From contig CM059431.1 of NCBI GenBank assembly GCA_030390025.1, forward strand, positions 112,778,001 through 112,842,000: a stretch of DNA of 64,000 nt, read 5' to 3'. The position numbers and the translations under genes are program-made. The notes beneath the pieces were generated by a model. It saw nothing but the letters and a program-made list of their open reading frames with translations. It had not been told where the DNA came from and ran no database searches. The stretch comes from Squalus acanthias. Lineage: Eukaryota. Positions within the stretch are counted from its first letter, which is position 1, and the number at the start of each line of letters is the position of its first letter. This document shows positions 1 to 64,000 of the stretch, in pieces.

Positions 1-461
1 TGATTCTATGAAAAAGGTTGGAACAGCTTGCATGAAAATTATCCACGACGATCCCTCTTTAGTCACCTGGTCAGAAAATCAAAACACCCTAGGAGAATTA
101 TTTGAATTCAGAATTAAACCCTTTTGGAGGGGGGGGGGGGCGGGCAGTGAGAAAAGCGAGGGGAAGAGACACCAGGCAGATTGATGGACCTTTCACAAAT
201 TTAACCTCGATAGTCTAATTTTTGACAGCTTTTGTCCATAGTCTGCTACGGAACATCCCAATGGATTACTTTTCATTAAGTAGAAGTTTACTGAAAGAAG
301 TTAACAAATCCTAACCTTCTACATAAAACAGTCATCTGTGAAAGACCATCCTTTACAAATTGCGATGCTAATACTACAGCAACTATTATTCCAATACTCC
401 ATTCCCCTCCCCTGAATAAAAACTATTTTATCATTTAGATTACTATCAATTTATTACATAC

Positions 462-558
462 CTGGAAGATTAACTGTGCTTTCTTGCTCCAATGTTTCTG
501 GGTTTATGGACATGGCGGTCATATTATGGTTATTTAAATCCCTATATAGTAAACAACC
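462..558 (-). CDS. MYCBP2: MYCBP2 coding exon 8 (97 nt, GCLLYRDLNNHNMTAMSINPETLEQESTVNLP)
   Basis: Hand-translated; matches human GYLLYRDVNNHSMTAIRISPETLEQDGTVMLP; acceptor aacAG, donor CAG|GTATG; gene continues beyond window start. Confidence 0.96.
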
Positions 559-1283
559 CTGTTCAAATGGACACAAGAACAATTACACCTTGGGATGCTT
601 ATCTTTTTGTCTAAAATAGCTCATTTCAATAACTACAAAGAAAAACACAAGTTAACATTTTTAAGTAAGTATTTCTCTCACCAATGCAAACTCAGATTAA
701 ACACTACACAACTATTTATCCTAGTAAAGCTCTGTAATTAGACATATGTCTGCATATTATCAATTTATTGCTTTAAATGTAGAATCTTTTAGCACAAGAT
801 AATGCATCTTCTTGAAGATGCCTTCCATCATCTAAATTGCAACAACTTAAAATTAAAGATCCAGAAACAGTTCTACACTACAAACTATGAACTTCAAAGT
901 ACACACATAAAATGCAATGTACATTTCAATTATCAGCTTCAAATGTATTCTATAAAGTGTGAATAGACATGAAAATAAATATGTTTGCAGAGAGATTATT
1001 TTTTAAATAAACAAAATAATTTTCACTCCCTCCCAGTGTCCACTGTCATGCTTTCTCCCCTTAATAAATAGATGGCAGGAGAATCAAAGCCACAGGATTT
1101 CTCTACAGTCACCATCAATAAAACACCACAATTGGTTGGCTGGCTGAAATAGGTGTTCTACTTAACAGTACAGGATAGAAATGTCTTGGGGTTTTTCCTC
1201 GACTGATTACTGAATTCAGAAGGTAACAAATGAAACATAAGCACATTATTATATTGAGCTTTCTTTTTAAACTTTTAACTTAC

Positions 1284-1355
1284 CTGTGCAAACCCCAGCC
1301 ATGATTTTCTGTCCTTCCTGTTCCTTATGCGGGAAGTAGAGTTGTACACATGGCC
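1284..1355 (-). CDS. MYCBP2: MYCBP2 coding exon 7 (72 nt, GHVYNSTSRIRNRKDRKSWLGFAQ)
   Basis: Hand-translated; matches human GHIYNSTSRIRNRKEKKSWLGYAQ; acceptor tttttcaaAG, donor CAG|GTAAG. Confidence 0.96.
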
Positions 1356-1421
1356 CTTTGAAAAATGAAATATCTCAGATATAGTAATCTTGTCTGCATT
1401 TAAATAGATAAAAAAATACTA

Positions 1422-1840
1422 CAGGAAACTTTCGTTTATCCGGCACCCAAATATCCGGAATTCTCGCTTAACCGGCAAAAATCATCCTCCGAAAACTCCT
1501 CTCAAATAACCGGCAATGTTGCCGAGTCGCAGTCGAGTCTCCGCGAACGCCGAGTGCTCTGAAAACTCCTCTCAAATAACCGGCAATGTTGCCGATCCCG
1601 AGTCCGAGTCCGCGAACGCCGATTTAGTCAGTAGGGGTACTTTTCAAAAGTGCCACTACTCGGCCTCCTGGCGCTGTCGGAAGTCCGAAACACTGCAGTA
1701 GCAGGAGTTGATTCTCCCGCGCTGCCTGGAGTCTCTTTGTTAAAAATAGCCTCGGTAGATATAACTCTCCGTTATCCGGTACTTTCGATAAACCGGCACC
1801 ACGCCGGTCCCGTCGATGCCGGATAAACGAAAGTTTCCTA
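1422..1840. mobile_element. Tc1/mariner (pogo/Tigger-like) MITE, 419 bp
   Basis: 24-bp TIRs (C/T)AGGAAACTTTCGTTTATCCGGCA, TA on both flanks, repeated subterminal TA(A/T)CCGG motifs, internal ~70-bp tandem duplication, CpG-rich. Confidence 0.88.
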
Positions 1841-2507
1841 TACTGCACATTACATCATACATCTGAAGGAGTCCGTAAAGTACATCCACAGCTTATGTTG
1901 TTTCTCCATAATTTGCAAAAAAAAGTTATATTTTAATAATTGACTCGCTGATCTGCCGTGGCATTGCTCAAAAGCTTCTCTTTCCTTCCTTCCCCTCCTC
2001 TTTCTTCTATACATTGCCCATTCCTTACATTTGCCCTTTTTCCTCTCTCCTCCCATGGAGACCATGAGTCAAGGCTTGGGGCTCCGACCTTAGAGCCACG
2101 GAAATGATCAGAGTCTGCCCGAGAGCAGGGCAGTGGTGTCTCCCGTCATATTTGCCTAAGATTGTCCAGGCCACATGTTCCTCCCCCTCCAAACCCCAGC
2201 TCCATCGCAGCACGCAGCCCACCCCTACATTCTCAGGGCAGGAGAGCGCCAGCAGGAAGGTTGGAGAAATGTCAATGGGTTTACAACTTAAATTTACGAC
2301 ACAAGCCGCCGAGTCCACATTGACACAAACCTCCTTCTGTAGTGTAAATTATGATGATTCTATGATGATACACAATGTGATGAGGAAATCGTTCCCCTTT
2401 TTGATCAAGTCAATTTGTGTCCGTCCCAGAATTACTACATATATTGCTCAGAGTTTACAACTAACCACAATTCCAACTAACTGCAGAAGCAACAGGCATC
2501 TTTATAT

Positions 2508-2941
2508 GGGCAACACGGTGGCATAGTGGTTAGCACTGGTGCCTCACAGCGCCAGAGACCCGGGTTCGAATCTGACCTCGGGTGACTGTCTGTGTGGAGT
2601 TTGCACATTCTCCCCGTGTCTGCGTGGGTTTCCTCCGGGTGCTCCGGTTTCCTCCCACAGTCCAAAAATGTGTGGGTTAGGTTGATTTGGCTATGATAAA
2701 TTGACCCTTAGTGTTAGGGGGGATTAAATATGTGGGGTTATGGGGATAGGATGGGATATGATAGGGGGAATTAAATAAGTGGGGTTACAGGGGTAGGGTG
2801 GGATATGTGAACTGTGGGGATTAAAGCAGGGACAGGGTACTGGATTTGGATGATCAGCCATGATCGTATTGAATGGCGGAGCAGGCTCGACGGGCCGAAT
2901 GGCCTACTCCTGCTCCTAGATTCTATGTTTCTATGTTTCTA
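2508..2941 (+). mobile_element. tRNA-derived V-SINE (shark HE1-like) with CR1-type 3' tail
   Basis: A box TGGCATAGTGG, B box GGTTCGAATC, V-domain TGTGTGGAGTTTGCACATTCTCCCCGTGTCTGCGTGGGTTTCCTCCGG, tail GGCCGAATGGCCTACTCCTGCTCC + (TTCTATGT)n. Confidence 0.88.
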
Positions 2942-5469
2942 TATATAGGCATCACTTGGACATTGATATTTTTACTTTCTTAAATGCCCTCTCTGATTAA
3001 ATTCCTTGCACAGTTTAAATAGGATGGCTTATTTTTATGATTATACTGAGCATATGCTTTAAGGCTAAAAAAAAATATTCAGAGGCATCTACTTCCAAGT
3101 AGCGATTTTGTGGCAGCTTTTGCTCAAATTGAATTTAATTACACCCACTTTTAAAATAACTGAATTATGCTAGACGAATGAAAAAAGTATTCTTCCTAAA
3201 CCCTTGCACCTTGATAAATCTCTCTCCACTTTCAAAAGCTTATTCATAACCCTCTCAGACCACATCTTCTGTCACCGCTCCTAAATTCCTGCTCAGTGTC
3301 AGTTTCCCCAGCTCCCGCTATAAAGTGCCCAGGGAATTTTCACTCGTAAAAGGTGCTATACAAGCGTGCGCTGAAGCTTTATTACTCTACGTAGACCACT
3401 GCAGAAACCTAAAAACACTTCATTTGCACCACCCGCTACTGGCCTAGCTAGCAGACTTGCATTGGTTAATAATTCAGCTTCAGAATGCACAGAACCATGA
3501 TGTCACTTCATGAAATGCATTGATTCCTGGCGCTGTTTCCAGCAGATGAGGTGAGGCAGCCAAAACAAAGTATGATTCAGCTGCTCTACACCAGAATTTT
3601 TTTTTTCCCCAGATTTCATGCTGCAACCAACATAAAGCTTAGTATAATAGGGAAAAATGTTTGATCTCCCTCAACCCTTCCTTCTCCCTCATCTTACTAC
3701 ATTCTTTTCATTTTGTACAGCCACATAAGACTACAGCCTACAATGCTGCAGATGATGATCCGGCAATCCTCCTAAAATACAGTTTAGGCAGCCATATTTC
3801 CTGACTCATTTAGTGTCCCCGGCCCACCACAAAGATCTTCAGTCTGCTAAGAATCTTATTCATTGAAGGGAAAGTAATTGAATAGTTGAAGGAAATTCAA
3901 ACTGTACAGAGCTGCTGAGCCTGCAAATAAACGCAGATCACAATGAAGATTAAAAATAATTCTGTCTTGTGATCACAGATAGCACTGGAACCTTGAAGAA
4001 TACTCCAAGCACTGCTCAGGGAGATGCGGAAAAATCTGACATTTATTAGAGGTCACTGGCTCTTTCCCTATATAAAAAGGAGAATTATGTGCGTAATAGC
4101 GTGCTGCCAGAAACAGTTATGATAAAGTCAGAGGTTCCAAAAATCTGGTCCTGATTGTTGGGAACATGAAGACAGAATAATTAATAGGGCACCACCAAGC
4201 AAGGCACAGACTTCCTATAGTGTAGTACATGATCGAATCCTTGAATACTTTATTATGCTCCCTGCTGTGATCCACCGTCTGATCCCAAGCACTACTGCCA
4301 ATTTCCAAACATGGTTTTCAGTGCACGAAAGCATGGTTATGAAGCCATATAACAAGATATTAAGTGATATGGCAGACTCTCTATGTACATGGCATTACCT
4401 CCCTGTATTATCCCATTCAAACTTTTTTTTTTTTAAAAAGCACCAGATCCTCAATAGTATTTTAAAATCAATACCAAACAATTAACCACACAAATAAAAA
4501 AAGATTGTTCCATCCAAATCATTAAGATATGCACTAACCATCAACTGGAGTATTTATGAACAGTTATACAAATCTGCTGCTTTAACAGATAACAGAAGTC
4601 TTCTGTACTATTATATCCTAGCTATGGCATATCAAAGCACAGTGGAGCTCCTCGAAATAAACAGAGCCTCCAAATGTCATCTTAGCCAAATAATATTGCA
4701 TAGCAGCAAGCATAAAAGTTCCAAAATACACTGGGAAAGATACATGACTAAAAACTGCATGAAAATCATCACGGAGTGGTTTCACTGAGAAGTCTTTTAA
4801 AGCACAAGTCACCACTTCTATTGTGGCTCCTGGGAAGAACTAAAATCCATGACTGAATCGCAAAATACCCCACCAATAATCTTTGCAGTGTAGAAAGATC
4901 CAGGCATGGTTTTGTGAACGTATAGGGCCAGCACACAAGCACCACTCAAACAAATCTCATCCAGATAATACAAGTAGCTCGACATGCTCTTTGCAACCAG
5001 CAAGAGCACAGTTGGCACTAATCCAGCAGTATAAATGCTGCTATCAAATAGAAAACCCTCTGGGCTGGGGTTTCATTCACTACTTCCAAGCATAAGTACC
5101 AAATAACCAGAACATACTGCTGGTACATAAGTCGCATTCCCATTTTGGAGTCTGCCTGCAGTCTAGCGAAGCGGTCAGAGCATTCCTACTGTGTAGCAAT
5201 GAGCTTTCTGCAGGACTGAGCTGTCTGAGCCCTTTCTCCTGTATGTGTAGTTCCCCCACTATTGCCACTCTATTAGTGTGGCAAATGCGACATAAGAAAT
5301 GTACTTTAGTCCAGACCTGGAGTGGAGGGTGCAAGATGGAACACTAGACCAGAGGACATTGCAGAGCTGGGTGAAGTGAGCCATGGATGGATTTGTAGAA
5401 GAGCAGAAGGATTTTCAAATCAATATCCTGGTGGACAGAGAGCTAGTCAAGGTAAGCCAAGATTGAAAC

Positions 5470-5990
5470 AATAACTTGCATTTATATAGTGCCTTTAACA
5501 TAGTGAAACATCCCAAGGCGCTTCACAGGGGCGTTAAAATTTGACACCGAGCCACATGAGATATTAGGACAGATGACCGAAAGCTTGGTCGAAGAGGTAG
5601 GTTTTAAGGAGAGTCTTAAAGGAGGAGAGAGGTGGAGAGCTTTAGGGAGGGAATTCCAGAGTTTGGAGCCGAGGGAGCTGAAAGCACAGCTGCCAATGGT
5701 GGAGCGATTAAAATAGCAGATGCACAAGAGGCCAGAATTGGAGGAGCGCAGAGAGGATGTTACAGAGATAGGGAAGGGCACTTTGGGTGAAAGGAACACA
5801 TTATGGAAAAGAATGCAGGCAGAATTGTGTAAGGTATTGCATGGAAAGCCACAAAGGGGAACATTGGACAAGTTGAGCATGGCAGTGTCAAAGGTATGTA
5901 TTAGGGCTTCAGCTATACTAAATGTAATGCAAGAATAGAGGCAGACAATATTTCAGAGATGGAAACAGGTGGTCATAGTGAAGGACTGGA
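5470..5990 (-). mobile_element. L2 LINE 3' fragment
   Basis: Reverse complement ends TAAAGGCACTATATAAATGCAAGTT; LWNSLP motif in ORF 5482-5880. Confidence 0.75.
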
Positions 5991-6019
5991 TGAACATAAT
6001 ACTCCAGCTGGGGCCGAAC

Positions 6020-7290
6020 TAGTGTTTTATAAAGGTTGAGCATAACCTCCTGGCTTTTGTACTCTATGCCTCTATTTATAAAGCGGTCATGATTGGACTA
6101 TAACCTGGTGTTGTGCGACACCTCTATTTATAAAGCCCAGGATCCCATATGTTTTGTTAATCTGTGCTGCCATCTTCAAAGATTTGTGCACAAGCACCCT
6201 GAGGACTCTGTTCTTGCACCCCCCTTTTAAATTGCACCATTTAGCTTATATTGTCTTCTCATTCTTCCTACCAAAATGTATCACCTCACACTTTTCTGCG
6301 TTGAATTTCATCTGCCCGCCCATTCCACCAGTCTGTCTTTGCCATCTTGAAGTCTATTGCTATCTTCCTCACTGTTTACTATACTTCCAAGTTTTGTATC
6401 ATGTACAAATTTCAAAATTGTGCCCTGGACCTCCAAGTCATTAATGTATATCAAAAACAGCAGTGATCTGGTACTGAACTTTGGGGAACACTGCTGTATA
6501 CTTCCCTCCAGTCTGAAAAACAGCCATTCACCATAACATTGTTTTTTTCTATCCCTTCGCCAATTTTGTACCAATGCTGCTACTGCCACTTCTCTCTCAC
6601 AGGCTTCAATTTTGCTAACAAGTCTATTATGTGGTACTTTATCAAAACACCATCTGAAAGTCCATATACACAACATCAATTGCACTGCCCTCAACCACCC
6701 TCTATGACCTCATCAAAAAGCTCAAATCAAGTTAGTCAATCAGGATTTGCCTTCAACAAATCCGTGCTGGCTCTCCTTTATTAGTCCATGCTTGTCGAAG
6801 TGGCTGTAAATTTTCTTCCGGATTATCGTTTCTAAAAGCTTCCCCACCACTGACGTTAAACCTGGCGATAACAGGCCAGTCAGTTTATCAGTCTCCCCTT
6901 TTTTGAACAAGGGTGTAACATTTGCAATCCTTCAGTCCTCTAGCATCACCCTTGTATTTAAGGAGGATTGGAAGATTGTGGCCAGCACCTCTGCAATTTC
7001 TACCCTTACTTCCCTCAGCAACTTAGGATGCATCCCATCCAGACCGGGTGACTTATCCACTTTAAGTACTGACAGCCTTTCCAGTACCTCTATTTTTATC
7101 TCACCTAGTATCCCAACAACCTCCTCGTTTATCATAGCTTTGGCAAAGTCCTCTTCCTTGGTAAACACTGAGGGAAAGTACTCATTAAGTGCCTCAGCCA
7201 TGCCTTCTGCCTCCACCAATAGATCTTCATTTTGGTCCCTAATCAGCCCACCGCTCCTGACAACCCTTTTACTGTTAATATACCTAACGT
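6020..7290 (-). mobile_element. CR1 LINE ORF2 fragment (degenerate)
   Basis: KSPGLDGMHPKLLREV and FDKVPH..LVSKI peptides, frameshifted. Confidence 0.85.
6085..6120 (+). mobile_element. 36-bp Penelope-like micro-insertion in CR1
   Basis: TTGGACTATAACCTGGTGTTGTGCGAC identical to part of the 22.8-kb element; 16-bp direct repeat CCTCTATTTATAAAGC at 6069-6084 and 6121-6136. Confidence 0.8.
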
Positions 7291-7615
7291 CTCTGTATTT
7301 AGAGACAAGAAGGTCGTCACCTGCATAATCTTTCAATCCATATGTTAACATTTCAATTAAGCTGTTTCAGTCACAAACCACTTTAACTTAATTTCTGAAC
7401 AAAGGTATAGACACAAAGAAAACCATTTTTCACTGAATAAGCAAATAGGTCTTGCCAGTTACAAGTATTAAAACAATCTAATTGCCCCAAACAAACAGCT
7501 AGCTGCAGCAGTTATTAAATCTGGACTGAATCTATCTATCTTATCAAATACACTACAGAGATCTCCCCATTTTCTCACAACGGTTTCTTCTCTGATGGTA
7601 CTCAAATGAATTTAT

Positions 7616-8281
7616 GGGCCGTAATTTGCGGCCCCTATGGGTGCGTACACGCCCGTAAGGGCCTCAAGTTCTGGGTTTAGGCGTGCGCGAAAACCCGGAA
7701 CTTGCGATCTGTCAAGAATCTTCTTGAGATCCTCCGCATCCCCGGGAAAAGGGCATCCGCGGGCGGAGAGCTGACCAGCGAATGCCCGTGAAATTCATAC
7801 GCTTGAGCTTTAAAAGACAGAAAAATATTTTTTCAATAATTATACATTTAAAAACCTGTGAAATAAGGTAAGTTTATTTTTAGCCCCTTTAAAACATGTA
7901 AATTTATTTCAAAAAAAAGTAATTTGTTTTAAATATTTAATTAAATGCCATTTTAATTAATTTTGAATATGTGATGGTTTTTTTATTTATTTAATTAATG
8001 AGTATAGGTATTTTTGTGGGTATTCCCATTCATACTTATGGGGTTTCTGTACATACGGAATTCCAATAAGCATGAATGGGGATCCCCCTTCTGTCATTCG
8101 TTGGGCCGGCCCACGTGATTCCGGGGCGCTTGCGAACCGCGTGCGCCCCTGGGATACATGGGCCTCTACACAGGCCCAGGAACGCAAGTCTCCGTGGCTC
8201 CAGAGGCAAAAGTAAGTCCGTAGATTTTTTGCCGGTCAGAGGCATCCGCCCGCGGGAAGCCTCCGACCGCAAATTCAGGCC
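7616..8281 (+). mobile_element. PIF/Harbinger-type MITE, family A
   Basis: TIRs GGGCCGTAATTTGCGG / CCGCAAATTCAGGCCT; GC arm - AT core - GC arm; homologous to 39900-40587 (inverted) and 19769-20525; TSD not preserved. Confidence 0.75.
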
Positions 8282-8429
8282 TAAGGTTGCACCTTTTTCA
8301 TGATTCCAGTATTTTTTCTTCAAATCTTTTTCAGTAAACAACTACACAAACCAGCACAACTCAAGGTTGCATAAAAAAATAAAGTTCAAGAATAACAACT
8401 GCGAATTGTTTTGATGTAATACTTCACTG

Positions 8430-9070
8430 CCCAATCTGAACAAGTAAAGATGACATTAGATAACTTGGGACCTTGTAAGAAGACTCTGCTTCAGCTTTTT
8501 AGAAATCTTGCTGTTAGGGAAGATGACACCATAGAAAGGTTACAACTGTGATTTCCTCCTGGTTCCTTTCTCTTTCATGAGGGGGTCATTGTAATGTCCA
8601 CGAATCTATTCAATGGCTTGATTGTTGGTCACATGATCTGCTAAATGACTAAAACCCAAGCACACACAAATCTTGAAGATGGAGATACACTACCAACAAT
8701 GTGTGAAAACTCTGGAAGCTGCAATAAAGTGGAAGCTACCCATAAGCGCAGAAACCCTGTACAGTTCTGCATCGACTGCCACATTGAATAGACATTACTG
8801 AGGTTGATGGTTGCAATCCTGAAACCATGGTATGCTGCCTGGTTTTTGCTTCTTGAACAACTTGCTCATACTCCCAAAAGGTTCAGAATAAGCAAAGATT
8901 CTCACATTCTACTGGCCTTGAAACAACACAAAAATCAACAGCAGCACAGGAGTCAAAAATTCCTCCACTCATTAAGAATCAGCTTAGAAACTTCCTCTTC
9001 GATATGACTAATGCCACAATCCCTCAAAGCCAAGATTTCTGAAGTTGCAGGACATAGCCAGAAATTAACC
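8430..9070 (-). mobile_element. Ancient RTE-like LINE remnant
   Basis: Minus strand shows a degraded K.KG.R...NY.GIS.L...KI type RT motif; heavily mutated. Confidence 0.35.
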
Positions 9071-9179
9071 TCGCTTAATGTGCAGAATTTGAAATCTATC
9101 AAAGTGCATGCAAATTCTACAACCTTACAAGAACATTTGAAAAATTGAACTGCCTAATATTACAAGGATACAGTAGTGT

Positions 9180-10162
9180 AATAGTGGAGCCTGAGCGAGG
9201 ACACCGAGGATTTAAGCAGCGGGAGAGCGAGCGAGGCCCAGACTCACCGGCAGCAGCAGCGGCCCTGGGTGGAGCCGAGTGCGGTTTACACAGAGTGCTG
9301 CGAGTTGGGAATTGGTTCTTACTTTACACCAAGGAAAGAGTCCGAGAGCGGGAGCAGTCAAACAACAAGAAGTGCGAAACCGCTAAAGGAGCTGATTGGT
9401 AAGTAGGACCTGGTGAGTATTTCTACAGTCCAGTCTTTGAAGTAAAAGTAAGGTCTCTAGTTTAGAGTAAGTAGTGTTTAAAGGGAATTAAGGTCCCTAG
9501 TGTATTTAATATTCTTCAATTTAAAGGAAGTAAAGGGAGTAAATTAAGGGTAGGACATGGCAGGGCAGCTCGGCTGCGTGGAGTGCTCCTCCTGTGCTAT
9601 GTGGGAAGTCAGGGACACTTTCGGTGTCCAGGGCGAACACATGTGCAGGAAGTGTCTCCAGCTGCAGCTACTCGAAATCCGCGTTTCGGAGCTGGAGCTG
9701 CGGCTGGAGTCACTGTGGAGCATCCACGAAGCGGAGATCTTCGTGGATAGCACGTTTAATGAGGTGGTCACACCGCAGATAGAGTGCACAGGCAGACAGG
9801 GAATGAGTGACCGCCAGACAGAGTAAAAGAAATAGGAAGGTAGTGCAGGAGTCCCCTGGGTCCATCTCCCTCTCCAACAGATTTTCCATTTTGGATACTG
9901 ATGGGGGAGATAGTTTTTAAGGGGAATGCAGCAAGAGCCAAGTCCGTGGCACTATGAGTGGCTCAGCTGCACAGGAGGAGAGGAAAAAGAGTGGGAGAGC
10001 AATAGTGATAGGGGATTCTATCGTAAGGGGAACAGATAGACGTTTCTGTGGCCGCAGACGTGACTCCAGGATGGTATGTTGCCTCCCTGGTGCCAGGGTC
10101 AAGGATGTCACTGAACGACTGCAGGGCATTCTGAAGGGGGAGGGCGAACAGTCAGAGGTCGT
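9180..10162 (+). mobile_element. CR1 LINE 5' UTR and ORF1 (zinc finger plus start of SGNH esterase), 3'-truncated
   Basis: CVECSSCAMWE..HMCRKCLQL zinc finger (9557-9826); IVIGDSIVRGTDRRFCG..VCCLPGARV (9954-10160). Confidence 0.88.
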
Positions 10163-10530
10163 GGAGGGGAGGGAAGGGGAGAACGTTCCCCTAGAATGAT
10201 GATTGATCAAATCTCCTCCTTCATGATGGACCTGCAACTGATAGTCAGCAATACAAGTGTGCTCCTGCCAGGTTTCACCGTCGTGTTTCAGAGGAGGCAT
10301 GCATTAAGTCGGAAGAAAGTGTTAAAATCGGAAAGGCCTCTCAAAAAGGAGATTATAGAGGCAATTAAGTGGTTGTTAAGGGCCTATCCCGCCTCTTAGA
10401 GGCGGGATCAGAAACCACGCATTTGGGGAAATTGCTCGGCGGCGGGATCGGGCCCGCCCACCATTTTTTGCAATTTTAACACCCCACACGCCTCCATTCC
10501 CGCCTCCTCGGGCCTGGCAAAATCGAGCCC
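10163..10530. mobile_element. One end of a Harbinger-type element related to family C
   Basis: Ends TGGCAAAATCGAGCCC followed by TAT, like TGGCAAAATCGCCCCC+TAA at 62491; subterminal CCCGCC repeats; other end not found. Confidence 0.6.
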
Positions 10531-11097
10531 TATGACTATTATAGTACTGGACTGGCAACCCAGAGGTTGCATTCACTATGGGGAACTTTGAAATTGAATT
10601 GGATTAAAAAATCTGGTACATTGTGGGCTGGCACCACTATAAATGAATATGGAAGTCGGTTGATGTTTCTGTCATTCAAAACCCAACTTGCTCACTAACA
10701 TCCTTCAGGAAACAGAACCTGCCATCCCTACCTTATCTGGCCTACATGCAATTCCAACCCTACACTATGTGGCTGACTCTTAATGCCCTATGAAATGGCC
10801 TGCCAAGCCAATCAGTTGTGCAAACAATTGCTATGAAGCAGAGCAACTGGGTATGGCAATAGTGGCACTACCATAAATTGAAGACTTGTTTCAAGAAGCA
10901 ATAGGTTAAAGCAAACAGATGATGGTTAGACAAAAAGAACTGACCAAGCACTAACAGCGCATTTGGCTTAGCCGCAAAATCAGTCTTCTCAGATGTATTG
11001 GTCACTTTACTCATGATATGAAACAAATGTTATTTTCTAATATACACACACTAAACTTTAAAATACTCACAGCGCAAATGTAAAAATGTTTTCTTAC

Positions 11098-11340
11098 CCT
11101 GACTGTTCCACTGTAACCAGAACCAATTTTGTACAATCCATCTTTAGCCAACAGATATAGGAATGAGCCATCACTCTGTAGTAGGCACCAATCATCTTCA
11201 TCTGTAAATATCTCCTTTAGAATCCATTTGTGCATTAAAGCTACCTTCTTTATTCCATTACTGAACCAGTCCTGTATTTGAATTTTTCCAACTAAGACTG
11301 CTTGCACACTCCTTTGGAGAGCATTTAAAATGGTTGGCAC
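11098..11340 (-). CDS. MYCBP2: MYCBP2 coding exon 6 (243 nt, VPTILNALQRSVQAVLVGK...KDGLYKIGSGYSGTVR)
   Basis: Near-identical to human peptide; acceptor cttttAG, donor AGG|GTAAG. Confidence 0.97.
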
Positions 11341-12619
11341 CTAAAAGCAAGTGATACTGAAATATTAAGATGGGAAAGCACACAAAAATGCTTACAATAC
11401 AGAGCTATTAACTGGATAAGCAACCCTGAACAGCAAGCTGCACTAGCTTCATTTGATGCAAGATATTTATTAGATAATGTATCACATGCAAATATATACA
11501 AACAGCATACCTCACATTTGCATTGCACACCTTCAGTGTGGATAAAATGCATACTCCATGAATAATAATGACAAGGAAATAGGCTGACCATTTGATTAGC
11601 CTAGCAAATTCTCCCAATGGCTTGTACCTTCACATACATGTAAATATCTTTTCTTTATAAAATAGGTTTTGCATTAAGCCAATATTTCATATCTCAAATA
11701 TTTTATACCTCAAATAATTTACCAGAACCCATCCAGCACACATCACTAAACTCCATCTCCCAGGACACCTGGAGCAATGAACACAATTAGGGAACCTACT
11801 GACCTTTTTACTACTTCACATTTTAGTCAGGAAACTGGACTAGGCTGTGTAGGGGGTAGCAATGTGCATCTCCAATTTGCTTGGCCTACCTACAGTCCGA
11901 ATGACAGCACTGAAAAGGGAGCAGGAGTGCTACTTCACCTAAACTTTGACAATGTTTTAATACATATTTACATTTGGCAAATTTTTAATTGAATTATTCG
12001 ATGTGAACAGAATACTTTTTTTTGCTGAATTTAACCCCTTCATTAAAAGCATATACAGTACAATTAAAACCCTATCCCCAGAGATCTGTGCTATTGTGCA
12101 AATAACCATTATGGATGGTTCCCATTAGTACAAAATAGCAAAAGGATCTCACATAGGATGTAGTCTGCAAGTAAAATTAGTTAATGCACTGTTTTGTAGT
12201 CTGAGCATTAAATACACATTTACAAAGCTTGATATTTGGTAAAATGAATTTAATTTGTTGTAAGTGTTATCTGTGAGTCAGGAATTCAATACAAGAGAAC
12301 AGTATGTCTAATTTAGAATGATTCTTGGACACTTGCCTAGTTCTTAACGCTCCACAAAGCCAGAGGCTTGAACATTGATCTCATATTTGAGGAGGGTCTT
12401 TCAGCATCCCCTTCACACAAGAGAAAGCTTATTGCGTAGGCGAGCCATCACTCACCTCCAATCTCAGTCACATCCATCTTTCTCTCTTATTACGATTACA
12501 ATCAGTCCTCCTCTGAACTTTCCTTTCAGCTTCCTTCTAACCTCCAAATACACCACCCTACATCACTTCCTCCGTCCTGTGACCGCACTGCATGGAGATG
12601 AAGACTCGTCGTGCAGTCT

Positions 12620-13320
12620 CTTTTTTATTCGTATATGGGATGTGGGTGCCGCTGGCAAGGCCAGCATTTATTGCCCATCCCTAATTACCCTCGAGAAGGT
12701 GGTGGTGAGCCGCCTTCTTGAACCACTGCAGTCCGTGTGGTGAAGGTACTCCCACAGTGCTGTTAGGGATGGAGTTCCAGGATTTTGACCCAGCGACGAT
12801 GAAATTTCGGCGATATGCTTCTAAGTCAGGCTGGTGTGTGACTCGGAGGGGAACTTGGAGGTGGTGGCATTCCCATGCGCCTGCTGCCCTTGTCCTTCTA
12901 GGTGGAAGAGGTCGCGGGTTTGGGAGGTGCTGCCGAAGAAGCCTTGGCGAGTTGCTGCAGTGCATCTTGCAGATGGTGCACACTGCAGCCACAGTACGCC
13001 GGTGGTGGAGAGTGTGAATGTTTAAGGTGGTGGATGGGGTGCCAATCAAGCGGGTTGCTTTGTCCTGGATGGTGTCGAGCTTCTGAGTGTTGTTGGAGCT
13101 GCACTCATCCAGGCAAGTGGTGAGTAATCCATCACACTCCTGACTTGTGCCTTGTAGATGGTGGAAAGGCTTTGGGAGTCAGGAGGTGAGACACTCGCCG
13201 CAGAATACCCAGCCTCTGACCTGCTCTTGTTGCCACAGTATTTATGTGGCTGGTCCAGTTCAGTTTCTGGTCAATGGTGACCCCCAGGATGTTGATGGTG
13301 GGGGATTCGGCGATGGTAAT
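12620..13320 (-). mobile_element. Non-LTR retrotransposon 3' end (CR1/Jockey supergroup, clade uncertain)
   Basis: NILGVTIDQKLNWTSHINTVA RT C-terminus, A-rich tail; same family as 32768-33674. Confidence 0.8.
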
Positions 13321-13589
13321 ACCTCCTACTCTTACCTTCATCGTTACCAGGATCCCAAAACTTTGGAATTTACCTTGGTCAGACTTTTCTTCAAAACAAT
13401 CTTTTAAAACGAAAGTCTGGCATCACCTAATCACAAACTCCTAACTCGCCTTACCTCGTACTTCAGCAGTGTCTTCATTATGGACCTTGGCCTTTTACCT
13501 TGGTTTTGCAACAAAAGAAATCCTACATACCACTGCTGCACTAAAAGCACTCACCAAACTGCTATCCTACCTCAAACTTCCATATTGTT

Positions 13590-13752
13590 GTTACATTCAG
13601 CCCATCAAATCATTCAATCACACCATGGCTAATCTGTACCTCAACTCCCATTTACCCACCTTTGCTCCATACCCTTACCCAACAAAAATCTATCGATCAG
13701 TCTTGAAAATTTCAATTGATGCAGCATCCATAGCCTTTTGGAGGAGAGTATT
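13590..13752 (-). mobile_element. Old CR1 3' end fragment
   Basis: Reverse complement resembles CR1 3' UTR (...GTTGAGGTACAGATTAGCCATGGTGTGATTGAATG...). Confidence 0.6.
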
Positions 13753-13830
13753 TTAAACTCTCTAGAATGTTAAATGACAGCCAAAGCAAATTTAGGAAAC
13801 AAAAAAATTTTATGACCAAAATCAAGTTAC

Positions 13831-14027
13831 CTGAATAGGTTGGCAAGCATGGCTGCCGTTACTGGTAAGAATTGCTGACACAGCCTGTAGAATCTTGCCT
13901 GTATCTCCCCAAGCAACTACCAAACTGAAGAGGCAGGCACAAGATAAAGCGGTCAGTGACTGGCTGATATTGTCTGCCATTCCAGTGCTTCTTATTGTTG
14001 TTTCTAACAATAAGTGGAAGAGAGATT
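13831..14027 (-). CDS. MYCBP2: MYCBP2 coding exon 5 (197 nt, ESLFHLLLE...NGSHACQPIQ)
   Basis: SLTALSCACLFSLV..WG.TG..LQA.SAILT.NGSHACQ matches human; acceptor ccgcAG, donor CAG|GTAAC. Confidence 0.97.
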
Positions 14028-15323
14028 CTGCGGACAAAATCACATTAAGCGTCGATTAAGACTCATACTACTAGGACATGAATGGCTCAATGTATCATTT
14101 TGTGGCTATTCTGAGTCAAATAAATATCAGATCTTTCACTTTCACCCATAAACGGCATCTCAGAAATATTGAGGGAAACCGCTTCTCGCCACCCCCCCCC
14201 CCGCACCCCTTAAATTATTTTTGAGTTTACCATGGACACGGACCAGAGAGAAAGAGACAAGAAAGACACCTGCTCTCAGGCTTCCAATTAAATTACTAAA
14301 ACCAGGATTTATGCAATCATAGTCCCGGAATTCTCTCTTTTCTCACCAAGTGCCCACTGTCAACATAGTATTCCCCCACGATGACACTGCTGAGACCAGG
14401 AATTCAGGGATGTAGGGGAATAGTGTGAAAGTGGGATGCTATAATTCACTTAACACATATACCATACGGCCATTCAGGAATACTGAAGTGGATACCGTCT
14501 CGTATTATTGAAAGACAGTTATCTATATTTTACCCATATGGAAAATCAGAATGTAAACTTGTGAAATATGCTATTTATAATTTAACGCAAGTTTTAAAAA
14601 GTGGGGGAAAAAAATCAAAATAGCCAACTTGTTTCTCTTGTGCAGCAGCAGCCATGAACAAGTCACACCACATTAAATGAAGGGTTTTACACAATGGAAA
14701 ACAAAATTTACTACTTTTTTTCAACCAGTTTACATTTGGCATTATACAACTTTGGCAACTAATTGAAGCTTCAGTAACACTTCAAAACTCTGGTAATTTT
14801 CTTCCTTCTTACCACATGACATGCACTGAATATCACAAAAATGTACATAATAATCTACATTATGGATCACTAACTTAGCTCTACTGCATTGCTTCGTTCA
14901 TGAAGCCTGACACTTGAACCTGCCTCAATTCTGATATGTTTAGGAAGTTCCCATTAGAACTACTCGGTGGAATCGTTCAGAATACCAGAGGATTCCATCC
15001 AACAGGACAGGAAAATAGATATGTCTGTAAAGCACAGGGCAACACTGACAGTAATCATGGACATGTTTGCTCCACTGCCCAAGATGAAATAGCCTTCATG
15101 AATACTAGCAGGTGTGTAGGCAAAGGGGGAGGGGAGGGGATTGTTAAAATATAAATGCAATCAATAATTTTTGCTACAAATATACAGCCAACCACTCCTC
15201 ATGTGAGGCATACATCTAGCTGTACAGAACAGTCTTATCAGACAATCCAATTAATGTTTTGCTAAATTGTTAAATTTTCAAATATCTCAATAGATCCAAA
15301 ACTTAGCTTGTTATTAACCTTAC

Positions 15324-15477
15324 CTAGAACATCTGGTGGTTCTGACTGGAGACCTTCCGGCTGTTGCCCCTGAAGCATGTCGAGTAGAGCCTGTAAACTT
15401 CTCAGACACAGTGCAGGATGAGAGAACCTAGTCTCTTTTATAAGCTCAAATACACCACAAAGCCCAATTCCTATGAT
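15324..15477 (-). CDS. MYCBP2: MYCBP2 coding exon 4 (154 nt, IIGIGLCGVFELIKETRFSHPALCLRSLQALLDMLQGQQPEGLQSEPPDVL)
   Basis: Hand-translated (absent from ORF track); acceptor aacAG, donor G|GTAAG; phase 1 fits exon 5. Confidence 0.97.
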
Positions 15478-17019
15478 CTGTTAACACAAGAATTAATACA
15501 ATTGCATACTTACGAGTAACAATGAATACATGGCAGCTGTGTTTAAGTTTCCTATGGGAGGCAAATGCATTTACTCTTGCCACAATTCAAACTATTGTAC
15601 ATACTAGTAGGTCTCTCCAAGCATTGCTCATTGCAAATCAGAGAACAGACTGTTTTACAAAGACAGAAGCATGATATGATGTGATGACTAACAGGGAGCA
15701 GGGTCTCTGAGGCCACAAGGTGTAATTATTTCTACAGGTCACTTTAATGGTGGTATTGTGAAATGCGTCTTTTTAAAAAAAAAAAATGATCTCAAACAAT
15801 ATTTCCAGTATTAAGCTTACCGGAGAAACATAGGCGGCAGATGAAAGGATTTTCAAAAAACACTAATTTGGAATCATTTGATTGGTTCCTTTTTAGATTG
15901 CTATTTGCTTGCTGAATGCCAAGCTTTGATTGGAAGTACTGATTATTAATTCCCATTGCAGCTGGCCATAAGTTAATTAGTGCATTCCATACCTGTTCAG
16001 TTGCGATTTGTCACTGCTTTGTGAATATAAAACTTCAAAAAAATCAAGTACATTTTTCATTTTGCATGAACTACACATTGTGTCTGGGAAGATTAGGTAT
16101 TATATATAAAAAAAATTCTAGCAAATACAATCTCAAGATAAATCTTATCATAAAGATGAATGCATTGATTAAGATTCAGACAGATCTATTGCAATCAATG
16201 TCTTACGGTTACTTTAAGTTAAAAAAAAAATTCCCGCCGCCTCCTTCCCCACCCATGAGCTTTCAGTTTTCTTGATCAGGAAACAGACATCAAGCATTTT
16301 TGCATCAATCATGAAAGCAGTTTTACACTCCGAATTTGCGTCCATGGCCGGATAGCCCAACACTCATTTTACTTGAAATAATTTACAGCCAGAAAAGAAT
16401 GCCTGCATAGTGTGGCCATTCTGCTCTCTCCTCAGCCAAAACAGGCACAAAATGCAACTTTCTTAATTGCCAATTTGTTGCTTCTGTCAAAAGATGTAGA
16501 GATTGGCAGCCACTCAAACAAGTCTACCTTGGACTTCGTATAGAATTGGCTGGAATGTTTATTGGCAGCACCTAATTTGCGACTAAGGACAATAGATGTC
16601 ACCGGTGTAGATGCAGCACTGACAAAATGAAAACCATCATATTTCAGGACCAATCTTATCAGTATTTAGTAACTAACTAATGGATCTCTTCCAGCTTTGC
16701 CTATGGAGAGTCAAGACAAAGCAAATTTCCCTCAGTGTACATTAGTGATTCTATATGTATATGAATTTGTAGCTTCTGGAGCTTATGAAACTCCATCTAA
16801 TGGCAGCAGTATGCAACTGCAAGTGTGACTGTCACAGAATGGTGATGGCCAAATAAGGAGTGCACAACATACATGACAAATTAATTAGATAGATGTTGCT
16901 CATTACCAAAACGCTCAATATAATTAAAAAGAAACTGAAATGATGCACTATAGCATTACATCTGAAAGCAATTAAGTTCAATTCATCAACACTTCAATCA
17001 ATAGAATTTAGCCGCTTAC

Positions 17020-17235
17020 CTTGGGTAGCTTAATTGGAGGCTCCCTCGATTCCTCTTCCTCATCACTGTCTGACTCTCCACTCTGGATAGAATTCTTTGA
17101 GGCCAAAGTCAGGGAGGCTTCTTTCCGCTGCCATTCCAGCACACACTGACGTACATTGCAGTAAACATTGAAGGCTGAGGGGTTACTATGGACTTTGATA
17201 TCTGGAATAGGTGACGCATTTTCCAAATTCTCTGT
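17020..17235 (-). CDS. MYCBP2: MYCBP2 coding exon 3 (216 nt, TENLEN...EPPIKLPK)
   Basis: HSNPSAFNVYCNVRQCVLEWQ...SGESDSDEEEESREPPIKLPK near-identical to human; acceptor tttttcctttAG, donor AAG|GTAAG. Confidence 0.97.
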
Positions 17236-17559
17236 CTAAAGGAAAAAGCCATAGTTCAGAATCATACTGCAGCTCGAATCATAGAATTGTTTATCAGTAA
17301 TAATGAAAATCCTTAAGCACATTTTATGGCTCATGACCAATGCTTATCAAAAAGAGCACAAATATCATTAGCTGTAATCAGCATAGGTTATGCCTCGCAA
17401 ATATACTGGATGTAGAGTGGACAAGAAGTATCCAGCAAATATAACTGAGTTGGGATTTTCAGTGGGTATTTGGCAACTTCTTTATGGAGGTCTTCAAAAC
17501 TGCTGTTCCCTGAGTATTAATCTTGTTTAAGTAGCTGAATTGAAAACTGGCATCGCATT

Positions 17560-18400
17560 AGAAAGCAGGTGGCAATTGGAATCGACTCTGGTGTGATGGA
17601 CAGCAATGACTAGCGTAGCTCTGCAGTGTTGGGTCACTTGGTTTTTATATTATTCATAAAAAGGGAAGGGTACTTCTTGCATTATAAAATGTATTCATGT
17701 CACCAAGCTAGTCAGGTGGCCAGTGTAAGGAAGACAGAATATTACGAGAAATCTGGACAAATTAAGCAGATAAATTTAAACGCGACTTTCAATGGAAGGT
17801 AATGCATATCAGTACAGGAAACATGAAACAGGCACACAACCGATTAGTTTGTTTTGTAAACTGTCCATTGACAAAGATGGAAAAAGAAAAGAATGAGTGT
17901 AACTGACTGCAAGTTTACTGCAAGTATCCAGTACATGTGAAGTACTTATTGACAATGATAATCAAGTATTCAGATACACATGAATGATTTTTGACTTAGC
18001 ATTTTAACATGAGATGGAACAACATTTAATCTTTGTTACCCTATTTTCAAAAGGGTCAGGGAAAAATTACCAAGGATATTTTTAGAACTTGAGCCAAAAA
18101 TGATATGGCTCAGAACTGAAATCGTATTCACTGCCAAGAGAACATGGGACAAGATCTTTAAAATGAAATGTAGATCGAAAGAGGTTATTTAATTTAGATC
18201 ATGATTGCACAACTTAAAAAGGACACAAGCACAATTAACAGGCCTCAAGCAAGACAAAAGATTGGAATCCTTTTTACAAAATACTAGATATATGCACAAG
18301 ACTTCAGATAAATGTACCATGTTCAACAGCTGTTAATGAATTCCAAAAGAACTGGCTAAAATGTTTGAATAACAGGATTGAAGATTAGAAAGGTGACTAT
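17560..18400 (+). mobile_element. Ancient CR1-like LINE remnant
   Basis: Degraded SVLGPL.F.LFI and TKL.G type RT nucleotide motifs in collinear order. Confidence 0.4.
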
Positions 18401-19308
18401 AAACACAAACAGACTCACAACACAATGGTTCTGACACGACAAGACCATGGATCACCTGTGAAGCCGGTCAGAGTTGAATAGTGTAAGCTCACGGTTAGAC
18501 TAATAACATGCAAGTTTGCCTAATTAACTTGGCAGATGGGGTGAAATTATGCAGAAGTTTATACTCCTGAAAATAAACCTATAGTCAGTCATGGCTCAAG
18601 GAGGAGATTAAGACTACAATTATAAGGAGAACGCAAGCATAAGCGTTTTGACTGAGGAGACCCAGCAGAAATTCATGTGATTCAACGAGCTCTCGCGATT
18701 GGTACTGAAGTCTATTATTATTCCTATTGCACAGTGTATGGGAATGGAAATTACATCAAGTTATTTTGCATGTGGGGAAGATGTTAAAAGGTTAATGATC
18801 TCTCCAACGGTTAATGAACGCGACCAGGCAAATGGAAAACACTCAATACAAGGGTCATTCAGGATCTCTGTATTTTAAAGAGGAAATAGCGAATATGCCC
18901 AATTAGGACAAATGGGTGAATCACTGCCTTATTTTGCCAACCTTAAAAAAAGACTGATGCTTAACCTTTCCAATGATTAAAAGTTAAATACGTAAAGCAG
19001 CTAAGCTCGAAGCCACACCAACCTTCTACTTTCAACTTACATTGTCAACATTCTTAATTTCAGTATCTCTTCCATGTGAATGTATGACTCAGAGCACAGA
19101 TTGTACCCACAGTAATAATTTCATTCGCAGGCAATGGAAATTTTAATGAAATTACTGTGTTCATTTCTTAAAGATTTATTAATAAATTTTTCCCTCTGCG
19201 TTTCCTGCCATCTCCCCTAGTTCTTAAATGTCTTACTTTAAAAGCTTCAGGAAATTCATGGCATAGTAAAGTACAAGAAAAGGATAATTTTATTGAACAA
19301 AAAGAAAT

Positions 19309-20755
19309 AGCCCAGAGTCTACGTTAAGAATAACGGTGAGGCTAACAGCACTCACCTTGCGGAGTAAATTGGACAGCAACTTCTGGCGTCCGCACATGCG
19401 CAGTTGAACGCGGAAATCCGGAAGTTGCTCTCCAATCTGCCCTGCTCCTCCGCGAGCTTCGCTACACCAGCACCTCACCAAGAAACTCGGCATTCAAACA
19501 CATGAAGGGTGTGAAGTTGTGGTACTTACCCACTAAACACACCAGAAAAGTTAGCGATTGTGCATTCAAGTGTAAATGAATTTTTAAATGGTGTGATGTG
19601 TCAATTACTGCCAAACCACCTCTTTGGCATTTAAAATTTACTTAAAAAAATATGGAGCCTCATACCTTCAGATTTTAATTATTGTTGGCGATTCTCTTAT
19701 CTCTCTTAATCCCAATTTTCTTTCCCCCTCTATTTCGCTTTCTGTACATCATTGGGCATTGAAATATTGGCCCGAAAATTAGACCTAATACGAGAGAGTA
19801 CGCACTGTGTACTCTCGCGTATTAGGTCCCGAATTGCCGGTTTCCTGCATGCGCGGGAAACCGGCACTTCGTGTATTGCAAAGGGGGCGGTTCCTAAGTG
19901 AACCGCGTGCGCGCTACAGGCTGCGCGCACGCAGTGCACTTACTTTTTTTTTCAGGCTTGAACGCGCAGGTAAGTGGTGAAGATTTTACACATAAAGAAA
20001 GCAGGCGTAGGACCCCCTTTTAACAAGGTAAGTAGTTAATTAAGTGTTATTTTAATTTTTTTTCAACAGGTTTATCTTTTTTAGAGACTTTAAAGAAAGG
20101 TAAGTTTATTTTTATAACTTTTAAAAAGAATTTAAATTTTTTCAAAAATTTAATTTTTTGTTTAAAGTGGTTAATTTATTTAACTATAGTTATTTTATTA
20201 ATGTGATGGCTTTTTTTTTTTTAAATTTAATTGAGGTTTAGCTGTTCTTTTGGGGGCTTGTAGTATTCATAGCTTTGACAGCCCTTGCTGTCAAAACTAT
20301 GAATGAACGATGGTGTGCTGCCATTGGCTCTAACTGTCCCACGTGATCCCAGAGCTCGCATGAACTAATTGCACCTCTGGGACACGCAAGCACTGCACGC
20401 CGGCAACAGGGAGAGGCCCTCAAACTGAAGTTCATGTGGGCCCGAAACAAAAAGGTAGGCGCGGAGTGCGATATCGCGGGGAATCCTTACCCCCGCGGCA
20501 ACCATCGATGTTTAATTTCTGGGCCAATGTAACTTACACTCTGCGTGTCTCAGTAAGGATTCTTCAATCTGATTGGTTAAGGAACACACAGTTGCTTGCT
20601 CTGTTCACAGGTCCCAGATCCCTTGTAGAGGGCGCCGTGCTGTTTTGACTCTCTAATTATTGCAAGTCGCAGTGCAAAAGCCCGCAGAAAGTCTGTGGGC
20701 AAGTGTAATAAACGGCGCGCGCCGTTCGTTCGCCGCTGACCACAAATTCCAGACC
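19309..20755 (-). mobile_element. PIF/Harbinger-type MITE, family B, interrupted by nested family A copy
   Basis: Ends homologous (inverted) to 23400-24158; right end CTGACCACAAATTCCAGACC; flanks AAT/CAT. Confidence 0.7.
19769..20525 (+). mobile_element. PIF/Harbinger-type MITE, family A-related, nested
   Basis: TIRs GGCCCGAAAATTA / TAATTTCTGGGCC; flanks ATT/AAT; shares CCCACGTGATCCC and AAGGTAAGTTTATTTT with 7616 copy. Confidence 0.75.
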
Positions 20756-21182
20756 CATGTAGCTTTTCATGACAATTTAAAATTATCTAAAGGTTTTAAA
20801 GAAGTCATCCTTGAGTACAAACCAGTTGTCACAGTTTTTGATGCTCTACATTAAAAACTTAAGCTATTAGCGAAAGATAGCTTTCTGGGGGGGATGGGTG
20901 GCATATTAGTTATTTTTTTCTCTCCTATAGACTCTTCTACAAATTTGCAGCAGTAGTGTTGAATTCTGTATGGACATACAGTAGCATTAACTTAATTTTC
21001 TGGCACATTACACTTAGTCAGGTTAGTATGCAACTGTCAAATTAGTAAAAATTATTGTAGGCAGCAAGCAAAGTGTTTTGTTTGGGAGAACTTTTAAATT
21101 TATTAGGCTGTTTTTTCTTTTCAAAAAGAAAGATTGTCTTCTGTCGAAGTGTAAATGGTCCCAATGTACTTTTACCAAGGAG

Positions 21183-22330
21183 TATCATAGAATCATACAG
21201 CGAAAGAGGCCATTCAGCCCATCGTGCTTGTGCCAGCTCTTTGAAAGAGCAATGCGATTAGTCCCACTCCCCTGCTCCTTCCCCATAGCCCTGTAATTTT
21301 TTTCCCCCCCTTCAAGTATTTATCCAATTCCCTTTTGAAAGTTACTGTTGACTCTGCTTCCACCACCCTTTCGGGCAGTGCATTCCAGATCACAACTACT
21401 CATTGCATAAAAAGAAAATTCTTCATGTGGCCTCTGGTTCTTTTGCCAATCACCTTAAATCGGGGTCCTCTGGTTACCGACCCTTCTGCAACTGGAAATA
21501 GTTTCACCCTATTAACTCTATCAAAACCATTCATGATTTTAAACACTACTATCAATACTCTTCTTAACCGCCTTTGCTTTAAAGGAGAACAACCCCAGCT
21601 TCCCCAGTCTCTCCACAGAACTGAAGTCCCTCATCCCTGGTAGCATTCCAGCAAATCTCTTCTGCACCCTCTCCAAGGCATCGACACCCTTCCTAAAGTG
21701 TGGTACCCAGAATGGAACACAATACTCCAGCTGAGGCCTAATCAGCGTTTTATAAAGGTTTAGCATAACTTCCTTGCTTTTGTACTCTATTCCTCCAACA
21801 GCCTTCTCAACTTGTCCTGCCACCTTCAAAGACTTGTGTATGTGCACCCCCAGGTGTCTCTGTTCTTGCATCTCCTTTAAAATTGTACCATTTTTTCTCT
21901 CCTCATTCTTCCTACCAAAATGTATCACTTCACACTTCTCTGCATTAAATTTCATCCGTTATCTATCTGCCCATTTCACCAGTCTGTATGTCCTCCTGAA
22001 ATCTGTTCCTATCCTTCTCACTGTTTATTATTTCAGAGTTTCAGGTCATCTGCAAACTTTGAAATTATGCCCTGTATACCAAAGTCCAGGCCATTAATAT
22101 ATATCAAAAAGAGCAGTTGTTCAAATACCGACCCCTGGGGAACACCCCGCTACACTCCCCTCCAGTCTGAAAAGCAAGCGTTCACCACTACTCTCTGCTT
22201 TCTGCCGCTTAGCCAATTCCATATCCATGTTGCCACTATCCCTTTAATCCCATGGGCTTTAATTTTGCTTGCAAGTGGTACTTTGTAAATGCCTTTAGAA
22301 AGTCCATATACACAACATCAACCTTCAAAG
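21183..22330 (-). mobile_element. CR1 LINE 3' portion
   Basis: MKFNAEKCEVIHFG..RPQLEYC..ALERVQKRF peptides; ATTCTATG-type tail at 21184-21196. Confidence 0.88.
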
Positions 22331-22754
22331 AACTTTAAATCTAGAAGTACTCCCTCAGAAAGATAGTTTAAAAAATGTATATTATAGCACATGCTCTTTG
22401 ACAGTAGGATTTAAAAAGTAGCCCAATAAAAAGAAATCCTGTCGGATTCCCATGTTCTGGAATGGTCTTTGGGTTCACCATTCTTCTAGCCCAGTACTGC
22501 TTTATGCTGAGAAGTTATTCTCTTCTCTTTCCAGCACAATGGAAAGTTCCTTGCTCTTCATGTGGCATATCATAGAATAAACTTGCAATGTATATTTTTT
22601 GTAAAAGTAATGTTAGTCCATTGATGGCTGCCTTAGGTTTACTGTTCTGCCTCATTATAAAACTTTGCAAAGGCAACACACTTCCTTAAACAGATTTGAA
22701 AGAAATGAGAAGTCGCACAACACCAGGTTATAGTCCAACAGTTTTATTTAAAAT

Positions 22755-22790
22755 TACGAGCTTTCGGAGCTGCTGCTCCTTCGTCAGGTA
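22755..22790 (-). ncRNA. Minimal type-I hammerhead ribozyme motif (sense to MYCBP2 pre-mRNA)
   Basis: UAC-CUGACGA-A-GGAGC-AGCA-GCUCC-GAAA-GC-UC/GUA: conserved core boxes, 5-bp stem II, UAC:GUA stem I; activity untested. Confidence 0.7.
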
Positions 22791-22800
22791 GAGGTACCGC

Positions 22801-22836
22801 TACCTGACGAAGGAGCAGCAGCTCCGAAAGCTTGTA
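22801..22836 (+). ncRNA. Minimal type-I hammerhead ribozyme motif (second arm)
   Basis: UAC-CUGACGA-A-GGAGC-AGCA-GCUCC-GAAA-GC-UU/GUA; self-complementary AAGCUU at stem III. Confidence 0.7.
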
Positions 22837-23399
22837 ATTTTAAATAAAACTGTTGGACTATAACCTGGTGTTGTGCGACTTCTCATTTTTGTCCACCCCA
22901 GACCAACACCGGCATCTCCAGATTTGAAAGAACACCAACAGCTGTACCTAGATACAACTCAATGTATCTACTCCTGATCAGTATCCAGTGTTCCCTGTTG
23001 GAAATGCATGTGGGGATGAAGGAGGACCAATCAGGTTCAGTTTTAATGCACTCATGGTTAAACAGCCTGCCAACACTCGCCGTTAAACTCACATAATAAC
23101 CATACACCAAGAAGTCAGCGGCAATGGGAGAAAACCAACACAGAAAATTGGCAAAAGAATAAACGGCAAAATTTTAAAAATGGAGAAACATATCAAAGGG
23201 TAGGTAATCTTGCATCCCTCATTCAATTTTAAAATGAAAAATATACAACAAAAAAAAAGTACAGCATATGGAGATCTAGCTTAATACTGAAGCCACAGAA
23301 GCACTCATCTGGAGACTGCGCAGACAATAATGCTTTCTGAAATATTAAGCATAATGCCCAAACAGCGCTCTTGGAACGAACTGAATTTTACTTTATATT

Positions 23400-24158
23400 G
23401 GCCCGGAATTTGCGGTCAGCAGCGAAGCGAAGGTGTTCACTGCTGGCCCCGAAGTACGCTCCGCACAAGGATCGTGCGATCCCAGTGTCGAAAACTTTGG
23501 GTTTTCCAACCTTCAATTCAAATCAACGGAGGTTAGTGGGTATTCTCTTGTGCGAACTGCTGTGACTTCAACAGGCTGACTTAGCAGCCAATCAAAACGC
23601 AGAATTCTCACAGACAGCATACAAGGAAGTGACTAAGCTCTTAAAATTCTAACTTTTTAAAAATGTTAGACTGAGCAAAACAAAGATTGGGGCGCGCACC
23701 TGGGGAAAAAGGCAAACCTGAAAAAAAGATTTAAAATCTTTTTAAATTTTTGAAAAGTTTCTTAAATGTTTTCTGTTAAAACAGACAAATTTCACACTGC
23801 ACAAAATTAAAATTAGTTTTCCAGGCCCTTAACATTTGTTTAGCAGTCAATACACTATTAAAACCCCAGTTACAGCTAATCCCTTTAGGTCTAACTTTTA
23901 GTGGGGAATTCAACAGCGTACTTGCTGCGGAAGAGCTGAAGTTTATCATCAGTTTCCCTGATTTGGCTAATTACACTGATTGCCGGCTCTGGGGGGGTGG
24001 CGGGGCGCCACAGTGCAGCCTGTGGAGGAACAGTGAATGACTGCAACTTCCGCATTAGGCTGCGCATGCACCAAATCCCGAAGTTGCAGTCAGTTTCAAA
24101 GGCGGAATGACGGCAAACGCTGTCAGTTTGCTGCCGTCCTGACTGCAAATTCTGGGCC
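23400..24158 (+). mobile_element. PIF/Harbinger-type MITE, family B, 759 bp
   Basis: 20-bp TIRs GGCCCGGAATTTGCGGTCAG / CTGACTGCAAATTCTGGGCC (2 mismatches), exact 3-bp TSD ATT. Confidence 0.88.
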
Positions 24159-24699
24159 ATTACCTTGTAGCTTACTGGCAACAGAAAATGCAACGTAACT
24201 AGCCATTAAGTTGATCAAGACAGGTTTACTTAATATATTATTAAATGAAAACAACTACCCAAATTGGAATATATGCTTGGATCTCTCAAATCGAAGGCTC
24301 TGCAAAAGAAAGTAATGTTTTCTCTGCAGGAGAATTTCATGATAAGAGATTGCAGGACTAAAACTTTACTTGAGAAATTAAAATCAGATACAATTCCAGG
24401 CAGACATTTTGGGGGTGGTCTTAGGACCAACCTATCTAAATCTCAAATATGAAGTTGATTTACTAACACAACTTGAAGCTCACTAACTCAGCCAACACAA
24501 ATGAGCAGAACCAATATAGTAATCCTAAAGGTAATAAACTCAAAATCAGACATTGAATCAGGCATGTGTTTGTGAAGAGCAAGATGCAAATACTAGGTAG
24601 GCATTCCCATCTGTTTTACTTCTGAAACATTCATGAACCTGAACTGCCAACAAATTTTCTGCCAGAGATGGGAGATATGTTAGGTTGCAATAATATTAC

Positions 24700-25110
24700 A
24701 TGAATCTGTAACAGGGTGTAGCAGCTGGAATCAATAGAATAGCCTGGATCACACACCCAAAAATGGGTGTAAGTTGGTATCATTGCACCAAACCTTTTCC
24801 ACTTGCAATTATAAGCTTTCAATAGAGTGCTGACAACTGGAGAAGTTCTTCCATAATTAAAGGTGACTCACTCAGGAACAAGTCATGCAATGGAGTCCAA
24901 GAGGAGCTGCACTTCATCTGACCCTTCATGTTCCCATCTATTTACAGTTGGCTATGGATCAGTGTCAACAAAAAGAAACTGGTTTTCCTTAACCAATATT
25001 GGAGCTGGAGAGTGCACATAGGCCTCCTGTGTTCCCATGGAAACAACCCTGCCTTCCTCTAGCAGGTGTGTAATTGACTGTAAAATACCTGGCTACTAAG
25101 GTGTCCCGCC
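24700..25110 (-). mobile_element. Ancient RTE-like 5' end remnant
   Basis: Minus strand GRTSPVVSTLLKAYN...PGYS resembles RTE endonuclease N-terminus; very degraded. Confidence 0.3.
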
Positions 25111-26524
25111 TTCACAACTGGGATAACAATGGCTACTTGCTCCACAGAAAAGTGAGCTGCTTCTCTAAAAATTACATCTCAAAGTGCTTCACCTGCAAGT
25201 TAATTGGAAAATCCAAAATTCTCAAAAAACAGTGCTTGTGCAACAAACTTCCGTATGGACTACATTCCAAAATGCCTTCACCTCATTAGAAATCAAATAC
25301 CGAATGTTGGAAGAATTTTATCTGTCTGTACTAATCCAACATCTGCCGATAAAGTTAACTCATTGGAGTTAGTAAACTTCAATCCTCATCCAGAGTGTAG
25401 AGAGGTCAGAAACGCTCCCCACTCCTCCACCACTCAATCTCATGTTTTCTCCTACTCGGTCAGTATAGCTACCACCATGGTACTAGGAACTCCACAACTT
25501 GAGCACTCTGAACAAAACCAAGTAAAACTGATTTTTTGTTCAAACTTGCTGTGTGGTATTCCACAAAGGAGGTGGAAACCAAACCTTTGGAGGATTTGAG
25601 GGTTGGGGAGCCTCAGATCCAATGAAGAGCCCCAGCTCAAGACAGGATACTCCGGGATATAAAAGGCTCAATTCAGAATCTTACGTAGAAATAATCAAAT
25701 CTATCGTAGTTAAAGTATAGTTACTCCTCTGCGTCAAGAATCTAATCCTCCATTCTAGAGTTATCTGAAGTGTCCTTTCTGACACTAGTCCCAATTACAA
25801 TGTTCTGTAATTCACTCTTACAGCCTCACAAGTTCCTTTAGTTTAATCACAAAGAAATCACCCTTCACTTCCTAAGGTCACCCACTGGGGACTGGAGTGG
25901 GGAGGAAGAAAAATGAACAAAAGCATGGAAGGAAAAAACAGAGATTAATATTCTGTTACTCAGCAGGTAAACTTTAGAAAGAAATGGAATGTGATCACGA
26001 GAAATGGAGGCAAGAAAGCTTAGGGAGCACGAGCAACGTGTGGGAAAGAGTGTCATCGAGGGACTTTGTAAATCTAAAACGTTTCAGTACAACAAAATGT
26101 GATCCAAATGTATTTTATTCTTTTGCATAGCAACAGAATGAATGAGAAAATGAACAAGCAAATAAAACAGAGGTACAATATCAGATTCAAGCCTTACATG
26201 CAGCAGGAGCTGGGGACAGCGACTTGTCCATGTAAGTGCTGTGGTGGTGTCAATTTTTTTTTAAAAACGACAGGGTTTCGCCATTTGCCCCTTCCCTCTC
26301 CCCACAACCCCATCACCATTACAACTGCAACAATTTCAACTGCATAGAAAAGTTGAATACACTGGTCATTTACCTCACTGGTCACTACTCTAAGTGAAGT
26401 CAGCAACTACTTTTCAAAGCTAAAAATACAAAACAACTTACATTTATATAGCGCATTTAACGTAGCAAAACATCCCAAGGTGCTCAACAAGAGCGATATC
26501 AATAAAAACATTTTAGACACCAAT

Positions 26525-27532
26525 TCCATTAATCCCCAGCAACCACATCTGCAGTAAGTGTCTGCAGCTCGAGGAACTTCGGCTCAGAGTTGATGGGCTG
26601 GAGTCCGAGCTTTGGACACTGCGATACATCAGGGAGGGAGAAAGTTACCTGAACACTTTGTTCCAGGAGGCAGTCACACCCCTTAGGTTAAAGATTTGGT
26701 CCGTGGTCAGGGACAGGAGGGTGTGACTATGAGTGAGGCAGGTATGGGGGTCCAGAAGGTAGCATTGGAGGAGCCTCAGCCCTTGCACTTGTCCAACAGG
26801 TACGAGGTTCTTGCAGCCTGTGTGGACGAGTGCAAGGAGGATGAGCAAACTGACCAGAGCACCGTGGTACAGGGGGCCATTCAAGTTCGGAGAGTAAAAA
26901 GGAATGTTGTAGTGGTAGGGGACAGTATAGTTAGGGGGATAGATACAGTTCTCTGCAGCCGAGAGCGCGAGTCCTGAAGGTTGTGCTGCCTGCCAGGGTT
27001 AAGGACATCTCCTCGGGGCTGGAGAGGAACTTGGAGTGGGAGGGGAAGGATTCAGTTGTTGTTGGCCACGTAGGTACCAACGACATAGAAAGAGGTTCTG
27101 CTGAGGGAGTATGAACAGCCAAGGGCTAAATTAAAAAGCAGAACCACAAAAGGTAATAATCTCTGGATTACTACCTGAGCCACAAGCAAATTGGCATAGG
27201 GTCAATAAGATCAGAGAGTTGAATGCATGGCTCAAGGATTGGTGTGGGAGAAATGGGTTTTGATTCATTGAGCACTGGCACCAGTACTGGAGAAAGAGGG
27301 AGCTGTTCCGTTGGGACGGGCTTCACTTGAACCGTGCCGGGACCAGTGTCCTGGCGAATCGAATAACTAGGACTGTAGATAGGGCTTTAAACTAAATAAT
27401 GGGGGGGGGGGGGGGGGGGGGGGGGAGAAAGAGAAAGGGTTCAGATGAGGGGAAACTTAGAAAATTAAAGAGGAAGGACAAGGCAATAGTGCAGGGTAGC
27501 AATAACCAGAGTGTGACAGGAAGAGACAGAGC
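26525..27532 (+). mobile_element. CR1 copy a, ORF1 part (zinc finger plus SGNH) and G25 tract
   Basis: HICSKCLQL, LSNRYEVL, VVVGDSIVRGID, DGLHLN motifs; 25 G at 27401-27425; continues at 31636. Confidence 0.85.
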
Positions 27533-30500
27533 TTAAAGATTAAAAAGCAGGACCTCAAAAGGTAGAATTTTCAGAATACTCCCAGTGCCATGTGCTAGTG
27601 TGCACAGGAATAGGAGGACAGAACAGATGAATGCATGGCTGGAGAGATGGTGCAGGAGGGAGGGCTTTAGATTCCTGAGGCATTGGGACCGTTTCTGGGG
27701 AAGGTGGGACCTGTACAAGCCGGACGGGTTACACCTCAACAGAGCCGGGACCAACATTCTCGCAGGGAGGTTTGCTAGTGCTGTTGGGGAGGGTTTAAAC
27801 TAGCTTGGCAGGGGGATGGGCACTAGCATATAGGAGTAGAAAAGAGGAATAAGGTGCATAAAAGAGTGAGTGTGTTGGATATTACTAGAGAAGAAAATAG
27901 TACTAGAGGCAGAAGTAGTACCATTTTAGAAGGGAGACTAAGAAAGACTACGTAAAATTCAAAAATGGGTTTAGAATGCATGTATGTAAACACACAAAGT
28001 GTGGTGAATAAGGTTGGTGAGCTACAAGCACAATTAGCCGTGTGGCAATAACAGAAACATGGCTTAAAAACGGTGAGGACTGGGCACTTAATATTTAAGG
28101 GTACAAGGTGTTCAGAAAAGATAGGGAAGAAAAAAAGGGAAGTGGGGTGGCAGTGCTGATTAAGGAAGACATTGTAGTGTTGGAAAGGGAGGATGTCCTT
28201 GAGGGGACAAAGACAGAATCCATTTGGTTAGAGCTCAGGAGCAAAAAGGGAATGATCACGCTATTGGGAGTATTCTATAGGCCTCCAAATAGCGAGAGGG
28301 AGGCAGAGGAGCAAATCTGCAGAGATATGCAAGAGCTATGCAAGAGCTATAGAGTGGTGATATTGGGGGACTTTAATTACTAGATATTACTAGAGATCGA
28401 TTGGGATAATGCTAGGGTAAAGGAATTTCTGAAATGTGTTCAGGAGAATTTCCTTCACCAGTATGTTCTTGGCCCAACTAGGAAGGAAGCATTGCTGGAT
28501 CTGGTGCTGGGGAATGAGGTGGGCCAGGTCGACCAAGGGGGGAATTTTCCCAGCCCTGGGGAGGTGGGACTGCCGGGAAAATGGGAGCGGGTACTAATCC
28601 CGCTCCCAACCTGCGTCCGTACCATCTTCCCGGGAGGCGGGTCCCCGAGTCGCGCAGGGACCCGTCTCCGAGGCGGGAAGGGGATTAGAGCCAATTAACT
28701 GCCTGTTAACAGATAGTTAACAGGCAGTTAAGAGGCTTTTCCCCATTTTACGCCTGCAATTGCGGGCTTCCCGACGGCTGCAAACCTCGCCAGGGTCAGC
28801 GAGGCGAGCAGTGGGTCTGCGGGGGTGAGAGGGGTCGAAATGTCAGCTGTAGAGGTGAGTGATGGGTGCAAGTGTGGACAGGTAAGTATGAGAGGTGAGT
28901 GTAAACTGTTGAAAAAGTTTACTTACCTTTGCTTCTTTCTGCAGACTTCAACCGTTGGGGATCCGGAGGTGCCTCATCTCAACGGCAGAGATGACAGAAT
29001 GGCTGCTGCATTCTCAGATGCAGCAGCCATCTGCTTTCTGCTGAGGAGAGGGGTCTTGGTGTGCCTTTGTGCAAGGGCTCAGCTTAGAACAGAGATTGCC
29101 ATTGTTTGACTGCTTCTCAAAGCGGTCAAACGCTGACAAAGTCATCTGTCAAAAAATGACAGATGAAGCGTCATACGCTGACATCATCTGTCACCGGCTT
29201 TCCCTTAATTGGCCGGTAAGCCTGCAGGGCGGGCTTAACAAGGCCAATCAAGGGAAAATAGCGTGGGTTGGTCAAACGTCGCTGGGGGGCGAGACTGAAA
29301 CCCGGAAACCAGAAATCCCGCCTCCATTGACAAAATCCAGCCCCAAGTGTCTGTGGGAGAACACTTGTGTACGAGTGATCATCGTATCATAAGATTTAGA
29401 TTAGCAATGGAGAGGAGCAAGGAACAATCTAGAGTGAAACTTCTAAACTGGAATAGGGCTAACTTCAATGGGATGCAAAAGGATCTAGTCAGGGTAAAAT
29501 GGAACCAAAGACTGACAGGAAAAACTGTAACGGAACAATGGGTGATCTTTAAAGGAGGAGATGTTCCAAGTACAGGCTAGGTACATTCCAACAAGAGGGA
29601 AGGGTAAGGGAACCAAAGCAAGGGCTCCTTGGATGACAAGGGAGATAAAGATGATGATGAAACAAAAAAAGAGGATGTATGATGCATGTCAGGTGGCTTC
29701 TTCAAGGGAGAACCAGACCAAATACAATAAGTTGAGAGGGGAAGTGAAGATGAAAATAAGATTGGCAAAGAGAGAATATGAAAGTAGAATGGAAGTTAAC
29801 ATAAAAGGGAACCCAAAAATCTTCTATCGGTATGTAAACAGTAAGTGGGTAGTAAGAGGTGGAGTGGGGCCTATTAGAGACAAAGAAGGTGATATATGTT
29901 TAGAGGCGCAGGGCAAGGCTAGAATACTCAATGAGTACTTTATATTGGTGTTTACTAAGGAGGTGGATGCTGACAAAATATTGGTAGCAGTGGAAAAGGT
30001 AGAAGCAATGGAAGGGGTGAAAATTCATAGACAGGATGTACTAGAAAGGCTGGGTATGCTTAGAGTGGATAAGTCACCTGGTCCAGATGGCTTGCATCCC
30101 AGGTTGCTAAGGGAATTGGGGGAGGAGATAGCAGAAGGCCTTGCCATAATTTTCCAATCTTCCCTAGATATGGGGGAGTTGCCTGAGGATTGGAAAGTGG
30201 CAAATGTGACACCATTGTTCAAGAAAGGGTGTAAGGACAATCCTAGTAACTACAGGCCGGTCAGGTTATCAGTGGTGGGTAAAGTTTTAGAAACAATAAT
30301 CAAAGAAAAAATTAACAGGCACTTGGAGAGGTTTAAGCTAATTAAGGAGAGCCAACACGGATTTGTAAAAGGCAGGTCGTGTTTGAGTAATCTAATTGAA
30401 TTTTTTTATGAACTAACAGGGAGGATTGATGAAGGGAATGCAATGGATGTTGTCTACATGGATTTTCAGAAGGCATTTGACAAGGTACCACATAGAAGGC

Positions 30501-31635
30501 TGGTTAACAAAATTGAGGCTCATGGAATAGGTGGGTCAGTGGCAGCTTGGATAAGTAATTGGCTTAAGGACAGAAAACAGCGAGTTGTGGTAAATGGCTG
30601 TTTTTCAGACTGGAGGATGGTAGACAGTGGTGTTCCCCAAGGGTCAGTGCTGGGGCCACTGCTTTTTTTGATATAAATAAATGACCTGAATATTGGAATA
30701 CAAAGTAGAATTTCTAAATTTGCCGGTCACCAAACTTGGGTGTGTAGCAAACAGTGAGGATGATACCAATCGACTGCAACAGGACATAGAAATGCTAGCA
30801 GAATGGACAGACAAGTGGCAGATGGAATTTAATACAGAGAAGTGTGAGGTGATGTATTTTGGCAGAAGGAACAGGGAGAGGCAATATACACTTAATGGCA
30901 CAGTTTTAAAGAGTGTGCAGGGACAGAGGGACCTGGGAGTTAATGTGCATAGGTCCCTGAAGGTGGCAGGACATATTGAGAGAGTGGTTAGCAAAGCATA
31001 TGAGATCTTGGGTTTCATAAATAGAGGTATCGAGTACAAAAGTAGAGAAGTTATGCTGAATCTTTATAAAGTGCTGGTTAGGCCACAACTGGGGTATTGC
31101 ATCCAGTTCTGGTCACCACACTTTAGGAAGGATGCGAAGGCCCTTGAGAGGGTGCAGAGGAGATTTACCAGAATGGTTCTGGGGAAGGGGGATCTTAGCT
31201 ACAAGGACAAGTTGGAGAAGCTGGATTTGTTTTCATTAGAGTAAAGGAGGTTGAGTAGTGATTTAATAGAGGTGTACAAGATTATGACAGGTTTGGATAG
31301 GCTAGATGGGGAAAGGCTGTTCCCACTAGTTGATGGTACAAGGACTAGGGGACACAGATTTAAGGTTTTGGGCAAGAGATACAGGGGGGATGTGAGGGAA
31401 AAAAATGTTATGCAGCGAGTGGTGATGACCTGGAACTCGCTGCCGACGGAAGTGGTGGAAGCGGAAACAGTCAATGTTTTCAAGGGGAGACTGGATAGGC
31501 ACTTGAGGGAAATAAACTTCCAGGGCTACGGGGATAGAGCGGGGGAATGGGACTGACCCGATTGCTCTGCAGAGCCCCGGCACGGACTCGATGGGCCGAA
31601 TGGCCTCCTTCTGTGCCGTTATGACTCTACGACTC
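27533..31635 (+). mobile_element. CR1 copy b (ORF1 C-terminus plus near-complete ORF2 with stops/frameshifts), nested in copy a
   Basis: PDGLHLN; endonuclease GVFYRPP, ILGDFNY; RT ORF 29561-30676 ([28 protein letters not shown]); ATGACTCT tail. Confidence 0.92.
28537..29343 (+). mobile_element. PIF/Harbinger-type MITE, family C, 807 bp, inserted in CR1 endonuclease
   Basis: TIRs GGGGGGAATTTT / AAAATCCAGCCC, 3-bp TSD CAA; removal restores CR1 frame GQVDQ-VSVGEHL; homologous (inverted) to 61658-62491. Confidence 0.88.
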
Positions 31636-32767
31636 GAAAAGAGAGCACCAGCAAATAGGGTCAGAGTAGGAAAAAATCGTAAAAAGACAAAATTAAAGGC
31701 TCTTTATCTGAATGCACGCAGCATTCGTAACAAGATAGATGAATTGACAGCACAAATAGAAATAAATGGGTATGATCTGATAGCCATTGCAGAGACGTGG
31801 TTACAAGGTGACCAAGGCTGGGAACTGAATATTCAGGGGTATTTGACATTTCAGAAGGATAGGCAGAAAGGAAAAGCAGGTGGGGTAGCTTGTTACTAGA
31901 GGATGAGATCAGTACAGTAGTGAGAAATGATCTTGGGTGGGAAGATCAAGATGTAGAATCAGTTTGGGTGGTGATAAGAAATATTTAAGAGAAAGAAGTC
32001 ACTGTTGGGAGTAGCCTAACAGTAGCTACACTGTAGGACAGAGTATAAATGAAGAAATAATGGGGGCTTGTAAGAAAGGTACTACAATAATCGTGGGCGA
32101 TTTTAATCTTCATATCGATTGGACAAATTAAATTGGCAAAGGTAGCCTTGAGAACGAGTTCATAGAGTGTATTCAGGACAGTTTCTTAGAACAATACGTT
32201 GTGGAACCAACCAGGGAACAGGCTGTTTTAGATCTGGTAATGTGTAATGAGACAGGATTAATTAATGATCTCACAGTAAATGATTCTCTAGGGAAGAATG
32301 ATCATAGCATGATAGAATTTCACATTCAGTTTGAGGATGAGAAACTTGGGTCTGAAACTAGCGTCTTAAACTTAAATAAAGGCAATTACAAGGGTATGAA
32401 GACAGAGTTGGCTAAAGTGGACTGGGAAAATAGATTAAAAGCTAAGATGGTAGATAAGCAGTGGCAGACTTTTAAGGAGATATTTCATAACTCTCAACAA
32501 AGATATATTCCAGTGAGAAAGAAAGACTACAAGAAGGATGAACCATCCATGGCTAACTAAGGAAGTTAAGGTGGGTATCAAATCGAAAGAAAAGGCATAC
32601 AATGTTGCAAAGATTAGTGGTAGGCCAGAGGATTGGGACATTTTTAGAAACTTGCAAACGATGACTAAAAAAATAAGAGGGAGAAAATAGATTATTCGAG
32701 TAAATTAGCAAAAAATTTCAACACAGACAGAGCTTCCACAAGTATATAAAAAAAGAGTAGCTAAAGT

Positions 32768-33674
32768 CAGAAGTGGGGATGTTTGCTGATGACTGCAGAT
32801 TGTTCAGTGCCATTCACAACTCCTCAGATAATGAAGCAGTCCATGCCCGCATGCAACAAGACCTGGGCGATGTTCAGGCTTGGGATGATAAGTGGCAGGT
32901 AATATTCGCGCCACAGAAATGCCAGGCAATGACTATCTCCAACAGGCGAGAGGAGTCTAACCACCGCCCCTTGACATTCAATGGCATTACCATCGCCGAA
33001 TCCCCCACCATCAACATCCTGGGGGTCACCATTGACCAGAAACTTAACTGGACCAGCCACATAAATACTGTGGCAACAAGAGTAGGTCAGAGGCTAGGTA
33101 TTCTGCGGCGAGTGTCTCACCTCCTGACTCCCCAAAGCCTTTCCACCAACTACAAGGCACAGGTAAGGAGTGTGATGGAATACTCTTCATTTGTCTGGAT
33201 AAGTGCAGCTCCAACAACACTCAAGAAGCTCGACACCATCCAGGACAAAGCAGCCCGCTTGATTGGCACCCCATATACCACCTTAAGCATTCACTCCCTC
33301 TACCACCGGCGTACCGTGGCTGCAGGGTGTACCATCTACAAGATGCACTGCAGCAACTCGCCAAGGCTTCTTCGGCAGCACCTCCCAAACCCGCGACCTC
33401 TTCCACCTAGAAGGACAAGGGCAGCAGGCGCATAGCAACACCATCACCTCCAAGTCACACACCATCCTGACTTAGAAGTATATCGCCGATCCTTCATCGT
33501 CGCTGGGTCAAAATCCTGGAACTCCCTCCCTAACAGCACTGTGGGAGTACCTTAACCACACGGACTGCAGCAGTTCAAGGCGGCAGCTCACCACTACCTT
33601 CTCGAGGGCAATTAGGGATGGGCAATAAATGCTGCCCTTGGCAGTGACGCCCACATCACAAACAAATTTTAAAA
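32768..33674 (+). mobile_element. 5'-truncated non-LTR element nested in CR1
   Basis: MFADDC RT motif, 220-aa ORF, A tail, AAAGT duplicated on both sides; same family as 12620-13320. Confidence 0.85.
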
Positions 33675-34575
33675 AAAGTAAACATTGGTCCCTCAGAGGA
33701 TGAGACTGGGGAATTAATAATGGGAAGCAAGGAAATGGCAGAGACTTTGAACAAATATTTTGTATCTGTCTTCACGGTAGAAGACACTAAAAGCATCCCA
33801 ATAATAGTGGAAAATCAAGGGGCAAAAGGGAGGGAGGAACTTAAAACAATCACTATCACTGGAGAAAAAGTACTAGCTAAGTTAATGGGACTAATGGCGG
33901 ACAAGTCCCCTGGACCTGATGACCTGCATCCTAGGGTCTTAAAAGAAGTGGCTGCAGAGATAGTGGATGCAAAATTCCCTAGACTCTGGAAAGGTCCCAG
34001 TGGATTGGAAAACCGCAAATGTAACGCCCCTATTCAAGAAAGAAGGGAGACAGAAAGCAGGAAACTATAGGCCAGTTAGCCTAACATCTGTCATTGGGAA
34101 AATGCTGGAATCCATTATTAAGGAAGTAGTAGCATGACATTTAGAAAATCAGAATACAATCAAGCAGAGTCAACATGGTTTTATGAAAGGGAAATAGTGT
34201 TTGACAAATTTACTAGAGTTTTTTGAGGATGTAACGAGCCGGGTGGATAAAGGGGAACCAGTAGATGTAGTGTATTTGGATTTCCAAAAGGCATTCGATA
34301 AGGTGCCACATAAAAGGTTACTGCACAAGATAAGAGCTCAGGGTGTTGGGGGTAATATATTAGCATGGATAGAGGATTGGCTAACTAACAGAAAACAGAG
34401 TCGGGATAAATGGGTCATTTTCAGGTTGGCAAACTGTAACTAGTGGGGTGCCACAGGGATCAGTGCTGGGGCCTCAACTATTTACAATCTATATTAATGA
34501 CTTGGATGAAGGGATCGAGTGTACTGTAGCCAAATTTGCTAACGATACAAAGATAGGTGGGAAAGCAAGATGAGA

Positions 34576-34688
34576 GATCAGCCATGATCGTATTGAATGG
34601 CGGAGCAGGCTCGACGGGCCGAATGGCCTACTCCTGCTCCTAGATTCTATGTTTCTATGTTTCTATGTTTCTATGTATGTTTCTATGA
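34576..34688 (+). mobile_element. Short 5'-truncated CR1/HE1-tail insertion within CR1 RT
   Basis: Identical to the SINE tail at 2852-2940, with (TTTCTATG)n; ATGAGA on both sides. Confidence 0.8.
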
Positions 34689-35664
34689 GAGGAGGACAAA
34701 GAGTCTGCAAAGGGATATAGATAGGTTAAGTGAGTGGGCAAAAATTTGGCAGATGGAGTATAATGTGGGAAAATGTGAAGTTATCCACTTTGATAGGAAG
34801 AATAGAAAAGCAAAATATTATTTAAATATAGAGAGACTACAGAATGCTGCGGTACAGAGGAATCTGGGTGTCCTCATACATGAAACACAAAAAGTTAACA
34901 TGCAGGTACAGCAAGTAATTAGGAAGGCAAATGGAATGTTGGCCTTTATTGCAAGGGGGTGGAGTATAAAAGTAGTGAAGTCTTGCTACAACTGTACAGG
35001 GCGTTGGTGAGACCACACCTAGAGTACTGCGAACAGTTTTAATCTCATTTAAAAGGAGGGATATACTTGCATTGGAGGCAGTTCAGAGAAGGTTCACTAG
35101 GTTGATTTCTGGGATGAAGGGGTTGTCTAATGAGGAAAAGTTGAGCAGGTTGTGCCTATACTCATTGGAGTTTAGATGAGGTGTGATCTTATTGAAACAT
35201 AAGATTCTGAGGGGGTTGGACAGGGTAGATGCTGAGAGGATGTTTCCCCTCGTGGGGGAATCTAGAACTAGGGGGCATAGTTTCAGAATAAGGGGTCGCC
35301 CATTTAAGACGGAGATGAGGAGGAAGTTATTCTCTCAGAAGGTCGTGAATCTTTGGAATTCTCTACCCCAGAACGCTGTGGAGTCATTGAATATATTCAA
35401 GGCTGAGATAGACAGATTTTTGAACTACAGGAGAGTCAAGGGTTATGGGGAACATGCAGAAAAGTGGAGTTGAGGCCAAGATCATATCAGCCATGATCTT
35501 ATTGAATGGCGGAGCAGGCTCCAGGGGCCGAATGGCTTACTCCTGCTCTTATTTCTTATGTTAAGACATGCGCAAGTTGTAGTGGAGTGTTTGCATGACA
35601 ACCATATTTAAGAGTGAGAATAACAGAACCATACTGAAGAGTGGGAATCAAGCAGGCATATCCA

Positions 35665-35885
35665 ACAACTTGGCATTTGTATAACACCTTTAACGTAGAG
35701 AAAACATCTCAAGGTGCTTTACAGTGGCTTATGGGGAAAACATGAACGCAGAGTCAGAGAGAGATATTAGGAGGGGTAACCAAAAGCTTGGGCAAAGTGG
35801 TAGGTTTTAAAGGAGGACAGGGAATTGGAGAGGCAGAAGGGTTTAGGGAGGGAATTCTAGAACGTGGCGGCTGATGCAGCTGAAG
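35665..35885 (-). mobile_element. L2 3' end fragment
   Basis: CAACAACTTGGCATTTGTATAACACCTTTAACG and AAAGCTTGG..GTAGGTTTTAA as in other L2 copies. Confidence 0.7.
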
Positions 35886-35984
35886 GCTGTATTTCATGTT
35901 AATTATTGCTAACCATGAGCCATTCCCTGCTGCCACAGTGCAACCTTTTCCTTTTCTAACTATTCGGCAAATAGATCTACTTGC

Positions 35985-36060
35985 CTTTGTTCGTGTTTTC
36001 ACTTTGGACTTGGTCTTCTGCTTCCTTTTAAGTTTTTTCTTGCTCAAAGCTTTTTTATTT
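35985..36060 (-). CDS. MYCBP2: MYCBP2 coding exon 2 (76 nt, NKKALSKKKLKRKQKTKSKVKTRTK)
   Basis: Basic peptide matches human NKKILNKKKLKRKQKSKSKVKTRSK; acceptor ttttctgtttcAG; non-canonical donor AAG|GCAAGT keeps frame with exon 3. Confidence 0.95.
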
Positions 36061-36674
36061 CTGAAACAGAAAAGAAAATGAACAATTTTATGGCTAAAGA
36101 TACGTTACACAATTCAATCCTTGTTTTCACTTATCCTTGCAGCCTTCACACCTCCAGAAAAAAGAGATGAGACTTGCAATGGAAAATTTAACCAAAATAA
36201 ATTTGAGTCACATCTTTACAGGATTTGAGACTATCTACTTGTAGTTTTGCATTGGTGCTGATGATTATCTTAGTGGCACTGCACTGATAACATACTTGCT
36301 GTGTTCACTATTAGAGCAGTCCGAAAATTAAAAAGGATAGGTTTACCTTGAAGTTTAAGAATTTGACACTTCAGCAATTTGCTTCTGATAAATATCTGTA
36401 TTTACGCACAAAGTAGAACTGTGCCACTTTGTAAACACTTGTCTCCTACAATATACATGAGTCAGTAAATAGCTTCCAATATGGCAAGAACCCTAGTGTT
36501 TCTTTTATAAATTGTAAACTTTGTGCACTGCATTTTTCCAATCCACAGTAGTCGATCTCATTGATTTCCAAAAGCAAGACAACAGCACAATTGTGTTAAG
36601 TAGACAACCGATTTACCATACCTCATGGGCAGTGCGGAGTCTGCATTTTGAAGTGATTATATGCTGTGCTGTAA

Positions 36675-37545
36675 CATGGTTGACACCGATCCACATAAGG
36701 ATAAATTAGGGCAGGTGACCAAAAGCTTGGTCAAATAGGTAGGTTTTAAGCAGCGTCTTAAAGGAGGAAAGAGAGGTAGAGAGGCGGAGAGGTTTAGGCA
36801 GGGAATTCCAGAGCTTAGGGCCTAGGCCACAGAAGGCACGGCCACCAAAGGTTGAGCGATTATAATCCGGGATCCTCAAGAGGGCAGAATTAGAGGAGTG
36901 CAGATATCTCAGGGGGTTGTGGGGCTGAAGGAGATTAGAGAGATAGGGAGGGGCGAGGCCATGGAGGGATGTGAAAACAAGGATGAGAATTTTGAAATCG
37001 AGGCGTTGCTTAACCGGGAGCCAAAGTAGGTCAGCGAGCACAGGGGTGATGGACGAACGGGACTCGGTGCGAGTTAGGACACGGGCAGCCGAGTTTTGGA
37101 TGACCTCAAGTTTACGAAAGGTGGAATGTGGGAGGCCAGCCAGGAGTGCGTTGGAATAGTCAAGTCTAGAGGTAACAAAGGCATGGATGAGGGTTTCAGC
37201 AGCGGATGAGCTGAGGCAAGGGCGGAGACAGGCGATGTTACGGAGGTGGAATTAGGCGGTCTTTGTTATGCTGCGGATATGTGGTCGGAAGCTCATTTCA
37301 GGGTCAAATATGACACCAAGGTTGCAAACAGTGTGGTTCAGCGTCAGACAGATGTTAGGGAGAGGGATATTTAATTGGAGAAAATTTTCGCTCATCCAGA
37401 ACTGTATGTCGGACAAGCAGTCTGACAATTTAGACACCATGGAAGGGTCGAGAGAAGAAGTAGTGAGGTAGAGCTGGGTGTCGTCAGCGTACATGTGGAA
37501 ACTGACGTTGTGTTTTCGGATGATGTCGCCAAGGGGATGGTAATG
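36675..37545 (-). mobile_element. L2 LINE RT 3' portion
   Basis: FHMYADDTQLY, NLGVIFD, WLPVKQRLDFKIL, LWNSLP..FKTLLKTYLF. Confidence 0.9.
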
Positions 37546-38014
37546 AGACAAGTTAAGAAACAAAAGATGGCTCTAGATGAAATGTAAATGGCAATGGCAG
37601 AATGATCGACAGCTGCCATGTGAGAGAGAAAAAAAAACGATAGGGGCAGAGGTTATGGTCTGAAATTGTTGAACTCTATGTTGAGTCCAGAAGGCTTTAA
37701 AGTGTCTAATGCTGTTCCTCGAGCTTACGATGAGCTTCAAAAAAAGTTGTGTCTGTAGCACAAACAGCTTCAAAATGGTAACAAGAGGTTGGTTCACCAT
37801 CTGAATTAATTTTGACATTTTTTGACAAATAAACAGGAGTCTTCACTTGTTCTTGGACTCCGTGGGACTTTTACAGGGAAATCAGGAATTTTTTCAATGC
37901 AGATGCTACAGGTGGAACAGTATTCAATGTACATTGTCCAAGTGAACATTTTGCACCCATACTGTACAATAGATCACTACTCATATCCTCTACATCACAA
38001 AGACTGCCAACTTC

Positions 38015-38632
38015 TATCACTAACATTGCCCATCTCCGCCCTTTTCAACCCACCCACCTCTGAAATCCTGATCAATGTTTGTGTCGCCTTCAGGCTTGAC
38101 TATTCCAATGCTCTCTTGACCGGCCTCCTATCTTCCACCTGCACAAACTTGAGCTCATCCAAATCTCTCCTGCCTGTATCCTAACCCACACCAAGTCCCA
38201 CTCAACAACCTACACTGGTCCCCAGAGCACCAACACCTCCACTTTAAAATTCTCATCTGGGTGTTCAAATCCCTTCATGGCCTCGCCTCTCCCCATCTCT
38301 GTAACCTCCTCCAGCCCTAAAACCCTCCAAGAACGCTGTGTTTCTCCAACTCTGGCCTCGTACACATTTTCCCATTCCATTTGCCTCACCATTGGCTGCC
38401 GTGTCTTCAATCATATGGACCCTAAGCTCTGGAATTCCCTCCGCAAACCTCTCCACTTTGCTCTCCTCCTGTAAGACCTTCTTAAAACCTACCTCTTTGG
38501 CCAAGCTTTTAGTCGCCCCTCTTAATATTTTCTTCTTTGGTTCAGTGTCAATTTCTGTCTTATTACGCTTCGTGGAGTGTCTTGGGGCGTTTTCCTACAT
38601 TAAAGGCACTACAGAAATGCAAGTTGTTGTTG
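38015..38632 (+). mobile_element. L2 LINE 3' portion
   Basis: RLDYSNALL.GL, LWNSL; tail TAAAGGCACTACAGAAATGCAAGTTGTTGTTG. Confidence 0.85.
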
Positions 38633-38887
38633 CTGTACCATATCCTCTTCCTGATGTTCCCAAGCAGGAAAGAACTTCCATACTTTTGTTTTCCCAGAGG
38701 AAACAATCAATGCAAAATAGTTTAAAAAAATAAAACCACTAGTTTACATACACAATAGCAAATTCTGCATAATCTGGTACTGTCTCTCCTACTTCACTAC
38801 CTTGAAACATTCTCAGTAGATAAACTTGGCTACGGTATCAAGTGTGATCAGTTTTTGGAAACCTGTGGGCAATCTTAAGGACACTTA

Positions 38888-39722
38888 GAGTCATAACGGC
38901 ACAGAAGGAGGCCATTCAGCCCATCGAGTCCGTGCTGGCTCTCTGTAGAGCAATCCAGTCAGACCCATTCCCCCGCTCTGTCCCCGTAGCCCTGCAAGTT
39001 TATTTCCTTCAAGTGCCTATCCAGTCTCCCCTTGAAAACATTGAATGTCTCCACTTCCACCGGCAGCAAGTTCCACGTCACCACTCGCTGCGTAAAAAAG
39101 TTTTTCCTCACATCCCCCCTGTATCTCTTGCCCAAAACCTTAAATCTGTGTCCCCTAGTCCTTATACTATCAACTAGTGGGAACAGCCTTTCCCCGTCTA
39201 GCCTATCCAAACCCGTCATAATCTTGTATACCTCTTTCAAATCACCCCTCAACCTCCTTTGCTCTAATGAAAACAAATCCAGCTTCTCCAACCTGTCCTT
39301 GTAGCTAAGATTCCCCCATACCCAGAACCATTATGGTAAATCTCCTCTGCACCCACTCAAGGGCCTTCACATCCTTCCTAAAATGTGACGACCAGAACGG
39401 GACGCAATACTCCAGTTGTGGCCTAACCAGCGCTTTATAAAGATTCTGCATAGCTTCTCTACTTTTGTACTCGATACCTCTATTTATGAAACCCAAGATC
39501 CTATATGCTTTGCTAACCACTCTCTCAATATGTCCTGCCACCTTCAGGGATCTATGCACATTAACTGCCAGGTCCCTCTGTCCCTGCACACTCTTTAAAA
39601 CTGTGCCATTAAGTGTATATTGCCTCTCCCTGTTCCTTCTGCCAAAATGCATCACCTCACACTTCTCTATTAAATTCCATCTGCCACTTGTCTGCCCATT
39701 CTGCTAGCCTTTCTATGTCCTA
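38888..39722 (-). mobile_element. CR1 3' fragment, same subfamily as copy b
   Basis: Peptides nearly identical to 30693-31556 (RQYTLNGTVLKSVQGQRDL; GLDRLDGERLFPLVD). Confidence 0.9.
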
Positions 39723-39899
39723 TGATTGCGGCATTGGTATCGATTTATTACAACATGCACAGAAGACCTTTCCCCACTTAGATTCATGCATGGCATTTGC
39801 AGTGAAGAAACATACCCCTTAACATCTTCAGATGTAGGCTTTTAGATCAAGAAAATGGAGAATGAACCTACATATGAAACATCCAATTAATTCCTCATT

Positions 39900-40587
39900 G
39901 GGGTGGAAAATGCGGTCGGAGACTTGGCGCAGGCGAATGCCTCTGAACCGCAAGAAAACTCCGCACCTACCTGATCGCTCTGGACCGTCGAACATTTGCG
40001 CTCCTGGGCCGGCAGGCATACGCCTGCGTAAGGGCCCACATATCCCAGGGGCATAGGCGGTTTGCAAGCATCCCTGGGATCACGTGAGCCAGCCCAACCA
40101 ATGACAAAGGGGGACTCCAATTATGTTTATGGGGATTCCATTTATGTGCGGAACCCACATAAGCACAATAGGAATCCCCTTATATATACATTTTCACAAC
40201 ACTGAAATAAAAATAAATCGCAGGTTCAAAATTAATTTTAAAAACCCTTTAATTAGACATTTAAAATAAAAAATGTATTTTTTCAAAAATAAATTTAAAC
40301 ATTTTTAAATGGGACAAAAATAACCTAAAGTAATTTTAAATGTAAGGGAATGTTTAAATCATTAAAAAAAAAATTAACATTTATTTAAACCCTTACGCTG
40401 GTAAAAGGTGGCCTTATGGTATTCACTGGGCAGTAGCCCAACTCTGCGCCAGCGGATGTCAATTTCCAGCAGAAATTTGACAGATCACAAGTTCCGGGTT
40501 TTCACGCATGCGCATCGCATGCAGAAACCCAGGTCTTGTGGGGCACTTACGACGGCGTACGTTGTACGTATGCGGTAAATCTGGGCC
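39900..40587 (-). mobile_element. PIF/Harbinger-type MITE, family A
   Basis: Inverted homolog of 7616-8281; ATT on both flanks; degenerate TIRs. Confidence 0.8.
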
Positions 40588-43309
40588 ATTATAATCAATG
40601 CCATTTCACCATAAATGTACAACTTTTATGCAAACTTATCAGCATTTGATATATTAGTGTTGCAAAAATGTCACTCAAACTGAAAAATAATTTTAGGTTC
40701 TGAACTTGACAGACATTAATGACTTCAAATTATGTGGATTCACATGCCACTTATCAAACACCATTGTTTTTTTTTTACAAAAAACTATAGACAAGTGTGG
40801 CTACAAATGCTATTTGAGAACTATCAGAGCAGGCCTAGGAAGAGTGAAAGTACATAATTCTCAAATACTAACACTAGGATAAGAAACATTACAAGGATTA
40901 AAGGGATTTTTTTTTGAAACAAGTACACTTCACAGCAGGTAATTAGCATTGCTGCACTGTACATACCTGACCACTTGGAAAACCTAAACTATCATTGAAA
41001 TTAAACAGATTTCACTTTCTACACCTTTTAAAAAAAAAAGTTTCGCCATAGATTTTGAGACTCATTTCCTCTCTCCCCCATCACCCCCCAACCATCTATC
41101 TCTGTTCCCTGATGGGAATCAAGTAAATTGTTCTTCACACGAGTAAGCATAGAATGAAAAATGTCCCTTAGCTCATCAGGCCCATTCCTTCAACAGCTCA
41201 GATACAATATGCCTCATCATGGGCTCTGCACCAACCATTTAATCTCCCAAAATAAATTTCTGCATAAATACTCCCTCCCCAAGGGTAATGCCACGCTGTA
41301 ACTGGCAGCTACAAAAATACAAGTCACTCAGACCTCCCACTTCCACTATCTGAGGGAAACATCTTGTATTTCAAGACATCACCTCCTAACATCCAGATTA
41401 AGACTGCAGGCTCGCTATGCGGAAAATAACCCAAGACAAGAATCCACATCCTATACAAAATGGCATAATAACGCAAATATACTGGGGACAAGCAATTCAG
41501 AAAGCAAGCCTATCCTATAAATAAATAAATATCCTAAAATAAAGCATTTTAAATTAGAAAAACAGATCTACTTAAAACAAACAGTCTATGGCTTCTACCA
41601 CTAGCAATTTGACGATCAGTAAAAGTTGTACATGAAGCCTTAAAAAAATCCAAATGAATTTGCATTAGACTATTAACACTGGTTAGTCCAAAGTAGATAA
41701 CTGCACAATTAGATTACTGAACAATTAGATTAGCATCAATAAGAATGAAGGTATAATCCAGGAAACTATATACCAATTGGCTTATGCCAACTAAACCCGT
41801 CCCTCTAAGTACTATGCAACTGAAAATCTGCTCCTAATCACACATGATTTCATATAAACATTATCTAGTTGCCAAGAAATATGTTATGCTTCAATCAGAA
41901 TTTCTATAAACTACAAATAAAATAGTCAATTAACAAACCTTACATCACTGCCCATCTAATCATTCTTTCAGCAGAGCAAACTAAACAGAAAATATTTATC
42001 AGAAGGTATCCGAGTAAGCAGTTTAAGGGTGCAAGCATTTTAACTTGAACTTCAACCTGCAACAATTAAAGCCCAAATAAATCAGCCCTAATTGCACTTA
42101 TATTTCTTATGGAAAGAGTTATTCCTCCACCGCTCCCCCCCCCCAACCCCCCCCTGCCACTGTTGCCACATTGGTGGCTAAACCCTAATCAGAATACCAA
42201 GATAAATTAGTATTCACATTTTAAAATATGCAAATGAATGGCAACATGGAATTAAACCTTGTATGTGGCTCCCAAGGTGTCATGGTACCCATCCTTATGT
42301 GACCCACAAAGAAAAAATTGAAGATCTCTGCATTAAAGCCAAAATGGTATAAAGACACAAGAAGTTTGTGACCATAATGTCTTTAAAAGGAAAATTTCTG
42401 TATTTTTTATATGACCGGAAATAGACAGGGTAATGCTATTACTGTTTAAATTTTTTTTAAAAAGGTCCAGATGTGAACGGTCTCCCAGCTGCAGGCAGGC
42501 TTCCTTATCTGTAGATTATCCAGGATACAGTAATTTTGTTTGAAGAGATTAGGTGAAGCCATTGTCCCTGAAAGGACAGTAGGAATTTGAAGACCAGACA
42601 TTAAGTATTTTCTGTAATTCAGATGTCAAGAGCAAAATGAAGCCCCAGATAGCCAACAGCTGTTGTCCGCCTCATCTACTTAAAGATTAATAATAGTTAA
42701 TATCTTAATTATGTGATCATTGAAATGATCTGATCTTGGACAATGAAACCTGCCTTTAAAGTCCCAGAAAATTGTACATGAGCGATGGGATTTTCTTTAA
42801 CCTTTAACTTCCTGTCTCTCAGCCTATTCCTTGCAAGACAACTAAATAGAGCTGTAGTGGAGTCACCTTCCACGTAATATTTCAAAGATGAGAGAGTAAC
42901 CTGCTGCAAAAATACCAAGACTTTGGACCTTTTATTATTTTGCAACAGTTTACATCGCTTCTAGATATTTCAATGCTGGTCTCACTGTATTCTTATGTTT
43001 GTGAATTTTATTAGCTGTAAATAAATTTATTAGTTTTAGCCTGAACTTCACAATGTCACATTGTGATACTAACTGACCTTTGGAAGGGACAGCGAGGTGG
43101 TTGTGTAGTTTAAGTAACTGCAGCCGACTGGGTCTACAGCTGGCCTTTCCAATGTCAAGTCTTTAGCCATTGTATAAATGCAGTCTGAATTTAAGTGATA
43201 CAAAATCTGACCATTCAAGCTCAATAATCAGTTGGAGTATCCCTTGGAATGTACCAGTTTCCCAATCTAATAAGAAATATGTACTTCTCTGGAGAATCAA
43301 GGTATCAGC

Positions 43310-43700
43310 GGTCAGCATTTGGCAGCAGTGTCAACTCTGAGACAGAAGGTTGTGGGTTCAAGCCTCACTAGAAACTTCAGCACATAATCTAGGATGACAC
43401 TTCACAGAAGTACTGAGGGAGTGCTACACTGTTGGAGTAAACCACCTGCCCTCACAGGTGAACATTAAAGATCCCATGGCACTATTCGGTAGCCTGGCCA
43501 ATATTTATCTCTCAACCAGCATCCCTAAGGAACAGATTATGCAGTCATTAATCTTACTGGCGAGTGGAATTTTGCGTGCAAATTGGATACTGTCTTTTCC
43601 TACGTACAGTGACTATACATCAAAAAGTACTTCATTCGCTATGATGCACTTCAGTACATCCTGAGGCAGTGAAAAGCACCAACTTAATGCAAGTTTGTTC
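43310..43700 (+). mobile_element. Deu-domain SINE (SacSINE1-like), old
   Basis: GGTTCAAGCC B box, TAAAGATCCCATGGCACTATT core, L2-like tail. Confidence 0.7.
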
Positions 43701-43719
43701 TTGCTTATCCATCTGACCC

Positions 43720-43970
43720 ATCACGAAGCACTGGGTCTCTTTTGAAACCAACTATGCAACTTAGAAAACACTCCAGCCCAGAAGGATTTGCTGCATTTCC
43801 TTTGAAATACGTTCATCTTCCAAACAATATAGATGATCACTTTGAGAAAAGTTATTGGGCTTGGCAACTTAGCTTCACCAAATAATTCGGTGTCAGGAAT
43901 TATATCGTCCCAGTTGATATTTAGAATACCGGGAAGGCAGCAGTTGTGGAAAGAGGTTAGCCTTATCTGG
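43720..43970 (-). mobile_element. Old RTE LINE remnant
   Basis: RLTSFHNCCLPGILNINWDDIIPDTELF resembles the RTE C-terminal L..FH..CLR.IL.I.W.D.I.N.E motif. Confidence 0.6.
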
Positions 43971-43974
43971 ACCC

Positions 43975-46418
43975 CATAACCTGGACCCCAGTGGCGGCAA
44001 CAGAAACAATGCCGCAGGAAAATCAACGCTGGAGCACTCAAAGACCCCGCTAAGAAAGCCCTATTCAGCCTGCACCTCACAAACAACCTGACGACTCCCA
44101 GTGATGCAGAGACACAGTGTCCACAGCGCCTGGTCTGCACTCAAGGCCTCCATAATCAGCACCCGTGAAGAGACGCTCGGTCACTCGACCAGGAAACACC
44201 AAGACTGGTTCGATGAGAACGACCAGGAGATCCAGGAGCTAATAAGCCGCAAGCGCAAGGCATTCCTGATCTGGAAATAGCAACACAACTCGAGAGCAAG
44301 AAAGCAGCTCTATAGACGCCTGAAGGCCGAGGTCCAACAAAAAACTAGCGACCTAAAGAACAGATGGTGGGTGGAGAAAGCGCAGGAGATCCAGCAGCTA
44401 GCCGACAACCACGATGTGCGTGGATTCTTTAGCGCAGTCAAGGCCGCCTACGGCCCAAGCACATAAGGTCCTACCCCACTGCGGGCCAAGAACGGAGAAG
44501 TACTCATCAAGGACAGGGAGGCAGTCAGTGCCCGCTGGAAGGAGCACTTCGAAGATCTCCTTAACCGAGACTCTGTCTTCGACGCGAGTGTCCTCAACTC
44601 CATCCCGCAGCATGCTACCCGCCACCATCTCAGCACAACCCCAGCCCGGCATGAGGTTGAAAAGGCCATCCGACAACTGAAGAACAACAAGGCCAAAGGA
44701 GCAGATGGAATCCCTGCCGAGGCGCTAAAGCACGGCGGAGAAGCACTACTGGCGCGAATTCATTACCTCATTTCTCTTATCTGGAAGGAGGAGAACATGC
44801 CAGGGGATCTCAGATGCCGTAATTGTGACCATCTTCAAGAAAGGTGACAAGTCCGATTGCGGTAATTACAGAGGTCTGCCACAGGGAAAGTCATCGCAAG
44901 AATCCCCCTCAATCGCCTTCTCCCAGTGGCCGAAGAGCTCCTCCCAGAGTCGCAATGCGGATTCCGCCCACTAAGGGGCACAATGGACATGATCTTCACC
45001 TTGCGCCAATTACAAGAGAAATGCAGGGAACAGCGCCAACCACTGTACATGGCCTTCTTTGACCTCACAAAGGCTTTTGATACTGTCAACCGTGAGGGAT
45101 TATGGAGTGTCCTCCTCAAATTCGGCTGCCCTCAAAAGTTTGTCACCATCCTCCGCCTGCTTCACGACGACATGCAAGCTGTGATCCTGACCAACGGTTC
45201 CACCACAGACCCAATTCATGTACGGACCGGGGTCAAGCAAGGCTGTGTCATCACACCAACGCTCTTCTCGATCTTCCTTGCGGCAATGCTCCATCTCACT
45301 CTCAGTAAGCTTCCCGCTGGAATGGAGCTAATTTACAGAACAAACGGGAAACTGTTCAACCTCCGTCGCCTCCAGTCCAGAGCCAAGGTCGTCCCATCCT
45401 CTGTCGTCGAATTACAGTATGCAGACGACGCTGGCCTCTGCGCACACTGAGGTCGAACTCCAAACCTTCGTTAACATCTTCACCGAAGCGTACGAGAGCA
45501 TGGGCCGTACACTAAACATCCGTAAGGCAAAGGTCCTCCACCAACCTGCCCCCGCCACACAGTACTGCCCCCCGATTATCAAAATCCATGACAAGGCCTT
45601 GGACAACTTGGACCACTTTCCATACCTCGGGAGCCTACTGTCAACAAGGGCAGACGTCGATGACGAAGTCCAACACCGCCTTCAGTGTGCCAGTGCAGCC
45701 TTCGGTCGCCTGAGGAAGAGAGTGTGTTTGAAGACCAGGACCTCAAACCCGGCACCAAGCTCATGGTCTACAGAGCAGTAGTAATACCCGCCCTCCTGTA
45801 TGCCTCAGAGACATGGACCATGCACAGCAGGCACCTCAAAGCACTGGAGAGGTACCACCAACGCTGCCTCCGCAAGATCCTGCAAAACCATTGGCAGGAT
45901 AGGCGCACCAACGTCAGTTTTCTCGCTCAGGCCAACATCCCCAGCATCGAAGCTTTGACCACGCTCGATCAGCTTCGATGGACGGGTCACATCGTCTGCA
46001 CGCCCGATACGAGACTCCCAAAACAAGCGCTCTACTCGGAGCTCCGACACGGCAAGAGAGCCCCAGGTAGGCAGAGGAAACACTTCAAGGACACCCTCAA
46101 AGCCCCCTTGAAAAAGTGCAACATCCCCACCGACACTTGGGAATCCCTGGCCCAAGACCGTACAAAGTGGAGGAGAAGCATCCGGGAAGGCGCCGAATAC
46201 CTCGAGTCTCTTCGCTGGGAGCAAGCGGAAGCCAAGCGCAAACAACGGAAGGAGAGCATGTCAACCCAAGCACCCCACCCACCCGTTCAACCACCGTCTG
46301 CCCCACCTGTGACAGAGACTGTAGGTTCCGCACTGGACTCATCAGTCACCTGAGAACTCATTTTTAATGTGGAAGCAAGTCATCTTCGGTTCCGAGGGAC
46401 TGCCTAAGAAGAGAAGAA
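43975..46418 (+). mobile_element. RTE (BovB-like) LINE, 5'-truncated, few disablements
   Basis: LLPESQCGFR, FFDLTKAFDTV, TGVKQGCVI.P, LQYADD, YHQRCLRKIL, C-terminal CPTC..GLISHLRTH; GAA-rich tail. Confidence 0.93.
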
Positions 46419-46954
46419 CGAATGACCCTGCATTAGCGGCAGTTGGAAATTTTCTCCACTGATGAATAAAATAGTCTCCCAGCAAACTCAAGACCCACTG
46501 AAAAGATGCCCGTATGGAGTCAAAACAGTATGATAAGCCAGTGATCTACAGGTAGGTACCAATCATTTAAAGGCCAACGCAATCACTGCGAGCTTGCAGG
46601 GGTGAACCATGCTCTAGCAGCAGGCAAAGCGCTTGATGAGGGGTTCTACAAGTCCAATGTGAAAGTACACATCCTTGAACAGCCCAGCCACCAGCCAATC
46701 TTCCTGAATTAGCTACAGTAATGTCATCTTCAGATTTTCCTTCAGAATAAAAGGAGTTCAAGGTAGGTCCATGATGGGTTGGGATTCTTCTGTCCTTGTT
46801 GACTATAAAGCAGCGTGCAGAGCCCAGAGTTTTCCTTCTTAACTGTGCTTCCTTTAGACAGAAAAAAAAGCTCTACACACATTGCTGCCCTCTAGAGCTT
46901 GCCAACTAATTATGGGAGTCCAGGTAGCAACTGTCAGCAGGCTCATCAACTAAT

Positions 46955-48070
46955 ACATAGAAGTATACAGAAATTACAACATGGAAACAGGCCATTTAAA
47001 CCATCCAGTACATGTTGGTGCTCATCCTCCACACGAGTAGTGCTAATCCCACATGCCCACCCCGTTTTCATAACCCTTTAATCCCCCTTTCCTTTAACCA
47101 CCTATCTAACCTTAAATGCTGACATGGGGGTAATTTCAACCTAACTCGCCGGATGGGAAACCCACGGGATCGGACATCGATGGAGAGCAAAATCAGGTGG
47201 GGTGTAAAACCAGCGTTGCAACTGATCCCATCAGTTTCCCGACAGGCACAGGTTAGGTTAAAATTGGCCCCAAGGTCTCTGCTTCAATCACCAACTCCAG
47301 TAGCGAATTCCACACCTTCACAACCCTCTAAAAAGTTTCTTCTGCTCTATCCTAAATCTCTTACATTTACTCATATCTATGTCCTCTCATTCGAGATCCC
47401 TCAACCACTGGAAACAGTCTGTTTCTATTTTATTTGTCCATTTGCTACATAATTTTGAACACCTCTATCAAATCACCCTGTAATCTCCCTTGTTCTAATG
47501 AAAACAGCTCCAATTTTTCTTTGCATTTCCTCATAGCAGGCAGTATCCTAATGAATCTACATTGCACCCTCTCTGTTGCCTCAATATCCTTTCTATAGCG
47601 TAGAACCCAAAACTACACACAACACTTCAATTGTGGTCTTACTAAGGTTCCCATCATTACATCTCGACTTTTATGTTCTATACTGCTTACCATAAAACCC
47701 AGTGTTCCATTAGCTATTTTTGTGGCTAATCCACTTGAGGTCTGCTTTCAATGTCTTGTGAACCTGAACCCCCAAATCCCTCTGCTCTTTCACATCACCC
47801 AGCTTTCCCCCATTCAAACTAAACTATAATTACTACTTAACCAAATTGTGCCACCTCACATTAATAGACCATCTGCCATGGTTTTGCCATTCCACCATCT
47901 TATCACTATTCCCTTGCAGTTTCGTTTGGTCCTCAGAATTATTTACTGTGCCTATTTTAGTATCATCTATAAATATGGACACCTATCCTTCTAGCCCTAC
48001 ATTGATGTACACAGTGAGTAGAAGCAGTCCCAGGACAGAGCCTGTGGACACCGCTTCCCACTTCTAGCAA
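46955..48070 (-). mobile_element. Old CR1 3' portion
   Basis: Collinear with the CR1 3' ends at 21.2-22.3 kb and 38.9-39.7 kb but more diverged. Confidence 0.7.
47126..47271. mobile_element. ~145-bp hairpin MITE (Harbinger-like ends) inside old CR1
   Basis: GGGGGTAATTTCAACCTAAC / GTTAGGTTAAAATTGGCCCC TIRs, internal GGGAAAC..GGGATC / GATCCC..GTTTCCC symmetry. Confidence 0.75.
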
Positions 48071-51000
48071 TCTATTGCAGAAGTGCTCAATTCTATTCTA
48101 CCCTGATATCAAACCTACTTCTAACAGGGATCACTAGAAAGTGGTCAGAGGTGGAAATGCTGGCCAATTTTTCCTCATTGCAATTCAGGGTACTATTTTT
48201 AACTTCCTCACTGGCAGCCTGACTAATTGGCTAACTCAGAACACCAAAAATATTGGTTACTGTGGTCAATGGAGCTCAGTGCAGTAAAAGGAGAACTCTA
48301 AAACCAAAAAGAAATATAATAAATGTTACATGTATATTAAAAAGTTATTGCTCTACAGGAGAAACATGGGCATTCCTAAAATTTCAAGTAGAACTCAAAC
48401 ACACAAGACTGCTCTACACCTAACCTGGTTTGACCCTTTTCCAACTGGCAGAGATAATATACATACATAATACAGCTAGACTGAGGGGGGAGAGCGGCAG
48501 GCATATTCAAAGAAATGTCACATCACGCTTCTGTTTCCCAAGCAGGGAATCACCAGGAACACTGCTGCTTTGATCAAAAGGACTGCAGCAGTGTGGGCTT
48601 TTGATAAATTATAAAGCCTTATTTTTAACTGTTTCTTTTCTGGCATCATGTCAAATGGGAAATACAAGTCTGCCAAAATAAAAATGAAACTATATAGATC
48701 TCTGGCTACAGCCTTCTGTAAAACAGACTTGGTTCTAATGCTGGATAGTTAAAAAAATATATATAAATCAGTGTCTTGAACTTATAGTTTGTTCATACCT
48801 ATTGTATTATTTGATCTAAGTGAACCATAATTGTAATGAATATTAATAATGTAGTTCAATTCTCAGTAAAGCTGAGTGAACTCAGTGAAACTGCAATGAT
48901 GTGTTTCATCACCTACTGATATCGCAAAGCACAGGGCATGATTCAACATTATATAAAAACACAGAATACACTATTTAAAATAAAATCTGAAACTATGCTA
49001 GTAGGTAATAACTATGCAACACAAAAAATCTCCATCTAAACATGCATCCTGCATAAAATCAAGGAAGGTTTCCCATTGTATTTTAGCATTACACACTTCC
49101 ATATCAAGAATAAGCGATCACGCCTTAAAAATTAGTACACTTGAATTTTGAATCACATCCCCAATGCTGATTGCTCTTAAGGAACTGAGGTGCAGAATCT
49201 CCAATCCATGCAGACTGGCTCTGCTAGTCCTCCATGTTTTTCGTTTGGTGCAAAGTATAATAAACCCAATATTAACTACAGTTAGAAGCAAGATGGTAAA
49301 CCATCAGTTGTCCCGGTTAAATCTACAACACCCTTGACTTCATGGCTCGTAACATCTCATTCGAGGGCCTCAGCGCAATAATTTCCTACTTTAAATTTGC
49401 AAACAAAATGTTTTAAAGTAGCATTTAAAAACACAAGATTCTTGTTTCATTGCAATATTATCCGTGTTTTGTCACATTATGATCCTATCAGTAGCTAATA
49501 ATGACCTAGCAATAGGATCAACAAACCTCTATCATGTAATGAGCACTAAATTTCATAAAAAAGCAATTCGGAACAATGACTTTATCCATTGCTTACTGTT
49601 GTGAAATAGGATTCCAATGTCAATCACCTGGCCATACAGAGTACACTTGATAGCAATCAAATGGGAGCAGAAAGCCTATTCTACTGAATTTTCAAATAAT
49701 ACTGAATGTTGTAAAGCTATTTAATCCCAAATGTAAAAGATATTAGAATTCTGTGTTACCATATTCACTGCTAAGTAGATACACCCTGGAAATAGACGCA
49801 ACAACACACTGGCCAGTTCTTCAAAATATGAAGGTCCATTTCACAACACTGCAAATGAGACCCTGGCTCATGGAGTTTTCAGTAATGTCATATAAAGGGA
49901 GCGAACGTATCTAAATATTAAAAAAAAAAGACAAATCTCTTTTTACAACAACTCCTGCATAGTGGTCTAATGGCCGCATATGTATCTGGGTAACAATCTA
50001 TAAACTGGTGTAGCCTGGTCGAATAGCACAGCACAGCGCTCTGCAGTGCCAACACTCAGCAGCTTGGGACGGTTGCTTGATTAGCCACTCCATTCAGTTT
50101 CTAGTTTTAGCCACTCTATTGTAGACAGGACTGAGCAGAAACCAGGATCCCAAATAGTGGAAGAGAGAAATATCAAATGGAGAGTCTCAGAGATAACTCT
50201 TGCACACCTCTTAACAACCCAAGAGCATGATTAGAAAAGAAGATGCAAACAGGCTACCACCTACAGAGGCACGCAAATTTATAAGAGGGTAACACTGTCC
50301 AACAAAATATAATCTGAGCATCCGGATTTCATTCAACATGAAGTTCACATTTGCATTTAATGAAGTAGCAACAATTTTAGTGAATATGATCCTATGGAGT
50401 TCTGCAACTTCACAAAAATCCTTAAATAATCAACGACAAAATCAATTTCTAAAACCCTATTATTACTGTTCTAACCCAGAACCCCTCAGCATTAGAACCC
50501 ATCTATGAGTAGCAACAGACCTGATAACGTTGTCACTTCTCACGCAGTTACAAATTAATGTTTGAATTCTGGACTAACCATTGCTTTATCTTATTAAGGT
50601 GTTAATTGTGTTTCGTGTGGAGGTATCACTAGCACAGTTGCAGTTCCTGCATCACAGTTCCGAATATGCAACCATCCCATTTTCTGAGTTAGATACAAAA
50701 TATCTGCCATAGTACAAAAATTGAGAACAGTAAATTTCAATCTTTGACTATATTTTTTATGTATGGTTTGTTAACTGCAGTATTTTTATTTAAATTTGCA
50801 GTTAAGATTGAAATATTAATGATCTTACAAAAGAAGTTAAAGGACATTTCAAAAGCCTAAACCATTTAGGGAAAAATCCCACAGTACAAAAATTAAATGG
50901 TTCCATGCGTGTGCAGCAGACTTTCCAAACAGGTATTTCAATTTCTTGTGTTCAAGGTGAGGTTATGCTAGATAATTAATCCAATGACAGCTTCAAGCAT

Positions 51001-52319
51001 TCCATTCCATAACGAACACCTTTAATCACACCAGCACGAAACTTTTCCACTTCCCACACCAACCATATTGCAGTCAGAGACTGCCAATTCAGTGTGAATT
51101 GGTGCCAGATTGTTTTTTTCTGTGCCGTTGCCCAGCCATGTGCCCTGGGAACTGATTGAGCCTGCCCTTATTTCATGTCGGACCCTTAGAAGGTGAAATG
51201 CAAGTATCTAACCTACCGCAACATTCTGTCCTCATGTATTTTGTTATTCTTTGTTACTCAACTTATAGCCAAGGCAAAATAATGGATAGAATCCCCAAAA
51301 TTTGACTTATTCACTTTAAGTCTGTGGCCCTCCTTATAGTTCTTTAAAAGTGTGTAACAAAATTTGTATAACATGTCACTAAAATTATAAAGGCTCTTAC
51401 TAAAACAAAATGTATTCCAAGTACACAGAGAATTACCCAATCTCAACTAATTTTAATGGGAGCCTGTAGTAAATTGGAAACTACTTTGTGGCATCAACAC
51501 ATGCTATACAGCTTGGTCACTAGACCCTCAAGCTTGCTCTCCAAGACCGTAAGCACTTTATCAACAATTATCTACTGCAATAGATATTGTGGATAACGAA
51601 ATACCACAAAATCAGGTTTTTAAAAATCCCTACGGCACCCCAATAACCAGCAGGCACAGTAATATCTCAAATTCATCTAATTAGTAGTATGTCATGCAAA
51701 TTACATACAGGCAAGATAAAAATGAGGCAACACATTAATTCATGCCCTAAAATTAGTCACCCAAGTGCTGACAGTTCAAATATTTTCCTAATCTGAATGA
51801 TGTGAAGCTTGAACCTTAACTAAGATTTTTAAGTATAGATGAATCCTTGGTGCTATGCTCAGTTAGATGTTCCTCTATAAAGAGAATGTGATTTTGTCCA
51901 ATAATGAACGTTAAGTTATAAATTAACCATATCTTCAAAGATTTTGCATTTTAAATTAACTATTCTCTAGATTTTTTAATGTATTGGTGGATCTATTTAT
52001 ATTTCAGTGATTTCAGTTCATTTGGTAGCTGGTATCCAACGTTTCTGGAAAAATGGACTATTCTAAGGCTTGCATATAAAACTATTAAGTTATTAACCTA
52101 TTGAGCAAAAGTTGATAAAAATAATTTTAGCCTGATTTTACCTATTACTTAGCACCGTATGAATAACACCTATTAAAATAAATTTCAAGTGTTATAGCCA
52201 ATGTACCTGTAGCACATACAAGGTCAGGTTATCATTTTTCCATGATGTTTTGTATACAGATTACAATACTTTTCTATTGCATAATTATAAAAATGAAAGC
52301 CACAACAGTATTCAGTAGG

Positions 52320-52545
52320 CTCTAAGCTTTGGAATTCTCTGCCTAAACCTCTCCACCTCGCGACCTCTCTTTCCTCCTTTAAGACGCTCCTTAAAACCTA
52401 CCTCTTTGACCAAGCTTTTGGTCACCTGCCCTAATTTCTCCTTATGTGGCTCGGTGTCAAATTTTTGTGTCTTTTAATACTCCTGTGAAGTGCCTTGGGA
52501 CTTTTTACTACGTTAAAGGCGCTATATAAATACAAGTTGTTGTAT
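52320..52545 (+). mobile_element. L2 3' end
   Basis: Matches 36675-36820 in reverse; tail TAAAGGCGCTATATAAATACAAGTTGTTG. Confidence 0.85.
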
Positions 52546-53628
52546 TCCATCAGAGTAAAGCTTCTTCAATAGACACTACAATGTCAAAAAGAATCAAATG
52601 AAATCACCATTATACTGTCATTTATCAAGATATATGCAAATGTCACCTCAAGCACAGTTGCATATTAAGGGCAGTGACATCTCAGTATTATGATATTCAA
52701 GGAAAACTGGGTGTATATATTCAACATCAAGTGCTTAATTTTAGTTTATATTTTCTTGCTCACTGCAAAAATGTTGCTAGCTTATTTACTAAGCTCCATG
52801 CATCAACTGTGAATTGGCCATCAACTTATACCAGTTTTTATATGGATTGTACCAATCTTTGCATGAGCATTGAAACGAATAGCAAATAGGAACATGTTGA
52901 CTTGCAGTAAGTCATCCCCAACCATTAACCCATTGCACTCAAAATATTTTAAAGTTACAAAATGTAATAAATACGCTCTGTCTTATGGCTCAATTCTATA
53001 GATATGCATCTGTGTCACCCATTTTGGGATCTAGTTTACTAGTATTAGTGTTCTGATTTGACAGTTTTTTGTAAAAACCAAAATCCAGAACACATTAGAT
53101 GTTCATGGTTTCTTGTCTCAAGATTCTGTTATTGACCCCTGCTCACCAGGGGCTATAAAGCAGCTTTATAGCAAAGACAGACTCAAGGTCGGACATGCTC
53201 ATTAACTCACAGTATGGGTGTACAATTATCCTAACTATACATGTACCTGTGACACTTAGTAGTTCATTGCAAACCTGTAACAATGTTCTCCAGATTAAGT
53301 CATAGAACAATATGGCTAAATTAAAGAACATCTAGATGCCTTGTATTACAACCTTTTATGTACAGTGTATAACTTTAATCAATGAAATTAAAAGATTAGT
53401 TCAAATCACAGGATTCTATTTTGGGAACTCTGTCCATCATTGGGAAATGAAACAGATGCTGCAAAAACTGAATCAGCCTGTTTTGCAGATTCCACTTGTA
53501 TATATTATGTACAACAGTCTAGAGTGTTACAAGGTTGTATCACAAAACAGATGGTGTCATCTCAACCACTTAATGCATTGCATTGTAAAACACTTCATCT
53601 GTATGTTACTTGTATGTAATAAACTAGG

Positions 53629-53718
53629 TATCTTTGCACATAATATATACAGGACTCATTTTGATAGCTTAGTTATCTTTGCACATAATACATAAAGGAC
53701 TCATTTTGATAGCTTAGT
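53629..53718. repeat. 45-bp tandem duplication (2 copies, 2 mismatches)
   Basis: TATCTTTGCACATAATA(T/C)ATA(C/A)AGGACTCATTTTGATAGCTTAGT x2. Confidence 0.9.
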
Positions 53719-56039
53719 CTGAATAAGGTGCACGCAGGAGTAAACAGGAATACAGAAAGGTTCACATGTTGTCAATATCCACTGCAGTCACTGAATGGCT
53801 GTCATTCGATTATGACATCCTAACAAACTGATTCATAATGGAGTGCCATGAACTGGTTTCAACAATAACGAGGAATTGCTAATCTTTTGAGGAACATAGA
53901 GGATGTATCATGGATACAACCTAGTCATTGCGAAACTGAACGGAATATTTTCATCAAATCTCAATTGTGACCACAACTTCTAAGTGAAAGTTACATTTGG
54001 TATTTAAGCTGGCTTCACTCGTGAAAATAAAAATTACATTTCACAAGGAGGTTTTGGGAATTCAATTTATCAGAGGGTTGAATATGGAGAAGGTTGCGAA
54101 CCATTAAGGTAATGTAATCAATATAACCATGACGCCGTATGCTGAGTTTCTACACTTGGCAGTTCAAACATAAATAAAAAGCATCCTAAAAGGTGACCAG
54201 TAGTTATTTGCACATCCTAACAATCCAACGCACTTTCGTGGGTTCCTATCTTCCTCTCCACTTAGTTTTGTAATTTGCACCATCACACCACATTGGTGAA
54301 AATGTTCCAATGCACAAGATGTAGTGTTAATAAAACTGAGGATTATCACGAGTATTAACGCCTTGCAAGAAGGTGCTTGCATGTTTTTGTCAGCTGCATA
54401 TCTCCACATACTGCTATAATCCTACAAATCTGCAGTCTGCACCTCCCAAAAAAATCCCCTTTTCTCTCCACAAGAAGAATGTTTTGGTACTAATGCGTTT
54501 CCGCCCATTATTGTTGTTCACTAAAACAATACTATCTCAGTGCAGGGAGCTCTGGGCATTCCTCGTCTGTTGCGTTTACTGCTGATTTGCAGTCGAATCA
54601 TAGGAGAAAAACAAAGCTCCACCCTACAACGTCCAAATGGATTAGGTAATTCACGTACGCTGCGTACTACATCATATTGCAAATAAAAAATAATCTGTCA
54701 CAGCAAGAGCGAGGGCATTATATAAATTTAAATTGCCCGGTATTGATGACATTTTCTAAGATATACTATGTGCTGTTAATTCGGTCAAAGATTAAATGAA
54801 AGGCCAGTTTCATTGTCATGCACCATAGGTTTCGTTTTCACCGACACACGTGATTAAGTGAACACCATTTCACAACATTATGGAATCTTTATCCGGCCCA
54901 TTGTGTGTTAAAGTGAAGCCGTAGGGTCAGAGAAAGAGAAATTCATAATCAAATTTTAAACTGCAAATGGTCCTGACCGACCCCAAAGCAGATCAGAATT
55001 TGGTGTTTTTAAATGTCTGTCAATATTCGGTCGGTACTAACATCCGCGGCTGTGTTTTAAGAGGTGTAGTGGGTCACGACCCCACATTTACCCTGAAACA
55101 CACAGTGACAGCGAAGGGCCTGGGCTCAATGTTTAACCCCTCAGAACCACTTTCCACGCGTCTCTCTGGGATTGCTGCCACCTACAGATTTATTGTCCTT
55201 CATGCGAAATCGTTCAGGAGAGAGAGAAACAGGAACTCTAACCCCAGCACCAGTGCAGAGCCAAGGCAAAAAACGCAGCAAAGAACAAAAAAAAAATCTC
55301 AATCCCCTTGCTACAGACATTCTTCATAACCTCCCACCCCCAACATGGACGTGCAACGTTAATGAGGAAACTTGGCATCCCTCGCCCACCCATCAAGACA
55401 ACGCCTCACATTTCTCTGCAAGAACAAATCGTGCCCAGAGCTGTCAGTCACGCCGGGCTTGGGCACCCAGGCTGAAGGTGCAGAGTGCCCCAGTCCGGCC
55501 CATGTTCTCCTCTCAGGCCGTTCACTCACCTCGAGGTGGACCATCACCAGCTCCCTTGTCTCTATCACACAATAAAGAGTCCCTACATTTTGTCAGCCAA
55601 CCCGACAATCTGACCATTGTTCTGGGCCCCGCTGACAACCCAAAACATTGAACAGTGTGGCATTTTAAAACAGAAACAGCTCGACCCCGCGTTCATGGTG
55701 TAAATCTACCCCAAAACTTGACAACCGCGACCAAACGGCGGAGTTTTAACACTGCACGCCGATTAATTCGTACAAGTACGTTGCAAACTGTAAGCGACTG
55801 TGACTTGCACAGCGGCTCTAATGCAAGTTGTATTTGCATTTACAAACTGCACGTATCTGTAATCTGCAATTGTTTTAATGTGTTTATATTGTGTACACAT
55901 TCTGCTTTGTTGCAATCATTAAAGTCTGCAGGGTTCGGATGGTTGTTGTGTGCTTGCACCCCTTCTGTTTATTCATTGTGTGTTTGCACCCTTTGTATCC
56001 ATGTTCAGTTAGACTGACAATCTCCCCCCTGGCTGCTTT

Positions 56040-56830
56040 ACCTGCTGTGCTGGGTGTCCAGGGCGGCGGCGAAGAGCTGCTGGTACTTGTTCCCGAGCAG
56101 CTTCCCTGACAGCAGCTGGTGCTGGACCCGCCCGGCCCCGGCCTCCATCTCTCCTCCTCCTCCAGCTGGAGCAGCAGCAGTGGCAGCAGCAGCCCGGGCA
56201 TCCGCCGCCGAACCAGGCGGCAGGAAGAGCAGCGAGTCGGTGTAAAGCGAGACGGCGGCCGGGTAGTCGGTACATGAGAAGAAGCCGGCCTGGCCAGGCC
56301 CGGCGCCGCCGCCGCCACCACCGCCGCCGGCCCCGGCCCCGGGAGCAGGAGGAGAGGGAGCCGAACACATCATCCTCCGGGGCAGGGGGACAGGGGAATG
56401 GGGGGGGGGGAAAGAGCTCAGGGGGATGGGAAGAGATGGAAGCGACTTCTCAAGCCGGCCGAAAAGACAAGAGAGCGCGGCCGATCGGTGACAGGAGGCC
56501 GGCGGCGGCGGCTGCTGCCTCTCGACACCCCCGAGGGCTCTCACTCTCAAATCGCCGGCCCGCCTCTCCACATCCTCCTCCAGCCGCTGCGAACAAACGA
56601 GAAACGCCGGCCGGCCGGGCTTGCAGGGGGTAGGTGGGATGGGGAAACGGGGGTAGAAAGTTTCGGTGCTCAGCTGCCGGTCTGGCCGCTGCTCAGACTC
56701 TGACCCGGCGACGCCGCCATCTTGAACGGCCCGTTCTGACGGGGAACGCACTGCACGCCGGGATACGTTGACAAGCCTGGGAGGACCGGCGCGCTCCTCC
56801 CAGCCCGCTAGGAGGAGCCACGGAATGGGT
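56040..56830 (-). promoter_or_regulatory. CpG island / MYCBP2 promoter and 5' UTR with YY1-type motif AAGATGGCGGC (56713-56723)
   Basis: Very high GC and CpG density covering exon 1; GCCGCCATCTT on + strand is the YY1 consensus, typically TSS-proximal. Confidence 0.8.
56042..56373 (-). CDS. MYCBP2: MYCBP2 coding exon 1 (332 nt, MMCSAPSPPAPG...LLSGKLLGNKYQQLFAAALDTQHS-R)
   Basis: ATG ATG TGT start resembles human MMMC; LLSGKLLGNKYQQLFAAAL resembles human LLSGRALADRYRRIYTAAL; donor AG|GTAAA at 56041; phase 2 fits exon 2; lies in CpG island. Confidence 0.9.
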
Positions 56831-56874
56831 GGAGGGTGCTAGCACTGCAACGCATCACCAGCCCACTGCTGCAC

Positions 56875-57312
56875 TGAGACTTATACAGCGCCTTTCTGGA
56901 CGTCCCAAAGCACTTTTTGAAGTGTTCTCTGTTGTAATGTAGGAAGCGTGGCAGCCAATGTGCACACAACAAACTGCAATGACCAGCTAATCTGTTTTTA
57001 GTAATGTTAGTTGAGCTGTTCTTCTTCAAAATAGTGCCATGGGTTCATCTGAGAGTGATGCGGATAGTGATTTCAAATAAAACTGTTGGACTATAACCTG
57101 GTGTTGTGCGACCTCTCAATTTCATCTGAGAGAGCAGACAGAGCCTCAGGCTAATGTCTGGTCTAAAAGATGGCACCTCCGTCAGTGCAGAACTCCGTCA
57201 GTACTGCACTGAAGTGTCCACCGAGATATTGTACACAAGTCTCTGGAGTGGGACTTGAACCCACAGCTTTCTGACTCTGAAGTGGAGAGTGTTGCGACTG
57301 AGCCATGGCTGA
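56875..57312 (-). mobile_element. Deu-domain SINE adjacent to MYCBP2 promoter
   Basis: Minus strand TGGCTCAGT A box, GGTTCAAGTCC B box, CCCATGGCACTATTT core, AAAGGCGCTGTATAA tail. Confidence 0.75.
57056..57120 (+). mobile_element. 65-bp Penelope-like insertion inside the SINE
   Basis: AAATAAAACTGTTGGACTATAACCTGGTGTTGTGCGAC shared with 22.8-kb element; 12-bp direct repeat TTCATCTGAGAG at 57044-57055 and 57121-57132. Confidence 0.8.
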
Positions 57313-57334
57313 TACACAAAGGACCCCTTTCTTC

Positions 57335-57567
57335 AGGTTCCCACACCCTTCTTCTAAATAGTGCCACTGGATCTTTTACGTCCACCTGAGAGGGCAGACG
57401 GGGCTTCGGTTTAACATCTCATCCGAAACACCGCACCTCCGACAGTACAGCACTCCCTCAGCACTGGAGTGTCAGCCTAGATTTTTGTGCTCAAAGTTCC
57501 TGGAGTGGGATTTGAACCCACAACCTTCATGACTCAGAGGCGAGAGTGCTACCCACTGAGCCACAGC
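57335..57567 (-). mobile_element. Second Deu-domain SINE (5' half)
   Basis: GTGGCTCAGTGGGTAGCA A box, GGTTCAAATCC B box, GGATGAGATGTTAAACCGA..AAAGATCCAGTGGCACT core. Confidence 0.8.
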
Positions 57568-58713
57568 TGGTACTGCCCCAATGTAGCTGGGTGCAAGTTC
57601 CCTTTATTCTCATACTGCGCAATTCATAGTCCCACAATATTAAAACCCTCACATTTTATTATTTTAAATTATTAATTATTACTAAATATATTAATACTTT
57701 GTTTAAAAAAAACATCTTAAATCAATCATGATCAAATTTGTGGACATGTAATAACTTATTTTTTTGATGTATTTATAATAGTCTTTTGACTACTCTTCAT
57801 TTTGAATTTTTCTTTCCCCTTTCCACCATACCGTGTTAATTTTGTTCATTATTCTTTTTGCCATAATTTGACTGTGTTTTCCCTTTCTCGTTTTTTTATT
57901 CCAACTATCTACAACTGTATTGATCTTGCAAAATTTCAAAATGCATCTATTTCGTGCTGCAATAAACGGTATACACATTCCATGCAAAAAGCGAATTCCT
58001 TGTTTCCATTGAATGTAACATCTTTTCCTACTCTCTTATGCTCCCTAAAATAAACAATTCTACAATTTTCAATGTAATATTTTTGGTTACTGGCTTGGAA
58101 CATGACTAATAGCCCTTTCTTAATATTTGCAACCCGATAGCATCACACAGTATTTTGCATACATTAGTGATCATTGATAACTGACTGAAACATAGTCAAT
58201 GTAAATTTTGTCGCAATTTCATGATTGAGTATAAAGTAAATCATTGGAAAAGAAAAATAAACTATGAAGGTCAGAAAAAAAGCGAGATGTCGAAAGTAGA
58301 GAAACTGTTGAAAAAAAACTTTATTGTCCAGTGTAGCTGTTTGGACACTTGTGTGATCCCACACTGAGAAATTAGGTCTCTGGACATAATATTTAAAAAT
58401 GATTAAATATTGCCATATTTGGCTGGTATTTTCAATAAACTAAGGTAACAGATACATGCTAAAACGTATTTTGTAGTGTACAATATAAATGTTTATTTTT
58501 TAAAATACTATGTATTTAATAGCCATGTAGCATAGATATAAAATTAACTGATTGAATTTTTATAGCAAATATTGGTGTGCTTTGCAAATTGGTAAGGTGC
58601 TATGAAATAAGATGGCAACTTCCTGGAAAAGGACTAATGCTCAATTAGTACAAGTATTCAAGCCTCAATCAGAAAGCAGAGTGTTCCAATTCCAGGACAG
58701 CTGATGACTCTAC

Positions 58714-58872
58714 AGCTGCATTTACACAATAGTAGCATTAGTGCAAAATTATTTTGTCGAGCAGGACGCTAGGAAGCTATAGTGAAATCTGGAGTCCAAC
58801 GAGCCAAGTGGAGTGAGAGTCCCTCTTCCAGGAGCTTTGCACCAATGGCACAGTTGCAGTGTAAATGCAGTT
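58714..58872. mobile_element. Old short MITE-like inverted repeat
   Basis: CTGCATTTACAC (58716) / GTGTAAATGCAG (58859) plus inner CATTAGTGCAAA / TTTGCACCAATG. Confidence 0.5.
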
Positions 58873-59449
58873 TAAGTTACTTGCCTTCGGGTGAGTTTTG
58901 CCATTTTTCAGCTGAAACTGCTATTCGAAGGTAAGCTATTCCTCTCTGACTGGACTAAGTCAGTCTTTTAGAATTGGGTGTTGAAATCTAAAAGACTCCT
59001 ATGCAGTTTATTTTGAAATGAATATGTCCAAAAACGTTTGATTTAATACATATTCCGTTAAATATCTATGTCCCAAAAATAGGCCTATATTCTCTTTAGG
59101 GTGGAGGTTCAGCGGGCTGGTACTTCTGTCCACCTCTGTGTCCACCCTAGCCCAAACCCTGCATTACAGATGCATGGTGGGCTTCCAGCGGGATTCCTGC
59201 TATCAAGAGGGAGTTCACCGGTGGGGAGAGCAGAATCCCAGTGATGCTGCTGTGCGGATGCCAATGCAGCACCAGATGATCCGATGAAGGACCTTAAAGG
59301 GGCAGAACACCCTGAAGACTGGAACAACAACTCCCACTGAAAGCCTTGGACGAGACCATGACCATCAACAGACAAATCTCTTGGCTCTCCAGAGGGAGAG
59401 GAGGTCATACAGGAAATAACATAGTTCCTAATCAATCTCCCACTCCCTT

Positions 59450-59945
59450 GTCTCATAGAGGAAATCTCACAGGTGCTAGATGCCTTGATCTCATCTACCA
59501 AAGTCCAAAAAGCTGTCACAGACCTGGAGTTTGGCAAGCACCAGGGCCGTATGGATTCCCTACTGAGCTCTATAAAGCCTCCCCCAGAATCCTTCTCAGC
59601 TGCAATCACCCACATATATAAAAAGCCCGAATACCCCCACGGTTGTACATCAAAAAAGCAGATACATATTCCTCTTCCAGCGTGATTATAAGATACTGGA
59701 CAAAATCCTAGCCTTTAGGTTGGATTCAGTTGCTCCTTGACTAATTCATCCAGACCAAACCAGGCTCATTCAAGGATATCTCTCTGGATAACAACAGATG
59801 ACTGTTCAATGTTGTGCATCACTGCAACAATACAAACACACTCATCCTAGTTGCTAACCCTAGATACAGAAACGTTTCTCAGCTGGACAGAATGGAGTTT
59901 CCTACTTGCCATTTAAAAGTGGATGGCCTTTGAAGACACTTTACT
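59450..59945 (+). mobile_element. L1/Tx1-type LINE RT remnant
   Basis: APGPYGFPTELYK, DYKIL.KILA.RL, LIHPDQT motifs across frameshifts. Confidence 0.7.
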
Positions 59946-59969
59946 CCCTTCATGCTGTTTGAAAATTAA

Positions 59970-60660
59970 TGGTTATTACAAAGGCTTCTATTCCCTAAAT
60001 ACACACCTCATTTGCAATGACAGGCACAGATTTTTGCACGTGCATTCACAACATGCTGGAAGCCTTCATGATGTTTTTATACCTCGTTAGTCCAGTGTCT
60101 CAGCTCTACTTCAACTAGAGGCTAGGGCCAGGATTGCTGCTGGGTGACGAGGGATACCCGTTACTCCCGTGGCTTATGATGTCTTTTTATAGGACCACTA
60201 GTGCTGCATAGGAATGCTACAATGATGTACGCATCAAGTAGCCCATTACAAAGAGTCAGCCTGCCCTGTGTCCATTCCAGGACTTGGGGGACCTGAGAGA
60301 AAGGTCACGTCCATCCCACGAGGCTCAAAATATTTTGCAGTAACCATCAATATCTCAGGCCCTCAGCTGGCACATAAAGAAAGTGTTAGAATAGGGCAGA
60401 GAAAAAATCATAAGAATAACAATTGGGCAAGCCATTGGAATGCTCAAAGGAAGGTTTAGTGTCTTAACCAACACTGTCTTGAGAATTGTGGTGGCATATT
60501 GTGTGATTCACAGCTTTGCAATTAGGAAAGGGCTGCTGGTGGATGTCCCAGAGGATGCCAGAGAGCCTGATGACGACACTATGAGGCCTTTCTCAATGAA
60601 GAACAGAAAACAGATGCAGTGGTAGTGCCTGCTAGACATCTGAGAGAACGACTCATTTGA
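59970..60660 (+). pseudogene. Decayed PIF/Harbinger (HARBI1-like) DDE transposase, C-terminal half
   Basis: Hand translation: KGFYSLNTHLICND..F..V....AGSLHD, LLGDEGYPLLPWLM, YND, then RITIGQAIGMLKGRF..IVVAYCVIH; internal stops and an inserted block. Confidence 0.85.
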
Positions 60661-61130
60661 CACACTTTACAGATTTATACAGCACCATTATTTGGCAGTC
60701 TCAGCTCATCAATGATCTGGCTTGTCTCACCAAACTCTCAATGGTCTATGTAAAATCCTTGTTGCTCACAGCTAGCTACCACATCCTAATCCAGAGCCAT
60801 AATATCAGCACATTATATGATCCCCATTTTCATATAAGAGAACCAAACATGAAGCAATCCTTACATCAAATATTCCACTGATATAGTACAACCATTTACA
60901 AAACATAATTTGGTTCTGTCACCATGTACATCCCTTTGTGACCATGTGAATTTTTCTCTGCTCTATTCTAACACTTTCTTTATGTGCCACCTGAGGGCCT
61001 GGGGTCTGAAATATTAATGGTTGCTGCAAAATATTTTGAGCCTCGTGACATGTACGTGTCCTTTCTCTCGCGTCCCCTAAGTCCTGGAATGGACACAGGA
61101 CAGGCTGACTCTTTGTAATGGGCTACTTGA
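60234..61130. repeat. Inverted repeat, arms 60234-60410 and 60947-61130
   Basis: TCAAGTAGCCCATTACAAAGAGTCAGCCTG...GCAGAGAAAAA and its reverse complement with scattered mismatches and one short indel. Confidence 0.92.
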
Positions 61131-61657
61131 GAGTCTGGTCCTGCACAGATGAAGGCTTCTGTGGGAAGTTCCTTTGTGTTGCTGCCGTGAGGAGGTGCAG
61201 TTTCTGAGGCACGCACAGCAACTTCTTCACTGGCACTGGGAACAGGATTCTGGTTACCAGCGATCAGTGGGATAATGGACCGAATGGAATCAGAAAGATC
61301 CTTAAATCTGCTGGGAGAGAGTTAATCATTAGCACTCCAAGATGATGCCCTGTATACTTTGCAATCCAGTTAACGTTGACATCTCCAGACGGTTCGTCAA
61401 GACCTGCAGTCCTTCATTCAATGCCTCCACATTGAGCTGACTGAATTGTCTGGAGTGGATCTGTGAGGAGTCGGAATAGAACGGGAGGAGAGGTAGCGCG
61501 GACCTGAACGGAGTCGGCACTGGAGGAGGCAGTACCAATCGGCGAATTCTAAACAACAAAAAAAACAAGGAGTGACATCACGGGACAGCAGGTAGGTGAT
61601 TGCTGGGCGAGTATTAACGTTTTTTTTTCTCTAAGCTAGGACAGTGGTTTAAACTAA

Positions 61658-62491
61658 GGGGGTGATTTTGCCAATGGGGACATGATGGAGGCGGGACTGC
61701 TGCTTGTCGGGTTTTAGTCCCGCCTCCATCGACGTCCGGCCAACCCATGCTATTTTCCCTTGATTGACCTTGTTAAGCCCGCCCAGCGGGTTTAGCAGGC
61801 CAATTAAGGGAAAGCCGGTTACTGGTGACGTCAGCGAGTGACGTTTCATCTGTCAAGAGCTTTTGACAGATGAATTGTCATCGTTTGAGAGCTCTGTGAA
61901 GCTGTCAAACACTGACAATCTGTCTTCTAAGTTGAAACCTGGGACACAGGCTCAGTTAGAGATCTCTCCTGAGCAGAAAGCAGAAGGCTGATGCATTTGA
62001 GAATGCAGCGGCCATTCTGCTTTCTCTGCCGGTGAGCTGAGGGACTCCTGAGACCTGAAGGGTTGAAGCCTGGAGGAAGAAGCAAAGGTAAGTAAAGCTT
62101 TTAAAACACTTAAGACTGACCTCACACACTTACCTCTGCACACATGCATCCATCACTCACCTGCACACCGGACATCTCGGCCCCTCCGACCCCCGCAGAC
62201 CCACGGCTCGCCTCGCTGACCCTGGCGAGGTTCGGAGCCGTCGGGAAGCCCACACTTTAGGGTTCAAAATAGGGATTAGCCAAAAAACTGCCTGTTAACA
62301 GGCAGTTAATTGGCACTAATCCCCTTCTCGCCTCGAGGAGGCGGCTCCCAGCGCGGATCGGGTACCCGCCTCCTGGGAAGATGGCACGGAGGTGGGTTGG
62401 AGGCGGGATGGGTACTCGCCCCCAGAATCTGCCGTTTTCCCGGCAGTCCCGCCTCCATACCCGCCTCCCCAGGGCTGGCAAAATCGCCCCC
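61658..62491 (-). mobile_element. PIF/Harbinger-type MITE, family C, 834 bp
   Basis: 16-bp TIRs GGGGGTGATTTTGCCA / TGGCAAAATCGCCCCC (1 mismatch), canonical TAA TSD. Confidence 0.92.
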
Positions 62492-63150
62492 TAAGAGTGG
62501 GAAACTATAACATACTTTATTAAATTAAAAACTTAACTAGATAAACTAATTAATATAACTATAGATAATTGTTGAATAAAGATTTTAACGAATTCAATAA
62601 ATAAAACAAGGTTAGACGAAGATATGGCAGAGCAGGACTTCAGTATGTGGGAGTTTGTCCTGAGCAAACGCGTCTACAGTAGATGTCTCCATCTCGAATC
62701 TCTCTGGCTCAGAGTCATTGAGCTGGAGTGCGAGTTGGAGACACTCCGACACATAAGGGAGGGGGAAGAGTATTTGGACAGTTTGCTCCAGAGCTCGGTC
62801 ACACCTCGCAGAGAGGTGCAGGATCAGAATGGGGTTGATGTGACCGATAGTATGCAGATTAAAGGGGAACCCAGGTAAAGGAAACGAGGATCTGCAGAAA
62901 CTGATCCTATCCAACAGGTACAATGTACTCGCTACCTGTGAGGATAAAGATAAAGACTATCGGAAGGACAGCCAGAATGTGGACCATGGCACTTTGGAGC
63001 AGGAGGCTGTCCTAAGCGGGGAGGAGGATGAGGAGAGGAAGCGTAATGTGGTAGTTTTAGGGGGACAGATAGCATCCTTTGTAAGCAGGATCGAGAGTCC
63101 CACATGTTATGTTGCATATCTGGTGCCGGGGTAAGGGACATCTCGAACCA

Positions 63151-63312
63151 GCTTGAAAGGGTACTGGAGATGGAGGGGGAGGATCTAGTCATTGTGGTCC
63201 ATGTTGGGACCAACAACATAGGGACAAGTAGGCTTGAAAGGGTACTGGAGATGGAGGGGGAGGATCTAGTCATTGTGGTCCATGTTGGGACCAACAACAT
63301 AGGGACAAGTAG
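63151..63312 (+). repeat. Perfect 81-bp in-frame tandem duplication in CR1 ORF1
   Basis: LERVLEMEGEDLVIVVHVGTNNIGTSR encoded twice with identical DNA. Confidence 0.95.
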
Positions 63313-63522
63313 GCAAGAGGTCCTGTTTGGGGAGTACCAGGAACGAGGAGCTAAATTAAAGAATAGGACCTCAGGGGTTATAATCTCTGGATTATTACCT
63401 GAACCATGTGCAAATTGGTGTAGGGATAGGCTGATTAGGGAAGCGAACACGTGGCTAAAGGAGTGGTGTGGGAAAGAGGGGTTCCATTTCATGGGGAACT
63501 GCCACTAGTATTGGGACAGGAA

Positions 63523-64000
63523 GTCATAGATTTATACAGCACAGAAAGAGGCCCTTCGGCCCATCGTGTCCGCGCCGGCCATCAAGCCCTATCTATCAAG
63601 TGCTCATCTAAATGCTTCTTGAATGTTGTGAGGGTTCCTGCCTCTACCACCCTTTCAGGCAGAGAGTTCCAGATTCCAACCACCTTCTGGGTGAAAAAGT
63701 TTTTCCTCAAATCCCCTCTAAACCTCCTGCCCCTTACCTTGAAACTATGCCCCCTGGTTATTAACTCCTCTACTAAGGGGAAAAGTTCCTTTCTATCTAC
63801 CCTATCTATGCCCCTCATAATTTTGTACACCTCAATCAGGTCCCCCCTCAGCCTTCTCTGCTCTAAGGAAAACAACCCCAGCCTGTCCAGTCTCTCTTCA
63901 TAGCTGAAGCGCTCCAGCCCAGGTAACATCCTGGTGAATCTCCTCTGCACCCTCTCCAATGCAATCACATCCTTCCTATAGTGTGGCAACCAGAACTGCA
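63523..64000 (-). mobile_element. CR1 LINE 3' end, continues beyond window
   Basis: Open frame ALERVQRRFTRMLPGL..LRGDLIEVYK..WNSLP; GGCCGAAGGGCC 3' UTR. Confidence 0.92.

Follow-up and report, generated by a model that had tools for sequence, protein, structure and literature searches.

A truncated Neptune-type Penelope-like insertion with two head-to-head hammerhead ends in a Squalus acanthias intron, likely primed on both target strands

The inverted-arm arrangement has already been described for Penelope-like elements (PLEs) in general (PMC3846280; PMC8557442). Elements of the Pen2a_Av type show head-to-head inverted pLTRs with a one-sided tail of 30-40 nt, a target-site duplication (TSD) and a palindrome at the junction. 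How the inverted arms originate is debated: self-priming was proposed in PMC3846280, and PMC11167929 leaves the later steps of insertion unvalidated and the inverted arms unexplained. According to PMC11167929, the PLE protein cuts and extends both target strands, reverse transcription (RT) begins at two sites bounding the tail, the RNA is uncleaved, and ribozyme cleavage takes place only with the element's protein and is dispensable for insertion; this in vitro precedent concerns a Poseidon element, not a Neptune element. For metazoan PLE hammerheads, PMC4209133 describes monomers that were not cleaved and dimers that were cleaved little, and notes that hammerheads also occur in opposite-strand pairs separated by 100-700 bp. 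The accessible parts of PMC2377424 and bioRxiv 10.64898/2026.07.22.740005 added no explanation of the inverted arms, and in the main texts of the open-access literature we found no report of two-template PLE arms or of shark PLE palindromes.

The locus described here lies in a window of 64,000 nt from Squalus acanthias (GCA_030390025.1, contig CM059431.1, positions 112,778,001-112,842,000), the whole stretch of DNA that was analysed. We estimate at roughly three in four the probability that its 214-bp insert is the truncated landing of a Neptune-type PLE, made of two head-to-head ribozyme ends, with both nicked strands likely priming RT on two RNA templates. The evidence for two templates and for run-off at the start site, for which we found no counterpart in the open-access texts, bears on that debate. 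Thousands of palindromes of this kind, with a single TSD and allele-marked arms, amount to a natural experiment that allows a direct genomic test of how the arms arise, with the result favouring two templates for each insertion.

The original prediction had described a spacerless 186-bp palindrome with two mismatches and a 14-bp TSD, and each of these elements was recovered. The palindrome occupies 22703-22888 (93 nt per arm) and is the only one in the window scoring at least 20; its mismatches fall at 22792/22799 and 22758/22833 and nowhere else; and CAGATTTGAAAGAA is found at 22691-22704 and again, identically, at 22919-22932. The tail-less arm, or pLTR end (22703-22795), is read on the minus strand, which is the sense of the host gene, and its outer 2 nt double as part of the left TSD. 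It differs from the parent element (locus L131) at two positions only, both of which also differ in the tailed arm. The tailed-arm body (22796-22888, plus strand) bears a rare G allele at 22799 and T22833, and is followed on this arm only by a 30-nt non-palindromic tail (22889-22918, plus strand), missing from the original description; in the parent, 6 nt more lead to the ATG of the ORF. A one-sided tail of this type is a hallmark of Penelope. The arms meet at a self-complementary GTAC (22794-22797), about 3 nt downstream of the parent's Inr-like A.

In a contig from a related organism (X10-12), the alignment passes without a gap from 22691 to 22920 and skips exactly 228 nt, i.e. the 214-nt insert plus one TSD copy, leaving the other copy at the empty site. 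The insert is also missing from a contig of a second related organism (X9-25), the flanks being about 4% divergent in these relatives (for X10, 37 of 902 bases differ). The insertion is therefore real and lineage-specific, and the TSD is a true duplication. As to its placement in intron 2 of MYCBP2, the bracketing exons, exon 2 (35985-36060, minus strand) and exon 3 (17020-17235, minus strand), do join in frame. Peptide motifs in the exons suggest MYCBP2 as the probable host gene, and the exons and the intron are numbered from these motifs and the window's own sequence. Pfam and PDB searches with the host exon peptides tried gave no match. Exon 2 apparently ends at a GC donor, AAG^GCAAGT (35979-35984, minus strand), which would make intron 2 an 18.7-kb GC-AG intron. 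We regard the locus as an ordinary lineage-specific transposon stub, with no demonstrated effect on the host gene.

The Penelope origin that had been proposed for the insert also holds: it is the 5'-truncated landing of a 3.0-kb Neptune-type PLE, recognizable from its pLTR, tail, TSD and RT-bearing parent. The parent unit, taken from the tandem copy L131, measures 3,010 bp, and its ORF opens with an ATG at the tail end and closes 254 nt short of the following hammerhead unit. L131 is laid out as pLTR-ORF-pLTR plus an inverted arm and its ORF is frameshifted; in a second copy, L132, a 660-aa frame matches the RT family PF00078 with E 1.1e-6 and 29.0 bits, just below the Pfam cut-off of 29.6. 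Homologues carry PF00078, and PF01541 (GIY-YIG) is present in 16 of the 120 homologues listed. Pfam did not detect GIY-YIG in L131/L132-type copies; a VVYLIRC...WYIGET motif is nonetheless visible by eye, and is preceded in both L131 and L132 by the linker PCHGNLCKTC (C-x4-C-x2-C). The closest proteins among the listed matches are from sharks (79-90%) and also turtles, and a PDB search returned no relative of the parent ORF. PMC8557442 defines the Neptune clade by a CX2-5CxxC linker between RT and EN, and the RT, the linker and the C-terminal GIY-YIG-like motif are common to this clade and the shark parent. Judged from its sequence motifs, the parent is a Neptune-type PLE by that definition. 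The (TA)n target bias given there for Neptune is not evident in the shark TSDs, which are AT-rich unique sequence. Of the features of EN+ PLE insertions, the family shows an RT ORF, a partial pLTR tandem, an inverted 5'-truncated copy, a one-sided tail and a TSD. As in the Pen2a_Av type (PMC3846280, PMC8557442), TATATATA and TCACT motifs lie about 20 nt apart in the shark element. The shark insert differs from that type in being made of two stubs of about 95 and 125 nt, in occurring in thousands of copies and in having arm allele differences that can be counted.

Each arm contains, as had been claimed, the complete motif string of a minimal type-I hammerhead with a palindromic AGCU stem III, as predicted from its bases. 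The minus-arm hammerhead (22755-22790) reads UAC-CUGACGA-A-GGAGC/agca/GCUCC-GAAA-GCU-C^GUA, the caret marking the predicted cut 3' of C22758, and the predicted plus-arm hammerhead occupies 22801-22836. An AATAAA, a candidate poly(A) signal, also follows in each arm (22743-22748, minus strand; 22843-22848, plus strand). With the metazoan PLE hammerheads of PMC4209133, the shark motif shares the type I fold, the extra base between 9 and 10.1, G10.1-C11.1, the palindromic 15.2-16.2 and a short stem I, whereas stem II has 5 bp in the shark family and 7-8 bp in theirs. PMC11167929 places the ORF start of Poseidon_Ac inside the hammerhead; the shark ORF begins 91 nt past the predicted cut, where the tail ends. 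Rfam recognized no hammerhead family even at E<=10 and returned only sub-threshold matches to miRNA hairpins.

Among 37 haplotypes that each occurred two or more times, the only change in the core is U4C, found in one of them; the parser demanded a core, so that arms with a broken core fell outside this count. N7 takes all four bases and loop II varies from 4 to 9 nt, while stems I and II are paired in 95.2% of cells, against 17-48% in slid controls. Stem I swaps between U-A and C-G (17 vs 19), possibly through one single event, and stem II shows G-U changes and one U-A swap. From these alignments, the conservation of the ribozyme is that of selection on active parents, not on the copy in the window. 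The U4C change belongs to a sub-lineage (L061:3700-3737, minus strand; 4-5 arms in the sample) that pairs a CCGACGA core with a compensated stem II, GGAGT/ACTCC. In the hammerheads of L032, L074, L075 and L085, loop II contains the palindrome ATCGAT, which might offer a further contact between dimer partners.

The original prediction drew attention to a mismatch at the cleavage nucleotide. This mismatch is real, with H17 being C22758 on the minus arm and T22833 on the plus arm; it is nevertheless a plain C>T change at a CpG, and C and T are both common alleles of the family (11 C and 74 T among 85 arms). Since H17 in the window's subfamily is a C within a CpG, T22833 is most simply read as a deamination.

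Head-to-head arms are the usual form of this family. The 3.7-Gb genome contains 94,566 exact copies of a 25-mer taken from the arm, and 5,607 loci genome-wide carry two hammerhead cores head-to-head within 30 nt. We sampled 325 kb around the first 100 matches of the 25-mer on contig C1 (its first 3.1 Mb), a sample biased to young copies. It contained 112 arms, 80 of them in 40 head-to-head pairs and 32 unpaired, so that pairs make up 40 of the 72 sampled insertions. Every pair (40/40) joins one tailed and one tail-less arm, and 33 of the 40 have an exact TSD of 11-15 bp. The distance between anchors is below 300 bp in 28 of the 40 and forms a continuous range from 26 to 2,943 bp. A search for hidden short partners found a tail-end stub for 2 of the 23 unpaired tail-less arms in this sample. 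Because most of these 23 arms are without a detectable tailed partner, insertions primed on a single strand seem to occur too.

The centre of the window's insert recurs exactly at 24 loci genome-wide, and 23 loci have a perfect spacerless centre. A centre common to 24 loci is what one would expect if the palindrome were itself a small mobile unit resembling a SINE, MITE or retrozyme, propagated in one piece from a palindromic master and losing a variable amount of its central part, and three pairs with G/T at the first mismatch and the same polarity could be read in the same way. We consider such a unit highly improbable: arm lengths and centres form a continuum (26 to 2,943 bp between anchors), tandem arrays were not seen in the sampled loci, and the recurrent centre is accounted for by start-site run-off together with GTAC. 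The G allele at 22799 (unit position 4, T/G) is present at five loci genome-wide; at the three where this position lies within both arms (the window, L002 and L004) the partner arm has T. The idea that G is fixed to the tailed arm was rejected, because L133 has it on the tail-less arm, and the same polarity came from selecting loci with a tailed query. Retrozymes and palindromic SINEs are a poor match in other respects too, the centres and lengths being variable and the arms reading through the cut site.

Differences between partner arms bear most directly on the number of templates. We parsed 49 of the first 50 double-core loci listed, counting alleles seen at least twice and excluding CpG changes. 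The two arms carry unlike family alleles in 20 of the 49 palindromes, seven of them at two markers, and the discordant markers lie in loop II (17), stem II (8) and N7 (3); private differences between arms affect 15 of 1,288 non-CpG sites. A single TSD of at least 10 bp bounds both outer ends in 18 of the 20 discordant pairs, the remaining two lacking a readable boundary, and in none of the 18 is the TSD sequence found in the centre. Because the arms differ under one TSD that is absent from the centre, these palindromes favour, at the level of sequence, a single event with two unlike templates over the published self-priming. For the window's own insert, the two-template case comes down to a single non-CpG difference, located 4 nt away from the junction. 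Differences at a single marker may be RT slips, since loop II alleles recur across subfamilies.

If the arms arose by fold-back (self-priming), a single cDNA, or the antisense template proposed in PMC3846280, would bend back at a short palindrome and copy its own mirror arm. The junctions do frequently fall on self-complementary words (GTAC, AAGCTT, GAATTC, ATATAT), and 29 of the 49 pairs are concordant, some with private variants in common. Self-priming nevertheless predicts identical arms, which is contradicted by the 20 discordant pairs (seven at two linked markers, 18 under one TSD), it gives no reason for the stop of the second arm at the tail boundary in 40 of 40 pairs, and the 23 perfect spacerless centres, a direct product of two-strand annealing, count against it. 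We therefore hold it to be unlikely as the general route, and it may still apply to part of the concordant pairs. The 20 discordant pairs also fall short of the 30.5 +/- 2.2 that arms of a given stem I type would give if paired at random, and L131 and L133 have private variants common to all arms. Together with the 29 concordant pairs, this fits partner arms derived mostly from a single source element; copying by fold-back, or conversion between the arms at a later stage, fits equally well.

In L1 twin priming, both target strands prime and the resulting inversion is joined by microhomology, the two segments being non-overlapping parts of one RNA. The shark arms, in contrast, both copy the same segment and can stem from different alleles.

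The inner ends of the arms cluster just behind a TATA box and TCACT. Among the 41 short arms of the C1 sample (the long arms making up 48 of 89), 27 end at -6 to +2 relative to the Inr-like A, 11 at +4 to +10 and 3 at +11 to 40 nt, the transcription start being read from motifs and arm extents varying with the reference chosen. Within the subfamily to which the window's insert belongs, 29 of the 37 short arms have their end at -5 to +1, a range whose lower bound was set by the search pattern and in which overlapping loci were counted separately. Arm starts genome-wide, scored as breakpoints with two non-consensus bases upstream, number 158, 208, 207 and 48 at unit positions 37, 39 (the cut), 41 and 43, or 281, 555, 368 and 128 once corrected for detection odds. 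Starts at the cut are thus 1.5-2 times those at flanking positions, partly through stem I microhomology: among 30 cut-site loci inspected, seven are stem I microhomology joins and two are intact upstream. A ribozyme-cut hotspot was not upheld, with no clear peak, though there may be a small excess. The RNA that is copied appears to be mostly uncut by the ribozyme.

Under our preferred reading, with both strands primed, the endonuclease would make a staggered cut in the target; one target strand would prime RT where the tail ends and the other where it begins, in keeping with the pair of RT start sites in PMC11167929. Both cDNAs would run off the 5' end of RNAs mostly uncut by the ribozyme, just behind the TATA/Inr-like start and 6-12 nt before the hammerhead, and their ends would anneal at the self-complementary GTAC and be filled in. 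Both outer ends of the palindrome are 3' ends of the element, one lying after the tail and the other before it, which matches the two-site, two-strand start of the anole PLE; in Poseidon_Ac, too, the tail is bounded by two 3' ends of the element, extension takes place on both strands and the template RNA is uncleaved (PMC11167929).

A speculative extension, which we think is unlikely, is that the minimal hammerhead of Penelope serves mainly as a signal for RNA dimerisation: AGCU kissing and a swapped stem I would bring two transcripts together in a dimeric RT-EN complex, and priming would then take place on the two target strands simultaneously. It would explain why stem II and loop II alleles mix within pairs (20/49) and stem I types do not (0/49, against 20.8 expected at random). 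Arm-arm divergence, however, is 22/864 (2.5%) for one stem I type and 3/378 (0.8%) for the other, so that the types differ in age and perhaps had no opportunity to pair. The modelling also disfavours the dimer, at -17.9 kcal/mol compared with -19.6 kcal/mol for the two separate monomers.

The original prediction had further viewed the mirror arm as a selected lock, silencing the ribozyme and the poly(A) signal and so possibly making intronic copies tolerable. The predicted full hairpin would indeed bury both motifs, which are intact, the modelled equilibrium probability of stem II pairing being about 4e-18, and, from the general behaviour of intronic poly(A) signals, it is plausible that some solo sense arms are lost from introns once they have inserted. 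The antisense arm does come first in the MYCBP2 pre-mRNA as had been stated; the order is the same on either strand, however, and is not a feature of the MYCBP2 orientation. A self-silencing design is not needed, head-to-head arms being the default product of the family (40/72; 5,607 loci) and the commonest insertion product in the C1 sample. The same architecture spans PLE clades, including the hammerhead-free Naiads (PMC8557442), cleavage by minimal hammerheads of metazoans is weak or depends on the protein of the element (PMC4209133 and PMC11167929), and the modelled dimer and monomer energies leave perhaps little to lock. We give selection for such a lock very little credence. Burial would follow from the insertion chemistry on either strand, and nothing observed points to selection for silencing; the predicted hairpin of about 90 bp in the pre-mRNA, hiding the ribozyme and AAUAAA, would be a by-product and likely neutral. 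Some 5,600 short near-perfect hairpins are a sizeable potential source of dsRNA and cruciforms in this genome.

The window contains two further copies of the family. One (57044-57132), with a 12-bp TSD, combines an inverted stub of 9 nt from the tail end with a tail-less arm whose start falls exactly at the predicted ribozyme cut (GTGA), and the other (6069-6136) is a 27-nt tail-less stub with a 16-bp TSD, within another repeat. Elsewhere in the genome, at L132:6483-6620, an arm landed right at the TATATATA box belonging to a different pLTR in this family, which may represent self-targeting.
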